A DNA stretch of 64,000 bases from an uncultured Eubacteriales bacterium (GTDB lineage: Bacteria; Bacillota; Clostridia; Oscillospirales; CAG-272): assembly GCA_934476315.1 (NCBI GenBank), contig CAKSNQ010000002.1:4943-68942 (forward strand). Reading direction: 5' to 3'. Below are positions 1 to 64,000 of this stretch, in pieces (position 1 is the first letter of the stretch; each line of letters begins with the position of its first letter). The translations under genes and the position numbers were made by a program. A model generated the notes under the pieces. The model was not told where the DNA came from and searched no databases. It saw nothing but the letters and a program-made list of their open reading frames with translations.

Positions 1-367
1 GGTTTTTGTTGGAATTCTCCTGCTTCACTTCCTCGTTGTTGCACTCGATGAGCGAGAGAATTTTATTATCGGTTGTGTTCGCCACACGCGCCAGGTTCCG
101 GGTAAAGCGGTAGCGGATGTAGCGCTTTGCCGTCTCGGGCGCTCCCTGAAGAATAATGTGCGTCTCAACCAGCTCCTGAATTTCCTCGACCGACAGTGCA
201 CGTCCGATGTCGTTGCAATAGTCCTCGATCACAAGAGAAATGTAGTCGATCTGACGTTCTGTCAGTTCCGGCTTGCCCTCTGTTTCGTTGTTTGCCTTAC
301 GGATTGCGTTTTTGATCTTACCCCGGTCGAAATTTTCCTCAGCGCCGTTTCTCTTGATGATCCTCAT
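1..367 (-). CDS. nrdD: anaerobic ribonucleoside-triphosphate reductase (class III RNR), N-terminal part only; gene runs off the window start
   Basis: Own translation of the minus strand from ATG (cat at 365-367): MRIIKRNGAEENFDRGKIKNAIRKANNE...LIECNNEEVKQENSNKN. This is an ATP-cone followed by the E-N-x-N-K motif I associate with NrdD. AAGGAAGGG RBS upstream. Missing from the ORF track because there is no stop inside the window. Confidence 0.75.
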   Translation of the reverse strand, partial: MRIIKRNGAEENFDRGKIKNAIRKANNETEGKPELTERQIDYISLVIEDYCNDIGRALSVEEIQELVETHIILQGAPETAKRYIRYRFTRNLARVANTTDNKILSLIECNNEEVKQENSNKN

Positions 368-513
368 AGCCATGCCCTTCCTTTTCGCGTATCGTTTCCT
401 GCATTATAAGGTAAAAAAATCGTTTTACCGCCGTTCCGTCCCGCACTCTTGGAGGCGCAGGCGGCGACGCTCCTACATCATACCACATTTCCCCACATTT
501 TGCAAGAGGTAAA

Positions 514-560
514 ACACAATATATTGAATATTTTTTCGAAAGTTGTGGAATATATTGTTT
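514..560. promoter_or_regulatory. tandem NrdR-box pair (proximal to nrdD)
   Basis: acacaatatattgaat (514-529) and gtggaatatattgttt (545-560). AATATATT cores are 31 bp apart, 147-193 nt upstream of the nrdD ATG. Confidence 0.7.
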
Positions 561-675
561 CCTTTTTGCGAATTTTTGCAAGCGGGACAAGGGAAATCCG
601 GGATTTTACGCCTGTTTTCAACGGGTTTTCCCGATTCCCTGGCGTGGTTGCTTTTTCGGAACGCGCCGCCGATCG

Positions 676-722
676 GCACAATATATTGTATCATTGATTG
701 TTTCTTGTGTCAATATCTTGCT
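676..722. promoter_or_regulatory. tandem NrdR-box pair (distal)
   Basis: gcacaatatattgtat (676-691) is strong; gtgtcaatatcttgct (707-722) is weaker. Cores are again 31 bp apart. Confidence 0.5.
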
Positions 723-940
723 TATCAAAAGGTGATAACAAATCCAACAAAAAACAGATCCCCTATTTTGACATTTTGCCGAAAAAGGGAACATACTCCC
801 TCCGATTCCATTTTTACCCTTTGAGCGACCACAGTGCACCCGCTCCGCCCCAAAAAACCGAGCTCCGCATGACAGGCAATAGTGCCAATTTCACCCCCCG
901 AATTTTGGTTATTTTTTTGACCTCATTTTGGCGTTCCCCA

Positions 941-970
941 TTGACAGTCCCGTTTTTTTTATGGTATAAT
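941..970 (+). promoter_or_regulatory. sigma-70-type promoter for the 1044-4946 gene
   Basis: TTGACA (941-946), 18-nt spacer, TATAAT (965-970), about 75 nt before the ATG. Confidence 0.6.
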
Positions 971-1043
971 TGCTACAAGCGTTTGAACGAAGAACATCAC
1001 AATCCGTCAAAATCGCCCAATAATAATTAGGAAAGGAATTTCA

Positions 1044-4000
1044 TTGATGAAACGACTGCTCACGCTCATTCTGGTCGGTGTGTTGATCTGCTCGTCGCTG
1101 TTCATGCTCAGCGCCTGCAAGGATGACCCCGATCCGACTCCGCCCGGTCCCTCCACGGACGAAACCATCCCGCTCGTGGAAAACGGGGAGTTCCAATACC
1201 GCATTGTGTACAGCGACTTCGCTAACAACAATGTCAAAAACCTCGCCAAAGCCCTGCGAACCGGCTTACAAGCCGTGACCGGCACCAAGGTCACGATCGT
1301 AACCGACTGGGAGGACAAGGACGAGAACGCCGACATCAAGGAGATTCTCGTCGGAAAGACCAACCGCGCCGCTTCCACCGAAGCGATGGACGGACTCTCC
1401 GACAAGGAATACGTCATCCGTCTGAGCGGCGCCAAGATCGTTCTGGCGGGCGGAGCCGATGAGACTCTGGCTCTCGCCGTCAACTCCTTCCTTAAGAATC
1501 AGGTCGGATACATATCCGACAGCGAATTCACCGAAAACAAAACACTCAGTATTCCGAAAACACTGAACATTCTTCAGAAAATGGAGGACCCGAGCAATAT
1601 GGTTATTCTGATCGGAAATCATGATGTTACCTATGTGGATTCCTTGCGCACCGCCCTCTCCGCCAACTACTCGTCGGTCACGGTCGTTGACCCCCACGAG
1701 GGCAACTTCAACGCGGCAGACGTCTTTGACGCTACCAAGAACACGCTGATCATCATCGCCGGCGCCGACACCGTTCCCAACACCGTGAGAGACGCCATCC
1801 CGGGCTATCTCGCAAACAAAGGACGTATCCTCACGCTCGGCGGTCCCGCGTTCTCCAACACGACCTACGAGCTGGACGGAAACTGGTACAGCAAGGAGGA
1901 CTTCCTTTACACCTCCCTGCTCCGCCTGGGGAGCTCGCAGAGACAGACCATCTTTGACACGACCAAGGCAGACACGCCCTCCAAGCCGTACATTTCCAAG
2001 GACGGCGATTCTGCGGCGCCGGTCATCGCCTTTGGCAACTTTGATCTGGACACGGCGTCCCCCGGCACCACCGATTCCAAGCTCCAGATGCGCTTCTCCA
2101 CCAGCTACCTGAGAAACTGGGACTACTTCACCTACAACTTCACGCCCACACTGAAGAACGGCAACACGTTCGGTTTCTGGGCGAAGGCGGGCGACAACCA
2201 AACCGACGGCATGTTCGTCGAGCTGACCGACAAGGCAGGCTCCCGTTGGACCTGCGGTGTCAAGCTTTCCACCGAGTGGAAGTATTACACGCTGACCCCC
2301 ACCAACTTCAGATGGTGGCGCGACAGTACCGCGACCACGCTGACCGCTCCCGATTTCAGCCAGCTGACCAAATTCTCCATGGGCTTTGCATTAAGCGGGT
2401 ACAGCATGGGGCAGGGCGCACATTCCATCTGCCTGTCGCACGTGGAAGTGCTTGAGGCTCCTCCGGTCAGCACGACCAACCTGACCATCGACGGTCTGGC
2501 GCCGGAGTACGAGATGTACCCCGTCACCAACGCCGCATCGTTCCGCACCTATGACAATCAGGTCTTTGTCACCGACCGCAACTACACCATGCCCGAGGAG
2601 CTGGTTTCACGTCACCCGGGTCGTCAGGGCACCGGCTATGGCAAGTTGCGCGCCAACCGCTTCATTCCTCTCGTGGAAATCCAGGACGCCAAGGGTCTGC
2701 ACTCCGGCTACCTGGCATGGATGACGCTGTTCTCCAGCACTACGAACAACAACGGTTCGATGGAGGGCTCGGTCATCGGCGGGATCTCCGCGGTTTCCAA
2801 TGACTTCTACAACGCTTCCGGCATCGCCCTTGTCGGCGAGGTCGTGGACGCCATGATGCTTCCCGCTTACCTGACGCAGGGCGGTACCACCGAGTACACC
2901 TACATCGCGTCGGATACGGAGAGCGTTTCCGCAGGCGGCGCTTATGTAGACCTTTCCCGCGTCGGCTCCACGGAAAACGTCGTGATGGACATTGAGCTGT
3001 ACCGCAACGGCGAGAGCATCAAGAAGATGGATTCCACCGTCTGCAAGCTGATCAAACAGTCCAACGACATCCGCCAGTCCTTCTACAACTACGATCTGTC
3101 GAGCGGCACTCCCGATCACGTAGTGGTCACGCTGAAGATCGACGGTCGGATCGTCGACCGCATCGAGCACGACATCGTGTTCTGGTCGCCCAAGGCGGAA
3201 TCCGATCGCCACTACATCTACAAAGAGGACGGCTACTTCAAGCAGGACGGCAAGATCATCAACTTCTTCGGCGTCAACTACATGCCCTCCTACGGCGTTG
3301 CCGACACTGCCACCATCCCGAACGTCGGAACCACCTTTGAGCATTACATCCACTCCGCGGCATACGATCCCGAGGTCATTCACGACGACCTGCTCCACAT
3401 CAAGGATATGGGCATGAACGCGGTCTCCGTCTTCATTCACGCACAGGGCGCGGATTCCAACAACATGCTCGACCTGATCCGTCAGTGCGACGAGCTGGGA
3501 ATTTACGTTGACCTCTCCATCCGCTCCGGCAACTCCGACAACAGAGCGACGGGCGACTTCCTGTACTTCACCAAAGAAAACGCGGAAAAGCTGATCGTTC
3601 CCCAGCACTTCTCGGAAGTGGATAATATCATTGCCTACGACATCTGCTGGGAGCGTGCGATGGGCTCGTACGCCGCATCCGGCGACCTCGGACGTTACAT
3701 CTACGACGCTCAGTGGCGTCAGTGGATTCTCGACCAGTACGGTTCGGTCGAGCACGCTGAGGCACTGTGGGGCTGCAAGGCGCCGCGCAACAGCGCAGGT
3801 CTGGTCGTCGGTCCCGACGACAACACCTTCGGCAATCCCACAGACAGCCAGGCGAAGATGATCGCCGCTTACTACCGCTTCCTGGACGATGTCATTGCCG
3901 ATGATTTCAACGCCACGTTCACCTACATGCGTCAATTCGACAACAACCACCTCTACTCCTTCCGTATGTCCATGTCGGGGAGCCCCTCTGTGAGCCCCGT

Positions 4001-4946
4001 CAATGGTCGTTACGACTTCCAGAGCCTGGCGGGTGCAGTCGATCTGATGGAGCCGGAGGGCTACGCGCTCGACGCCAACTCCGACGTCAGCATGCTTCAG
4101 ATTCCGTTCGCCAACGCTTACGCACGCTACACCATGCCGGACGCGCCTGTTGTCTGGAAGGAGTACGGCAAGAGCAGCTGGACCGGTTCAAACTTCACCG
4201 ATAACTCCTTGAGTCTGGAGAACACTGCAAACTACTACCGCAGAGTTCTGGAGTACGCTTATAAGAGCTACACCTCCGGCATGTTCTGCTGGTACTACGC
4301 CGGCGGCTTCCGTATCGGCGAAAACTCCGACTACGGCATCCTGAACCCGGATGGCTCCGATCGTCCCTGCACCACAGTACTTCGTCAGTACGCGCCGCTC
4401 TTCATTTCGCAGGGCGAGCGGCAGACGACCGGCGAAAAGCTGATTTCGATCGAGCGTGACGAAAAGAACCCACGCGGTATCTACGACATGTTCCTCAAGA
4501 TCAAGGATCAGCTCGCCAACCTGTTCAACACGGGCAAGACGTTCGACTTCATCAATAGCCAGCAGACCACCTTCGGCGAGAAGTTCTACGCTGAGGACGT
4601 GGTGGACATGGCAGTCGGCGGAACCAAGACCGACGGCGCTTACCCGCTGAAGTACGTCAACGGCATGGTCAAGGACTTCCAGACCTACGAAAAGGACGGC
4701 AAGACCTACGCACGCGTCACGGTGTGCAACACCGGTCACGCCGCTTGGGAAGAGGGTACCATCTCGCTGGTCTCGACTGCTTCAAGCAAGGCGAAGATTG
4801 CCAAGTACACCTTCACCGAGGATGTTGACTATCTTGAGAACGTCGTCATTGATGTAGAGATTTCCGGCACCGGCGCACTTGAATTGCGCTTCGCATTCCG
4901 CAACGGACTGGAATTCGGTTACAATTACAAAACGACCATCAAGTAA
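1044..4946 (+). CDS. large secreted lipoprotein with a central TIM-barrel glycoside-hydrolase-like region
   Basis: 1300-aa ORF. N-terminal signal peptide with lipobox LSAC. Central segment FFGVNYMPSYG...HDDLLHIKDMGMNAVSVFIH...YDICWE resembles clan GH-A hydrolases. GH family not assignable by eye. Confidence 0.6.
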   Translation: MMKRLLTLILVGVLICSSLFMLSACKDDPDPTPPGPSTDETIPLVENGEFQYRIVYSDFANNNVKNLAKALRTGLQAVTGTKVTIVTDWEDKDENADIKEILVGKTNRAASTEAMDGLSDKEYVIRLSGAKIVLAGGADETLALAVNSFLKNQVGYISDSEFTENKTLSIPKTLNILQKMEDPSNMVILIGNHDVTYVDSLRTALSANYSSVTVVDPHEGNFNAADVFDATKNTLIIIAGADTVPNTVRDAIPGYLANKGRILTLGGPAFSNTTYELDGNWYSKEDFLYTSLLRLGSSQRQTIFDTTKADTPSKPYISKDGDSAAPVIAFGNFDLDTASPGTTDSKLQMRFSTSYLRNWDYFTYNFTPTLKNGNTFGFWAKAGDNQTDGMFVELTDKAGSRWTCGVKLSTEWKYYTLTPTNFRWWRDSTATTLTAPDFSQLTKFSMGFALSGYSMGQGAHSICLSHVEVLEAPPVSTTNLTIDGLAPEYEMYPVTNAASFRTYDNQVFVTDRNYTMPEELVSRHPGRQGTGYGKLRANRFIPLVEIQDAKGLHSGYLAWMTLFSSTTNNNGSMEGSVIGGISAVSNDFYNASGIALVGEVVDAMMLPAYLTQGGTTEYTYIASDTESVSAGGAYVDLSRVGSTENVVMDIELYRNGESIKKMDSTVCKLIKQSNDIRQSFYNYDLSSGTPDHVVVTLKIDGRIVDRIEHDIVFWSPKAESDRHYIYKEDGYFKQDGKIINFFGVNYMPSYGVADTATIPNVGTTFEHYIHSAAYDPEVIHDDLLHIKDMGMNAVSVFIHAQGADSNNMLDLIRQCDELGIYVDLSIRSGNSDNRATGDFLYFTKENAEKLIVPQHFSEVDNIIAYDICWERAMGSYAASGDLGRYIYDAQWRQWILDQYGSVEHAEALWGCKAPRNSAGLVVGPDDNTFGNPTDSQAKMIAAYYRFLDDVIADDFNATFTYMRQFDNNHLYSFRMSMSGSPSVSPVNGRYDFQSLAGAVDLMEPEGYALDANSDVSMLQIPFANAYARYTMPDAPVVWKEYGKSSWTGSNFTDNSLSLENTANYYRRVLEYAYKSYTSGMFCWYYAGGFRIGENSDYGILNPDGSDRPCTTVLRQYAPLFISQGERQTTGEKLISIERDEKNPRGIYDMFLKIKDQLANLFNTGKTFDFINSQQTTFGEKFYAEDVVDMAVGGTKTDGAYPLKYVNGMVKDFQTYEKDGKTYARVTVCNTGHAAWEEGTISLVSTASSKAKIAKYTFTEDVDYLENVVIDVEISGTGALELRFAFRNGLEFGYNYKTTIK

Positions 4947-4960
4947 TTCAGACCTAACAA

Positions 4961-4997
4961 AAAAGGAGCTGTCGCGCGAAGCGCGACAGCTCCTTTT
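4961..4997. terminator. bidirectional intrinsic terminator
   Basis: aaaaggagctgtcgcgc-gaa-gcgcgacagctcctttt: perfect 17-bp stem with an A-run on one side and a T-run on the other, 15 nt after the stop at 4946. Confidence 0.8.
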
Positions 4998-5320
4998 GAA
5001 TGTGTAGCTCGCTCCTTTGGATGCGGCTCGCCCCTTTGAGTGACTTGTCCTTTTGAATACGATAATCCCATTTTGAAACGCAGTAATTCTCTTGAATCCC
5101 GCACATACCCCCGGACGCCGACGGCTGAGAGTGTCGGCGGTCGGTTGACACCGACCCTTTGGTGCGCTGAATCAGGCAACCTCGGCATCGTCCGCAGAAT
5201 GAACAGACCTGCGCCGCACAAGAGCCCACGCCAACATCCTATCCCACGCCACGGAAAAGTCATGCTACGACAGCCCGGCGGCACGCCGCCGGGCTCTGTT
5301 CTGCAAGTACAGACAATCTT
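4998..5320 (-). other. orphan structured intergenic region (possible sRNA), bracketed by two terminators
   Basis: No credible ORF. Several GC hairpins: gcccggcggcacgccgccgggc 5274-5295, ggtcggttgacaccgacc, gccgacggctgagagtgtcggc. Six A(A)AGG(A/G)-type motifs on the minus strand spaced 17-21 nt apart (4990-5097). Confidence 0.3.
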
Positions 5321-5355
5321 CAAAAGGGGGAGTCGCGCTTCCGCGCGGCTCCCCC
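5321..5355 (-). terminator. intrinsic terminator of smpB
   Basis: Minus strand reads GGGGGAGCCGCGCGGAAGCGCGACTCCCCC followed by TTTTG, 40 nt after the smpB stop. Confidence 0.8.
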
Positions 5356-5394
5356 ATGCTCTTTTGTCCAACCAACCGGAAACAAGTCCCGGCA

Positions 5395-5907
5395 TCAGTC
5401 CTCGTAATTCTGTTGTTTGACGCGCCGTCCCATGTCTCGTTGCGCTGACTTCTGCGCCGCATCGTCCCGCTTGTCATACAGCTTTTTGCCGCGGCAAAGC
5501 CCAAGCTCCACCTTAACGTGCGAGCCCTTGAAATATAACTTCAGGGGGATGAGCGTATAGCCTTTTTGCGAGACCTGCCCGAACAGTTTGAGAATCTCCC
5601 GCTTGTGCATCAACAACTTCTTGGGGCGCAACGGCTCCCGGTTGAAAATATTCCCCTGCTCATAGGGGCTGATGTGCATCTGATACACGAGCAATTCCCC
5701 GTTCTCGATCGAGCAGTAGGCGTCCTTGAGGTTGACGTGCCCGGCCCGGACGCTCTTGACCTCCGTTCCGAACAGCGCGATTCCCGCCTCGTACGCCTCA
5801 TCAATAAAATATTCATGCCGTGCCTGTCGGTTGACGGCAATCACCGCTCCCGAGGCATTCTTCTGTTTCTTCTCCATCTTTTCCTTGTCGGCATCTGCGC
5901 CGCCCAT
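5395..5907 (-). CDS. smpB: SsrA-binding protein SmpB
   Basis: 170-aa ORF with [31 protein letters not shown]...[10 protein letters not shown]...KKLYDKR, the classic SmpB signature. Confidence 0.95.
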
Positions 5908-5944
5908 CCTCTGTCACACGTCCGCCGTTTCCGGGAACGCGGCA

Positions 5945-6271
5945 TCACGGCTGTGTGGTTCCCTGCCCATTATAGTAAACTTTCTCCCACGGGAACACCA
6001 AGTGGAACTTTTCCCGCGCGAGACGAATGATTTCCTCTTCATCAAGCTGGCTGTTCAGCGCGTGGTCGATCTCACCGATGCGCTCCTCCGTACTCTGCTT
6101 CTGCTCCAGAAGCGCCTGCTTTTGCTCTTTCAGATGATGGTAGCTTGCCAGGCGCGACGCGAAAACCACCGAGGAGACCACCAGAATGAGAATCAAAAAA
6201 CACCGGAGCGCAAGGCTGAGTCCCGTGCGTCCCTGCCGGTTTTCCCGTATGGAAATTCGTGGAAAATTCAT
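5945..6271 (-). CDS. divIC: septum formation initiator (FtsB/DivIC family)
   Basis: 108 aa: N-terminal TM (LSLALRCFLILILVVSSVVF) followed by a coiled coil. Sits after yabP-yabQ as in Bacillus. Confidence 0.75.
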   Translation of the reverse strand: MNFPRISIRENRQGRTGLSLALRCFLILILVVSSVVFASRLASYHHLKEQKQALLEQKQSTEERIGEIDHALNSQLDEEEIIRLAREKFHLVFPWEKVYYNGQGTTQP

Positions 6272-6420
6272 TTCAACATCCGCTCCTCTCCTGCATTTTC
6301 ACTCGCGTGCGCCCCCGCCCTGTTTCAAACGTCGGGCGTCGATCGCCGTTCGTCCGTGGACTATCGTCCATTACTCTTGCCCTTATCCATCGCCATCGCC
6401 CACCGCCAATCGGTCATCGG

Positions 6421-7179
6421 TCATCTGCCGTTCTCCGGGCGCTGTGTCGCGTGAACGGTGCACCCGCTCCCCGCGTGAAACGACCCGGGTGTAGAAAGAT
6501 TCCGTCGGCGGGGTTCGATTTCCGTCGAGCGCATCTCCACAACCGGCTGGGCTTGCTTTTTCTCGCCGTCCCCCGTCTTTTTCCTGCGCAATCCTTTGAC
6601 CTTCTCCCAAAAGGCACGCCATGCGCCCCCAACGCGGAAAAAGAGGTTCCGCACTCCTGCCGCCACGCGGCGCCGCATCGGTGCGGTCAGCCGTCCTACC
6701 CATCGGAACATGTGACAGAACGGAAAGCAAACAAGCGCCACCGTCCACTGAACCGCCGCGCGGAGAATCGCGGTCAGCGTTCCGCTGACGAGCAGGACGC
6801 CGCGTCCCAAGGAGATCAGGTACGCGAACACGCCGACCAGCATGCACGCCAGCGCACTCAGGCGGAATTGCCCGTCGTTGCAGACGTACAACTCCAGAAT
6901 CAGCACCACCGCGCACACGAGGCAAAACAAAACATCCTCAAAAAAAATCAGAATCCCGCCAGCGACCCCACCGGGGCGGCGGAACACACGCGGCATATGG
7001 AAAAATCGCAGTTTTTCCGGCAACGCCAGCCGCCCTTCTAAGGCGCGTGCCGCCGGCGGGAGACCCTCTCCCATCCACAGCCGCGTAATGCGCAGAACAT
7101 CATAAAACGCGCCCAGTGCCACTCCGCACAAAAATGCGCGGCACAGAAGAAGCGCCAGTGCTCTTTGCGATACTTCCAT
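6421..7179 (-). CDS. yabQ: spore cortex biosynthesis protein YabQ-like membrane protein
   Basis: 252-aa polytopic membrane ORF immediately downstream of yabP; N-terminus ALLLCRAFLCGVALGAFYDVLRI. The C-terminal tail is low complexity, so its extent is uncertain. Confidence 0.65.
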   Translation of the reverse strand: MEVSQRALALLLCRAFLCGVALGAFYDVLRITRLWMGEGLPPAARALEGRLALPEKLRFFHMPRVFRRPGGVAGGILIFFEDVLFCLVCAVVLILELYVCNDGQFRLSALACMLVGVFAYLISLGRGVLLVSGTLTAILRAAVQWTVALVCFPFCHMFRWVGRLTAPMRRRVAAGVRNLFFRVGGAWRAFWEKVKGLRRKKTGDGEKKQAQPVVEMRSTEIEPRRRNLSTPGSFHAGSGCTVHATQRPENGR

Positions 7180-7208
7180 CCGACGTCACCGAATACAATG
7201 CGGTGCGG

Positions 7209-7499
7209 TCAGTGGAGCAGTCGCCCGAAGAAACCGCGCGACGTCCCCGATGCGGCAATATCCGTGTATCCGATACTGTCGATGTGACCGTCGACCATCA
7301 CGGTTCCCTCTTTGACGTCCAGGACGTTGACGCGAAGCTCGCTGCCCTCAATGCACATGTTCCCGCCGGTCGTCGCCAGCGTCACCGTGTTTTCGTCGAA
7401 GCTGATGACCTCCGTCATGCCCCGGATCTCCACATGCGCTCTTTCCTGAACGACAAAGCTGTGCTGCGCCGCAGGCGCGTCTTTTCTGATCTCGTTCAT
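7209..7499 (-). CDS. yabP: sporulation protein YabP
   Basis: 96 aa; RAHVEIRGMTEVISFDENTVTLATTGGNMCIEGSELRVNVLDVKEGTVMVDGHIDSI is typical YabP. Confidence 0.85.
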   Translation of the reverse strand: MNEIRKDAPAAQHSFVVQERAHVEIRGMTEVISFDENTVTLATTGGNMCIEGSELRVNVLDVKEGTVMVDGHIDSIGYTDIAASGTSRGFFGRLLH

Positions 7500-7550
7500 A
7501 ACAACCCTCCCGCATACATTCTGATGAAATATATGCGGGAGTATTGACAG

Positions 7551-7793
7551 TTATTCCACGACCTCATACAGTTCGGTCGCGCCGGATTTTCCGACATGCT
7601 CCTGCACGTCAGTGACCCGGATTTTCAGAACACGCTCGCCGAAAGTGATCTCCAGCACATCCCCCACCTTGACGTCATACGAAGCCTTGGCAGGGCGACC
7701 GTTGACGGTCACATGGGCATTGTCGCACGCGTCATTGGCAACGGTGCGGCGCTTGATGATGCGGGACACCTTCAAAAACTTGTCCAATCGCAT
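7551..7793 (-). CDS. S4-domain RNA-binding protein (YabO/RqcP-like)
   Basis: 80 aa; MRLDKFLKVSRIIKRRTVANDACDNAHVTVNGRPAK is an S4 motif. Synteny with yabP. Confidence 0.85.
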   Translation of the reverse strand: MRLDKFLKVSRIIKRRTVANDACDNAHVTVNGRPAKASYDVKVGDVLEITFGERVLKIRVTDVQEHVGKSGATELYEVVE

Positions 7794-7817
7794 GGACGTC
7801 TCCGTTTCGCTCGCGAA

Positions 7818-8090
7818 TCAGTTCATCTGATCCTTGAGAGCCTTGCTTGCGCTGAACGCGGGGTGCTTGCTTGCGGGAACGTTGATGGTCTCGCCCGTCT
7901 TGGGATTGCGACCGGTTCTCGCGTTGCGCTCTTTCACTTCGAACGTACCAAAGCCGACGATCTGAACCTTGTCACCATTCTTCATCGCTGTCGCAATGGT
8001 TTCGGTGATCGCGTTGACAGCAGCCTCGGCGTCCTTTTTCTTCATGCCGCCCTTTTCCGCAACGGCCTCAATCAATTGAGATTTGTTCAT
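7818..8090 (-). CDS. hup: DNA-binding protein HU
   Basis: 90 aa; MNKSQLIEAVAEK...VQIVGFGTFEVKERNARTGRNPKTGETI. Confidence 0.95.
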   Translation of the reverse strand: MNKSQLIEAVAEKGGMKKKDAEAAVNAITETIATAMKNGDKVQIVGFGTFEVKERNARTGRNPKTGETINVPASKHPAFSASKALKDQMN

Positions 8091-8213
8091 GGTGTTTGAT
8101 CCTTTCGATTTTAACTTAATGAGTACGCCCTTGGCGTATTTTCACTTAAGTATAACATACTTTTTTTTGGATTGCAATAGGTTTTTTGCTTATTTTCCTA
8201 TTTTTTGAGCGTT

Positions 8214-8960
8214 TTAGGCGTGTTTTTTTGTCACGGACATCATAAATCTTTCCGTTTCACGCGTCAAAGCCTCCTCTGCATCCGTATCCGCCGCGCGGCT
8301 GAGCGCCACTGTGCAGAACAGGATGCGACCGATCAGCGCGGATTTTTCCTCCGTCTCCGTCGCCTGACTCAGCGCCGCCGTGCACTCCGCGATCTGTACC
8401 TGCGCCTCTGCCGCCGTCATCGTCGCACCGGCTTCCCCCGCCTTTTTCTGCACCTTGGAGGCGCGCATCAGCGCCGGGAGCACAGGCGGGATTGCCGCAA
8501 GCTGCTCCTCCAGGGTATAGCGGTGTTTTTCCTCTTTTTTGATGGACTCCCAGTTGTCCAGAACCTGCGCGGACGACTCGGCGTGCGCCGTTCCGAAAAC
8601 ATGCGGGTGGCGGTGAATCATCTTGACGCACTCGTCGTTTGCCACGTCGTGGATGTCAAAGCGCCCGACGTCCTCCTCGATGCCCGCGTGGAACACAAGC
8701 TGAAGCAGAACGTCTCCCAGCTCCTCACGCAAAAGCTCCGCGTCCTCCCGGTCGATCGCTTCCACAACCTCATAACATTCTTCGATCATTCCCCTACGGA
8801 TGGAGTGATGATCCTGCTCCCGATCCCACGGGCAGCCGCCCGGCGCGCGCAGGATCCGCACGATGTCGCAAAGATCCGAAAAATCATACCTTTTCTGCGC
8901 GGCAAGGCGTTCCATCGTCTGCGCGCGCCACGTGTCAAAATCCGGCATTTGTTCTTTCAT
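8214..8960 (-). CDS. mazG: MazG nucleoside triphosphate pyrophosphohydrolase
   Basis: 248 aa; LRAPGGCPWDREQDHHSIRRGMIEECYEVVEAID and a second EExGD-type repeat. Confidence 0.9.
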   Translation of the reverse strand: MKEQMPDFDTWRAQTMERLAAQKRYDFSDLCDIVRILRAPGGCPWDREQDHHSIRRGMIEECYEVVEAIDREDAELLREELGDVLLQLVFHAGIEEDVGRFDIHDVANDECVKMIHRHPHVFGTAHAESSAQVLDNWESIKKEEKHRYTLEEQLAAIPPVLPALMRASKVQKKAGEAGATMTAAEAQVQIAECTAALSQATETEEKSALIGRILFCTVALSRAADTDAEEALTRETERFMMSVTKKHA

Positions 8961-9036
8961 TGGCTTTATGTCTCCTTTGGTTTTGTGTGACCCCGCTCTT
9001 ATGCGTGAGCTGTTTTTGCCGGGGAATCAACCGGAC

Positions 9037-10857
9037 TTATGTCCGTCTGAGCCTTCCCCACAGGCGCAGAACGCGCTCGCCCCCTGCCCCGGGAAGCAAC
9101 GCCAGGTCCGCCCGCCCGATCAGGCGCGCGCGCAGGCAAAGCAAGAGGAACAGTCCGACGGTCAGCGGCACCGCGGCGGCGAACAGCAGAAATTCGGAAT
9201 ATCCCCGCCCGACGAGAAATGCGAACGCCAGTCCGGGGACTCCGACCGCGGCAAGCGAAACTCCCAGTGGGCGGAGCAAAGCGCTCCCCAGCGGGGGCAG
9301 AACATCCGTCGTCCGGTGGATCAGAAACAGGTTGATGCCGACGATGGAAGCGTCGCACAGGAAGGTGCTGATTGGTGCGCCCGCAATGTTCACCCGCGGG
9401 ATGCCGATCAGCAGATATGCCCCGACCAGCTTAATCAGCGAGCCGACGAGCATGGAAACAATAGGGGCATGCACCCGCCCGTACGCCTGCAAAATGGCAT
9501 TTGTCGTGGTAATCAGACTCGAAAAAAAGATGGAAACGGCAAGCAGGGAGAGAAGCGGCGCCGCCGCGTCCGCCGCCGCCCGGTCGCCGCGGAACAAAAG
9601 GTGCAAAATCGCGCGACTGTAAATTGCCACCGCCGCCGTGGACGGGAGCGAGAGCAGAACCGTCAGGCGGAACGCCGTTTGCGACGTCGTGCGCTGAGCC
9701 TCCCGGTCGCCGCGCTTGATTGCCGCGGTCAGCGCGGGAACCAGCGCCAGCGCCACCGACGTGACCAGCGACGGAATCAGATTGAAGATTGGCACCGCCA
9801 TGGTCGTATAGCCGCCGTAGAGCGCATTTGCGCCCGCCGTGTCGTAGCCGATGTCCTGCAAGCGCCGTAGAATCATCGCCATATCCACCACCTTGGTCAG
9901 GCACAGAATGGCGGAGCCGACCGTCAGCGGAACCGCCACGCCAAGCAGTCCCCGCAACGGTCTGACCGCCTCCTCGCCGCTGTCCCGGGGAAGCGCGCTC
10001 GCCGATTCCGTCGGGCGGAACGTCGCCCGCCGGAGCATCAGAACGCCCACCGAGACAGCCACGCCGAGGGAGAGCCCCAGCATCGCCCACGCGGCGATAT
10101 GCGGGGCGCTCATGCCGCGTCGCCACGCAAAGGCGGCAAAGCCCAGCCCGAACAGGAGCTTCCCCAGCGCTTCGATCACCTGAGACAGTGCCGTCGGCGC
10201 CATATTTTCAAAGCCCTGGAAGTACCCGCGGTACGCCCCGGACAGGCAGGAAAACAAAAGCGTCGGTGCGACCGCCCGCAAAGCGTAGGCGGTGTCCGGA
10301 CTGCCGATCGCCCCGGCAAACACGCCGGCGCCCAAATACATCAGAAGCGCCCCGCCGACTCCCAGACCGAGAAACAGTCGGAGCATCGAGCCCTCCACGC
10401 GCCCGACCGCCGCAAAATCTCTTCTGGCACGCGCCTGCGCGATGAGCATGGAACCGGCGATCGGAAGTCCCGCCGTCGCCACGGTGCAGAACAGCGCGTA
10501 CCATTCGTACGCCGCATTAAAATACCCCATGCCTTCGCTTCCGAGCACGTGCAGCATGGGGATTTTATAAAGCAACCCCACGATCTTCACGAGCACGGTG
10601 GAGACGGTCAGAACCGCGACGCCGGACAAAAAGGCATTGCCCTGCGCGCCGCCCGACGTCCGGACCGGGCACCCCGCGATTTGCGTCGGGGCACTCGCGC
10701 CTTGGGTCGGGTCGCCCGCTCTTCCGGTCGGGTCGCCCGCTCTTCCGGTCGGGGCACTCGCGCCTCGGGACGGGCGGTCACGGCGGGGGGCGTTTCGCGG
10801 CAGACTCCGGTTCGCCCCGGCGTCGCGATGGGATCGGGGGTTGACGCTCAGGCTCAT
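9037..10857 (-). CDS. MOP/MurJ-superfamily flippase (SpoVB/YabM-like) with a basic repeat-containing N-terminal extension
   Basis: Polytopic ORF with FLSGVAVLTVSTVLVKIVGLLYKIPMLHVLGSEGMGYFNAAY. ATG at 10857 is preceded by AAAGGAG; the track starts two codons earlier at GTG 10863. Confidence 0.75.
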   Translation of the reverse strand: MSLSVNPRSHRDAGANRSLPRNAPRRDRPSRGASAPTGRAGDPTGRAGDPTQGASAPTQIAGCPVRTSGGAQGNAFLSGVAVLTVSTVLVKIVGLLYKIPMLHVLGSEGMGYFNAAYEWYALFCTVATAGLPIAGSMLIAQARARRDFAAVGRVEGSMLRLFLGLGVGGALLMYLGAGVFAGAIGSPDTAYALRAVAPTLLFSCLSGAYRGYFQGFENMAPTALSQVIEALGKLLFGLGFAAFAWRRGMSAPHIAAWAMLGLSLGVAVSVGVLMLRRATFRPTESASALPRDSGEEAVRPLRGLLGVAVPLTVGSAILCLTKVVDMAMILRRLQDIGYDTAGANALYGGYTTMAVPIFNLIPSLVTSVALALVPALTAAIKRGDREAQRTTSQTAFRLTVLLSLPSTAAVAIYSRAILHLLFRGDRAAADAAAPLLSLLAVSIFFSSLITTTNAILQAYGRVHAPIVSMLVGSLIKLVGAYLLIGIPRVNIAGAPISTFLCDASIVGINLFLIHRTTDVLPPLGSALLRPLGVSLAAVGVPGLAFAFLVGRGYSEFLLFAAAVPLTVGLFLLLCLRARLIGRADLALLPGAGGERVLRLWGRLRRT

Positions 10858-10899
10858 GTGCACGCGCTCCTTTTCGGAAAATTCTTCAATCGAAATTCT

Positions 10900-12189
10900 T
10901 CAATCGAAGTAATGCCGAATGATCTGCCGTGCCTCAAAGCGCAGACATTCGATATCAATCGAATTATACTCTCCGTTCTCGAAAAGTATGCGCCCGTCGC
11001 ACATGGTAAGTAATACATTGGAAACATTTGCGCTGTATGCCAGCGTTCCCGCCGGCGTCTTGCTGGGGATGTTATTGACCGCGTTCATGTCGATCAGAAT
11101 CAGATCGGCGCGCGCGCCGACCTCCAGCAAGCCGCAATCCTCACGTCCCTGCGAGAGTGCACCGTTGCGGGTGGCGAGCGCGGGCAATTCCTCGGCGCGG
11201 ATGATGTCCGCCCGACGGTTGACCCCCTTGTGCAGGATTGCCGCGAGCTGCATTTCCTTGAGGATGTCCAGCGAATTGTTGGACGCCGCGCCGTCGGTTC
11301 CGAGCGCCACCGGCAGTCCCGCGTCGAGCATGGCGCGCAGATTCATGACGCCGCTGCCCAATTTGCAGTTGCTGGTCGGGTTGTGAACCGGGAAAACGCC
11401 CTTTTCTTTCATCACGACAAGGTCCTCGTCGGTGCACCACACGCAGTGCGCCGCGCTGGTCGGAACGTCCAGCACGCCGAGCGACGCGAAATACGCGATC
11501 GGCGTCATGCCGTGGCGTTCGATGCATTGCAGGTGCTCCGCCTCGGTCTCGGAGGCGTGAAGCTGCATCCGCAGACCGTGCTCGGCGGCATAGGCGGCGA
11601 TGTAGCGGCAGGTTGCCTCGACGTTGGAATACTCCGCGTGCAATGACATGTCGATCTTCAACCGTCCGTCGCCCGCACCGTTGTATTGCTCCGCCAGCCG
11701 CACCGCCTCGGCGAAGCGCGCGTCCTCCTCCGGCTTGATGCCGGGGTCGAATGAAACGATGGAGCGGGACAGGTTGGCTTTCACTCCCGCCTCCAGCACC
11801 GCCTCAGCGGTCGCATCCACGAACATGTACATGTCGCTGAACGAGACGATGCCGTTCCGGATCATCTCGGCGATGGCAAGCCGCGAACCGTAGTAGGTGC
11901 GGCGGAAATTCAGCTTGTCCTCCGCGGGCAGGATCGCCTCGTCCAGCCAGCGGCGGAGCGGCAGATCCTCTCCAATGCCGCGGAACAGCGTCATGGCGCT
12001 GTGACAGTGGGCGTTATAGAACGCGGGCATCAGCAGATTTCCGTGGCAGTCGATCACCCGGTCGTATCCGTCCTCCGCGGGCAACTCGGTGCCGATCGAA
12101 ACGATGCGCTCGTTCTCAACGGCAACGACGCTTTGCCCCGCGTCCGATGTGTCCGTCATCAGTCTCGCGTTTTTGAACAGTATTTTCAT
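10900..12189 (-). CDS. mtaD: amidohydrolase, 5-methylthioadenosine/S-adenosylhomocysteine deaminase-like
   Basis: MKILFKNARLMTD... with AFYNAHCHSAMTLFRG metal motif. Start moved to ATG 12189, which follows GAGGAGG. Confidence 0.8.
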   Translation of the reverse strand: MKILFKNARLMTDTSDAGQSVVAVENERIVSIGTELPAEDGYDRVIDCHGNLLMPAFYNAHCHSAMTLFRGIGEDLPLRRWLDEAILPAEDKLNFRRTYYGSRLAIAEMIRNGIVSFSDMYMFVDATAEAVLEAGVKANLSRSIVSFDPGIKPEEDARFAEAVRLAEQYNGAGDGRLKIDMSLHAEYSNVEATCRYIAAYAAEHGLRMQLHASETEAEHLQCIERHGMTPIAYFASLGVLDVPTSAAHCVWCTDEDLVVMKEKGVFPVHNPTSNCKLGSGVMNLRAMLDAGLPVALGTDGAASNNSLDILKEMQLAAILHKGVNRRADIIRAEELPALATRNGALSQGREDCGLLEVGARADLILIDMNAVNNIPSKTPAGTLAYSANVSNVLLTMCDGRILFENGEYNSIDIECLRFEARQIIRHYFD

Positions 12190-12217
12190 GTAAATTCCTC
12201 CTCGTTCGGAACGTCCC

Positions 12218-13147
12218 TTACTGCAAAGGGACAAATTCCCGATACAGCGCGCTTGCGGGCAGCCACTGTGTCATGAGCGGTTGCACCGACGATATATTTT
12301 CCAGAATACGGTCTGCCATCGGGCGGTACACGCTCGCCTCCGGCAACTGACCGAGAATGGTCTCAAGATACGGGCGAAGCATGCCCACTTCATACCCCAT
12401 CAGGGAATGCAACGTCTCGTCGCACATGTAAAGATGCGGCAGAATGTTTTTTTGCTCGTTGGCACGGACGCTTTCCCACAAAAAAAACGTGAACTGCGCG
12501 TCGGAAGAGCGGAAGAAATAGTCCCGCACCAGCCGCCGCATCAGGCGGATGTCCACCGGGTCGTATGTCACGCCGCCAACGTCGAGTGACTGCCCCACGC
12601 AGATTGCCATGCTGTGATAGGGATAACGGCGCAGCAGTGCGTTGACCTGCGGGTAGACCACCTGAATGCCCTCAAACAGAAAGACATCGCTCGCGTCCTC
12701 CGCCGTGACCGTCTCGACGCCCTGCCGACGCCCCCGACCGAGATCGTAGCGCGGCACGCACATACTTCCCGTCTGCATGAGGGAGTCCAGCGCGCTCGTC
12801 AGAAGCGGCAGATCCAGCGCCTCCACCGAGTCAAAATCCAGCTTTTTCGCGCCGTCCGGATCCTCCATCAGACGCCGCCCGTCCGGTTGCTCGCGAAAGA
12901 AATTGTCCAGTGAGATCAGATGCACGCGGTGTCCCCCGCGTACCAAATGATCGGTCAGGATGCCTGCCGCCGTTGTTTTTCCCGCGCAGGTGGGACCGGA
13001 CAGACCGATAAATTTCAGATCCGGCATTGCCGAAAGGCGCGCCGACACCTCGTCCACCTGCCGTGCGAAAGCCCGCTCGCAGGCGACGACATATTCCTCT
13101 GCTTCCTGTTCCGAGGAAAAGCTCCCCGGTGCATGCAAAACCGACAT
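12218..13147 (-). CDS. uridine kinase/phosphoribulokinase-family nucleoside kinase
   Basis: 309 aa; P-loop GLSGPTCAGKTT, then ISLDNFF. Confidence 0.65.
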   Translation of the reverse strand: MSVLHAPGSFSSEQEAEEYVVACERAFARQVDEVSARLSAMPDLKFIGLSGPTCAGKTTAAGILTDHLVRGGHRVHLISLDNFFREQPDGRRLMEDPDGAKKLDFDSVEALDLPLLTSALDSLMQTGSMCVPRYDLGRGRRQGVETVTAEDASDVFLFEGIQVVYPQVNALLRRYPYHSMAICVGQSLDVGGVTYDPVDIRLMRRLVRDYFFRSSDAQFTFFLWESVRANEQKNILPHLYMCDETLHSLMGYEVGMLRPYLETILGQLPEASVYRPMADRILENISSVQPLMTQWLPASALYREFVPLQ

Positions 13148-13158
13148 AATCGCCTCCG

Positions 13159-14655
13159 TCAGTTGAGAAGCCCACGCTCCTCATAGAATTTTTTCATGAA
13201 CGCGACCTTTGCCTCTGTCTGGCTGTCGCGGAGATATTCGTAAGGATACTTATAGTTGAAGAACCGCGCGATCTGCGGCGCCGAGCCGTCGTGCGGCTGA
13301 TAATCGACCGCCTTTGTGACCGCGCCCGCGCCCGCGGCAAAGACCGAATGGTATTCCTCCATCATATAGACATTATACCGCCCCTCCTTGCCCGGCTTGG
13401 CGAATCCGACATTTTCGAAGTTGCCCACCGTGTTCTTCTGACGGTACATATAATACGGGATATATCCCATCTTGGGCGCGCGAATCTGCGTGTAGTCGAT
13501 GCATTTGCCCGCGTCTCCGCCCTGGCGGGAGTAGACGTCGAGACTGCCGTGCGCCAGGTCCGCCGCCTTTTTGACGCAGAAGGTATGGACGGTGATATTT
13601 TCCGGCGCGAGCTTGAGTATTTTGTCGAACGAGCGGGAGAATGTCCGGAAATCATCGCCGGGCAAGCCGGCGATCAGGTCGGTGTTGATACAGGATATGC
13701 CGGACTCCCGCGCCACGTCATACGCCCGCAGGAACTCCTCCGCCGTATGACTGCGTCCGATGTAGCGGAGCACCTCGTTGCAGAGCGACTGGGGGTTGAC
13801 GCTGACGCGCGTCACGCCGTATTCCTTTGCCACAGCGAACTTTTCCGCCGTGATGGTGTCGGGGCGTCCGGACTCCAGCGTGTATTCCTCCAGCGCTGTC
13901 ACGTCCGTCTCCTCCGCAATGGCGGACAGGAGGTAGCGGAGCTGATCCGCCTCCAGAATGGTGGGCGTTCCGCCGCCGATATAGACGGTTTTCAGATGAA
14001 GTCCCATTTCGCGGATTGCCTCCAGCAGTCGTCGGGTCTCCGCCGTCAGCGCCACCAAATACTCGGGAATCAGTGAAAGCAGTCGGCGCGAGGTGTACGA
14101 CACAAACGAGCAATACGCACACCGCGTCGGGCAAAACGGAATGGAGATATAAAGACTGCAATCCCGTCGGTCGGGCGTGCCTACGAGCGCCCGCTCGCAC
14201 AGCGCCACGTCGGTCGCGAGCGCCGCCTTTTTGGGGTTAGTGAAGTAGTTTTCCACCAGAAGATGTCGCGTCCGGTCGGGGGTTTCCCCCGCGCGGAGCA
14301 GTTCCATCGCCATTTTCGCGGGACGCACGCCGGTCAGGATTCCCCACGCCGGGCGGTAGCCGAGCAGCTTTTCCCCGGCGTTCATGACCGCGCCGCCGAC
14401 CGCCAGCTTTGCCGTCCGCTCCTTGGTATGGGACGGGCAGAAGTCCACGTGCTGTTGCGCATCGGCAGACTTGTCCCCGAGCGACATGACCGCGAGGGCG
14501 GTATATCCCTGCCCCTCCTCGCGCATGACGAGCGACAGGGACGGCTCGTCCTCGCTCCCGGTCGCCGTCTCGGAAAATTTGGTTCCCGGGAAAAAGATCA
14601 TGCACAGCATCTGCACGTAGTATGGATTGATTTTTCCCTCGATCTGCAATTTCAT
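13159..14655 (-). CDS. hemZ: HemN-family radical SAM protein (HemZ-like coproporphyrinogen dehydrogenase)
   Basis: SIPFCPTRCAYCSF CxxxCxxC motif. Start trimmed to MKLQIEGKINPYYV (ATG 14655) to remove the overlap with dtd. Confidence 0.8.
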   Translation of the reverse strand: MKLQIEGKINPYYVQMLCMIFFPGTKFSETATGSEDEPSLSLVMREEGQGYTALAVMSLGDKSADAQQHVDFCPSHTKERTAKLAVGGAVMNAGEKLLGYRPAWGILTGVRPAKMAMELLRAGETPDRTRHLLVENYFTNPKKAALATDVALCERALVGTPDRRDCSLYISIPFCPTRCAYCSFVSYTSRRLLSLIPEYLVALTAETRRLLEAIREMGLHLKTVYIGGGTPTILEADQLRYLLSAIAEETDVTALEEYTLESGRPDTITAEKFAVAKEYGVTRVSVNPQSLCNEVLRYIGRSHTAEEFLRAYDVARESGISCINTDLIAGLPGDDFRTFSRSFDKILKLAPENITVHTFCVKKAADLAHGSLDVYSRQGGDAGKCIDYTQIRAPKMGYIPYYMYRQKNTVGNFENVGFAKPGKEGRYNVYMMEEYHSVFAAGAGAVTKAVDYQPHDGSAPQIARFFNYKYPYEYLRDSQTEAKVAFMKKFYEERGLLN

Positions 14656-14665
14656 ACGCGCGTTG

Positions 14666-15136
14666 TCACTCCTTGCCTTTGATTGTTTTCCGGTATATCG
14701 CCGAGTCGAGAATGAGTGTGACCGGACCGTCGTTGACCAGCGACACCTGCATATCGGCGCCGAAGCGTCCCGTTTGCGTCGGGATGCCCTGCTCCGCGAC
14801 CAGATCGACAAATTTTTCATACAGCGCTCTTGCGTGTTCGGGCGACCCCGCCCCGAAAAAGCTCGGGCGGTTTCCGTGCGAGGTGTCCGCCAGCAGGGTG
14901 AACTGCGAGACGACCAGCATTTCCCCGCCGACATCGCGGAGCGAGAGGTTCATTTTACCGTCGCCGTCGCAGAAAATCCGCAATTTGACGATTTTTTGCG
15001 CGAGGAGCTCGGCGTCCGTTCCGTCGTCATTCTCCGCAACGCCGAGCAGAACCATCAGCCCCGCGGAACACTGTCCCACGATCTCGCCGTCCACCGTCAC
15101 CCGCGCCTCGCGGACGCGCTGTATCACTGCTTTCAT
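14666..15136 (-). CDS. dtd: D-aminoacyl-tRNA deacylase
   Basis: 156 aa; MKAVIQRV...LLGV...VSQFTL...G.RPSF...NDGPVT. Confidence 0.95.
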
Positions 15137-15211
15137 GAAAATAGAATCTCCTTGTCCGTTTGTTGTTGTCTGCCGCGAAAAATCTGTCGCCTTACCGCCA
15201 ACGGTCAGCGC

Positions 15212-17473
15212 TCAGGAGACGAAGCCGCGCACCACGTCGGTCACGCCCGGCAGACTCTTGAGCCGGGAGACGATAGACGTATAGTGTTCGGTATTTTTGC
15301 AGCTGACCTTGAGAGAAATGATGCTTGTCCCGTCGGCGCGGATGGTGCTGTTGATCTGAAGGATAGAGACCTTCATATCCGCCAGCGCCCCCGTGACGTC
15401 CGCCAGCGCACCGATCCTGTTCTCGGTGTGAACCTGCAGGAGCGCCTCGTACAGGTCCTTGCTCGCGCTGTTCGTACCGCGCTCCCATTCCGCCGTGACC
15501 CAACGCCCCTCGTTTTCCGGCTTTTCCAGCCCGGCGATGACATTGGGGCAGTCGCGCTTGTGGATGGAAATGCCGAAGCCCTTGGTGATGAAGCCGATCA
15601 GCGCATCGCCCGGAAGCGGGTTACAGCACTTGGCAAATTTGACCTGACAACCGCTCTCGCCGTCCACGATAATGCCGCTGTTGGAGCGCAGATTCTTCGG
15701 CTTCGCCGCGCCCTCCGCCGCACGCTGAATCGACTGTGTCTGCTCCTCCAGCGTCAGCCCCGCAGTTTCCGCCTTTTGTTGTTCCTCCAGCCTTGCGCGG
15801 TAAAGGCGGACATACTCGTCGTGCAGCTTGATGGCGACCTTGGTGATTGCCACGCCGCCGTAGCCGAGCGTGCTGTACAGATCCTCCGCCGTCGCGTAGC
15901 CCGCCTTTTGCGCGACGTTGCTGACGACCTCCGCCATCTCCGCGTCAGTCAGCGTGCGTGCGTACTTCTTCATCTCGGCGTCCACCATCGCCTTGCCGGC
16001 GACGACGTTTTCCGAGCGCGTCACTTTCTTGAACCACTGGCGGATTTTATTGCGTGCTTCGCTGGTCTTGACGATGTTGAGCCAGTCGCGGCTGGGACCC
16101 TTACTTCCCGCCGAGGTCAGGATTTCAACGATCTCTCCGTTTTCGGGGGAGCGGTCGATCGGCACGATCATGCCGTTGATCTTGGCGCCCACCATCTTGT
16201 TTCCAACCTCGGAATGAATCGCGTAGGCAAAGTCGATGACCGTCGCCCCCTGCGGGAGCGAGATGACGTCGCCCTTGGGCGTGAACACGAACACCTCGTC
16301 GTGGAAAATATCGGTTTTGAGCGCGTGCAAAAACTCGTCCGGGTCGCGCGTGCCGTCCTCGGTCTCGATCAGGCGGGCGATCCATTCCAGCTTTTTGTCC
16401 ATTTCCTCCTTGGTGGAGACGCCCGATTTATACTTCCAGTGCGCCGCCATACCGTATTCGGCGAACTGATGCATTTCCCACGTCCGGATCTGCACCTCAA
16501 AGGGGATGCCGTCGTGTCCGATGACCGTGGTGTGAAGTGAGCGGTACATATTCGGCTTCGGCGTGGAGATATAATCCTTGAACCGACCGGGAATGGAGCG
16601 GAACATCTCGTGAATATACCCCAGCACGCAGTAACACGCCGCCTCGTCGTCCACGATGACGCGCAGGGCGTAGAAATCGTAGATTTCGTCGAAGCTCTTA
16701 TTCTGGTTGTACATCTTGCGGTAAACGGAATAGACCGACTTGATGCGCCCTTCCAGCTGGAAGTGGATATGGTTTTCGTTGAGCTTGTTCTCGACCATCC
16801 GGCGGATGTTCTCAATGAAGCCGGCGTTCTGCCCGTACTTTTTCTCAATGTCGGTCTTGACCTCATTGTAGCCGATGGGGTCGAGGTAGGAAAGACTGAG
16901 ATTTTCCAGCTCCAGCTTGATCTTCTGCATACCGAGGCGGTGCGCCAGCGGCGCGTAGACCTGCATGGTTTCCAGTGCGGTCAGACGGCGCTTCGGCTCG
17001 GGCTTGGCGTCAAGCGTGCGCATATTGTGCAGCCGGTCGCACAGTTTAATGAAGATGACGCGGACGTCGTGCGACATGGCGAGCAGCATTTTGCGCAGGC
17101 TCTCGATGTGCGCCTCCTCCTTGTCGTCCACTTGCAGCATGACGATCTTGGTCAGACCGTCCACCAGCATTGCCACGTCTTTGCCGAACTTTTTCTCGAT
17201 CTCCTTGAGGTTGGTCTTGTCGGCGCAGTCCTCCACCGTATCATGGAGCAGTGCCGCACAGATGGAGTCGGTGTCCAGCTCCAGCCCCGCGACGATTTCC
17301 GCCACGGCGATCGGGTGAGAAATATACGGCTCGCCGCTGGCACGGACCTGTCCGGCGTGCAGCGCGCTCGCGTAATCATAAGCGCGCTGAATCTTATCCA
17401 GGTCGTAATTTTTCCCCGTGGCGACCAGCATCGCCATCAGATTTTTTATGTCGGTATGGACAGGACTTGCCAT
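15212..17473 (-). CDS. rel: bifunctional (p)ppGpp synthetase/hydrolase RelA/SpoT
   Basis: 753 aa; HD domain (HPIAVAEIV...LHDTVED), synthetase region (YRSLHTTV), TGS and ACT tail. Confidence 0.95.
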   Translation of the reverse strand: MASPVHTDIKNLMAMLVATGKNYDLDKIQRAYDYASALHAGQVRASGEPYISHPIAVAEIVAGLELDTDSICAALLHDTVEDCADKTNLKEIEKKFGKDVAMLVDGLTKIVMLQVDDKEEAHIESLRKMLLAMSHDVRVIFIKLCDRLHNMRTLDAKPEPKRRLTALETMQVYAPLAHRLGMQKIKLELENLSLSYLDPIGYNEVKTDIEKKYGQNAGFIENIRRMVENKLNENHIHFQLEGRIKSVYSVYRKMYNQNKSFDEIYDFYALRVIVDDEAACYCVLGYIHEMFRSIPGRFKDYISTPKPNMYRSLHTTVIGHDGIPFEVQIRTWEMHQFAEYGMAAHWKYKSGVSTKEEMDKKLEWIARLIETEDGTRDPDEFLHALKTDIFHDEVFVFTPKGDVISLPQGATVIDFAYAIHSEVGNKMVGAKINGMIVPIDRSPENGEIVEILTSAGSKGPSRDWLNIVKTSEARNKIRQWFKKVTRSENVVAGKAMVDAEMKKYARTLTDAEMAEVVSNVAQKAGYATAEDLYSTLGYGGVAITKVAIKLHDEYVRLYRARLEEQQKAETAGLTLEEQTQSIQRAAEGAAKPKNLRSNSGIIVDGESGCQVKFAKCCNPLPGDALIGFITKGFGISIHKRDCPNVIAGLEKPENEGRWVTAEWERGTNSASKDLYEALLQVHTENRIGALADVTGALADMKVSILQINSTIRADGTSIISLKVSCKNTEHYTSIVSRLKSLPGVTDVVRGFVS

Positions 17474-17533
17474 AACCGGTTCACCATGGCTTTCGGTGAT
17501 CGAAAGCTCCCTTTCTTCCGGAATACGGACCTC

Positions 17534-19765
17534 TCACTCGGTTTTCCTATACTGCCCCCGCAGTTTTTTCAGGATTCCGGACTTATCGATCGAGGTCTTG
17601 GTCGGAGTGAAGTAAATATCGAAAATATAGAAACCCTCTCTCGGCTCGCTGACGCCGCAGATCTGCAGCTCCTCCAGCACCCGGAGGATAAACTTCAACT
17701 TGATGTAATTGATCTGCCCCGGTGCGATGGATTCCAGCGCGCACAGGAGCGTATGTTCGTGAAATGTGGTATTACCCTGACGGAATTCCCGCCGCAGGTA
17801 ACTGTAAACCAAAGCAAAATCTTCTCTTCCGGGAATGATGTCCCCGTCGCGCTCATCGAAGGGCGCGCCCGCGCGGATCTGCTCATATCGCTCCCGTACG
17901 CTCCGCTGTTCCGCAGCAAAGGAGGCGCTGATCCGAAAATCCTTGACGATCAGTTGCAGGGATGTCTCCCCCTGGAACTCGTTGATGTTGACCTGAAACA
18001 GCACGTCCACGCGGTCGCCCGCCGAGACGTGGCACTGCGCCGTCGGTACACCGAAGCAGACCGCGGGCACCGATGCGTCGTCGTGCGACAGAAGAAATTT
18101 CGTATGCTTGCCGCCACCCAGAGGGGTCACGCGCTCCACGCGCATATCCCGCAGAATAAACTGCGGCACCGGGTTGGAAACACCGAACGGCTCCAGCAGA
18201 TTCAGCTCCTGTGCCAGCTCCATGGTCAGCTCACCCGGCTCCACCTCACAGTCGGCGTCCAGATGAACCGCCAGCTCCTCGTCGCACAACCTCTGCCGTG
18301 CGTACTCGTTGATGCGTCGGCGGAAGCGTTCGATGTTGCCGCGCTGAATGGACATTCCCGCCGCCAGCTCGTGTCCGCCGAAGCGGACCAGAAGCGGCTC
18401 GCACGCCATGAGCGCCTCCACCAGGTTCATTCCCTTGACACTGCGCCCCGAGCCCTTGCCGATGTCGTCGGCGCAGGGATACCCGCGCGTCGCGCCGTCG
18501 AAGGAGATCAGAATGGAGGGCAGTCCGTAGCGCTCGGTCACACGCGAGGCAACGATACCGACGATGCCCTGCGGCCACGTGTCGTCCTCCAGGACGATCA
18601 CCCGGTCGTTCTCCGGGTCCAGCGTCTCCTCGATCATGCGATACGCCTGCTCCGCGACGCGGTTTTCCTCGACCTGCCGCCGCGCGTTGACCTCGCAAAG
18701 CCGCTGTGCCAGCGTGCGGGCGGACTCTTCGGTGTCCGAGAGCAGTAGCTCGACCGCCTCCGATGCAGAACTCATGCGTCCCGCAGCGTTGATCCGCGGC
18801 GCGATGCCAAAGCCGATGAAGCCCGAATTGATGCGCTTGCGCCGTCCCTCGGCGCGCTCCTGCGGCGTCAGCGGAACCGGAAATCCCCCGCGCATTTTGG
18901 TCGACGGAAGCGTCGCGTCGATCAGGGCAGACAGCCCCGGGCGGCAGTTTCCGGCGATCTTGCGCAGACCGTAGGCAACGATGATGCGATTTTCGTCCAC
19001 GATCGGCATGACGTCGGCGATGGTTCCGAGCGCCACCAGGTCGGCGTAGGCGTCGCAGACGCGCCGCACACCCTCGACGACCGGCTCACCGCGCTCGGCG
19101 CACAGCGTCATTTCATAGGCGCAGAGCAGCTTGAACACTACCCCCACACCCGCCAGCTCGCGGAACGGATAATCGCAGTCCGGTCGGTGCGGGTTGACGA
19201 CCGCGCAGGCGTCCGGAAGCTCGGCGTGGCACTCGTGATGATCGGTAATCACCATGTCGATGCCCCGCTCACGGGCGTACGCCGTTTCCTCCACCGCGGT
19301 AATTCCCGTATCCACGGTAACGATGAGCTTGACCTGCCGCTGCTTGGCAAGCATGTCGATCGCGGCGCAGGACACACCGTAGCCGTCGCGGGTGCGGCTG
19401 GGAATATAATAGCCGACGTCCGCCCCCATGCCCGAGAGGAACAGGTACAGCAGGCTGACCGACGTCACGCCGTCCACGTCATAGTCCCCGTAGATGGCAA
19501 TGCGTTCCTTCTGCTCCACGGCGCGCCGGATGCGGGCGACCGCCTTTTCGATGTCGCACAGGAGAAAGGGATCGTGCATTTTTTCATCGCTCATCTGCAA
19601 AAACGCCCGCGCCTGCTCCGGGCTGTGGCACCCGCGGTTGTAAAGCACCCGTGCGGTCAGCGGCAAAATTCCCACCTCATCGGCAATTTTCCGGACGCAC
19701 GCCGCCTCCGCGTCATCCGCGCCCAGCTCTGTCCATATTTTATTTCTTTGTTTCCATTGTTCCAT
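17534..19765 (-). CDS. recJ: single-stranded-DNA-specific exonuclease RecJ
   Basis: DHH motifs (IYGDYDVDGVTS, VTVDTG, ITDHH). Start taken at ATG 19765 (MEQWKQ); the track begins at TTG 19798. Confidence 0.9.
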   Translation of the reverse strand: MEQWKQRNKIWTELGADDAEAACVRKIADEVGILPLTARVLYNRGCHSPEQARAFLQMSDEKMHDPFLLCDIEKAVARIRRAVEQKERIAIYGDYDVDGVTSVSLLYLFLSGMGADVGYYIPSRTRDGYGVSCAAIDMLAKQRQVKLIVTVDTGITAVEETAYARERGIDMVITDHHECHAELPDACAVVNPHRPDCDYPFRELAGVGVVFKLLCAYEMTLCAERGEPVVEGVRRVCDAYADLVALGTIADVMPIVDENRIIVAYGLRKIAGNCRPGLSALIDATLPSTKMRGGFPVPLTPQERAEGRRKRINSGFIGFGIAPRINAAGRMSSASEAVELLLSDTEESARTLAQRLCEVNARRQVEENRVAEQAYRMIEETLDPENDRVIVLEDDTWPQGIVGIVASRVTERYGLPSILISFDGATRGYPCADDIGKGSGRSVKGMNLVEALMACEPLLVRFGGHELAAGMSIQRGNIERFRRRINEYARQRLCDEELAVHLDADCEVEPGELTMELAQELNLLEPFGVSNPVPQFILRDMRVERVTPLGGGKHTKFLLSHDDASVPAVCFGVPTAQCHVSAGDRVDVLFQVNINEFQGETSLQLIVKDFRISASFAAEQRSVRERYEQIRAGAPFDERDGDIIPGREDFALVYSYLRREFRQGNTTFHEHTLLCALESIAPGQINYIKLKFILRVLEELQICGVSEPREGFYIFDIYFTPTKTSIDKSGILKKLRGQYRKTE

Positions 19766-19872
19766 GCTGATCGTTCCAACTCCTGCTCGCACCGACAAAT
19801 GAAAACGGCATCTGCCCGTTCTCTGCCGCGTTCTGTTTTTCGTCCGCAGGCATCTGTCCTGCCACTCTCTCT

Positions 19873-19999
19873 GTGTTCTGCCGGAAACCTCCCGGCTCTG
19901 TTCTCTCAGTGTTCTGCCGGAAACCTCCCGGCTCTGTTCTCTCAGTGTTCTGCCGGAAATCTCCCGGCTCTGTTCTCTCAGTGTTCTGCCGGAAAATCC
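19873..19999. repeat. 36-bp tandem repeat, 3.5 copies, intergenic
   Basis: gtgttctgccggaaacctcccggctctgttctctca at 19873, 19909 and 19945 (one substitution), plus a partial fourth copy. Each unit holds a short hairpin, gccgg-N7-ccggc. Confidence 0.9.
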
Positions 20000-20031
20000 T
20001 CTGCAAAGTTTCTTTCGTCTTCAATCCCGGC

Positions 20032-21675
20032 TTACGCTTCCCCCGCGGGCGCGAAACGCGCCATCAGGGACTGCGCCGTCCGGATGCCGTCTACCGCCGC
20101 GCTGGTGATGCCTCCGGCATAGCCCGCGCCCTCGCCGCACGGATAGACCGACGGATGCCCGAGCGCCCTGCCCTCCGCGTCCCGCAGGATGCGGACCGGC
20201 GCCGAGGTTCTCGTCTCCGCCGCCGTCAGCACCGCGTCCGGGCAGGCAAAGCCGTGCAGCTTGCGGTTCAGGGAAGAAAGCCCGTACCGCAGACCCTCAT
20301 TGACATTTTCCGGGAAGGCGCGGGAAATATCCGCAAGGCGCACCCGCCCGCCGCCGTAGGTCGGAAGAATCCGCGACGGCTCATGCCGCACCTCGCCCGC
20401 GAGGAAATCCCCTACGGTCAGCACCGGCGCGCGGTAATCTCCGCCACCCAGCCGGAACGCCTCCCGCTCGATGCGCCGCTGATACGCGATGGCCCCGAGC
20501 GCCGTGCTTCCGTCCACCGGCTCGTAATCCTCACAACCGACCGACACGACAAGCGCGCAGTTGGCGTTCTTCCCGTCCCGCGCGTGGGTGCTCATACCGT
20601 TGACCACCACGCCGCCCTCCTCGGACGCCGCGGCGATCACCTGCCCGCCCGGGCACATGCAAAACGTATAAACGCCGCGTTCCCGCCGCGTGTCCGACAG
20701 CGCGTATTCCGCGTGCCCCAGCGACGGATGCCCGGCAAAGCGCCCATAGAGTGCCCGGTCAATGTCCTCCTGCAACTGTTCGATGCGGACGCCGACCGAC
20801 AGCGGCTTCGGCTCGATGGCGTACTGCCCCTCGATCAGCATGCGGTAGGTGTCCCGCGCGCTGTTTCCGATGGCAAGCACGACGGCGGGGGCGTGAAAGT
20901 CGCCCGCCGTTGTCCGGAGCGTCAGACTGCCGTCCCCGTGCTCCTCCAGCCCGTCCAGGCGGGCGCGGTACAGAACCGTGCCGCCGCACGCGCAGACGCG
21001 CTCCAGCAGGTGATCGACCACCTGCCGCAGAATATCCGTGCCCACATGGGGCTTTGCCTGCGTCAGAATCTCCGTCGGCGCGCCGAAATCATGCAGTCGC
21101 TCCAGCACATAATGGCACCGCCCGTCGCGGATGCGGGTGAGCAGCTTTCCGTCGGAAAACGTCCCTGCGCCGCCTGCACCGAACTGAATATTGCTTTCCG
21201 TGTCCAGCACGCCGCCCCCGGTGAACGCCTCCACCGCCCGCACCCGATCGGCAACGCAATCGCCGCGGTCGATCAGGATGGGCGCGTACCCGTTCTCCGC
21301 CAGAAGCAAGGCGCAGAACATGCCTGCCGGACCCATGCCGACGACGACAGGGCGTCCGCCCATCGGCTCGCTCCCGCGCGGGAGCGAAAGCGGCTCGGTC
21401 TCCATCACCCTGCCGCCGCACGCCGCGAGGCGCTTGGCATCGGGGACGGGAAAGTCGCCCTCCGCCTCGCACAGAACCGAGCACACCAGGCGGATGTCCT
21501 CGGGATGGCGGGCGTCCACCGCGCGCTTATATAAACGGAAATGAAGCGCTGCCGTCGGGATTCCCGCGCGCTTCATTTTTCCCCGCGCGATGGCGAGAAT
21601 CGCCGCCTCCTCCGTATCGGGGGAGACCCGGATGCCCTCCATCAGCAGTTGTATTTGTTGTCCCCGGCTACTCAT
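20032..21675 (-). CDS. FAD-dependent oxidoreductase (uncharacterised FAD-dependent dehydrogenase family)
   Basis: 547 aa; dinucleotide-binding VVVGMGPAGMFCALLLAENG. Confidence 0.75.
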   Translation of the reverse strand: MSSRGQQIQLLMEGIRVSPDTEEAAILAIARGKMKRAGIPTAALHFRLYKRAVDARHPEDIRLVCSVLCEAEGDFPVPDAKRLAACGGRVMETEPLSLPRGSEPMGGRPVVVGMGPAGMFCALLLAENGYAPILIDRGDCVADRVRAVEAFTGGGVLDTESNIQFGAGGAGTFSDGKLLTRIRDGRCHYVLERLHDFGAPTEILTQAKPHVGTDILRQVVDHLLERVCACGGTVLYRARLDGLEEHGDGSLTLRTTAGDFHAPAVVLAIGNSARDTYRMLIEGQYAIEPKPLSVGVRIEQLQEDIDRALYGRFAGHPSLGHAEYALSDTRRERGVYTFCMCPGGQVIAAASEEGGVVVNGMSTHARDGKNANCALVVSVGCEDYEPVDGSTALGAIAYQRRIEREAFRLGGGDYRAPVLTVGDFLAGEVRHEPSRILPTYGGGRVRLADISRAFPENVNEGLRYGLSSLNRKLHGFACPDAVLTAAETRTSAPVRILRDAEGRALGHPSVYPCGEGAGYAGGITSAAVDGIRTAQSLMARFAPAGEA

Positions 21676-21950
21676 TTGTTCTCCGCTTCCCCGCCCGCGT
21701 CGGTGTCGGTGTCCGCCTGGGAATGGTATAATTTGTCCTCCAGCTCCTGCTGGTTCCGCTTCTCCACCATGCGGATGTCGGTGACGACCAGCCAGAAGAC
21801 GAACGCCGCGAGGAGGCAGAACAGCTTGACCCCCCAGTTGGCGTGATGTCCCTTGCTGTGAATTTCCACATGCTCGGTATTTTCCGGTCCGTACACCCGT
21901 TCAAAATTGTAATTTTTCATTTCTGCTTCCATGCCTGCCCCGGCACGCAC
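21672..21950 (-). CDS. small single-TM protein resembling only the N-terminal anchor of CdaR/YbbR
   Basis: 92-aa ORF (likely start MKNYNF at 21920). TM segment NWGVKLFCLLAAFVFWLVV. Sits directly downstream of cdaA. Confidence 0.5.
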   Translation of the reverse strand: MRAGAGMEAEMKNYNFERVYGPENTEHVEIHSKGHHANWGVKLFCLLAAFVFWLVVTDIRMVEKRNQQELEDKLYHSQADTDTDAGGEAENK

Positions 21951-22041
21951 CGCGCCCGAGGGAATCCTTTCTCACAGAATCACGCGCCCGTAAAAGCGGG
22001 AACGCGCACCTCCCGCACACACGCGGGCGTCGCCGGGAATC

Positions 22042-22947
22042 TCACTTCCCGGGCTTCGTTCCTCCGTTTTTCTCAATGGATCGGAGGATTTTCCGGTTGC
22101 CCTCCTCGGTGTTGCCCGTGAGGAGCAGGAACAGGTCGTCCTTGAGCGTACCGGAGTTATACCCGCGCTTGAGGATGCCGTTGTTGGCGATCGAAATGGT
22201 TCCCGTCTCCTCGCTGACCACGATCACGACCGCGTCGCTCTGCTCGCTGATGCCGACCGCCGCGCGGTGACGCGTTCCCAGATCCTTGGGAAGCGACTGG
22301 CTCTTGGAGGACGGAAGAATACAGCCCGCCGCGCACACCTTGCCCGCGCGGATGATGACCGCGCCGTCGTGAAGCGGCGAACGATTGAAGAAGAGGTTAC
22401 CAAGCAGTTCGCACGACATGAGCGCATCCAGCTCGACACCCGTTTTGATATAGTCGCCCAATTTGGTGTTGCGCTCAATCACAATCAGCGCCCCGCACCT
22501 CTCGCGGGACAACTCGCACGCCGCCTCAGACAGCACGCCGATGGTCGCCGTGACCGATGCCACCGAGTGCGCCTGCACCCCGATGTGACGAAGCTGTCGC
22601 AGAGCGCTTCCGATCTTGTCCAGAACGTCGCGCAGCTCCCTTTGGAATATGACGATAATCAGCACCATGAACACCGAGAAGAACGCGTGGAGAATCGTAT
22701 ACATGGCGTGAAGCCGGAAGATCAGCGTCAACAGGTAGAGAATGCCGAACGCGGCGATGCCCATAAACAGATTCAGCGCCCGCCGATCGCGTGCAAAAAC
22801 ATAGATATAGTAAAATCCGACCGCCAAAAACAGAATGTCCAGTATATCGTTCCAGCCGATTCCGAGAATCGGGGAGATCACATAAGTATCAAAGGCGCCT
22901 GCAAACGAACCCCACCATGCGGCTATCATTTCCATGGTTGTACCCAC
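22042..22947 (-). CDS. cdaA: diadenylate cyclase CdaA
   Basis: Three N-terminal TMs plus a DAC domain: GALIVIERNTKLGDY...SPLHDGAVII...GTRHRAAVGISEQSDAVVIVVSEETG. Confidence 0.95.
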   Translation of the reverse strand: MGTTMEMIAAWWGSFAGAFDTYVISPILGIGWNDILDILFLAVGFYYIYVFARDRRALNLFMGIAAFGILYLLTLIFRLHAMYTILHAFFSVFMVLIIVIFQRELRDVLDKIGSALRQLRHIGVQAHSVASVTATIGVLSEAACELSRERCGALIVIERNTKLGDYIKTGVELDALMSCELLGNLFFNRSPLHDGAVIIRAGKVCAAGCILPSSKSQSLPKDLGTRHRAAVGISEQSDAVVIVVSEETGTISIANNGILKRGYNSGTLKDDLFLLLTGNTEEGNRKILRSIEKNGGTKPGK

Positions 22948-23083
22948 CTTTATTTCATCATATATCAGGAATCTATCCGAAGCACCGCGGCGCGGTGCGA
23001 AAGATACTGCAAATATCCGATTTTATTGTATCACATCTTTTCCGGAATTTCAATGGTTTTTCACATTCTCCCGCAATTTTTTG

Positions 23084-23129
23084 CAAAAAAACAACAAAAA
23101 GGGGCTGTTGCACCGATCTGCCACAGCCC
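23084..23129 (-). terminator. intrinsic terminator after the acyl-CoA synthetase gene
   Basis: Minus strand: gggctgt-N14-acagccc followed by a T-rich run (ctttttgttgttttttt). Confidence 0.6.
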
Positions 23130-23154
23130 ATCGGGAATCGCGGAGCCGGGTCGC

Positions 23155-24855
23155 TCACCGGTCAATGCAATTCCGCCTGATTTTATTGGTAGTTGTCTTG
23201 ATAAAGGGATGGTCGCGCACCACCACGCGTGCCACGCGTTTATAGTCGGGAAGCGCGTCGCACGCCGCGGCGATGTCGGTCTTCAGACAGGCGGTCAGCT
23301 CCTCCACACTCTTACCCTCCGAAAAATCCGGCTGGCAGTAGACCGCCGCGCAAAGCGCCGTTTCGTTCCCGTGCTCGTCCTTCTGCGCATACACGACCAC
23401 CTCGGAAATATAGACGATCTGCGCGATGCGCATTTCGATCTCCTCGGGGTAGATGTTCTTGCCGTTGCTGAGGACAATCAGGTTCTTTTTCCGCCCGGTA
23501 ATCAGAAGCTGTCCCTTGTCGTTCATCCTGCCCAAATCGCCGGTGTGGAACCAGCCGTCCGGCTCCAGCACCTGCGCCGTCAGCTCCGGATGCTTGTAAT
23601 AGCCGAGCATCACGACGTCGCCGCGCACGCAGATCTCGCCGTTCCCCTCGTCGTCCGGGTCGTCTATGCGGATTTCACAGCACAGGAGCGGAACGCCGAC
23701 GGTCGCCGGGTCGTTGAAGAAATCCCGATTGGCGCTGACCAGCGGGGAGCACTCGGTGATACCGTAACCGTTGATGAGCAGTATCCCGATGTCGTCGAAA
23801 AACTGCCCGATCTCCGGACGGATCGGCGCACCGCCGCAGATGATTTTGATGAGGTTGCCGCCGAACGCCGCATGTACGGAGGCGAACATCGTCCGCCGCG
23901 CGTCGATTCCCATGCGGCGCAGACGGTTGCTGGTGCGAATGGCGCGCCGGAGCGTCTCCTCCTTGCCCTCTGCGCGGGCGTTCGCCCAGATTTTCTTATA
24001 AAACAGCTCGGCAAAAGCGGGGACAAGATAGATATCGTCCGGACGGAAGCGCACCATGTTTTTGAGCACGTGGCGGAGGTTGTCATTGATGCAGATTGTC
24101 GCGTGCGAATGGAGAGACGCCAGGAGCGCGACCGCTTCATAGGTGTGGTTGTACGGCAGGACGGACAGGAGCGTCCCGTGAACCGCCGAGGTTTGCAGAC
24201 CGTAGTAAACGGCACAGCACAGGTTGCGCTCGGACAGCATGACGCCCTTTGCCATGCCCGTCGTGCCGGAGGTGTAGACCAACAGCGCCAGCGCATCCCG
24301 CGGGCGATCGATCGAGAAGAAGCGGTTCTTCCCCTGCGCGCGGAGGTTGTACCCACACTCCAGGAGGCGAGCAAACGACAGCGTTTTTCCGTCCGCGCTG
24401 TCCTCCGGGGCGTCGATTGCAACCCACGCGCGCACGCCGGGGAGACGGTCGCGCATCTGCTCGATCTGCCCCGCATATTTTTCCGAGAACAGAACCACCG
24501 TGCTGTCGCTGTCGGCGAGCACGTTGCACTTGTCCTCGGGAGGCAGTTCCTTGTCCAGTGGCACGAACACACCCGCACTCTGAAGCACGGTCAGGAAGCT
24601 CAGCACAAACGGGAAGCTGTTCTCGCTGACCACTGCGATATGGGCGCCGTTCCAGCCCCGCTCCGTCATCGCCTCGCCCAGCGCGAGCGTCATATCGCGA
24701 AACTCCCGGTAGGTGACGTCCACCACCTCACCGCCGCGCAGATAGCGGAACGCAAGACGTTCCCCCGTCGCGTCCGCGGCATTCCGTAGCATCTCGCGAA
24801 AGCTCACGAATTTTTCCACCTCATAGGGCGGGTAGTTCTTATTGTAATTCTTCAT
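23155..24855 (-). CDS. long-chain acyl-CoA synthetase (AMP-forming)
   Basis: YTSGTTGMAKGV AMP-binding motif, GYGITE, TGDLG. Start trimmed to MKNYNKNYPPYEV (ATG 24855); the 796-aa track ORF overlaps the upstream gene. Confidence 0.85.
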   Translation of the reverse strand: MKNYNKNYPPYEVEKFVSFREMLRNAADATGERLAFRYLRGGEVVDVTYREFRDMTLALGEAMTERGWNGAHIAVVSENSFPFVLSFLTVLQSAGVFVPLDKELPPEDKCNVLADSDSTVVLFSEKYAGQIEQMRDRLPGVRAWVAIDAPEDSADGKTLSFARLLECGYNLRAQGKNRFFSIDRPRDALALLVYTSGTTGMAKGVMLSERNLCCAVYYGLQTSAVHGTLLSVLPYNHTYEAVALLASLHSHATICINDNLRHVLKNMVRFRPDDIYLVPAFAELFYKKIWANARAEGKEETLRRAIRTSNRLRRMGIDARRTMFASVHAAFGGNLIKIICGGAPIRPEIGQFFDDIGILLINGYGITECSPLVSANRDFFNDPATVGVPLLCCEIRIDDPDDEGNGEICVRGDVVMLGYYKHPELTAQVLEPDGWFHTGDLGRMNDKGQLLITGRKKNLIVLSNGKNIYPEEIEMRIAQIVYISEVVVYAQKDEHGNETALCAAVYCQPDFSEGKSVEELTACLKTDIAAACDALPDYKRVARVVVRDHPFIKTTTNKIRRNCIDR

Positions 24856-25007
24856 AAATAATAAGCCCTGCCTTTCCGATCTCGGAGTCGCCCGGCAAAC
24901 GGTCCCATCGGTCGACTCTGAAAATGCGAAAACGCAGGGAAGGTCACCCGGAAGCCCCGGAGCTGTGTGCTGATATTTTTTGGGGCGACGCCCCGGAATC
25001 GTTTCGA

Positions 25008-25736
25008 TTACAGTTTCGCGCGTCCCGGCGATGTCAACGCGGCGAGCGTGACATCCACCGCTCCGGCGGTCGGCGTCAGCGCCACGGACAGCGCCGGAAC
25101 CGTCCGGATCAGACGCGCCAGAAGCCGCGCGCCACGCGCCATCGAGCGCTCGTCCGTCGGGAATACGACCTGGCGGATCAGCCCGTCCAGATACTGCCGC
25201 TCCCCCGCGACCGATGCGGTATCGGTCGTCCCGCGGGACAGAAGGCAGATCGCACAAAGCGGGGCGCTCATATTGGTCTGCTCGCCCTCCTTGCCGCACC
25301 ATGGCGTGCCGTATATCCAGAACCGACCGTCGGAGCGCAGACGCACCACAGGCTTGTCTCCGTTGATAACGCGCACCTCTCCCCCGAATTTTTCCTGCCA
25401 CAGCCGGAGCTGGGTGGACTTTCCGACCCCGCGCGGCGCGGCGATCGCATACGTCCTGTCGCGGAACATAAACGCGGCGGCATGCATGACAAAGGCGTCG
25501 TAGCGACAAAGCTGCAGGCAGAATTTTTCGTGCAGGCAGATACATTCCGCCTGTTCCTCAGAGAGCGGTGCGGAAAAGGAGGCGCGTTTCGCGTCGATCT
25601 CTGCCTGCGTGACCGCTATGGAAAAGTCCGTCCACGGCGCCTCAGTCAGATAGTCGCGGCAGATTTCGACGGTCAGTGCGAAACGGGAAGTCAGCTCTAC
25701 ATATAAGTCTGCCACTTTGATTTTGAAATGTCGCAT
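25008..25736 (-). CDS. HPr-kinase-related P-loop protein, function unknown
   Basis: 242 aa; AIAAPRGVGKSTQLRLW...INGDKPVVR...IYGTPWCGKEG resembles the HprK C-terminal-like family. Confidence 0.5.
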   Translation of the reverse strand: MRHFKIKVADLYVELTSRFALTVEICRDYLTEAPWTDFSIAVTQAEIDAKRASFSAPLSEEQAECICLHEKFCLQLCRYDAFVMHAAAFMFRDRTYAIAAPRGVGKSTQLRLWQEKFGGEVRVINGDKPVVRLRSDGRFWIYGTPWCGKEGEQTNMSAPLCAICLLSRGTTDTASVAGERQYLDGLIRQVVFPTDERSMARGARLLARLIRTVPALSVALTPTAGAVDVTLAALTSPGRAKL

Positions 25737-25896
25737 AGCGCCGCGCCTCCCTTCTGTCTCCGATCGGAATCCTTACAGTTGCATTTATTGTATCACATCT
25801 TCGCCGGATTTGCAAGTAGGACGCCGAAAATTTCGCACAAGAAAGGTGTGCCGACCGGAAGCAAAAGAAAAACCCGGATTTTTTTTGCGTTGGGTG

Positions 25897-25924
25897 TTGA
25901 CAAATCTTCTTTTTGTGGTATAAT
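25897..25924 (+). promoter_or_regulatory. promoter of tRNA-Leu
   Basis: TTGACA (25897-25902), 16-nt spacer ending in TGg, TATAAT (25919-25924), 31 nt before the tRNA 5' end. Confidence 0.65.
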
Positions 25925-25955
25925 ATACCCGTTGTCACCGCGAGGTGGAGCCTGC

Positions 25956-26040
25956 GCGAGAGTGGCGGAACAGGCAGACGCGCACGTTTGAGGGGCGTGT
26001 GGTTAACACCGTACGGGTTCAAGTCCCGTTTCTCGCACCA
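25956..26040 (+). tRNA. tRNA-Leu (anticodon GAG), class II with long variable arm, CCA encoded
   Basis: Hand fold: acceptor gcgagag/ttctcgc, D-arm gcg-gaacaggcaga-cgc, anticodon stem cacgt/gcgtg with loop ttGAGgg, variable arm tggttaacaccgta, T-arm cggg-ttcaagt-cccg, 3' acca. Confidence 0.85.
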
Positions 26041-26176
26041 ACGCAAAAAGCAAGGAAAAACACCGCATTTCAGGGTTTTTCCTTGCTTTTTCTATGTTTT
26101 TCGGCTCTTTTGATTGCACGCTGGCGCAAAAATTATTCCTTTGAAAAGGGATAAATTATCAGAAAAAATGCGTTTT
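26016..26176. repeat. attL (tRNA 3' end plus 136 bp downstream)
   Basis: 161 bp matching 46271-46431 with 3 substitutions (about 26078, 26141, 26143). Followed by ttcaatacgaaa x2 (26176-26200), candidate arm sites. Confidence 0.85.
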
Positions 26177-26200
26177 CAATACGAAAATTCAATACGAAAT

Positions 26201-27272
26201 TCAATTTGAATCGCCGAACAGATTGCTGTAATATGTGTTGAGAATTTCGGTGAACCGTTCCTTGCTGTTCGCTTTGATATGTCCGTACACCTGGTCGATC
26301 ATGTGCTCTGTTTCGTGCCCTACATAGTCGGCAATGTAATTTTTCGGGATGTTCAAGGAAAGCATCGTCGAAACCGCATAATGCCGCAAATCGTGAAAAC
26401 GGATGTGCCGGAGTTCCGCCCGAGCCAACAACTTTGTGAATCCCGATGTGATCTGATTGGGCGTCAACTCACACACATTGTCGGACGGGTGCTTCCCCTC
26501 CGCTTTGGCTGTCAGGACATTCAGGACCGCAGGAAACGCCGAGATCGTCCGTTTGCTCGCCGTCGTCTTGGTGCCTTTCTTGACGTAACCATCTGTGCCG
26601 AGGACGATCGCGTCGTGAATGTGAATCTTTCCCTTTTTGAGGTCGATGTCTTTCCATTTCAAGCCGCAGATTTCCGATCGCCGCATGCCGCAACATGCCG
26701 CGAGATAAATGGGAAGCTCCAGCGGCGTACCCTCCGCGGCGCTCAACATGCGCTTCACATCGTCGTCGGACGGAATTTCAATGTCAGGCTTCACCTTTTG
26801 CGGCAACGTTGTCTTGACCTGAAATTCCGGACGGTAGACCGCAAGAACCGCCGTCAAAAAGCCGTGATAGTTGCGTACAGATTTCGGACTGTGGTTCAAG
26901 GCTTCTTTGTTGATGGCGATCTGAATGTCCCGCTGGGTGATGTTCTCCAACCGCATGTTGACCAAGGATTGCAGGTTGCGCCGCCGGATGTTCCGATACT
27001 CCCGCAGAGTGCTCGGAGAGAGTACCGAGCTTTTCATCGCGATATATTCATCCATACAGTCGCCGAGACGCTTTCCCCAGGTGCGATCTGCCCGGGATTG
27101 CTCTCGGTTTTTTTTGCATTTCCAGCGCCCAAAGGACAACTTTGTTATAGTCGGGGTCTGTGTAAGATTCCACTTTTCTCTTGCCATTTTCATCTTTTCC
27201 CACGTAAACTTGTATATTGTAGGACCCGGACGGAAGTTGCCGGATCACCGGAAGTTTTCTTTCGCGTGCCAT
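26201..27272 (-). pseudogene. int: tyrosine integrase, reading frame split by one extra A in an A8 run (27108-27115)
   Basis: N-terminal ORF MARERKLPVIRQLPSGSYNIQVYVGKDENGKRK (arm-binding type; GAGGAGG RBS, ATG 27272). C-terminal ORF has GMRRSEICGLKW...HDLRHYAVS...HMIDQVYGH (R-HxxR-Y). Removing one A gives a continuous 356-aa protein. Confidence 0.85.
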
Positions 27273-27328
27273 AGTTCGCCTCCTCTCGATTGGTAAAAGA
27301 TACCCCGGCAAATCGCCGGGGTGTTTTT

Positions 27329-28189
27329 TTATTTTGCGGTAACGGTTCCGGAGCAGTCCGTAACATAAGCATTACCTTCGGATTCTTCTGTGATTACATA
27401 TCGCATGCCATTCATTTCAAACTGCTTAATGTTAAATGTTTCCGAATATGCGCCAGATTGAGGTAATTGGACGGTTTTATAGATATAAATCCATTCATGT
27501 TCACCTGTGATAATATTACGTGCAGAGAAAGCGTAGCATATTTTGACTGACACATCTTGATATATGTATCTGTCATCGGGAAAAATTTGAAGGGATATTT
27601 CACATCCATCTAACCACTGCTTTCTGCCATGTGAATCATATGACATTTCTCCCGCTTTCTGTATGTAATTGTATATACCATTATCATAGCTTTCTGTTGC
27701 AACCCAATAACCATCAGTTGCCATACGATAATACTTGCTATTATGATAGCTGGTATAGTCGACTATTTTATTGCCCGACAAAGTGACTTTCTGGTATTTT
27801 TCGATAAGTTTGTTGCGGTCCTTTGTTAATTGAGCAACATGTTCAGAAAGTGTTTTGTTTGCATTTTCCAATTTTTGAACATTTTGATTTAGCTCAGTTA
27901 CTTTTGAAGTAGCAACGTCAAAATCTTCCGTCTTTTTTTGGAGTCTTTCCTTGTAAGTGTTTACGTCATTGGTCAAAGTGTCATTTTTTTCTTCCAAGGT
28001 TTTGTTGATAGCTTGATACTCACTCTCCGTATTTATATGCTTTTGGATTGTCTCCTGATAATTGTCAATAGCCTCCGCATATGTGTTGTATTGTACAAAG
28101 AAATATGCGGATGTACCGCCGAGCCCGACGATGAGAACCGCAAGAACCACGAGAATAGGGACGATAACCTTAGATTTCATAGAAGTCAC
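27329..28189 (-). CDS. AT-rich membrane-anchored coiled-coil protein, unknown function (lysogeny-side moron)
   Basis: 286 aa: N-terminal TM (VIVPILVVLAVLIVGLGG), a coiled coil of about 110 aa, then a Y/W-rich globular C-terminal domain. Visibly AT-rich compared with all neighbours. Confidence 0.7.
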   Translation of the reverse strand: MTSMKSKVIVPILVVLAVLIVGLGGTSAYFFVQYNTYAEAIDNYQETIQKHINTESEYQAINKTLEEKNDTLTNDVNTYKERLQKKTEDFDVATSKVTELNQNVQKLENANKTLSEHVAQLTKDRNKLIEKYQKVTLSGNKIVDYTSYHNSKYYRMATDGYWVATESYDNGIYNYIQKAGEMSYDSHGRKQWLDGCEISLQIFPDDRYIYQDVSVKICYAFSARNIITGEHEWIYIYKTVQLPQSGAYSETFNIKQFEMNGMRYVITEESEGNAYVTDCSGTVTAK

Positions 28190-28217
28190 TCCTTGATTTT
28201 AATTTTTGAAACGGAGA

Positions 28218-28835
28218 TCAGAATTTTCTCCGAACCTCAACAACTTTTCCGAAGATACGCACCGGAAGTTCCTGTACCTGCGCACTCGTGTAAATCATGG
28301 GACCGTAGTCCGGGTTGAGGGAGATCAGGCGAATACCGTCCGGCATAAACTGAATTTTTTTGCAGGTTGCTTCACTGCCGTTGACGATAACGATTGCGTA
28401 GTCCCCTGTCCTGCACGGGTTTCCGCACTCCACGATAACACGGTCGCCATTTCGGATATCCGGCTCCATACTGTCACCGTGAATTTTCAGGGCAATGTAT
28501 TCGGGCGCCGGGAATTGACGTTTGTCAATGTCCTCCCAGTCGTCCCATTCCTGAATCGCTTCAATCGGAATCCCCGCGGCAACATCGCCGACAACGGGGA
28601 TTCTTTTTGCGTACGACTCTGCCGAGGGTTTGCTTGGTAGCTCATCTGTTTTTCCAAGTAAATAATCCACACTGACGTCAAAATAATCGGCAATTTTTTG
28701 CAATTTTTTCCCTTGCGGAACAGAACCGTTTTTCCATTGCGTGGTGGATGATCTTCCTCCCCCTATTGCTTCAGCTACATTTGAGGGGGTGGTACCATGC
28801 TCTTGACATAAGCGTTTGAATGTTTCCCAAAACAT
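28218..28835 (-). CDS. CI/LexA-type repressor (XRE HTH + S24 peptidase)
   Basis: MFWETFKRLCQEHGTTPSNVAEAIG...QWKNG (HTH), VAAGIP (Ala-Gly cleavage site), GDSMEP (Ser), CKKI (Lys). GGAGGA RBS before ATG 28835. Confidence 0.9.
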   Translation of the reverse strand: MFWETFKRLCQEHGTTPSNVAEAIGGGRSSTTQWKNGSVPQGKKLQKIADYFDVSVDYLLGKTDELPSKPSAESYAKRIPVVGDVAAGIPIEAIQEWDDWEDIDKRQFPAPEYIALKIHGDSMEPDIRNGDRVIVECGNPCRTGDYAIVIVNGSEATCKKIQFMPDGIRLISLNPDYGPMIYTSAQVQELPVRIFGKVVEVRRKF

Positions 28836-28915
28836 TATATTCCTCCAAAATTCATAAATCGGAGCACTCTTGTTTGTTAAATGTGCATGAAAAAGAATTT
28901 TTTTCAAAAATCCTC

Positions 28916-28944
28916 TTGACATGTACGTAATTACGAATTATAAT
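28916..28944 (+). promoter_or_regulatory. early rightward promoter (PR-like)
   Basis: TTGACA (28916-28921), exact 17-nt spacer, TATAAT (28939-28944): full consensus. Confidence 0.8.
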
Positions 28945-28969
28945 CAAGGTGTGTTCCGAGTTACGAACA
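28926..28969. promoter_or_regulatory. candidate operators of the CI/Cro switch
   Basis: Perfect 10-bp palindrome cgtaattacg (28926-28935) inside the promoter spacer. Imperfect 18-bp palindrome tgttccgagttacgaaca (28952-28969). Shared half-site TTACGAA 30 bp apart. Confidence 0.55.
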
Positions 28970-29078
28970 CAAAATATTTTGCACAACGGTAAACAATTCT
29001 ATTTTATCATCAAAAAATAGCATTGTCAACCGATTTTCAACAATTCACAACAAAAAACAAATAAAAAGGAGTGATCAA

Positions 29079-29339
29079 ATGAATGTCCCAGGTCGCAATA
29101 AAATCATTGCAAAGCAGGTACAAATTGCCGAGAACATCCGAATGTTGATGGCAAGGGACCGTATATCGGTGGAACAGCTTGCGCAGTACATCGGGCGGAA
29201 GCCGTCCTACGTGAACATGCGCAAGAATTTCACCAAGTACGGACGCACCTATACCTCCGAAGAGCTATCGGATATTGCACAGCTGTTCCGCGTGCCGCTG
29301 GAAGTCCTGATTTGCGGCAAGCTCCGCCCCGATGATTGA
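29079..29339 (+). CDS. Cro-like HTH protein
   Basis: 86 aa; ISVEQLAQYIGRKPSYVNMRKN HTH; AAGGAG RBS; divergent from the repressor. Confidence 0.75.
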   Translation: MNVPGRNKIIAKQVQIAENIRMLMARDRISVEQLAQYIGRKPSYVNMRKNFTKYGRTYTSEELSDIAQLFRVPLEVLICGKLRPDD

Positions 29340-29360
29340 AAAAGAGAGGAGAAAGAAATC

Positions 29361-29579
29361 ATGACCGACCTGCAAACCCTACATACGCAACTGAAAGAAG
29401 CGATCGCGCACGCCGAGGAACAAACCACCGCATATGGCGCGTATCACCGCCAGCTCCGCCGCGCGGTCAAGGCGGTGGAAAGAGCACAGAAAGCCATGGA
29501 CAAGCTCGAAGAGCTTGGCGCACGCGGCGAAGCGCGCACCGCCTCCATCCCCCACGGAGAGGAGGTGAAAGCGTCATGA
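29361..29579 (+). CDS. small helical hypothetical protein
   Basis: 72 aa; RBS GAGGAGAAAG; coiled-coil-like sequence. Confidence 0.55.
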   Translation: MTDLQTLHTQLKEAIAHAEEQTTAYGAYHRQLRRAVKAVERAQKAMDKLEELGARGEARTASIPHGEEVKAS

Positions 29580-29857
29580 TCAAAGAATATGACATGCTGT
29601 CCCCGGAGCGGCAGAAGCTGCATAAACGGCTTTATGAGGCACTGTGTGACATCCTTTTCGAAACTGTCAACGAGCAGTATTGGAGAACCGCGCAGATGTG
29701 CGCCAAGTACGAGCTGGACATGCGTACCTGTATCAAGTACGAAGTCTATGCCCTGCCGCACGGCGCACATATGCCGTGGCATCGGGAAGTGCTGACAAGT
29801 ATGATCGACTTCTGTGTGGACAACAATGCATTGCTGGAAGGAGAGCTTGAACCGTGA
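29576..29857 (+). CDS. hypothetical protein
   Basis: 93 aa starting MIKEYDMLSPERQ. GAGGAGG RBS; ATGA overlap with the upstream gene. Replaces the N-terminally extended 173-aa track ORF. Confidence 0.55.
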   Translation: MIKEYDMLSPERQKLHKRLYEALCDILFETVNEQYWRTAQMCAKYELDMRTCIKYEVYALPHGAHMPWHREVLTSMIDFCVDNNALLEGELEP

Positions 29858-30255
29858 ATAATCTGTATTTCAAAGACCGTTATTCGGGCGGCACTCTGCG
29901 TGTCGGCTTCAGATTCGGACGCTACATGGCAGACGATAGCCTGTATGTCGGAATGGACTATTTTGACGAAGAACACAAAGAGTGGGAAGCATACTCGGTG
30001 CTCACCGTCTGCCTGTCCGATCAAACGCTGCAGAATCGACGGAATTGCGCGTTTCTGAACACCAATGATGAAGTTTCCCCCGACCAGGTTGACTGGCTCG
30101 TCAGTAACGGATTCGGGAAGCGAACGGGCTACATTGGCACATCCGGCTTCTGTGTTTACCCGGAATTCCGCTTCAACTCGGAAGCCATGCGCCCGTACGC
30201 CATAGACGACGCCGAGTGGCGACGCTGGTGCGCACCGCCGAGCGAAGAATCGTAA
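29854..30255 (+). CDS. hypothetical protein (possibly DUF4313-like)
   Basis: 133 aa; ...AFLNTNDEVSPDQVDWLVSNGFGKRTGYIGTSGFCVYPEF recalls DUF4313 from memory only. Confidence 0.5.
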   Translation: MNNLYFKDRYSGGTLRVGFRFGRYMADDSLYVGMDYFDEEHKEWEAYSVLTVCLSDQTLQNRRNCAFLNTNDEVSPDQVDWLVSNGFGKRTGYIGTSGFCVYPEFRFNSEAMRPYAIDDAEWRRWCAPPSEES

Positions 30256-30299
30256 GCCCTCCGATCGGGGAGGAAAACAGAACGGAAGGAGGGATACGA

Positions 30300-30548
30300 A
30301 TGAGTGCGGATGTTGTGTTGGGCGAGAAGATCAGGGAGAAAGTGATTGAGTGTAGACGCAGCTGTGGCATGAAGCGGAGAGACGTGGTAGCGGCTCTCCA
30401 GCTGTACGGCTTTGAGCTGAGCTATCAGGCATACAAAGAAATTGAACTTGGAATCAGGAAAATCTCTGCACAGGAATTTCTACTGTTGGCGACTATCCTG
30501 CTGATAGACCCCACGGCAATCCTGCCGGAGCGGGCAATTGCAGGGTAA
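30300..30548 (+). CDS. XRE-family HTH protein
   Basis: 82 aa from MSADVVLGEKIRE (GGAAGGAGGG RBS); HTH_3-like ...YKEIELGIRKISAQEFLLLATIL. Confidence 0.7.
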   Translation: MSADVVLGEKIREKVIECRRSCGMKRRDVVAALQLYGFELSYQAYKEIELGIRKISAQEFLLLATILLIDPTAILPERAIAG

Positions 30549-30555
30549 GCCCCCC

Positions 30556-30734
30556 TCCGGGAAGCGTCCCGGAGAGCGTCCCGAGCCGCGTAGCGGCTCC
30601 AAAGTCGCTAAAGGTCGCGCGCGTACGCGCGCGTAGTATTACCTTTAGCGACTTTGTTAAGCGTTAAGAAGCCGAAATTTACCTTGCGTGCCAAGGGAAA
30701 TTTTCTTAACGTGCTTTGTTAAGACTTTGTTAAG
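30556..30734 (+). promoter_or_regulatory. rolling-circle origin: hairpins, stem-loop with TAGTATTAC, GTTAAG iterons
   Basis: Hairpins ctccggga/tcccggag (30556-30575) and gagccgc/gcggctc. 16-bp stem 30600-30615/30641-30656 enclosing (CG)4TA(CG)4 (30616-30633). TAGTATTAC at 30634-30642. GTTAAG at 30656, 30663, 30718 and 30729, plus inverted cttaac at 30705. Confidence 0.8.
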
Positions 30735-30766
30735 AAACCAAATTCGGGAACATCAGGCGGTGATTT

Positions 30767-31981
30767 ATGGCATACACAGCAGCGTCCCGTAGTTGGTTCG
30801 CGGTGTTCAACAACCCCGCAGATCACGGATATCCCGGCGAACCGAACGAGGTGTGCAACCGTCTCATGACAGAGTGGTGCATCACAGACAGCCGCGTGGG
30901 AGCGTGGGCATATTGCGTCAAGCATTACATGGGGTGCTTTCCGGTCTATGACGAGGAAAACGACCCGGAGCACAAAAGCCCTATCAGCTTCCGCCCGGCT
31001 GTTACAGAGGAAGAAAAAGCGCAGGTCCCGCCCGACCTTCACCATATTCACATGGTGCTGGAGGACGATAAACCCATGGGCTTTTCGGTGGTGCGTAAGA
31101 CTTACGCCATCGGGTCACATTTTGAACCGACCCGCGGCACCCGTAAAGACGCCGAGGACTACATATCCAAAACGGGAAAATATGACGAATCAAAGAACCG
31201 GGAGCTGGGACTCCCGTGGGAGGAGGTGTTGTTTGTCGCCCGCCGGGGCGAAATCAGCGGACGCCAGGGGCAACAGAACCAGCTGGAGCAAATCAAATCC
31301 TTGGTAGACTCCGGCATGACCCCGATGCAGATTTTACGCAAGGACGTGCGACTGTACCGCTTTGAATCGGAGATCAAAAAAATCTACTTTGACAAGCGCG
31401 TGCAGGAAACCCCGATGATGCGGGAGGTGCGGGTCTACTGGCATACCGGAGGATCCGGTTCGGGTAAATCCTTTTACCGGAATCACGTCAATGAGGTCTA
31501 CGGTGAAGAAAATGTGTTTTATCTTACCACCTACAACAAGGACCGCATGTGGGACGGCTACGTCGGACAACAGGCGCTTTGGATGGAGGACTTTAAGGGA
31601 GGCATCCCGTTCGGCGACCTCCTCCGGTACCTGGATGTGTATAAAGCGACCCTCCCCGCCCGGTATACCAACGGTGTCGCCGTGTGGAAGCAGGTGGACA
31701 TCACGTCGGTTTACACCCCACAGGGGGTATACCGCAAAATGGTGTCCTCCTCCGAGGAGGGGACCGATACCGTCAAACAGCTCTTACGCCGCATCACGCA
31801 GGTCGTATATCACTATGTCGAGATCGACAAGGACGGCAACAAGCAATATCTGTTCGAGTTCTTCCCCCCGGGGATGACGATGGAGCAGATGGCAAGCACC
31901 GTCAAAAACAAAAAGGCGGCACAGCTTCACGAGAGCGCCAGCTTCACCGAGCTTGGCGCGGAAGATGAGTTGCCGTTCTGA
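30767..31981 (+). CDS. rep: replication initiator: HUH (Y1) endonuclease fused to SF3 helicase (CRESS-DNA-virus/pCRESS-like Rep)
   Basis: Motif I WFAVFNNP, motif II HHIHMVLE, motif III DYISKTG, Walker A GGSGSGKS, Walker B LWMEDFKG, motif C VDITSV. Order and spacing match circovirus-type Rep. Confidence 0.85.
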   Translation: MAYTAASRSWFAVFNNPADHGYPGEPNEVCNRLMTEWCITDSRVGAWAYCVKHYMGCFPVYDEENDPEHKSPISFRPAVTEEEKAQVPPDLHHIHMVLEDDKPMGFSVVRKTYAIGSHFEPTRGTRKDAEDYISKTGKYDESKNRELGLPWEEVLFVARRGEISGRQGQQNQLEQIKSLVDSGMTPMQILRKDVRLYRFESEIKKIYFDKRVQETPMMREVRVYWHTGGSGSGKSFYRNHVNEVYGEENVFYLTTYNKDRMWDGYVGQQALWMEDFKGGIPFGDLLRYLDVYKATLPARYTNGVAVWKQVDITSVYTPQGVYRKMVSSSEEGTDTVKQLLRRITQVVYHYVEIDKDGNKQYLFEFFPPGMTMEQMASTVKNKKAAQLHESASFTELGAEDELPF

Positions 31982-31995
31982 TAGAGAAGAAAGGA

Positions 31996-33165
31996 ATGGG
32001 GATTATGGAATCAATTATCGAGAGAAACAAACGAATCGGTGCGGATGCAAAGCGTGCCGCATTTATGGTGAAGCAACAACAATCATATGAGTTCAAGAAA
32101 AAGTATGCTGCAATTCGCGCCCGAGAGTTTGTGCAAATGTGTGACGAACACGACAAAGAGTATTATGTTTCTGTTGGCGGTTTGGATAGCATTACACTGT
32201 TTTTGTTCTTGCACTCTATCGGAATTCGTTGTCCCGGCGTGTCCGCGTCATACCTTGAAGATCGCGGGAATCAGGCGGTACATAAGACGTTGGGGATTAT
32301 ATCTGTTAGCCCGATTAAACGTGAAAACGGAAAGCCTTGGACAAAATCAGCAGTCATTCAGGAATTCGGTTTTCCTGTTTTGTCAAAAGAAATCGCCGCA
32401 AAAATCGAACTGTTGCAGAATCCAACCGAAAACAATGCAACGGTGAGACATGCGATTATCACAGGAAAAACCGGAGCCTACGGCGGTAACCGCAAAAATT
32501 CAAGAATGAAGCTATCGCAAAAATGGCTTGAAAAGTTCGGCGGTTATGAAAACGAGAATGAAGGCGTGAACTATCAAAAGCCGAACTTCAAAGTTTCCGC
32601 AAAATGCTGTTATTACCTGAAAGAACGTCCATGTGAGCTTTGGGCAAAAGAGCATAACAGCGTTCCCTTCGTCGGTCTTATGGCTTCCGAGGGCGGACGA
32701 CGCGCAAGGGCTTTAATGGTGAACGGGTGTAATTATTGGACAGAGGGGACGCAGAGAAGCGCACCGTTTGCTATCTTCGGAAGGCAAGACATTCTCAGGC
32801 TGGCGCTTGAAATGGATGAATACTATCATGCACATTGGCGCGAATTCGGAGAAGCCGAAATGGATACCATTATTCCGGAAGCATACGGAGCAATAGAAAC
32901 GGACGAAAACGGAAATCTGTACACCACAAAGGCGCAAAGAACAGGTTGTTCCATGTGCGGCTTCGGGATTCACCTGGAAAAGCGTCCGAACCGTTTTGAC
33001 TACCTTTATCAAACAAACCCCAAAGAATGGGATTATCTTATGTTCCGGTGTTGTAAAGACGAGGAAGGAAACGCTTTCGGTTGGGCACGCGTCCTTGATT
33101 ATATTGGTGTTGGCTGGACACCAGAAACCAATCCATTATGTAAAAAAGTGTTTGTAAGATCGTGA
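31996..33165 (+). CDS. PAPS-reductase-family PP-loop ATPase (IbrA/DndC/SspD-like)
   Basis: 389 aa; YVSVGGLDS PP-loop-like motif, C-terminal RTGCSMCGFG cysteine pair. Start may be ATG 32005. Confidence 0.65.
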   Translation: MGIMESIIERNKRIGADAKRAAFMVKQQQSYEFKKKYAAIRAREFVQMCDEHDKEYYVSVGGLDSITLFLFLHSIGIRCPGVSASYLEDRGNQAVHKTLGIISVSPIKRENGKPWTKSAVIQEFGFPVLSKEIAAKIELLQNPTENNATVRHAIITGKTGAYGGNRKNSRMKLSQKWLEKFGGYENENEGVNYQKPNFKVSAKCCYYLKERPCELWAKEHNSVPFVGLMASEGGRRARALMVNGCNYWTEGTQRSAPFAIFGRQDILRLALEMDEYYHAHWREFGEAEMDTIIPEAYGAIETDENGNLYTTKAQRTGCSMCGFGIHLEKRPNRFDYLYQTNPKEWDYLMFRCCKDEEGNAFGWARVLDYIGVGWTPETNPLCKKVFVRS

Positions 33166-33386
33166 TGACCCTCCGCGAAGCGAATGAAGCCGCCGCGAAG
33201 TGCCTGCCGATCGAGCATGGCGGCATCGTATATGTGCGAATCAGCGCGATCGGCTACAAATACCAAAGGGACGGAATTCGCACCCCGTTCGTCCGGCTTG
33301 TGGATCAGTGTGGGCACTGCACCGTAGACGCAAGCCCGGAGAAATGTAAATCGGCAGAAAGGTTCGAAAATGAAAAAGATAAATGA
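33162..33386 (+). CDS. hypothetical protein
   Basis: 74 aa; ATGA overlap with the upstream stop; co-directional operon packing. Confidence 0.45.
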   Translation: MMTLREANEAAAKCLPIEHGGIVYVRISAIGYKYQRDGIRTPFVRLVDQCGHCTVDASPEKCKSAERFENEKDK

Positions 33387-33624
33387 AAAACGCTGTCCTG
33401 CCTATTGCGGAATCACTTGTGTAAACGGGTACTGCCCGAACGCGCTGGACGATATGGACAGGCATTCCGACACCGACGAATACGCCTGTTACCATCTGGA
33501 TAAAAAGCTGTCTTGTAAAGATTGCGGATATTACCGCGGGTGCGAGGACTGCTGTTTTTCCGGAACCGACCTGTGCATAAAAAACAAATTTTCCAAAACA
33601 GAAAGGAATCAAAAGAATGAATAG
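33370..33624 (+). CDS. small cysteine-rich protein
   Basis: 84 aa with 14 Cys (CPAYCGITCVNGYCP ... CKDCGYYRGCEDCCFSGTDLC). Confidence 0.5.
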   Translation: MKKINEKRCPAYCGITCVNGYCPNALDDMDRHSDTDEYACYHLDKKLSCKDCGYYRGCEDCCFSGTDLCIKNKFSKTERNQKNE

Positions 33625-34234
33625 TGAATTCATCGACAGTATCAAAGATATCCTGATGCCCGACGAATCTGCCGCCGCGACCTTACATGAGATTGAAAAA
33701 GCAATCACCGAAGCGGAACGCCTCAGTTTCGAGGGCAAAAAGCCCGGCGATCGTTTCGTATATCGCGGAATCGAATGGGTTATCCTCGGTCGGGAACAGG
33801 GCGGCGTTCTCTGTGTAACGGCGGAACCCATTGAAAGGATGATGTTTGACGAAGATGACAGAAACAACTGGACAGTGTCGTCTTTGAGAAGATATCTGAA
33901 CTCCACATTCCTTGCGAAACTTGACAAGAATGTCCTTTGTAAATTTGTTTCCGGTCTGGTTGCAGACAACGGGGATAAAATGTACGGGACAACAGACGAT
34001 TATGTGGGGTTGTTATCCTGTGATCTGTGCCGTAAATACAGAGATGTTATCCCTCATTACAAAACCTGGATCTGGACTTGCACTCCCTGGGTTTGTGACC
34101 CGATTGGCGCCTATGGTGTGCGCGGTGTCGGTTTGTCTGGAGGGCTGGGCAACAGCGTAGCCAGCATTGCCCACGACGTCGTCCCAGCCTGTATATTCGC
34201 CGATTCCACAGCGACCGAAGAGAAAGGAGAATAA
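33617..34234 (+). CDS. DUF6273-like domain protein
   Basis: 205 aa; IEWVILG...NNWTVSSLRRYLNSTF...VGLLSCDL...WTCTPW...VVPACIF fits my recollection of DUF6273. Confidence 0.55.
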   Translation: MNSEFIDSIKDILMPDESAAATLHEIEKAITEAERLSFEGKKPGDRFVYRGIEWVILGREQGGVLCVTAEPIERMMFDEDDRNNWTVSSLRRYLNSTFLAKLDKNVLCKFVSGLVADNGDKMYGTTDDYVGLLSCDLCRKYRDVIPHYKTWIWTCTPWVCDPIGAYGVRGVGLSGGLGNSVASIAHDVVPACIFADSTATEEKGE

Positions 34235-34237
34235 ACC

Positions 34238-34507
34238 ATGAGTAAAGGTTTGAAGATCGTAATTATCAACGAGGAGACCGGAGAAGTCCGTCTCACCCGA
34301 AACGTTACATCGTTTGTCGCCGCCTATGGAAAGGGCAAAGATAGCCGGAGTATCAGCTTTTTGGACTGCACAGGCGCGCAAGCGGCAAAGACCATTGTAG
34401 CAGTGCAGGAACAGATCGCAAAGCTGTTCCGGAAGCACGCAGGAATGGAAGAAACCGTTGACGCCATTAACCTGGCAAAGAGCATTTATAAGGACGGCGT
34501 GCGATGA
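34238..34507 (+). CDS. hypothetical protein
   Basis: 89 aa; GAGAAAGGAG RBS. Confidence 0.5.
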   Translation: MSKGLKIVIINEETGEVRLTRNVTSFVAAYGKGKDSRSISFLDCTGAQAAKTIVAVQEQIAKLFRKHAGMEETVDAINLAKSIYKDGVR

Positions 34508-34578
34508 AAAATGCTCCATCGCGCGTTAACAAAATAACTCAATAATATTAACACTTTATATACATCTTTTTTCGAAAT

Positions 34579-34621
34579 CGTAGGAAAATCCTACAGTTTT
34601 TTTCCGGGAAAGTGATATAAT
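34579..34621 (+). promoter_or_regulatory. weak terminator hairpin + T7 run followed by an extended -10 promoter (middle/late operon)
   Basis: gtagga-aaa-tcctac then ttttttt (34580-34603). TGaTATAAT at 34613-34621. A-rich leader of about 105 nt before ATG 34729. Confidence 0.4.
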
Positions 34622-34728
34622 ATAAGTGTCGGGGATGGACATCAAATCCATACAGCGCAAGCAATAACAAGAAATTTCAAGAAAAGCAAGGGCAAAACAA
34701 AAATAAAATCAGAAAAGGAGAAGAAACA

Positions 34729-34992
34729 ATGAAAGCAAGAGTTGAAGGAGTCTGTGTAGTTGATAAGGTTAACACCAAAACGGGTGAGATCATGCACATC
34801 CGTCAGGCAAACGTAGTGGTTCTTGACGAGCAAAAGGAAGGTTTGAGAGGGAATGGCGTTGCAGTTCTCAGCTGTAAGTTTGACCCGAGTATTCTGAAAG
34901 ACAAAGCGGTCTATATGTTCGACACGACCCGTACGAATTACAATGGCAAGGTAAAAATCTATGCCGACAGCTTCACCGAAGTCAGGGCATGA
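34729..34992 (+). CDS. 87-aa hypothetical protein (candidate small OB-fold/ssDNA-binding protein, speculative)
   Basis: AAAAGGAG RBS. Beta-rich sequence MKARVEGVCVVDKVNTKTGEIMHIRQANVVVLDEQ... First gene after the late promoter. Confidence 0.5.
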   Translation: MKARVEGVCVVDKVNTKTGEIMHIRQANVVVLDEQKEGLRGNGVAVLSCKFDPSILKDKAVYMFDTTRTNYNGKVKIYADSFTEVRA

Positions 34993-35146
34993 GCCCCGAC
35001 CGCAAGCGAAACCGACCATAGATGTCCGGTGTCCGACATGTCACAAGTTCCTGTGCCGCTACATAGACGAAGGCGGCGAGGAAAAGCCGACCCTGCTGTT
35101 ATGGTGTAAACGATGCCGGGCGCAGGTCACAGTCAAAATTAAATAA
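34961..35146 (+). CDS. Com-like zinc-ribbon protein
   Basis: C-terminal DVRCPTCHKFLCRYIDEGGEEKPTLLLWCKRCRAQVTV matches the Mu Com CxxC...CxxC pattern. Start uncertain (the ORF overlaps the upstream gene by 32 nt). Confidence 0.55.
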   Translation: MPTASPKSGHEPRPQAKPTIDVRCPTCHKFLCRYIDEGGEEKPTLLLWCKRCRAQVTVKIK

Positions 35147-35230
35147 CAAAAACAAACAGAGCCTTTGAGCCGAAATTATAGCCCCCGCGCCGCGGGGACC
35201 TGTAACCACGCCCAAAGGCTTTGTTTTTGT
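35146..35230 (+). other. long-range nested hairpin between Com-like gene and next operon
   Basis: acaaaaacaa + agcctttg (35146-35167) pairs with caaaggct + ttgtttttgt (35213-35230), enclosing a cccc/gggg GC hairpin (35183-35197). Confidence 0.55.
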
Positions 35231-35310
35231 ATTCATGAAAGGCGGTGATTCCGTTGATTGCCTGAAATCAGATCCCCGATCAGAAGTCAATTCAGAGAAA
35301 GGAGGAACAC

Positions 35311-35787
35311 ATGAAAATATTCAAAACGCGCGATGGGAAAGAGTTTCGCAAGTACACTCCCGCCGAGAAAGCGAAGTATTTCGCCGAAAAGCTCAAACGG
35401 GACAACGGGCACAGACTCCGCAAGACGCAGGTTGCGTATTATTCCGGCTACCTGAAAGCCCGGCGCGACAGCGCCGACGCCTACAACTACAACGTAGCCA
35501 AGAGAAGCGGCACCCTGGAGCAGTATTATGCGAAGCGCCGGGCGCGGAGCCTTGCCGAGCAGGAGGCGCGCAGGAAGCACCAGCACCGCGAGATCGGTCC
35601 GGGAGTCAGCTTTGATGTTGACGACTTCTTCAACGCCGCCTTAAAGAGGACTTACGGCGACGACTATATCCCGGTCAAAACGGGAGAGCGTTCTCGTCCG
35701 GGAGGACCCGCCAGGAGCTTTGATGTCGATGAATTTTTCAATGACGCCTTAAAGAAATCTATGGGCGACGCCTATATCCCGGTATGA
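35311..35787 (+). CDS. basic protein with duplicated C-terminal SFDVD-FFN-ALK...YIPV motif
   Basis: 158 aa; GAAAGGAGG RBS; K/R-rich N-terminal half; two 23-aa repeats at the C-terminus. Confidence 0.6.
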   Translation: MKIFKTRDGKEFRKYTPAEKAKYFAEKLKRDNGHRLRKTQVAYYSGYLKARRDSADAYNYNVAKRSGTLEQYYAKRRARSLAEQEARRKHQHREIGPGVSFDVDDFFNAALKRTYGDDYIPVKTGERSRPGGPARSFDVDEFFNDALKKSMGDAYIPV

Positions 35788-35865
35788 GCGGAAAACCGTT
35801 TGTGACCGGGGAGGACCCGGCAAGAGCCTTGATGAAATTCAGCAAAGCGGAAAGGAGGAATCGAA

Positions 35866-36165
35866 ATGGGTCTTTTCGGAATCGGAAAGCGCAAGGACAA
35901 CATGGATTTTTATGTGAACTCGCGTAAGAATCTGTTGCAGGACCTCGCAAACGATGATTACCAGCGCTGTGTTACATCCCTGACCAGCGGTCGGCAGGTC
36001 CGACGAGACGGAAGTCTCGGACGTAAGCTGAACCGCGAGGAGCAGGGGCACTGCACCGGCTTCATCAAAGGATGGAACGCCCTCCAGAAGAAACTACTCG
36101 CCGAGCAAGCGAGAAAGGAAGCGATGGAGTCCCGGGAAAGAAATTACCGTATGCGCAGGTATTAA
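35866..36165 (+). CDS. hypothetical protein
   Basis: 99 aa; GGAAAGGAGG RBS. Confidence 0.55.
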   Translation: MGLFGIGKRKDNMDFYVNSRKNLLQDLANDDYQRCVTSLTSGRQVRRDGSLGRKLNREEQGHCTGFIKGWNALQKKLLAEQARKEAMESRERNYRMRRY

Positions 36166-36180
36166 GAGCGCGGAATCTTT

Positions 36181-53932: not shown

Positions 53933-54865
53933 TCAATCGCCGAACAGCGGCGTGGACAGGTAACGGTCGCCCGTGTCCGGCAGGAGCACCACGATCGTCT
54001 TTCCCGCGTTTTCGGGGCGTTTTGCCACCTGAATTGCGGCAAAGGTCGCCGCGCCCGCCGAAATTCCGACCAGGATTCCCTCACGTCTGCCGATCAGCTT
54101 GCCCGTGGCGAATGCGTCCTCGTTGCCCACGGGAATAATTTCATCGTAAATGTGCGTATCCAGCACCTCGGGGACAAATCCCGCGCCGATGCCCTGAATC
54201 TTATGCGATCCCGCGACGCCCGTGGAAAGCACCGCTGACGTGGCAGGCTCCACCGCGACCACGCGGACAGCGGGGTTCTTTTCCTTGAGGTATCTGCCAA
54301 CGCCGGTAATGGTGCCGCCCGTGCCGACCCCCGCAACGAACACATCGACCTTGCCGTCGGTGTCCTCCCAGATTTCCGGTCCGGTCGTGGTGTAATGCGC
54401 CATCGGGTTGGCGGGGTTGACGAACTGCCCGGGAATGAAGCTGTCCGGAATCTGCGCCGCCAGCTCGTTCGCCTTCTCGATCGCGCCCTTCATGCCCTTC
54501 GCGCCGTCGGAAAGCACCAGCTCCGCGCCGTACGCTTTCATGAGTTGACGGCGTTCCACCGACATGGTTTCCGGCATGACGATGATGACGCGGTAGCCGC
54601 GCGCGGCGGCAACCGAGCACAGCCCGATGCCCGTATTTCCGCTGGTCGGTTCGATGATCGTCGAATGTGCGTTGAGCTTTCCCGTCCGCTCTGCCTCATC
54701 GAGCATAGCGCGCGCGACACGGTCCTTGACCGAGCCGGCGGGGTTCAGCCCCTCCACCTTGCCGAGAAGCGTCGCCTGCAAGCCGAACTCCTTTTCCAGG
54801 TGTGTCAGGCGGAGCAGCGGTGTTTTGCCGATCATTTCGTCGGCTGACTGATAAATGTGTGCCAT
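53933..54865 (-). CDS. cysK: cysteine synthase A (O-acetylserine sulfhydrylase)
   Basis: [27 protein letters not shown]. Confidence 0.95.
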
Positions 54866-54918
54866 AAGAGTCTCTCCTTTGGATTGCCATTGGCGTATTG
54901 CCTACTGATTTCATAGGC

Positions 54919-54947
54919 ATTATACCACCGATTGCCTACCTTGTCAA
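54919..54947 (-). promoter_or_regulatory. consensus promoter of the cysK-nifS-nifU-Rrf2 operon
   Basis: Minus strand: TTGACA (54942-54947), 17-nt spacer, TATAAT (54919-54924). Confidence 0.75.
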
Positions 54948-54965
54948 TAGGTAATTCAAAAAAGG

Positions 54966-55000
54966 CAAAAAAATTCCGGGAACCGCGAGGATTCCCGGAA
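54966..55000 (-). terminator. intrinsic terminator of the P-type ATPase gene
   Basis: Minus strand: ttccggg-N13-cccggaa followed by ttttttt. Confidence 0.75.
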
Positions 55001-55012
55001 AATGCAAAACAA

Positions 55013-57628
55013 TCAGTGGTGATGTCGGATCAGTCCGAACGCCTTGGAGCACTCCATGACCACGACCGGAACGAGGCAAAGTCCCACGCCCGCGGCATAC
55101 AGATACCACGGCAGGATTTCCAGTCCGAACGGGATACGGAGCGGTGTGAACATGACCAGCGCCATGAGTGCGAGCGAGACGAGCGCGGCGCGGTTGAGCG
55201 TGCGGTTGGTGAACACGCCGATGCGGAACAGCGAATGCTCCGAGCGCATATTGAACGACTGCACGATCTGCGAGCAGGCGAGAACCATGAAGGCGAGCGT
55301 CCGACCCGAAGCCAGCGTTTCCTCGTGGATTCCGCCACCGATCACGAACGCCGCGATGGTCAACGCGCCGAACATCACGCCCTGCAAAATGGTCCGCAGA
55401 CCGAAGCCGTGCGCGAACAGTCCCTCGCTTCTGGGCTTCGGCTTGTAATCCATCACGTCCTTTTCCACGGCTTCCATACCGAGCGCCACGGCGGGCAGAC
55501 CGTCGGTGACGAGGTTGACCCACAAAAGCTGCATGGACAGGCAGGGCGACACATGCCAGATCAGCATGGTGAAGAAGACGGAGAGCACCTCGCCGATGTT
55601 GGTACCCAGCAGGAAGCCGACCACCTTTTTGATGTTGGCGTAAATGCCTCTTCCCTCGCGCACCGCGTCCACGATGGTCGCGAAGTTATCGTCGGTCAGC
55701 GTCATATCCGCCGCGCCCTTGGCAACGTCGGTTCCCGTGATGCCCATGGCGCAACCGATGTCCGCAGCCTTGAGCGCGGGCGCGTCGTTTACGCCGTCGC
55801 CCGTCATGGAGACGACCTCACCGCGCCGCTGCCATGCCTTGACGATGCGGATCTTATTCTCGGGCGAGACCCGCGCGTACACCGCGATGTGCGCGACGCG
55901 CCCGTCCAGCTCTTCATCGGACATGGCATCCAGTTCGGCGCCCGTGATCGCCTCGTCGCCGTCCTGCAAAATGCCCAGCTCCCGCGCGATGGCGGAGGCG
56001 GTAATGACATGGTCGCCCGTAATCATGACCGGCTTGATTCCCGCGCGGCGGCAGACCGCGACGGCTTCCTTCGCCTCGGGACGGGGCGGGTCGATCATGC
56101 CGAGCAGACCCAGCATGGTCAGCCCGGTTTCCAGCGTGGCGGAATCCGGGTTCTCCGGCAGGGTATCGATCTCCTTATAAGCAACCGCGAGGACGCGCAG
56201 GGCGTCTCCGCTCATTTCCTCACACACGCGGCGCGCCGCCTCGACGTCGCCCGCGATACAGCGCGACGTCAGCACATCAAACGCGCCCTTGACGATAACA
56301 AGCGTCTTTCCGTCCACGCGGTTGACCGAGGTCATGAGCTTGCGGTCGGAGTCAAACGGCAGCTCTGCCAGGCGCGGGGACGCTCCGTTCAGCGCGTCCT
56401 TTTCCATGCCGTTCTTATGGGCGGCAACGAGAATTGCCGTTTCCGTGGGGTCGCCGATGTGCTTCTCGCCCTCCTCGGAAAAGACCACGGCGCCGTCACA
56501 GCACAGCGTAGCGTAATGAAGCAGGCGGCGAACCGCCTCGCTGTTTTCATTGCCGATCTGCTCGGTCTCCCCGCCGTCGCACCAGGCGCGGACGAGCGTC
56601 ATGCGGTTCTGCGTGAGTGTTCCGGTCTTATCCGAGCAGATGACCGAGGCACTGCCGAGCGTTTCCACGGCGGGCAGGCGACGGATGATGGCGTTCTTTT
56701 TGACCATGCGCTGAACGCCGATGGACAGCACGATGGTAACGATGGCGGGAAGTCCCTCGGGGATGGCGGACACGGCGAGCGAAACCGCCGTCATGAAAAT
56801 GTCCATGACCTCAATACCGGAAATCAGTCCGACGACAAAGACCACGGCGCACGCGGCAAGCGCGATGATGCCGAGGTATTTTCCGAGCTGTGCGAGCTTC
56901 GCCTGGAGCGGCGTCTGCGTATCGCCCGCGCTGTCCAGAAGTCCCGCGATCTTGCCCATTTCGGTATCCATTCCCGTGGCGCACACAACCGCCGTCGCCG
57001 TTCCGTAGGTAACGCTGCACCCCGAATACACCATATTCACACGGTCGCCGAGCGGCGATTTTTCCTCCACTGCGGCAGATGCGTCCTTCTCCGACGGGAC
57101 GGATTCACCGGTCAGCGCCGACTCCTCACATTTCAGTCCCGCACTGCGCAGAAGGCGGGCGTCGGCGGGCACGAAATCCCCTGCCTCCAGCCGGATGATA
57201 TCGCCCGGAACCAGTTCGGACGCCGCGATCACGGTTTCCTTGCCGTCACGGATGACGCGGGCGTGCGGCGCCGACATGGACTGAAGCGCATCCAGCGCCT
57301 TTTCCGCGCGGCTCTCCTGCATGACGCCCATGATCGCGTTGATAATCACGATGGCGAGGATCAGAAGCGGCTCGAAAAATCCGCCCTTCTCCCCCTCGAC
57401 GCAGGCGATGACGAACGACACAATCGCCGCCGCAATCAGAATCAGGATCATCACATCCTTGAACTGGTCGATGAAGCGGCGGAACATGGATTTCTTCTTT
57501 TTTTCACGGAGGCGGTTGGCGCCGAATTTCTCCGTGCGTTCGGCGACCTGTGCCGCGTTCAGACCGGTCTCCTCGCGGCTCTCCCAGTGAGCGAGTACTT
57601 CTTCCTTGGTTTGATTGAAAAACGTCAA
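55013..57628 (-). CDS. P-type cation (Ca2+-type) transporting ATPase
   Basis: 871 aa; [28 protein letters not shown]. Confidence 0.9.
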
Positions 57629-57664
57629 GTGGATTTCCTCCCATTCGTACGGTTATATGATGAT

Positions 57665-57693
57665 ATTATAACGTGTTCCCGCCACTTTGTCAA
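57665..57693 (-). promoter_or_regulatory. consensus promoter of the P-type ATPase gene
   Basis: Minus strand: TTGACA (57688-57693), 17 nt, TATAAT (57665-57670). Confidence 0.7.
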
Positions 57694-57754
57694 TAGTTTT
57701 TCGAACTTTTTATTGCATTATTATGAAAATGTTTTGCGGTCATCTGAACGCGTA

Positions 57755-58417
57755 TCAGAGAAGAATCTGTCCGTTGACACTGAGGCGGAACTGCAGTCCC
57801 AGCCGTTCTGCCGCGCGGCGGCACAAAATCATGCGGTTCATGAAGATTTCGAAAAATTCCATGACCGACCCGCGGGCGGTATCCAGCGTCAGCGACAGGT
57901 GTACCATGGTATGGGAATCGTTGAGCATCAGCTCCGCCGAGGTGACGGAATCGTTGACGCGGTCATGGATGTCGAAGCTGGCGGGGTCGGGGTTACGCAC
58001 ACGGGTGCGGCGGACGTCCGATTTATCCGCCAGAATCAGTGCCGCCGCCAGTGCGCTGACGGGGACGCCGGTGCCCTCGTCGTGGTTTCCGATGGCGGTG
58101 ACGACCTCGGCGATCTCGTCGGGCGGAAAATTCAGTCGGTCCATCAGGCGGAACGCGATAACCGCCCCGCTCTGCGAGTGATCGACGCGGTTGACGAGGT
58201 TGCCGATGTCGTGCAGATAGCCCGCGATGCGCGAAAGCTCGACGACGCGTGCGGGGTAGCCGAGGTCCTCCAAGAGCTTCCCCGCCGTTTCCGCCACGCG
58301 CGTCACGTGGGCAAAGCTGTGCTCGGTGTAGCCCAGCGCCGCCAGCGATTCGTCCGCCTTGCGGATATAGGTACGCACTGCTTCATTTTGTTTGATCTGT
58401 TCATACGTTACGCTCAT
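57755..58417 (-). CDS. HD-domain phosphohydrolase
   Basis: 220 aa; HSFAHV...GYLHDIGN...GNHDE. Confidence 0.8.
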   Translation of the reverse strand: MSVTYEQIKQNEAVRTYIRKADESLAALGYTEHSFAHVTRVAETAGKLLEDLGYPARVVELSRIAGYLHDIGNLVNRVDHSQSGAVIAFRLMDRLNFPPDEIAEVVTAIGNHDEGTGVPVSALAAALILADKSDVRRTRVRNPDPASFDIHDRVNDSVTSAELMLNDSHTMVHLSLTLDTARGSVMEFFEIFMNRMILCRRAAERLGLQFRLSVNGQILL

Positions 58418-58521
58418 ACTTCCGATCCTCTCCCGTTGATTGATCTGTTTTTCTTGTTACGAAAGGTGGGAAAGACCGCCGCGACGACGCCGTCCGGAGA
58501 ATCTTTCCCACACGAATCGAA

Positions 58522-60027
58522 TTATTTGATAGGCGCGCTCTTTTCCTTCTGGAGGACGTCATGCGCGCCGCCCTCGACGATGCTCGTCGCCGAAACCAGT
58601 GTCAGCACCGCGCGCTCCTGAAGCTCCGGAATGGTCAGGGCGCCGCAGTTGCACATGGTGGATTTGACCTTTGCCAGCGACATGGCGACGTTATCCTTGA
58701 GGCTTCCGGCGTAGGGGACGTACGAGTCCACGCCCTCCTCGAACGACAGCTTCTTGTCGCCGCCCAGATCGTAGCGCTGCCAGTTGCGGGCGCGTGCCGA
58801 GCCTTCGCCCCAGTATTCTTTATAATATGTACCGCCGATGCTGACCTTGTTGGAGGGGCTTTCGTCAAAGCGGGCGAAGTAGCGTCCCAGCATGACGAAG
58901 TCCGCGCCCATGGCGAGTGCCAGCGTGATATGGTGGTCGTAGACGATGCCGCCGTCCGAGCAGACGGGAACGTAAATGCCCGTTTCCTCAAAGTAGCGGT
59001 CACGCTCGCGGCACACGTCAATCAGCGCGGTTGCCTGCCCGCGCCCAATGCCCTTGGTCTCACGCGTGATACAGATGGAGCCGCCGCCGATGCCGACCTT
59101 GATGAAGTCCGCGCCGCAATCGGCAAGGAACCGGAAGCCCGCGGCGTCCACCACATTGCCCGCGCCGACCTTGACCGTCTCGCCGTAATTTTCACGGATC
59201 CATGCGATGGTGCGCTTCTGCCACTCGGAGAAGCCCTCGGAGGAGTCGATGCACAGCACGTCCGCGCCCGCCGCGATCAGTGCCGGGACGCGCTCGGCGT
59301 AGTCGCGCGTGTTGATGCCCGCGCCGACGACGTACCGCTTGGAGGCGTCCAGCAGCTCGTTGGGGTTCTGCTTATGGGTGTCGTAGTCCTTGCGGAAGAC
59401 GAGGTAGCACAGGTGGTCGTTCTCATCGACGATGGGCAGGGAGTTGAGCTTATTATCCCAGATAATATCGTTGGCAACCTTCAGGGTGGTTCCCTCCCGC
59501 GCGAGGATGAGCCGTTCAAACGGCGTCATAAAGGAGGAGACCGGGGTATTGGGGTCCATGCGGCTGACACGGTAATCGCGCCCTGTCACGATGCCGAGCA
59601 GCTTGCCGTTCGGCTTGCCGTCGTCCGTGACCGCCATGGTGGAGTGTCCCGTTTTTTCCTTGAGCGCGACGACGTCGGCGAGCGTGGCGTCGGGGCGGAT
59701 GTTGGAGTCGCTGACGACGAACCCCGCCTTGTGATCCTTGGCACGCTTGACCATCGCCGCCTCATCCTCGATGCTCTGCGAACCGTAGATGAAGGACACG
59801 CCGCCCTCCGTCGCCAGCGCCACCGCGAGGCGGTCGCCCGAGACGGACTGCATGATGGCGGAGACCATCGGAATATTCATCATGATCGGAGATGTCTCGC
59901 CGCGGCGGAAGCGGACAAGCGGCGTCCGGAGACTGACGTTGGCGGGGATACATTCCGAGGAGGAATAGCCGGGGATCAGCAGATATTCGTTGAAGGTATG
60001 TGCGGGTTCCTGAATAAAAGTTGCCAT
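58522..60027 (-). CDS. guaB: IMP dehydrogenase family protein with CBS pair
   Basis: 501 aa; [21 protein letters not shown] catalytic loop, GRYFA... Confidence 0.8.
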
Positions 60028-60140
60028 ATTGATTCTCCGATCCTGTAATTTTATCTATTCTATCACGGCATGCCGTTTTTGTCAATGGAGTGTCGCGGAG
60101 AATTGCAATTTTTCCGAAAAAAGCGGATACTGTCGCGGCG

Positions 60141-60761
60141 TCAGGTATTTTTGATGACGATGTGGGCGATGACGTCTGCGGCGTGCTCGCACAGGTCACA
60201 GCACTGCTCCAGATTATCGTAGATCGCCTTGTCGCAAAGCAGGGTCCGCGCGTCCGCCTCGCCCGAGAACAGTGCATGGACCGCCTCGATGTAGCAGGCG
60301 TCGGCTTCGCTTTCCGCCGTGTTGACCTCGATCAGCTCGCCACGCAGCTTTCCCGGTTTTTTGAAGTTATGCAGTTCCCCGCAGGCGGAAAGGAGTGCGC
60401 CCACGCAACGCTTGACCAGCGCGCACATGTCGAGCGCGTGCGGCGGGACGCGCTTGGCACAGAACATATAGAAATTGATGACCACCTCGTCGAGCGCGTC
60501 CGTAATGTCGTCCACGATCTGCACAAGCTGGAGAATATCCTCCCGGTCGATGGGCGTGATAAACTCCGCGAGCAGGCGCGTGAGAATATCGTGGTGCAGC
60601 TCGTCCGCCCGGTGCTCCAGGGCGTGCATCTGCTCGCAGTAGTCGCCGATGCTCTCCTGTGTCACGTTGCCGAGGATCTCCTCCAGGAGCGCGGCGGCGC
60701 GGACACAGTAGCCGACCTGCTCTTCCAGCATTTTGAAATAGTTGTTGTCTTTTCTTTCCAT
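60141..60761 (-). CDS. DUF47/PhoU-like phosphate-transport regulator
   Basis: 206 aa, helical; directly downstream of PiT. Confidence 0.7.
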   Translation of the reverse strand: MERKDNNYFKMLEEQVGYCVRAAALLEEILGNVTQESIGDYCEQMHALEHRADELHHDILTRLLAEFITPIDREDILQLVQIVDDITDALDEVVINFYMFCAKRVPPHALDMCALVKRCVGALLSACGELHNFKKPGKLRGELIEVNTAESEADACYIEAVHALFSGEADARTLLCDKAIYDNLEQCCDLCEHAADVIAHIVIKNT

Positions 60762-60791
60762 ATTCAGTCCTCCGAAATTTTTATCGTCGTT

Positions 60792-61841
60792 TTAGGCAAA
60801 CAACGCAAGGAACAGCTTTGCCATCAGATAGCCGAGGATGCCGCACCCCGGAAATGTAAAGACCCACGTCAGAATCAGGTCCTTGACCACCGCCCAGTTG
60901 ACGTTGCTCAGGCGTTTTGCCGCGCCAACGCCCATGATTGCCGTGGTTTTGGTATGCGTCGTGCTCACGGGAATGCCCGTGAGCGAGGAGAGCAGCAGGC
61001 ACAGCGTCGCGGAAAAGTCGGCGGCAAAGCCTTGGTAGGGCTTGAGCTTGACCATGTCCATACCCACCGATTTGATAATACGGTAGCCGCCGATTGAGGT
61101 GCCCAGACCCATGACGGCAGAGCACAGAATCATCAGCCAAATGGGGACGGCAAAGCTGATCGTATGCGTCTGACCGCCCGACAGCGCGGCGCCCAGAAGG
61201 AAGACCGCCATGAATTTCTGCCCGTCCTGCGCGCCGTGCATGAACGCCATGGCGGCGCCTCCGACGACCTGCGAGCGCGAAAAAAAGATGTCGCACCGCA
61301 TGCGGTTCCGGTGGCGGAACAGGAGCACGATCAGCTTGGAGGTGACAAAACCGATGGCAAAGCCGAGGAGCGTGGAGAGCACCAGCCCATAGAGCACCTT
61401 GCCCCACTCACCGCCGTTGATGCCGCCGAAGTTGCCGTGGATCGCCACCGCCGCACCGGAAAGTCCCGCGATGAGCGCGTGGCTCTCGCTGGTCGGGATG
61501 CCGAAGTACCACGCGGCGGTCGCCCAGATGACGATTGCCGCCATTGCCGCGCAGAGAGCGATGAGCGCCGCGTGCGCGTCCTCGCCGAAATCCACCATAT
61601 TATATATGGTCATCGCGACCGAGGCGTTGAGCGAGGTCATGACCAGCACGCCGAGGAAGTTGAACACCGCCGCCATCAGGATAGCTTTCCGCACGCCGAT
61701 GGCGCGGGTGGACACGCAGGTCGCGATGGCATTGGGCGCGTCCGTCCAGCCGTTGACCAGGATGACGCCCAGTGTGAGCAGGGACGCCACGAGCAGCATC
61801 GGACTCTGGACGACCTGCCCCAAAAATTCTGTCATTGACAT
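60792..61841 (-). CDS. inorganic phosphate transporter (PiT family)
   Basis: NGWTDAPNAIAT and a second HGAQDGQK repeat. Start trimmed to MSMTEFLGQ after GAAGAGGA. Confidence 0.85.
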   Translation of the reverse strand: MSMTEFLGQVVQSPMLLVASLLTLGVILVNGWTDAPNAIATCVSTRAIGVRKAILMAAVFNFLGVLVMTSLNASVAMTIYNMVDFGEDAHAALIALCAAMAAIVIWATAAWYFGIPTSESHALIAGLSGAAVAIHGNFGGINGGEWGKVLYGLVLSTLLGFAIGFVTSKLIVLLFRHRNRMRCDIFFSRSQVVGGAAMAFMHGAQDGQKFMAVFLLGAALSGGQTHTISFAVPIWLMILCSAVMGLGTSIGGYRIIKSVGMDMVKLKPYQGFAADFSATLCLLLSSLTGIPVSTTHTKTTAIMGVGAAKRLSNVNWAVVKDLILTWVFTFPGCGILGYLMAKLFLALFA

Positions 61842-61857
61842 AAAAGATCCTCTTCTT

Positions 61858-62709
61858 TCAGATTTCGGTATCGGGGGACGCTGCGATCTCCCAAAGACGC
61901 CCCTCAAAACGCAGACCGTACCAGTGTTTATCCATCACGGGAACGGTATCTGCGATGCAGTGCGACACGAACGTTACCGCCCTGTGCGCCGCCCGCGCAA
62001 AGGGGACGCCGCGCGCCAGATTGCCGAACAGCGCCCCGGCGAGGACATCCCCCGTTCCGTGGAAATGACGGTCAACAAAAGGGGTGGACGCGGTAAAGGT
62101 CGCGCCCTTTGCGTCCATGCCGACCACGCCGATGGTCGCGTCGTCAAAGCGCACGCCCGTCAGCAAAATATTTTTCGCGCCCAGCGCATGCAGTGCCGCA
62201 AGGAGGCTCCCGGCGCGCGCCCGGTCGTATCGCTCCCCCGTATACGGAACCCCGGCAAGCAGGCACGCCTCCGTGAGGTTGGGTGTGATGTAATCCGCAT
62301 CGCGGCACAGCGAACGCATGGCAGAGACATAGGTCTCGTCGTATATGGAATAGAGCTGTCCGTTGTCACCCATGACGGGGTCAATGAACCGCAGCGCGCC
62401 CGGCACCAGCACTTCTTCGCACGCACGCTCCAGAAGCTGTATCTGCTCGCGCGACCCGAAATATCCGGTGCACAGATAGTCAAACTGCACGCCGAGCGCG
62501 CGGAAGTGCGCAAGAATCTTCCCCATCTCCTCCGTCAGGTCCAGAAAGGTAAAGCCCCGGAACCCGCCGGTATGCGTGGACAGCAGTGCCGTCGGCAGAA
62601 CGACCGTTTCCAGTCCCGCGGCGGAGAGCAGTGGCAACATCACCGTATTGGAGCACTGCCCGAGGCAGGAAATATCCTGCACAGACAAAATTTTCGCGGA
62701 ATCCTCCAT
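61858..62709 (-). CDS. pdxK: pyridoxal/pyridoxamine kinase
   Basis: 283 aa; ILSVQDISCLGQCS..., DPVMGDNG, HGTGDVLAG. Confidence 0.85.
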   Translation of the reverse strand: MEDSAKILSVQDISCLGQCSNTVMLPLLSAAGLETVVLPTALLSTHTGGFRGFTFLDLTEEMGKILAHFRALGVQFDYLCTGYFGSREQIQLLERACEEVLVPGALRFIDPVMGDNGQLYSIYDETYVSAMRSLCRDADYITPNLTEACLLAGVPYTGERYDRARAGSLLAALHALGAKNILLTGVRFDDATIGVVGMDAKGATFTASTPFVDRHFHGTGDVLAGALFGNLARGVPFARAAHRAVTFVSHCIADTVPVMDKHWYGLRFEGRLWEIAASPDTEI

Positions 62710-62899
62710 TTAGTCAAAGCTCCTTCACCTTCACCATTCTCGGGAATCATTGGCAAATTTCAAGCAAAGCCAACTTTCACCTATTATAACATTACCATAC
62801 AAAATCCCGTTTGTCAAGAGTAAAAAATGATTTTTTTTGACTTTTAAGTTGATTTTAGCTTGGTGCGCTACACTGTTCTCAGACAAGGAGGACACCACC

Positions 62900-63649
62900 A
62901 TGGCAAAAGCAACACAATACTGCTTCCGTCGGTACGAAATGAAATATTTTCTCACGCCGATGCAGTACCGCACCCTGACCGACGCGCTCTCGCCGCATAT
63001 GCAACCCGATGAGTATGAATACAGCGCCATCGGCAACATTTATTATGACACCGAGGACTGGTATCTCATACGCGCCTCGATCGAAAAACCCATCTACAAA
63101 CAAAAGCTGCGACTCCGCGCGTACGGCATGCCGGGCAACGCCGACACCGTGTTCGCAGAGCTGAAAAAGAAATACGACGGCGTGGTCTACAAACGGCGGG
63201 TATCCCTCCCGGCGGGGCAGGCGAACACCCTGCTCCTCCCCGGCGCTCCCGCTCTGCCCGACGGACAGATTTCCCGTGAAATCCGCTACTTCTGCGGCTT
63301 GTACCGTCCCCGTCCGCGCGTGTTCATCGGCTACGACCGCCGCTCGCTGGTCGGACGGAACGCCCCCGATCTGCGCGTGACCTTTGACACCAATCTGCGC
63401 TATCGCACCGACGCGCTCGACCTGCGCGCGGGAGCGTACGGTTACCCGCTCCTCCCGGACGACCGCATCCTCATGGAGCTCAAAATCCCAGGCGTCTGCC
63501 CGCTCCGACTCGCCCGTCTGCTCTCTGAGCTGGAGATCCGCCCGACGTCTTTCTCCAAATTCGGCGCGTTCTACCGCGCCGTCGTCCACGGACAGGGCGA
63601 GCGCACTCTTCCCTATTCTGACATAAAGGAGGCACAAACCAGTGCTTAA
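62900..63649 (+). CDS. VTC-domain (CYTH-like, polyphosphate-polymerase-type) protein
   Basis: Start MAKATQYCFRRYEMKYFLT after AAGGAGG; ...IYYDT...KLRLRAYG...VFAELKKKY. Confidence 0.75.
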   Translation: MAKATQYCFRRYEMKYFLTPMQYRTLTDALSPHMQPDEYEYSAIGNIYYDTEDWYLIRASIEKPIYKQKLRLRAYGMPGNADTVFAELKKKYDGVVYKRRVSLPAGQANTLLLPGAPALPDGQISREIRYFCGLYRPRPRVFIGYDRRSLVGRNAPDLRVTFDTNLRYRTDALDLRAGAYGYPLLPDDRILMELKIPGVCPLRLARLLSELEIRPTSFSKFGAFYRAVVHGQGERTLPYSDIKEAQTSA

Positions 63650-64000
63650 TTCCATTCTCGGCACAGAGACCACTCTGTCTGCCTTTCTGATCTGCACCGC
63701 TGTCTCGCTTGTGCTCGGCGTCGCCGCAGCTCTGCTCCACATGTACAAAAACCGCACCTCTCCCTCGTTTGCGGTCACGCTCGCCATTCTCCCCGCCATC
63801 GTGCAGATCATTATTTTCCTGGTGAACGGCAACATCGGCGCGGGTGTGGCAGTCGCGGGCGCCTTCAGTCTGATACGGTTCCGCTCCGCCCCCGGAAACG
63901 CCCGGGAGATCGGCTCCATCTTTATCTGCATGGCGATCGGTCTTGCCACCGGCATGGGATACGTCGCGCTCGCCGCGCTGTTCTTCGTTATTGTCGCCGC
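63642..64000 (+). CDS. DUF4956-family membrane protein (partial, runs off the window)
   Basis: GTG start after AAGGAGG, overlapping the VTC stop. ...GAGVAVAGAFSLIRFRSAPGNAREIGSIFICMAIGLATGMG. Confidence 0.65.
   Translation, partial: MLNSILGTETTLSAFLICTAVSLVLGVAAALLHMYKNRTSPSFAVTLAILPAIVQIIIFLVNGNIGAGVAVAGAFSLIRFRSAPGNAREIGSIFICMAIGLATGMGYVALAALFFVIVA

Follow-up and report, generated by a model that had tools for sequence, protein, structure and literature searches.

A circovirus/nanovirus-type nonanucleotide stem-loop as the probable rolling-circle origin of a 20.3-kb bacterial element integrated at tRNA-Leu

Introduction

The origins of circoviruses and nanoviruses carry the nonanucleotide NANTATTAC at a stem-loop, and CRESS viral origins typically combine a stem of 9-11 bp with a loop of 10-13 nt (PMC7826260). 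TAGTATT*AC is the cognate site of the nanovirus FBNYV, and the Rep of the porcine circovirus PCV2 has been crystallised on TAGTATTACC (PMC7826260); the PCV2 origin itself reads GAAGTGCGCTG-taagtattac-CAGCGCACTTC-GGCAGCGGCAG (PMC8134455). A bacterial-plasmid ancestry of the eukaryotic CRESS-DNA viruses has been proposed from comparisons of their Rep proteins, and the Rep family considered here is already known, together with its integrated lifestyle. The accessible portions of Kazlauskas et al. 2019 and Coluzzi et al. 2017 describe no nick site, nonanucleotide or stem-loop for it, the searchable literature yielded no description of the present origin, and no published nic site was found for the PHA00330-type "relaxases" of IMEs.

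The window, by which we mean the whole 64-kb stretch of DNA that was analysed, shows the circovirus/nanovirus pattern with TAGTATTAC as its nonanucleotide. Positions 30600-30734 likely serve as the double-strand (leading-strand) origin from which Rep drives rolling-circle replication of a 20.3-kb temperate element integrated at tRNA-Leu. This assignment draws on features that are seen directly, namely the anatomy of the site, the family and fold of Rep, the conservation of the nonamer, the covariation of the stem, the iteron layout and the integration (Table 1).

Table 1. Features of the probable origin and of the element that carries it (window coordinates)
Feature	Position	Strand	Detail
attL	26016-26176		direct repeat of ~161 bp; includes the 3' end of tRNA-Leu(GAG) (tRNA 25956-26040)
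Tyrosine integrase	26201-27193	-	adjoins attL; Pfam Phage_integrase E = 1e-19
CI/LexA-like repressor	28218-28922	-	HTH_3 + Peptidase_S24; Pfam Peptidase_S24 E = 1e-26
Small ORF	30300-30548	+	82 aa; ends just 5' of the origin; gene called in L031-L035
Two small GC-rich hairpins	30555-30574 and 30583-30599		arms 30555-30562 / 30567-30574 and 30583-30589 / 30593-30599; second abuts the 5' arm of the main stem
Main origin stem-loop	30600-30656	+	arms 30600-30615 / 30641-30656
Nested (CG)4TA(CG)4 palindrome	30616-30633		within the loop of the main stem-loop
Nonanucleotide TAGTATTAC	30634-30642	+	predicted Rep nick T30640/A30641
Proximal iterons	30650-30668	+	GACTTTGTTAAG overlapping the end of the 3' arm, then tandem GTTAAG 30663-30668
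Spacer hairpin	30662-30711		outer pair CGTTAAGAA / TTCTTAACG, with AAATTTACCTTG / CAAGGGAAATTT inside
Distal iterons	30712-30734	+	TGCTTTGTTAAG and GACTTTGTTAAG, 11 nt apart
rep	30767-31981	+	404 aa; HUH endonuclease + SF3 helicase; pCRESS1 member (by pairwise comparison)
Conserved downstream module	40291-44911	+	three ORFs, kept in relatives
Secreted protein	40291-42246	+	module ORF; C-terminal TM anchor
TM ORF	42262-42363	+	module ORF; 33 aa; only small TM ORF found
Multi-TM P-loop ATPase	42386-44911	+	module ORF; N-terminal TM segments
Non-coding right end	44912-46270		1.36 kb; 252-nt direct repeat
attR	46271-46431		second repeat copy; constant offset 20,255 nt, two short interruptions

Anatomy of the probable origin

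A preliminary description of this DNA had recognised the nick sequence of circoviruses and nanoviruses immediately upstream of rep and on the rep-sense strand. This was confirmed: TAGTATTAC occurs once in the 64-kb window and in none of 100 shuffles, it lies 125 nt 5' of the rep ATG on the + strand, and the FBNYV site and the PCV2 Rep crystal bear out its identity with the viral sequence. The same description had reported a 16-bp stem, an alternating-CG palindrome in the loop and two perfect hairpins ahead of the stem, all of which were recovered; the main stem is a perfect 16-nt inverted repeat whose arms stand 25 nt apart, and the small hairpins measure 8 bp and 7 bp. Its placement of the nonamer wholly within the loop did not stand, as its AC (30641-30642) begins the 3' arm and is paired there, at both bases, in the predicted fold. 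The nested CG hairpin of that fold leaves TAGTATT as the only single-stranded part of the loop, and because the AC is paired, the predicted nick falls at the junction of single- and double-stranded DNA. The position TAGTATT/AC is predicted by analogy with the FBNYV site and the PCV2 Rep-DNA structure (PMC7826260).

Folded as single-stranded DNA, positions 30549-30766 reach -62 kcal/mol against -32.9 +/- 3.2 in shuffles (z = -9.1), and the opposite strand gives z = -9.6 in the same comparison. In Rfam the stem-loop drew nothing more than sub-threshold hairpin lookalikes, and no part of the element reached the gathering score of any family. Upstream hairpins of at least 6 bp and at most 30 nt away accompany 7 of 32 origins, compared with 4% of random windows; they are enriched among origins and not universal. 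A simple scan found no sigma-70 consensus promoter. GC and AT skew were tried as origin markers and set aside, both tracking gene orientation instead, and a second nick site that would define a sub-genomic circle was likewise rejected, with the one-mismatch sites at 27511 and 32187 both lacking a stem.

The hexamer GTTAAG is present nine times in the window, fewer than the 15 expected by chance, and five of these copies are packed into 79 bp (30656, 30663, 30705 on the - strand, 30718 and 30729). Five such hexamers, one of them inverted, had been noted at the outset, correctly, and had been taken to flank the stem on both sides, which is not the case: all five follow the stem on its 3' side and precede rep. 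Three longer copies had been noted earlier as decamers, two of them 11 bp apart; the 12-mer GACTTTGTTAAG stands at 30650 and 30723, with an 83% copy at 30712 and spacings of 62 and 11 nt, and three copies of CTTTGTTAAG lie beside the main stem. The 3' arm of the spacer hairpin holds the inverted iteron (30705-30710), and the distal iterons duplicate the junction of the 3' arm with the first iteron.

The Rep protein and its relatives

The adjacent ORF encodes, as first proposed, a CRESS-type Rep. Proteins of this type join a Y1 HUH endonuclease, an oligomerisation domain and an SF3 helicase. Its motifs I (FAVFNNP), II (HHIHMVL) and III (YISK, containing Y132) and its Walker A motif (GGSGSGKS) align to PCV2 Rep (profile match E = 1e-17), with Y132 opposite the Tyr of the PCV2 motif III, EYCSK. 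Motifs I-III, Walker A, Walker B (LWMEDF) and motif C (ITS) vary little or not at all across 82 homologues and follow the expected CRESS order. GSHFEPTRG aligns with RCHIEKAKG, the ssDNA-bridging motif of PCV2 Rep (PMC7826260). The AF2 model of Rep (pLDDT 94.4) has its best PDB matches in redondovirus and PCV2 Reps (9pqq, E = 8e-12; 8xms; 7lar; 8h56) and its best BFVD matches in full-length CRESS-virus Reps (E = 1e-17 to 1e-21).

By pairwise sequence comparison, Rep appears to group with pCRESS1, the equivalent of the putative relaxases known as "PHA00330" in streptococcal IMEs: the match to the pCRESS1 protein CUO23215.1 spans the full length at 37% identity (E = 5e-78), and that to the pCRESS2 protein SCH60086.1 covers the helicase half only (29%, E = 1e-18). 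The Asn of helicase motif C is absent from the window's Rep, which has ITSV versus ITSN in PCV2; the supplementary note of Kazlauskas et al. 2019 gives this residue as conserved in all CRESS viruses and absent in pCRESS1.

The treatment of this Rep family as putative non-canonical relaxases (PMC5357655, PMC5704250) allows the site to be read mainly as an oriT, where Rep would be a relaxase nicking TAGTATT/AC and the displaced strand would be exported to another cell via a helper conjugation system, a route already suggested for streptococcal IMEs with homologous PHA00330-type proteins. All four streptococcal IMEs examined have the same stem-loop, three of them with an FtsK/DUF87-type ATPase gene immediately upstream; FtsK-like ATPases are usual on pCRESS1-3 elements according to Kazlauskas et al. 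2019, and the P-loop ATPase of the window is anchored in the membrane by N-terminal TM segments, a topology known in coupling proteins. This ATPase, however, lacks similarity to FtsK, TcpA and VirD4 in Pfam, NCBIfam and PDB profile searches, no conjugation genes were recognised in the element, the literature has no more than proposed that the PHA00330-type family acts as relaxases, and the same origin serves replication in inoviruses. A role mainly in transfer is possible, if rather doubtful, and it overlaps with that of a replication origin because a single nick could be used for replication as well as transfer.

Conservation of the site in related elements

A comparison of homologous elements had been suggested as a check on the site, and its outcome supports it. 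The exact nonamer is found in 29 of 41 related elements, a set to which inoviruses contribute two complete genomes and streptococci four IMEs, and a variant with 1-3 mismatches in a further 8; in all 37 it lies within a stem-loop on the rep strand. Besides the window's own element, 28 relatives have TAGTATTAC in this setting, and the nonamer stem-loop is absent at four related loci (L005-L008). Many of the loci are akin to one another, so these counts do not represent independent events. Across 463 kb (the window and 30 loci), 20 of 20 exact copies of TAGTATTAC are found in rep-strand stems measuring 8 bp or more; such a stem was found at only 1.2% of random anchors. Relatives are known from Oscillospiraceae, Lachnospiraceae, Ruminococcus and other Clostridia.

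The stems around the nonamer differ in sequence, with 22 distinct inner stems among 27 loci. In an alignment with loops trimmed to 10 nt, and with stems picked by complementarity, 7 of 8 stem pairs show compensatory changes on both sides; the covariation score is 1.03 versus 0.23 in shuffles, and none of 500 shuffles reaches 1.03. In most relatives the stem measures 8-16 bp and the loop 9-13 nt, nested GC-rich palindromes also occur in L002, L025, L039, L041 and L043, all in the Rep clade of the window, and the stem base RAAGT...ACTTY, as in PCV2, is present in many loci.

The Rep-iteron layout recognised in the window is retained in relatives while the iteron sequence changes by lineage. Tandem iterons occur at the equivalent position (for example GTTACAcGTTACAAA and GTCACAaGTCACAAA), an inverted iteron recurs past a spacer of ~40-60 nt, and distal copies follow (for example ACTTCGTTACA); the repeats are putative Rep-binding sites. 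No terminal overlap was seen in 12 related contigs shorter than 10 kb (among L001-L030), and a tandem or circular junction in L042, considered as a product of Rep, was rejected, the junction lying in a serine-recombinase att core and not at the nonamer.

These patterns also bear on the simplest alternative, that the stem-loop and repeats are a mere terminator or operator, or the nonamer a chance occurrence, with no role in nicking. The site does lie between two genes, the iterons occupy the expected place of a promoter or operator for rep, geminivirus Reps regulate their own expression through iterons, and a weak terminator-like site is present at 30682-30696. However, the main stem has no T-run after it, shuffling does not produce the nonamer, and TAGTATTAC is kept between Reps sharing as little as ~30% identity while the stems change by compensatory substitutions. 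Its place relative to rep shifts (upstream, immediately downstream or kilobases off) and its strand does not. Such an explanation is highly improbable.

The integrated element

The earlier view that the site belongs to a bacterial integrated element is upheld by the attL/attR repeats, the tRNA-Leu 3' end within attL and the adjoining tyrosine integrase. The element, ~20.3 kb long and integrated at tRNA-Leu in the chromosome of a gut bacterium, looks intact, with near-identical att repeats and an identical Rep and gene order on 7 metagenome contigs. SOS-inducible control is implied by the CI/LexA-like S24 repressor, the gene for which is shared with the relatives L039 and L041. The 82-aa ORF before the origin has no Pfam domain; in L041 and L043 its position is taken by 83-89-aa ORFs with HTH_3 or HTH_31. 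Nearly all genes of the element are co-oriented with the predicted nicked strand.

The conserved downstream module matches nothing in Pfam, PHROGs, NCBIfam or the PDB and has no similarity to Zot; the other large ORFs of the element gave nothing against PHROGs, Pfam and NCBIfam. Seven homologues of the membrane ATPase were found, none of them annotated. Its AF2 model is unusable for a fold search because its pLDDT is 41.9, its profile finds nothing below E = 1 in the PDB, Pfam scans of all family members give generic AAA hints only, and its identification as Zot was rejected, with a probability of 4% in hhalign against inovirus Zot. The non-coding right end has a copy of a 26-nt palindrome on either side and may be a lagging-strand origin or a regulatory region; neither an SSB gene nor a recognisable single-strand origin was found in the element.

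The origin might instead feed virions, with the element as a temperate ssDNA phage, either akin to inoviruses or a new morphotype, whose + strand is packaged or extruded and whose membrane module is the assembly machinery. A homologous Rep with the same origin occurs in complete inovirus genomes, and Zot is found among the relatives in L036 and L037, with weak Zot-like ORFs in L004 and L029 (tblastn E = 2e-4). The window itself has a CI-like S24 repressor with a lysogeny module and the gene orientation noted above. In filamentous phages gIII, gVI and gI follow one another, and the order of the module (a protein with a signal peptide and C-terminal anchor, a tiny TM protein, a membrane ATPase) resembles this arrangement. 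The window, on the other hand, has no Zot similarity (only E > 0.6 in tblastn, besides the low hhalign score), the topology of the ATPase is opposite to that of pI, its TM segments being N-terminal, and no candidate major coat protein was found in the element. The module has no PHROGs match, the ATPase has no IMG/VR relative, and 20 kb is large for an inovirus. We regard such a phage as unlikely.

A broader version of the idea is equally speculative, namely that the element and its relatives L001, L003, L039 and L041 represent an unrecognised temperate ssDNA virus, or virus-like exporter, of Clostridia. Such an entity would, on a similarly tentative view, be SOS-inducible, with a circovirus-type origin, a CRESS-type Rep and release by unannotated membrane machinery. 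That machinery might conceivably, at no better odds, consist of the ~650-aa secreted/anchored protein, a TM protein of 33-39 aa and the multi-TM P-loop ATPase. If true, a bacterial lineage would join inoviruses, pCRESS 'plasmids' and eukaryotic CRESS-DNA viruses, with Rep and the TAGTATTAC origin inherited as a single module.

A proposed replication cycle

For the preferred reading, a Rep-driven rolling-circle origin, the following cycle is proposed; its induction and excision steps, the cut with its exact place, and what becomes of the ssDNA are inferred. The S24 (LexA/CI-like) repressor would be inactivated by DNA damage, the + strand operon including rep would be switched on, and the integrase would excise the element as a circle. 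Rep would then bind the GTTAAG iterons (a tandem pair at the 3' arm, an inverted copy and two distal ones), and the 16-bp inverted repeat would extrude, possibly assisted on supercoiled DNA by the nested alternating-CG hairpin. Tyr132 of the HUH domain would cut TAGTATT/AC and remain attached to the 5' end, while a host polymerase would extend the 3'-OH and the SF3 helicase would unwind the duplex. After one round, Rep would cut and ligate the regenerated site and release a circular + strand, for which plasmid-like maintenance, conjugative transfer and packaging are conceivable uses.

Several points were counted against the rolling-circle assignment. They are the ITSV form of motif C, the atypical 16-bp stem and 25-nt loop, and the base-paired AC of the nonamer; further, the lack of an SSB gene, single-strand origin and sigma-70 promoter, the loci L005-L008 without the site, and the eight diverged nonamers.

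Significance

The cis-acting half of the replicon is also shared, in the form of the nonamer, the stem-loop, the iteron placement and, in many loci, the stem base of porcine circovirus. This sharing spans Clostridia elements, streptococcal IMEs (mobilizable islands) and filamentous phages. Since the origin is shared as well as Rep, co-inheritance of the two becomes directly testable. The widespread PHA00330-type IME "relaxases" are thereby supplied with a candidate nick site, whether oriT, replication origin or both, and TAGTATTAC within a stem, with tandem hexamers after it, offers a simple search signature for finding and orienting such replicons.

Comparison with known systems

At pMV158/pE194-type origins, an HUH initiator nicks the loop of an extruded hairpin beside direct-repeat binding sites. 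The logic is like that of the window, whereas the nick sequence differs, pMV158-type Reps lack the fused SF3 helicase of the window's Rep, and the element is integrated rather than a small plasmid. The Bifidobacterium plasmid NC_003527, presumably p4M, encodes a Rep distantly homologous to that of the window (25% identity).

Among the Inoviridae, the 'bajarodino viruses' PQ006121 and PQ006124 encode a homologous Rep (~29-31% identical between motif II and the helicase, both included). On the strand of rep, and 136-166 nt ahead of it, they have TAGTATTAC in a stem-loop, with repeats after it. They differ from the element in being circular phage genomes of 5.7-10 kb that encode Zot and replicate through ssDNA. 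Inoviridae/Tubulavirales are marked by a pI/Zot ATPase and small hydrophobic coat proteins, and on these marks the window's element falls outside them.

Among the closest described elements are those of pCRESS1 (Kazlauskas et al. 2019), which share with the window integration at a tRNA gene, a tyrosine integrase and flanking direct repeats. The pCRESS1 / Rel_PHA00330 streptococcal IMEs (Coluzzi et al. 2017) that were examined have the window's origin. The window differs in having no FtsK/TcpA or SSB match in Pfam, NCBIfam and PHROGs, and what it carries instead is a P-loop membrane ATPase that resists classification, together with a CI-like repressor of the S24 type and a module of unannotated membrane proteins. 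The element, with its 20 kb and att repeat of 161 bp, is also larger than the tabulated elements with which it was compared (~8-12 kb, att repeats of 16-45 bp). Rel_PHA00330 IMEs usually carry TcpA and are mobilised by a helper; the window has the integrase and Rep, with TcpA undetected.

With respect to circoviruses and nanoviruses, the element is bacterial, 20 kb long and integrated, with an integrase and a repressor, unlike a capsid-encoding virus of 1-2 kb. It thus lies outside Cressdnaviricota, which are characterised by a small circular ssDNA genome, a capsid gene and a eukaryotic host; no capsid-like match was found in the element. Its origin departs from theirs in the 16-bp stem, the 25-nt loop with a nested CG hairpin, the paired AC and the extended iteron set (two proximal, one inverted, two distal), and its Rep in a motif II of HUH and not HUQ type, a motif C without Asn and a 35-aa insertion in the nuclease domain. 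What it has in common with them is the nonamer at a stem-loop, in rep sense and just upstream of rep, with tandem hexamer iterons abutting the 3' arm. The likeness to PCV2 extends to a Rep with the same domain order and fold and to the stem base common to many family members, as in L004, whose origin reads GAAGTGGCGG-tatagtattac-CCGCCACTTC-tgttacatgttaca.

Structure of the probable origin upstream of rep

The intergenic region at 30600-30734 is best supported as the leading-strand origin of a rolling-circle replicon, because the established mechanism of CRESS Reps (PMC7826260, PMC8780604) can be combined with comparative evidence from related elements. The nonamer TAGTATTAC lies on the + strand exactly where the preliminary description had placed it. 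The window (64 kb) has no second copy, and 100 dinucleotide-preserving shuffles produced none. A perfect inverted repeat of 16 nt, its arms 25 nt apart, bears out the claimed 16-bp stem, with the nonamer on its 3' side. The (CG)4TA(CG)4 palindrome, occupying the first 18 nt of the loop, and the two further small, perfect hairpins 5' of the main stem were also found as described. Two statements required correction. The nonamer is indeed at the 3' side of the loop but not wholly within it, as its terminal AC already belongs to the 3' arm, where it makes the first two base pairs. Similarly, five GTTAAG hexamers are present, one of them inverted, but instead of flanking both sides of the stem they all lie 3' of it, before rep.

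In the predicted fold, the single-stranded part of the nonamer is TAGTATT only, and the nick would be expected at 30640/30641, the junction of single- and double-stranded DNA. Folded as ssDNA, the intergenic region is far more stable than its shuffles (z = -9.1 and -9.6 for the two strands). Both the 16-bp stem and the 25-nt loop exceed the ranges typical of the viruses (9-11 bp and 10-13 nt), owing to the GC-rich palindrome nested inside the loop. A nested palindrome also occurs in L002, L025, L039, L041 and L043, all related loci of the window's Rep clade, and the outer stem reaches into the AC of the nonamer where the nesting was inspected (window, L039, L041). The streptococcal origin L047, with a 7-nt loop of TAGTATT and a paired AC, has the same geometry without the nested insert.

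Additionally, a small GC-rich hairpin, often abutting, is located just 5' of the origin stem in the window (30555-30599) and in L002, L011, L020, L021, L024, L025 and L038. Such hairpins accompany 7 of 32 origins, compared with 4% of random windows, and their structure is conserved while their sequence is not.

Features of the origin, the Rep protein and the surrounding element (window coordinates unless a locus is named)
Feature	Position	Strand	Details
att direct repeats, ~161 bp	26016-26176 / 46271-46431		include 3' end of tRNA-Leu(GAG)
Tyrosine integrase	inside element	-	
CI/LexA-like HTH + S24 repressor	inside element	-	
Two small hairpins	30555-30574, 30583-30599		
Stem arms	30600-30615 / 30641-30656		
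Loop palindrome	30616-30633		
Nonamer	30634-30642	+	
GTTAAG hexamers	30656, 30663, 30705, 30718, 30729		copy at 30705 inverted
Longer unit GACTTTGTTAAG	30650, 30723		83% copy at 30712
rep ORF	30767-31981	+	404 aa; motifs in the order I, II, III, Walker A, Walker B, C
Rep motif I			FAVFNNP
Rep motif II			HHIHMVL
Rep motif III			YISK
Rep Walker A			GGSGSGKS
Rep Walker B			LWMEDF
Rep motif C			ITS
Rep insertion, ~35 aa	30923-31036		Rep residues ~53-90
PAPS-reductase-like gene	31996-33165		directly 3' of rep
524-aa ORF	38706-40280		
Three-gene module	40291-44911; L039 9574-14099; L041 15918-20255		conserved in window's clade
Tiny TM ORF of the module	42262-42363		
Right-end region	44912-46270		
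252-nt direct repeat	45091-45342 / 45364-45615		91%
26-nt palindrome CAAATTCGCAAGCGCTTGCGAATTTG	44913, 46081		

Conservation of the probable origin among relatives

The Rep family is large, with 320 matches. A first set of 30 loci came from collections of genomes and viral contigs (Oscillospiraceae, Lachnospiraceae, Ruminococcus, other Clostridia and three IMG/VR contigs) and supplemented with four closer relatives, two phage records and four streptococcal loci. The comparison of homologous origins proposed in the preliminary description revealed a conserved nonamer and stem-loop in 37 of 41 distinct elements. The exact TAGTATTAC is present in 29 of these 41, and eight carry a variant with 1-3 mismatches (CAGTATTAC, TAGTGTTAC, TAGTCTTAC, CAGTGTTAC, TAGCATTGC, TAGGATTCC, CAATATTAC, TAGGGTAAC), while the site was not found in four (L005-L008). 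All 37 exact or variant sites are in a stem-loop on the rep-sense strand, and since several loci are closely related, the locus counts are not independent events. This strand is constant despite a varying position relative to rep: the site precedes rep by 108-170 nt in the phages, in the streptococcal elements and in the window's clade, directly follows the rep stop codon in another clade, and is 1-5 kb away in a few loci.

Across 463 kb (the window and the first 30 loci, both strands), 20 exact copies occur, every one on the rep strand and within a perfect stem of 8 bp or more, a length reached by only 1.2% of random anchors in the same sequences. As the stems were found through complementarity, "100% paired" holds by construction; the informative measures are this random-anchor control and the diversity of pair types. 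The inner 8-bp stems comprise 22 distinct sequences among 27 loci. In a gap-free alignment of 21 origins, seven of eight stem pairs are changed on both sides, with 67 doubly changed cells against 19 +/- 4 in shuffles. The covariation score of the stems is 1.03 versus 0.23, and 0 of 500 shuffles reach 1.03, while the nonamer columns are invariant or nearly so.

Two loci lacking the nonamer, L005 (~1610-1650) and L006 (~4455-4495), have a different stem-loop ~70-80 nt upstream of rep. Their stems differ (CCGCTCCGGC/GCCGGAGCGG versus TTCGCCCCGAC/GTCGGGGCGAA) and their 16-nt loops are nearly the same (TGGTAGCCTTTAGGCT and TGGCTGCCTTTAGGCT); this structure is possibly an alternative origin, or else a hairpin with a regulatory role.

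Iterons

Over the whole window, GTTAAG is not over-represented (9 copies versus ~15 expected), and 5 of the 9 copies fall inside 79 bp. Nearly every locus has a tandem pair of hexamers or heptamers directly next to the 3' arm, followed by a spacer of ~40-60 nt (often a hairpin), one inverted copy and two or three direct copies. Their sequence is lineage-specific: GTTACA is the commonest, GTCACA, GATACA, GACACA, GTGACA, GTAACA and GTAAGT also occur, the window has GTTAAG, and streptococcal elements have ATGACA/GTGACA and AAGACA. The distal copies repeat the last 3'-arm bases together with the hexamer (ACTTCGTTACA in relatives, GACTTTGTTAAG in the window), and therefore the sequences suggest that the recognised unit spans the arm/iteron junction.

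The Rep protein

The nuclease motifs I-III, Walker A and B, and motif C of Rep show little or no variation in alignments of 25 and of 82 homologues; Pfam recognises the SF3 helicase alone (RNA_helicase). By sequence, the nearest solved relative is porcine circovirus 2 (PCV2) Rep (E = 6e-10 with the single sequence, 1e-17 with the family profile), in an alignment spanning motif III to the helicase. Y132 is aligned with the Tyr of PCV2 motif III (EYCSK), and GSHFEPTRG with RCHIEKAKG, which in the PCV2 Rep-DNA structure (PMC7826260) contacts the nonamer ends as the "ssDNA bridging motif". The AlphaFold2 model, built from 82 sequences, is confident (mean pLDDT 94.4). Its best matches among solved structures are the redondovirus (Vientovirus) Rep (E = 8e-12, 361 columns) and three from PCV2: the Rep ATPase domain, the full-length Rep and Rep'. 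Among predicted viral structures, the named matches are all CRESS-DNA virus Reps over approximately the full length (E = 1e-17 to 1e-21).

Between motifs I and II, the nuclease domain of the window's Rep clade carries a ~35-aa insertion that more distant family members lack; the model folds it with high confidence into additional strands plus a short helix.

Anatomy of the element

The att repeats enclose 20.3 kb of lower-GC DNA. On the + strand, small HTH/unknown ORFs are followed by the origin, rep, the PAPS-reductase-like gene, small ORFs and five larger secreted/membrane proteins; an identical Rep with the same gene order is found on seven metagenome contigs. The PAPS-reductase-like gene matches phrog_424 (E = 5e-22) and has no Pfam match, and no homologue was detected among L001-L030 (tblastn, E = 1e-5). 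Family searches gave no match for the 524-aa ORF, whose product has a TM or signal segment at its N terminus, a linker rich in Gly and Thr (GGTTTGGTTTGG...) and numerous Cys-rich (CxxC...CxxC) repeats; it looks like a secreted, repeat-built, metal-binding or disulphide-rich protein.

The first product of the conserved three-gene module, ~650 aa long, carries a signal peptide and is anchored by a C-terminal TM segment. The second is a tiny TM protein of 33-39 aa (...LGYVVYTF.VI), whose ORF is missing from the ORF list owing to its 50-aa cut-off, and the third is a multi-TM P-loop ATPase of 736-841 aa in which Walker A (GTMGKGKT) comes after five TM segments. Database searches with the module returned no match and gave it no classification. 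The right end is 1.36 kb without a convincing ORF or Rfam match, strongly C-rich on the + strand, in which the palindrome copies bracket the direct-repeat region; it might be a lagging-strand origin, or a regulatory or packaging region.

Additionally, the Rep of the integrated copy in L041 is also encoded by L042, a 23.4-kb metagenome contig in which 6,872 nt are perfectly repeated in direct orientation at a period of 13,286 nt. Compared with L041 (7259 and 20554), its junction joins the centre of the palindromic att core of the serine recombinase, which lies at the right end of the element, to a site within a 101-aa ORF, giving a tandem or circular form without the recombinase and repressor genes. 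The Rep nick site was ruled out as this junction, which lies at the att core.

Proposed replication mechanism and comparison with known systems

Once the element has been excised as a circle, Rep bound to the iterons would nick its + strand at TAGTATT/AC, and this strand would then be displaced; we infer the nicking, the excision and an induction through the S24 repressor. Under the minimal reading, the displaced strand serves maintenance of the excised form. Conjugative mobilisation is a possibility, given that the Rep family has been proposed as relaxases and that an FtsK/DUF87 ATPase gene adjoins the origin in three of four streptococcal elements. The streptococcal family members are equated with "PHA00330" proteins, which are treated as putative non-canonical relaxases with a possible second role in maintaining the element after excision (PMC5357655, PMC5704250); neither paper gives a nic site for them. 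Export of the displaced strand as a virion is a further possibility, as inoviruses use the same origin. Relatives of Rep in the phage collection are only recently deposited circular genomes of inoviruses from rodent faeces ("bajarodino viruses") plus a single small CRESS-like record. Two of these inoviruses, L036 (PQ006121) and L037 (PQ006124), deposited as complete, encode an HUH-SF3 Rep of CRESS/pCRESS type, and both have the TAGTATTAC stem-loop between zot and rep (768-776 and 1851-1859). Weak Zot-like ORFs were also observed in family loci L004 and L029, and the sole plasmid relative among plasmid records is a 4.5-kb Bifidobacterium plasmid.

Sequence comparison indicates that the window's Rep belongs to pCRESS1 (Kazlauskas et al. 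2019): it shares 37% identity with CUO23215.1 over the full length (E = 5e-78), whereas only the helicase half matches a pCRESS2 member (29%). Kazlauskas et al. (2019) showed that pCRESS-type Reps occur on elements that encode tyrosine integrases and have integrated at tRNA genes; their text and supplements mention no nonanucleotide, stem-loop or origin except in a quoted Pfam description, and pCRESS origins are not described in a structural review of pCRESS Reps or the Replitron paper. The att repeat here, ~161 bp with two short interruptions, is unusually long beside the 16-45 bp of the pCRESS elements in the table rows compared.

The observation is real, and its interpretation as a circovirus/nanovirus-type origin holds. 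This type of origin is well known, as is the Rep family; the origin, beyond Rep alone, is common to filamentous phages, eukaryotic ssDNA viruses and bacterial elements. It provides a candidate nick site, specific and open to testing, for a class of mobile elements that is widespread in Firmicutes, and draws attention to a 20-kb temperate element with an unannotated putative export module. The likeness extends to PCV2, whose origin reads GAAGTGCGCTG-taagtattac-CAGCGCACTTC, then GGCAGCGGCAG (PMC8134455): its iteron arrangement is the same as in the bacterial loci, and its stem base RAAGT...ACTTY is common to many of them, such as L004 (GAAGTGGCGG-tatagtattac-CCGCCACTTC).
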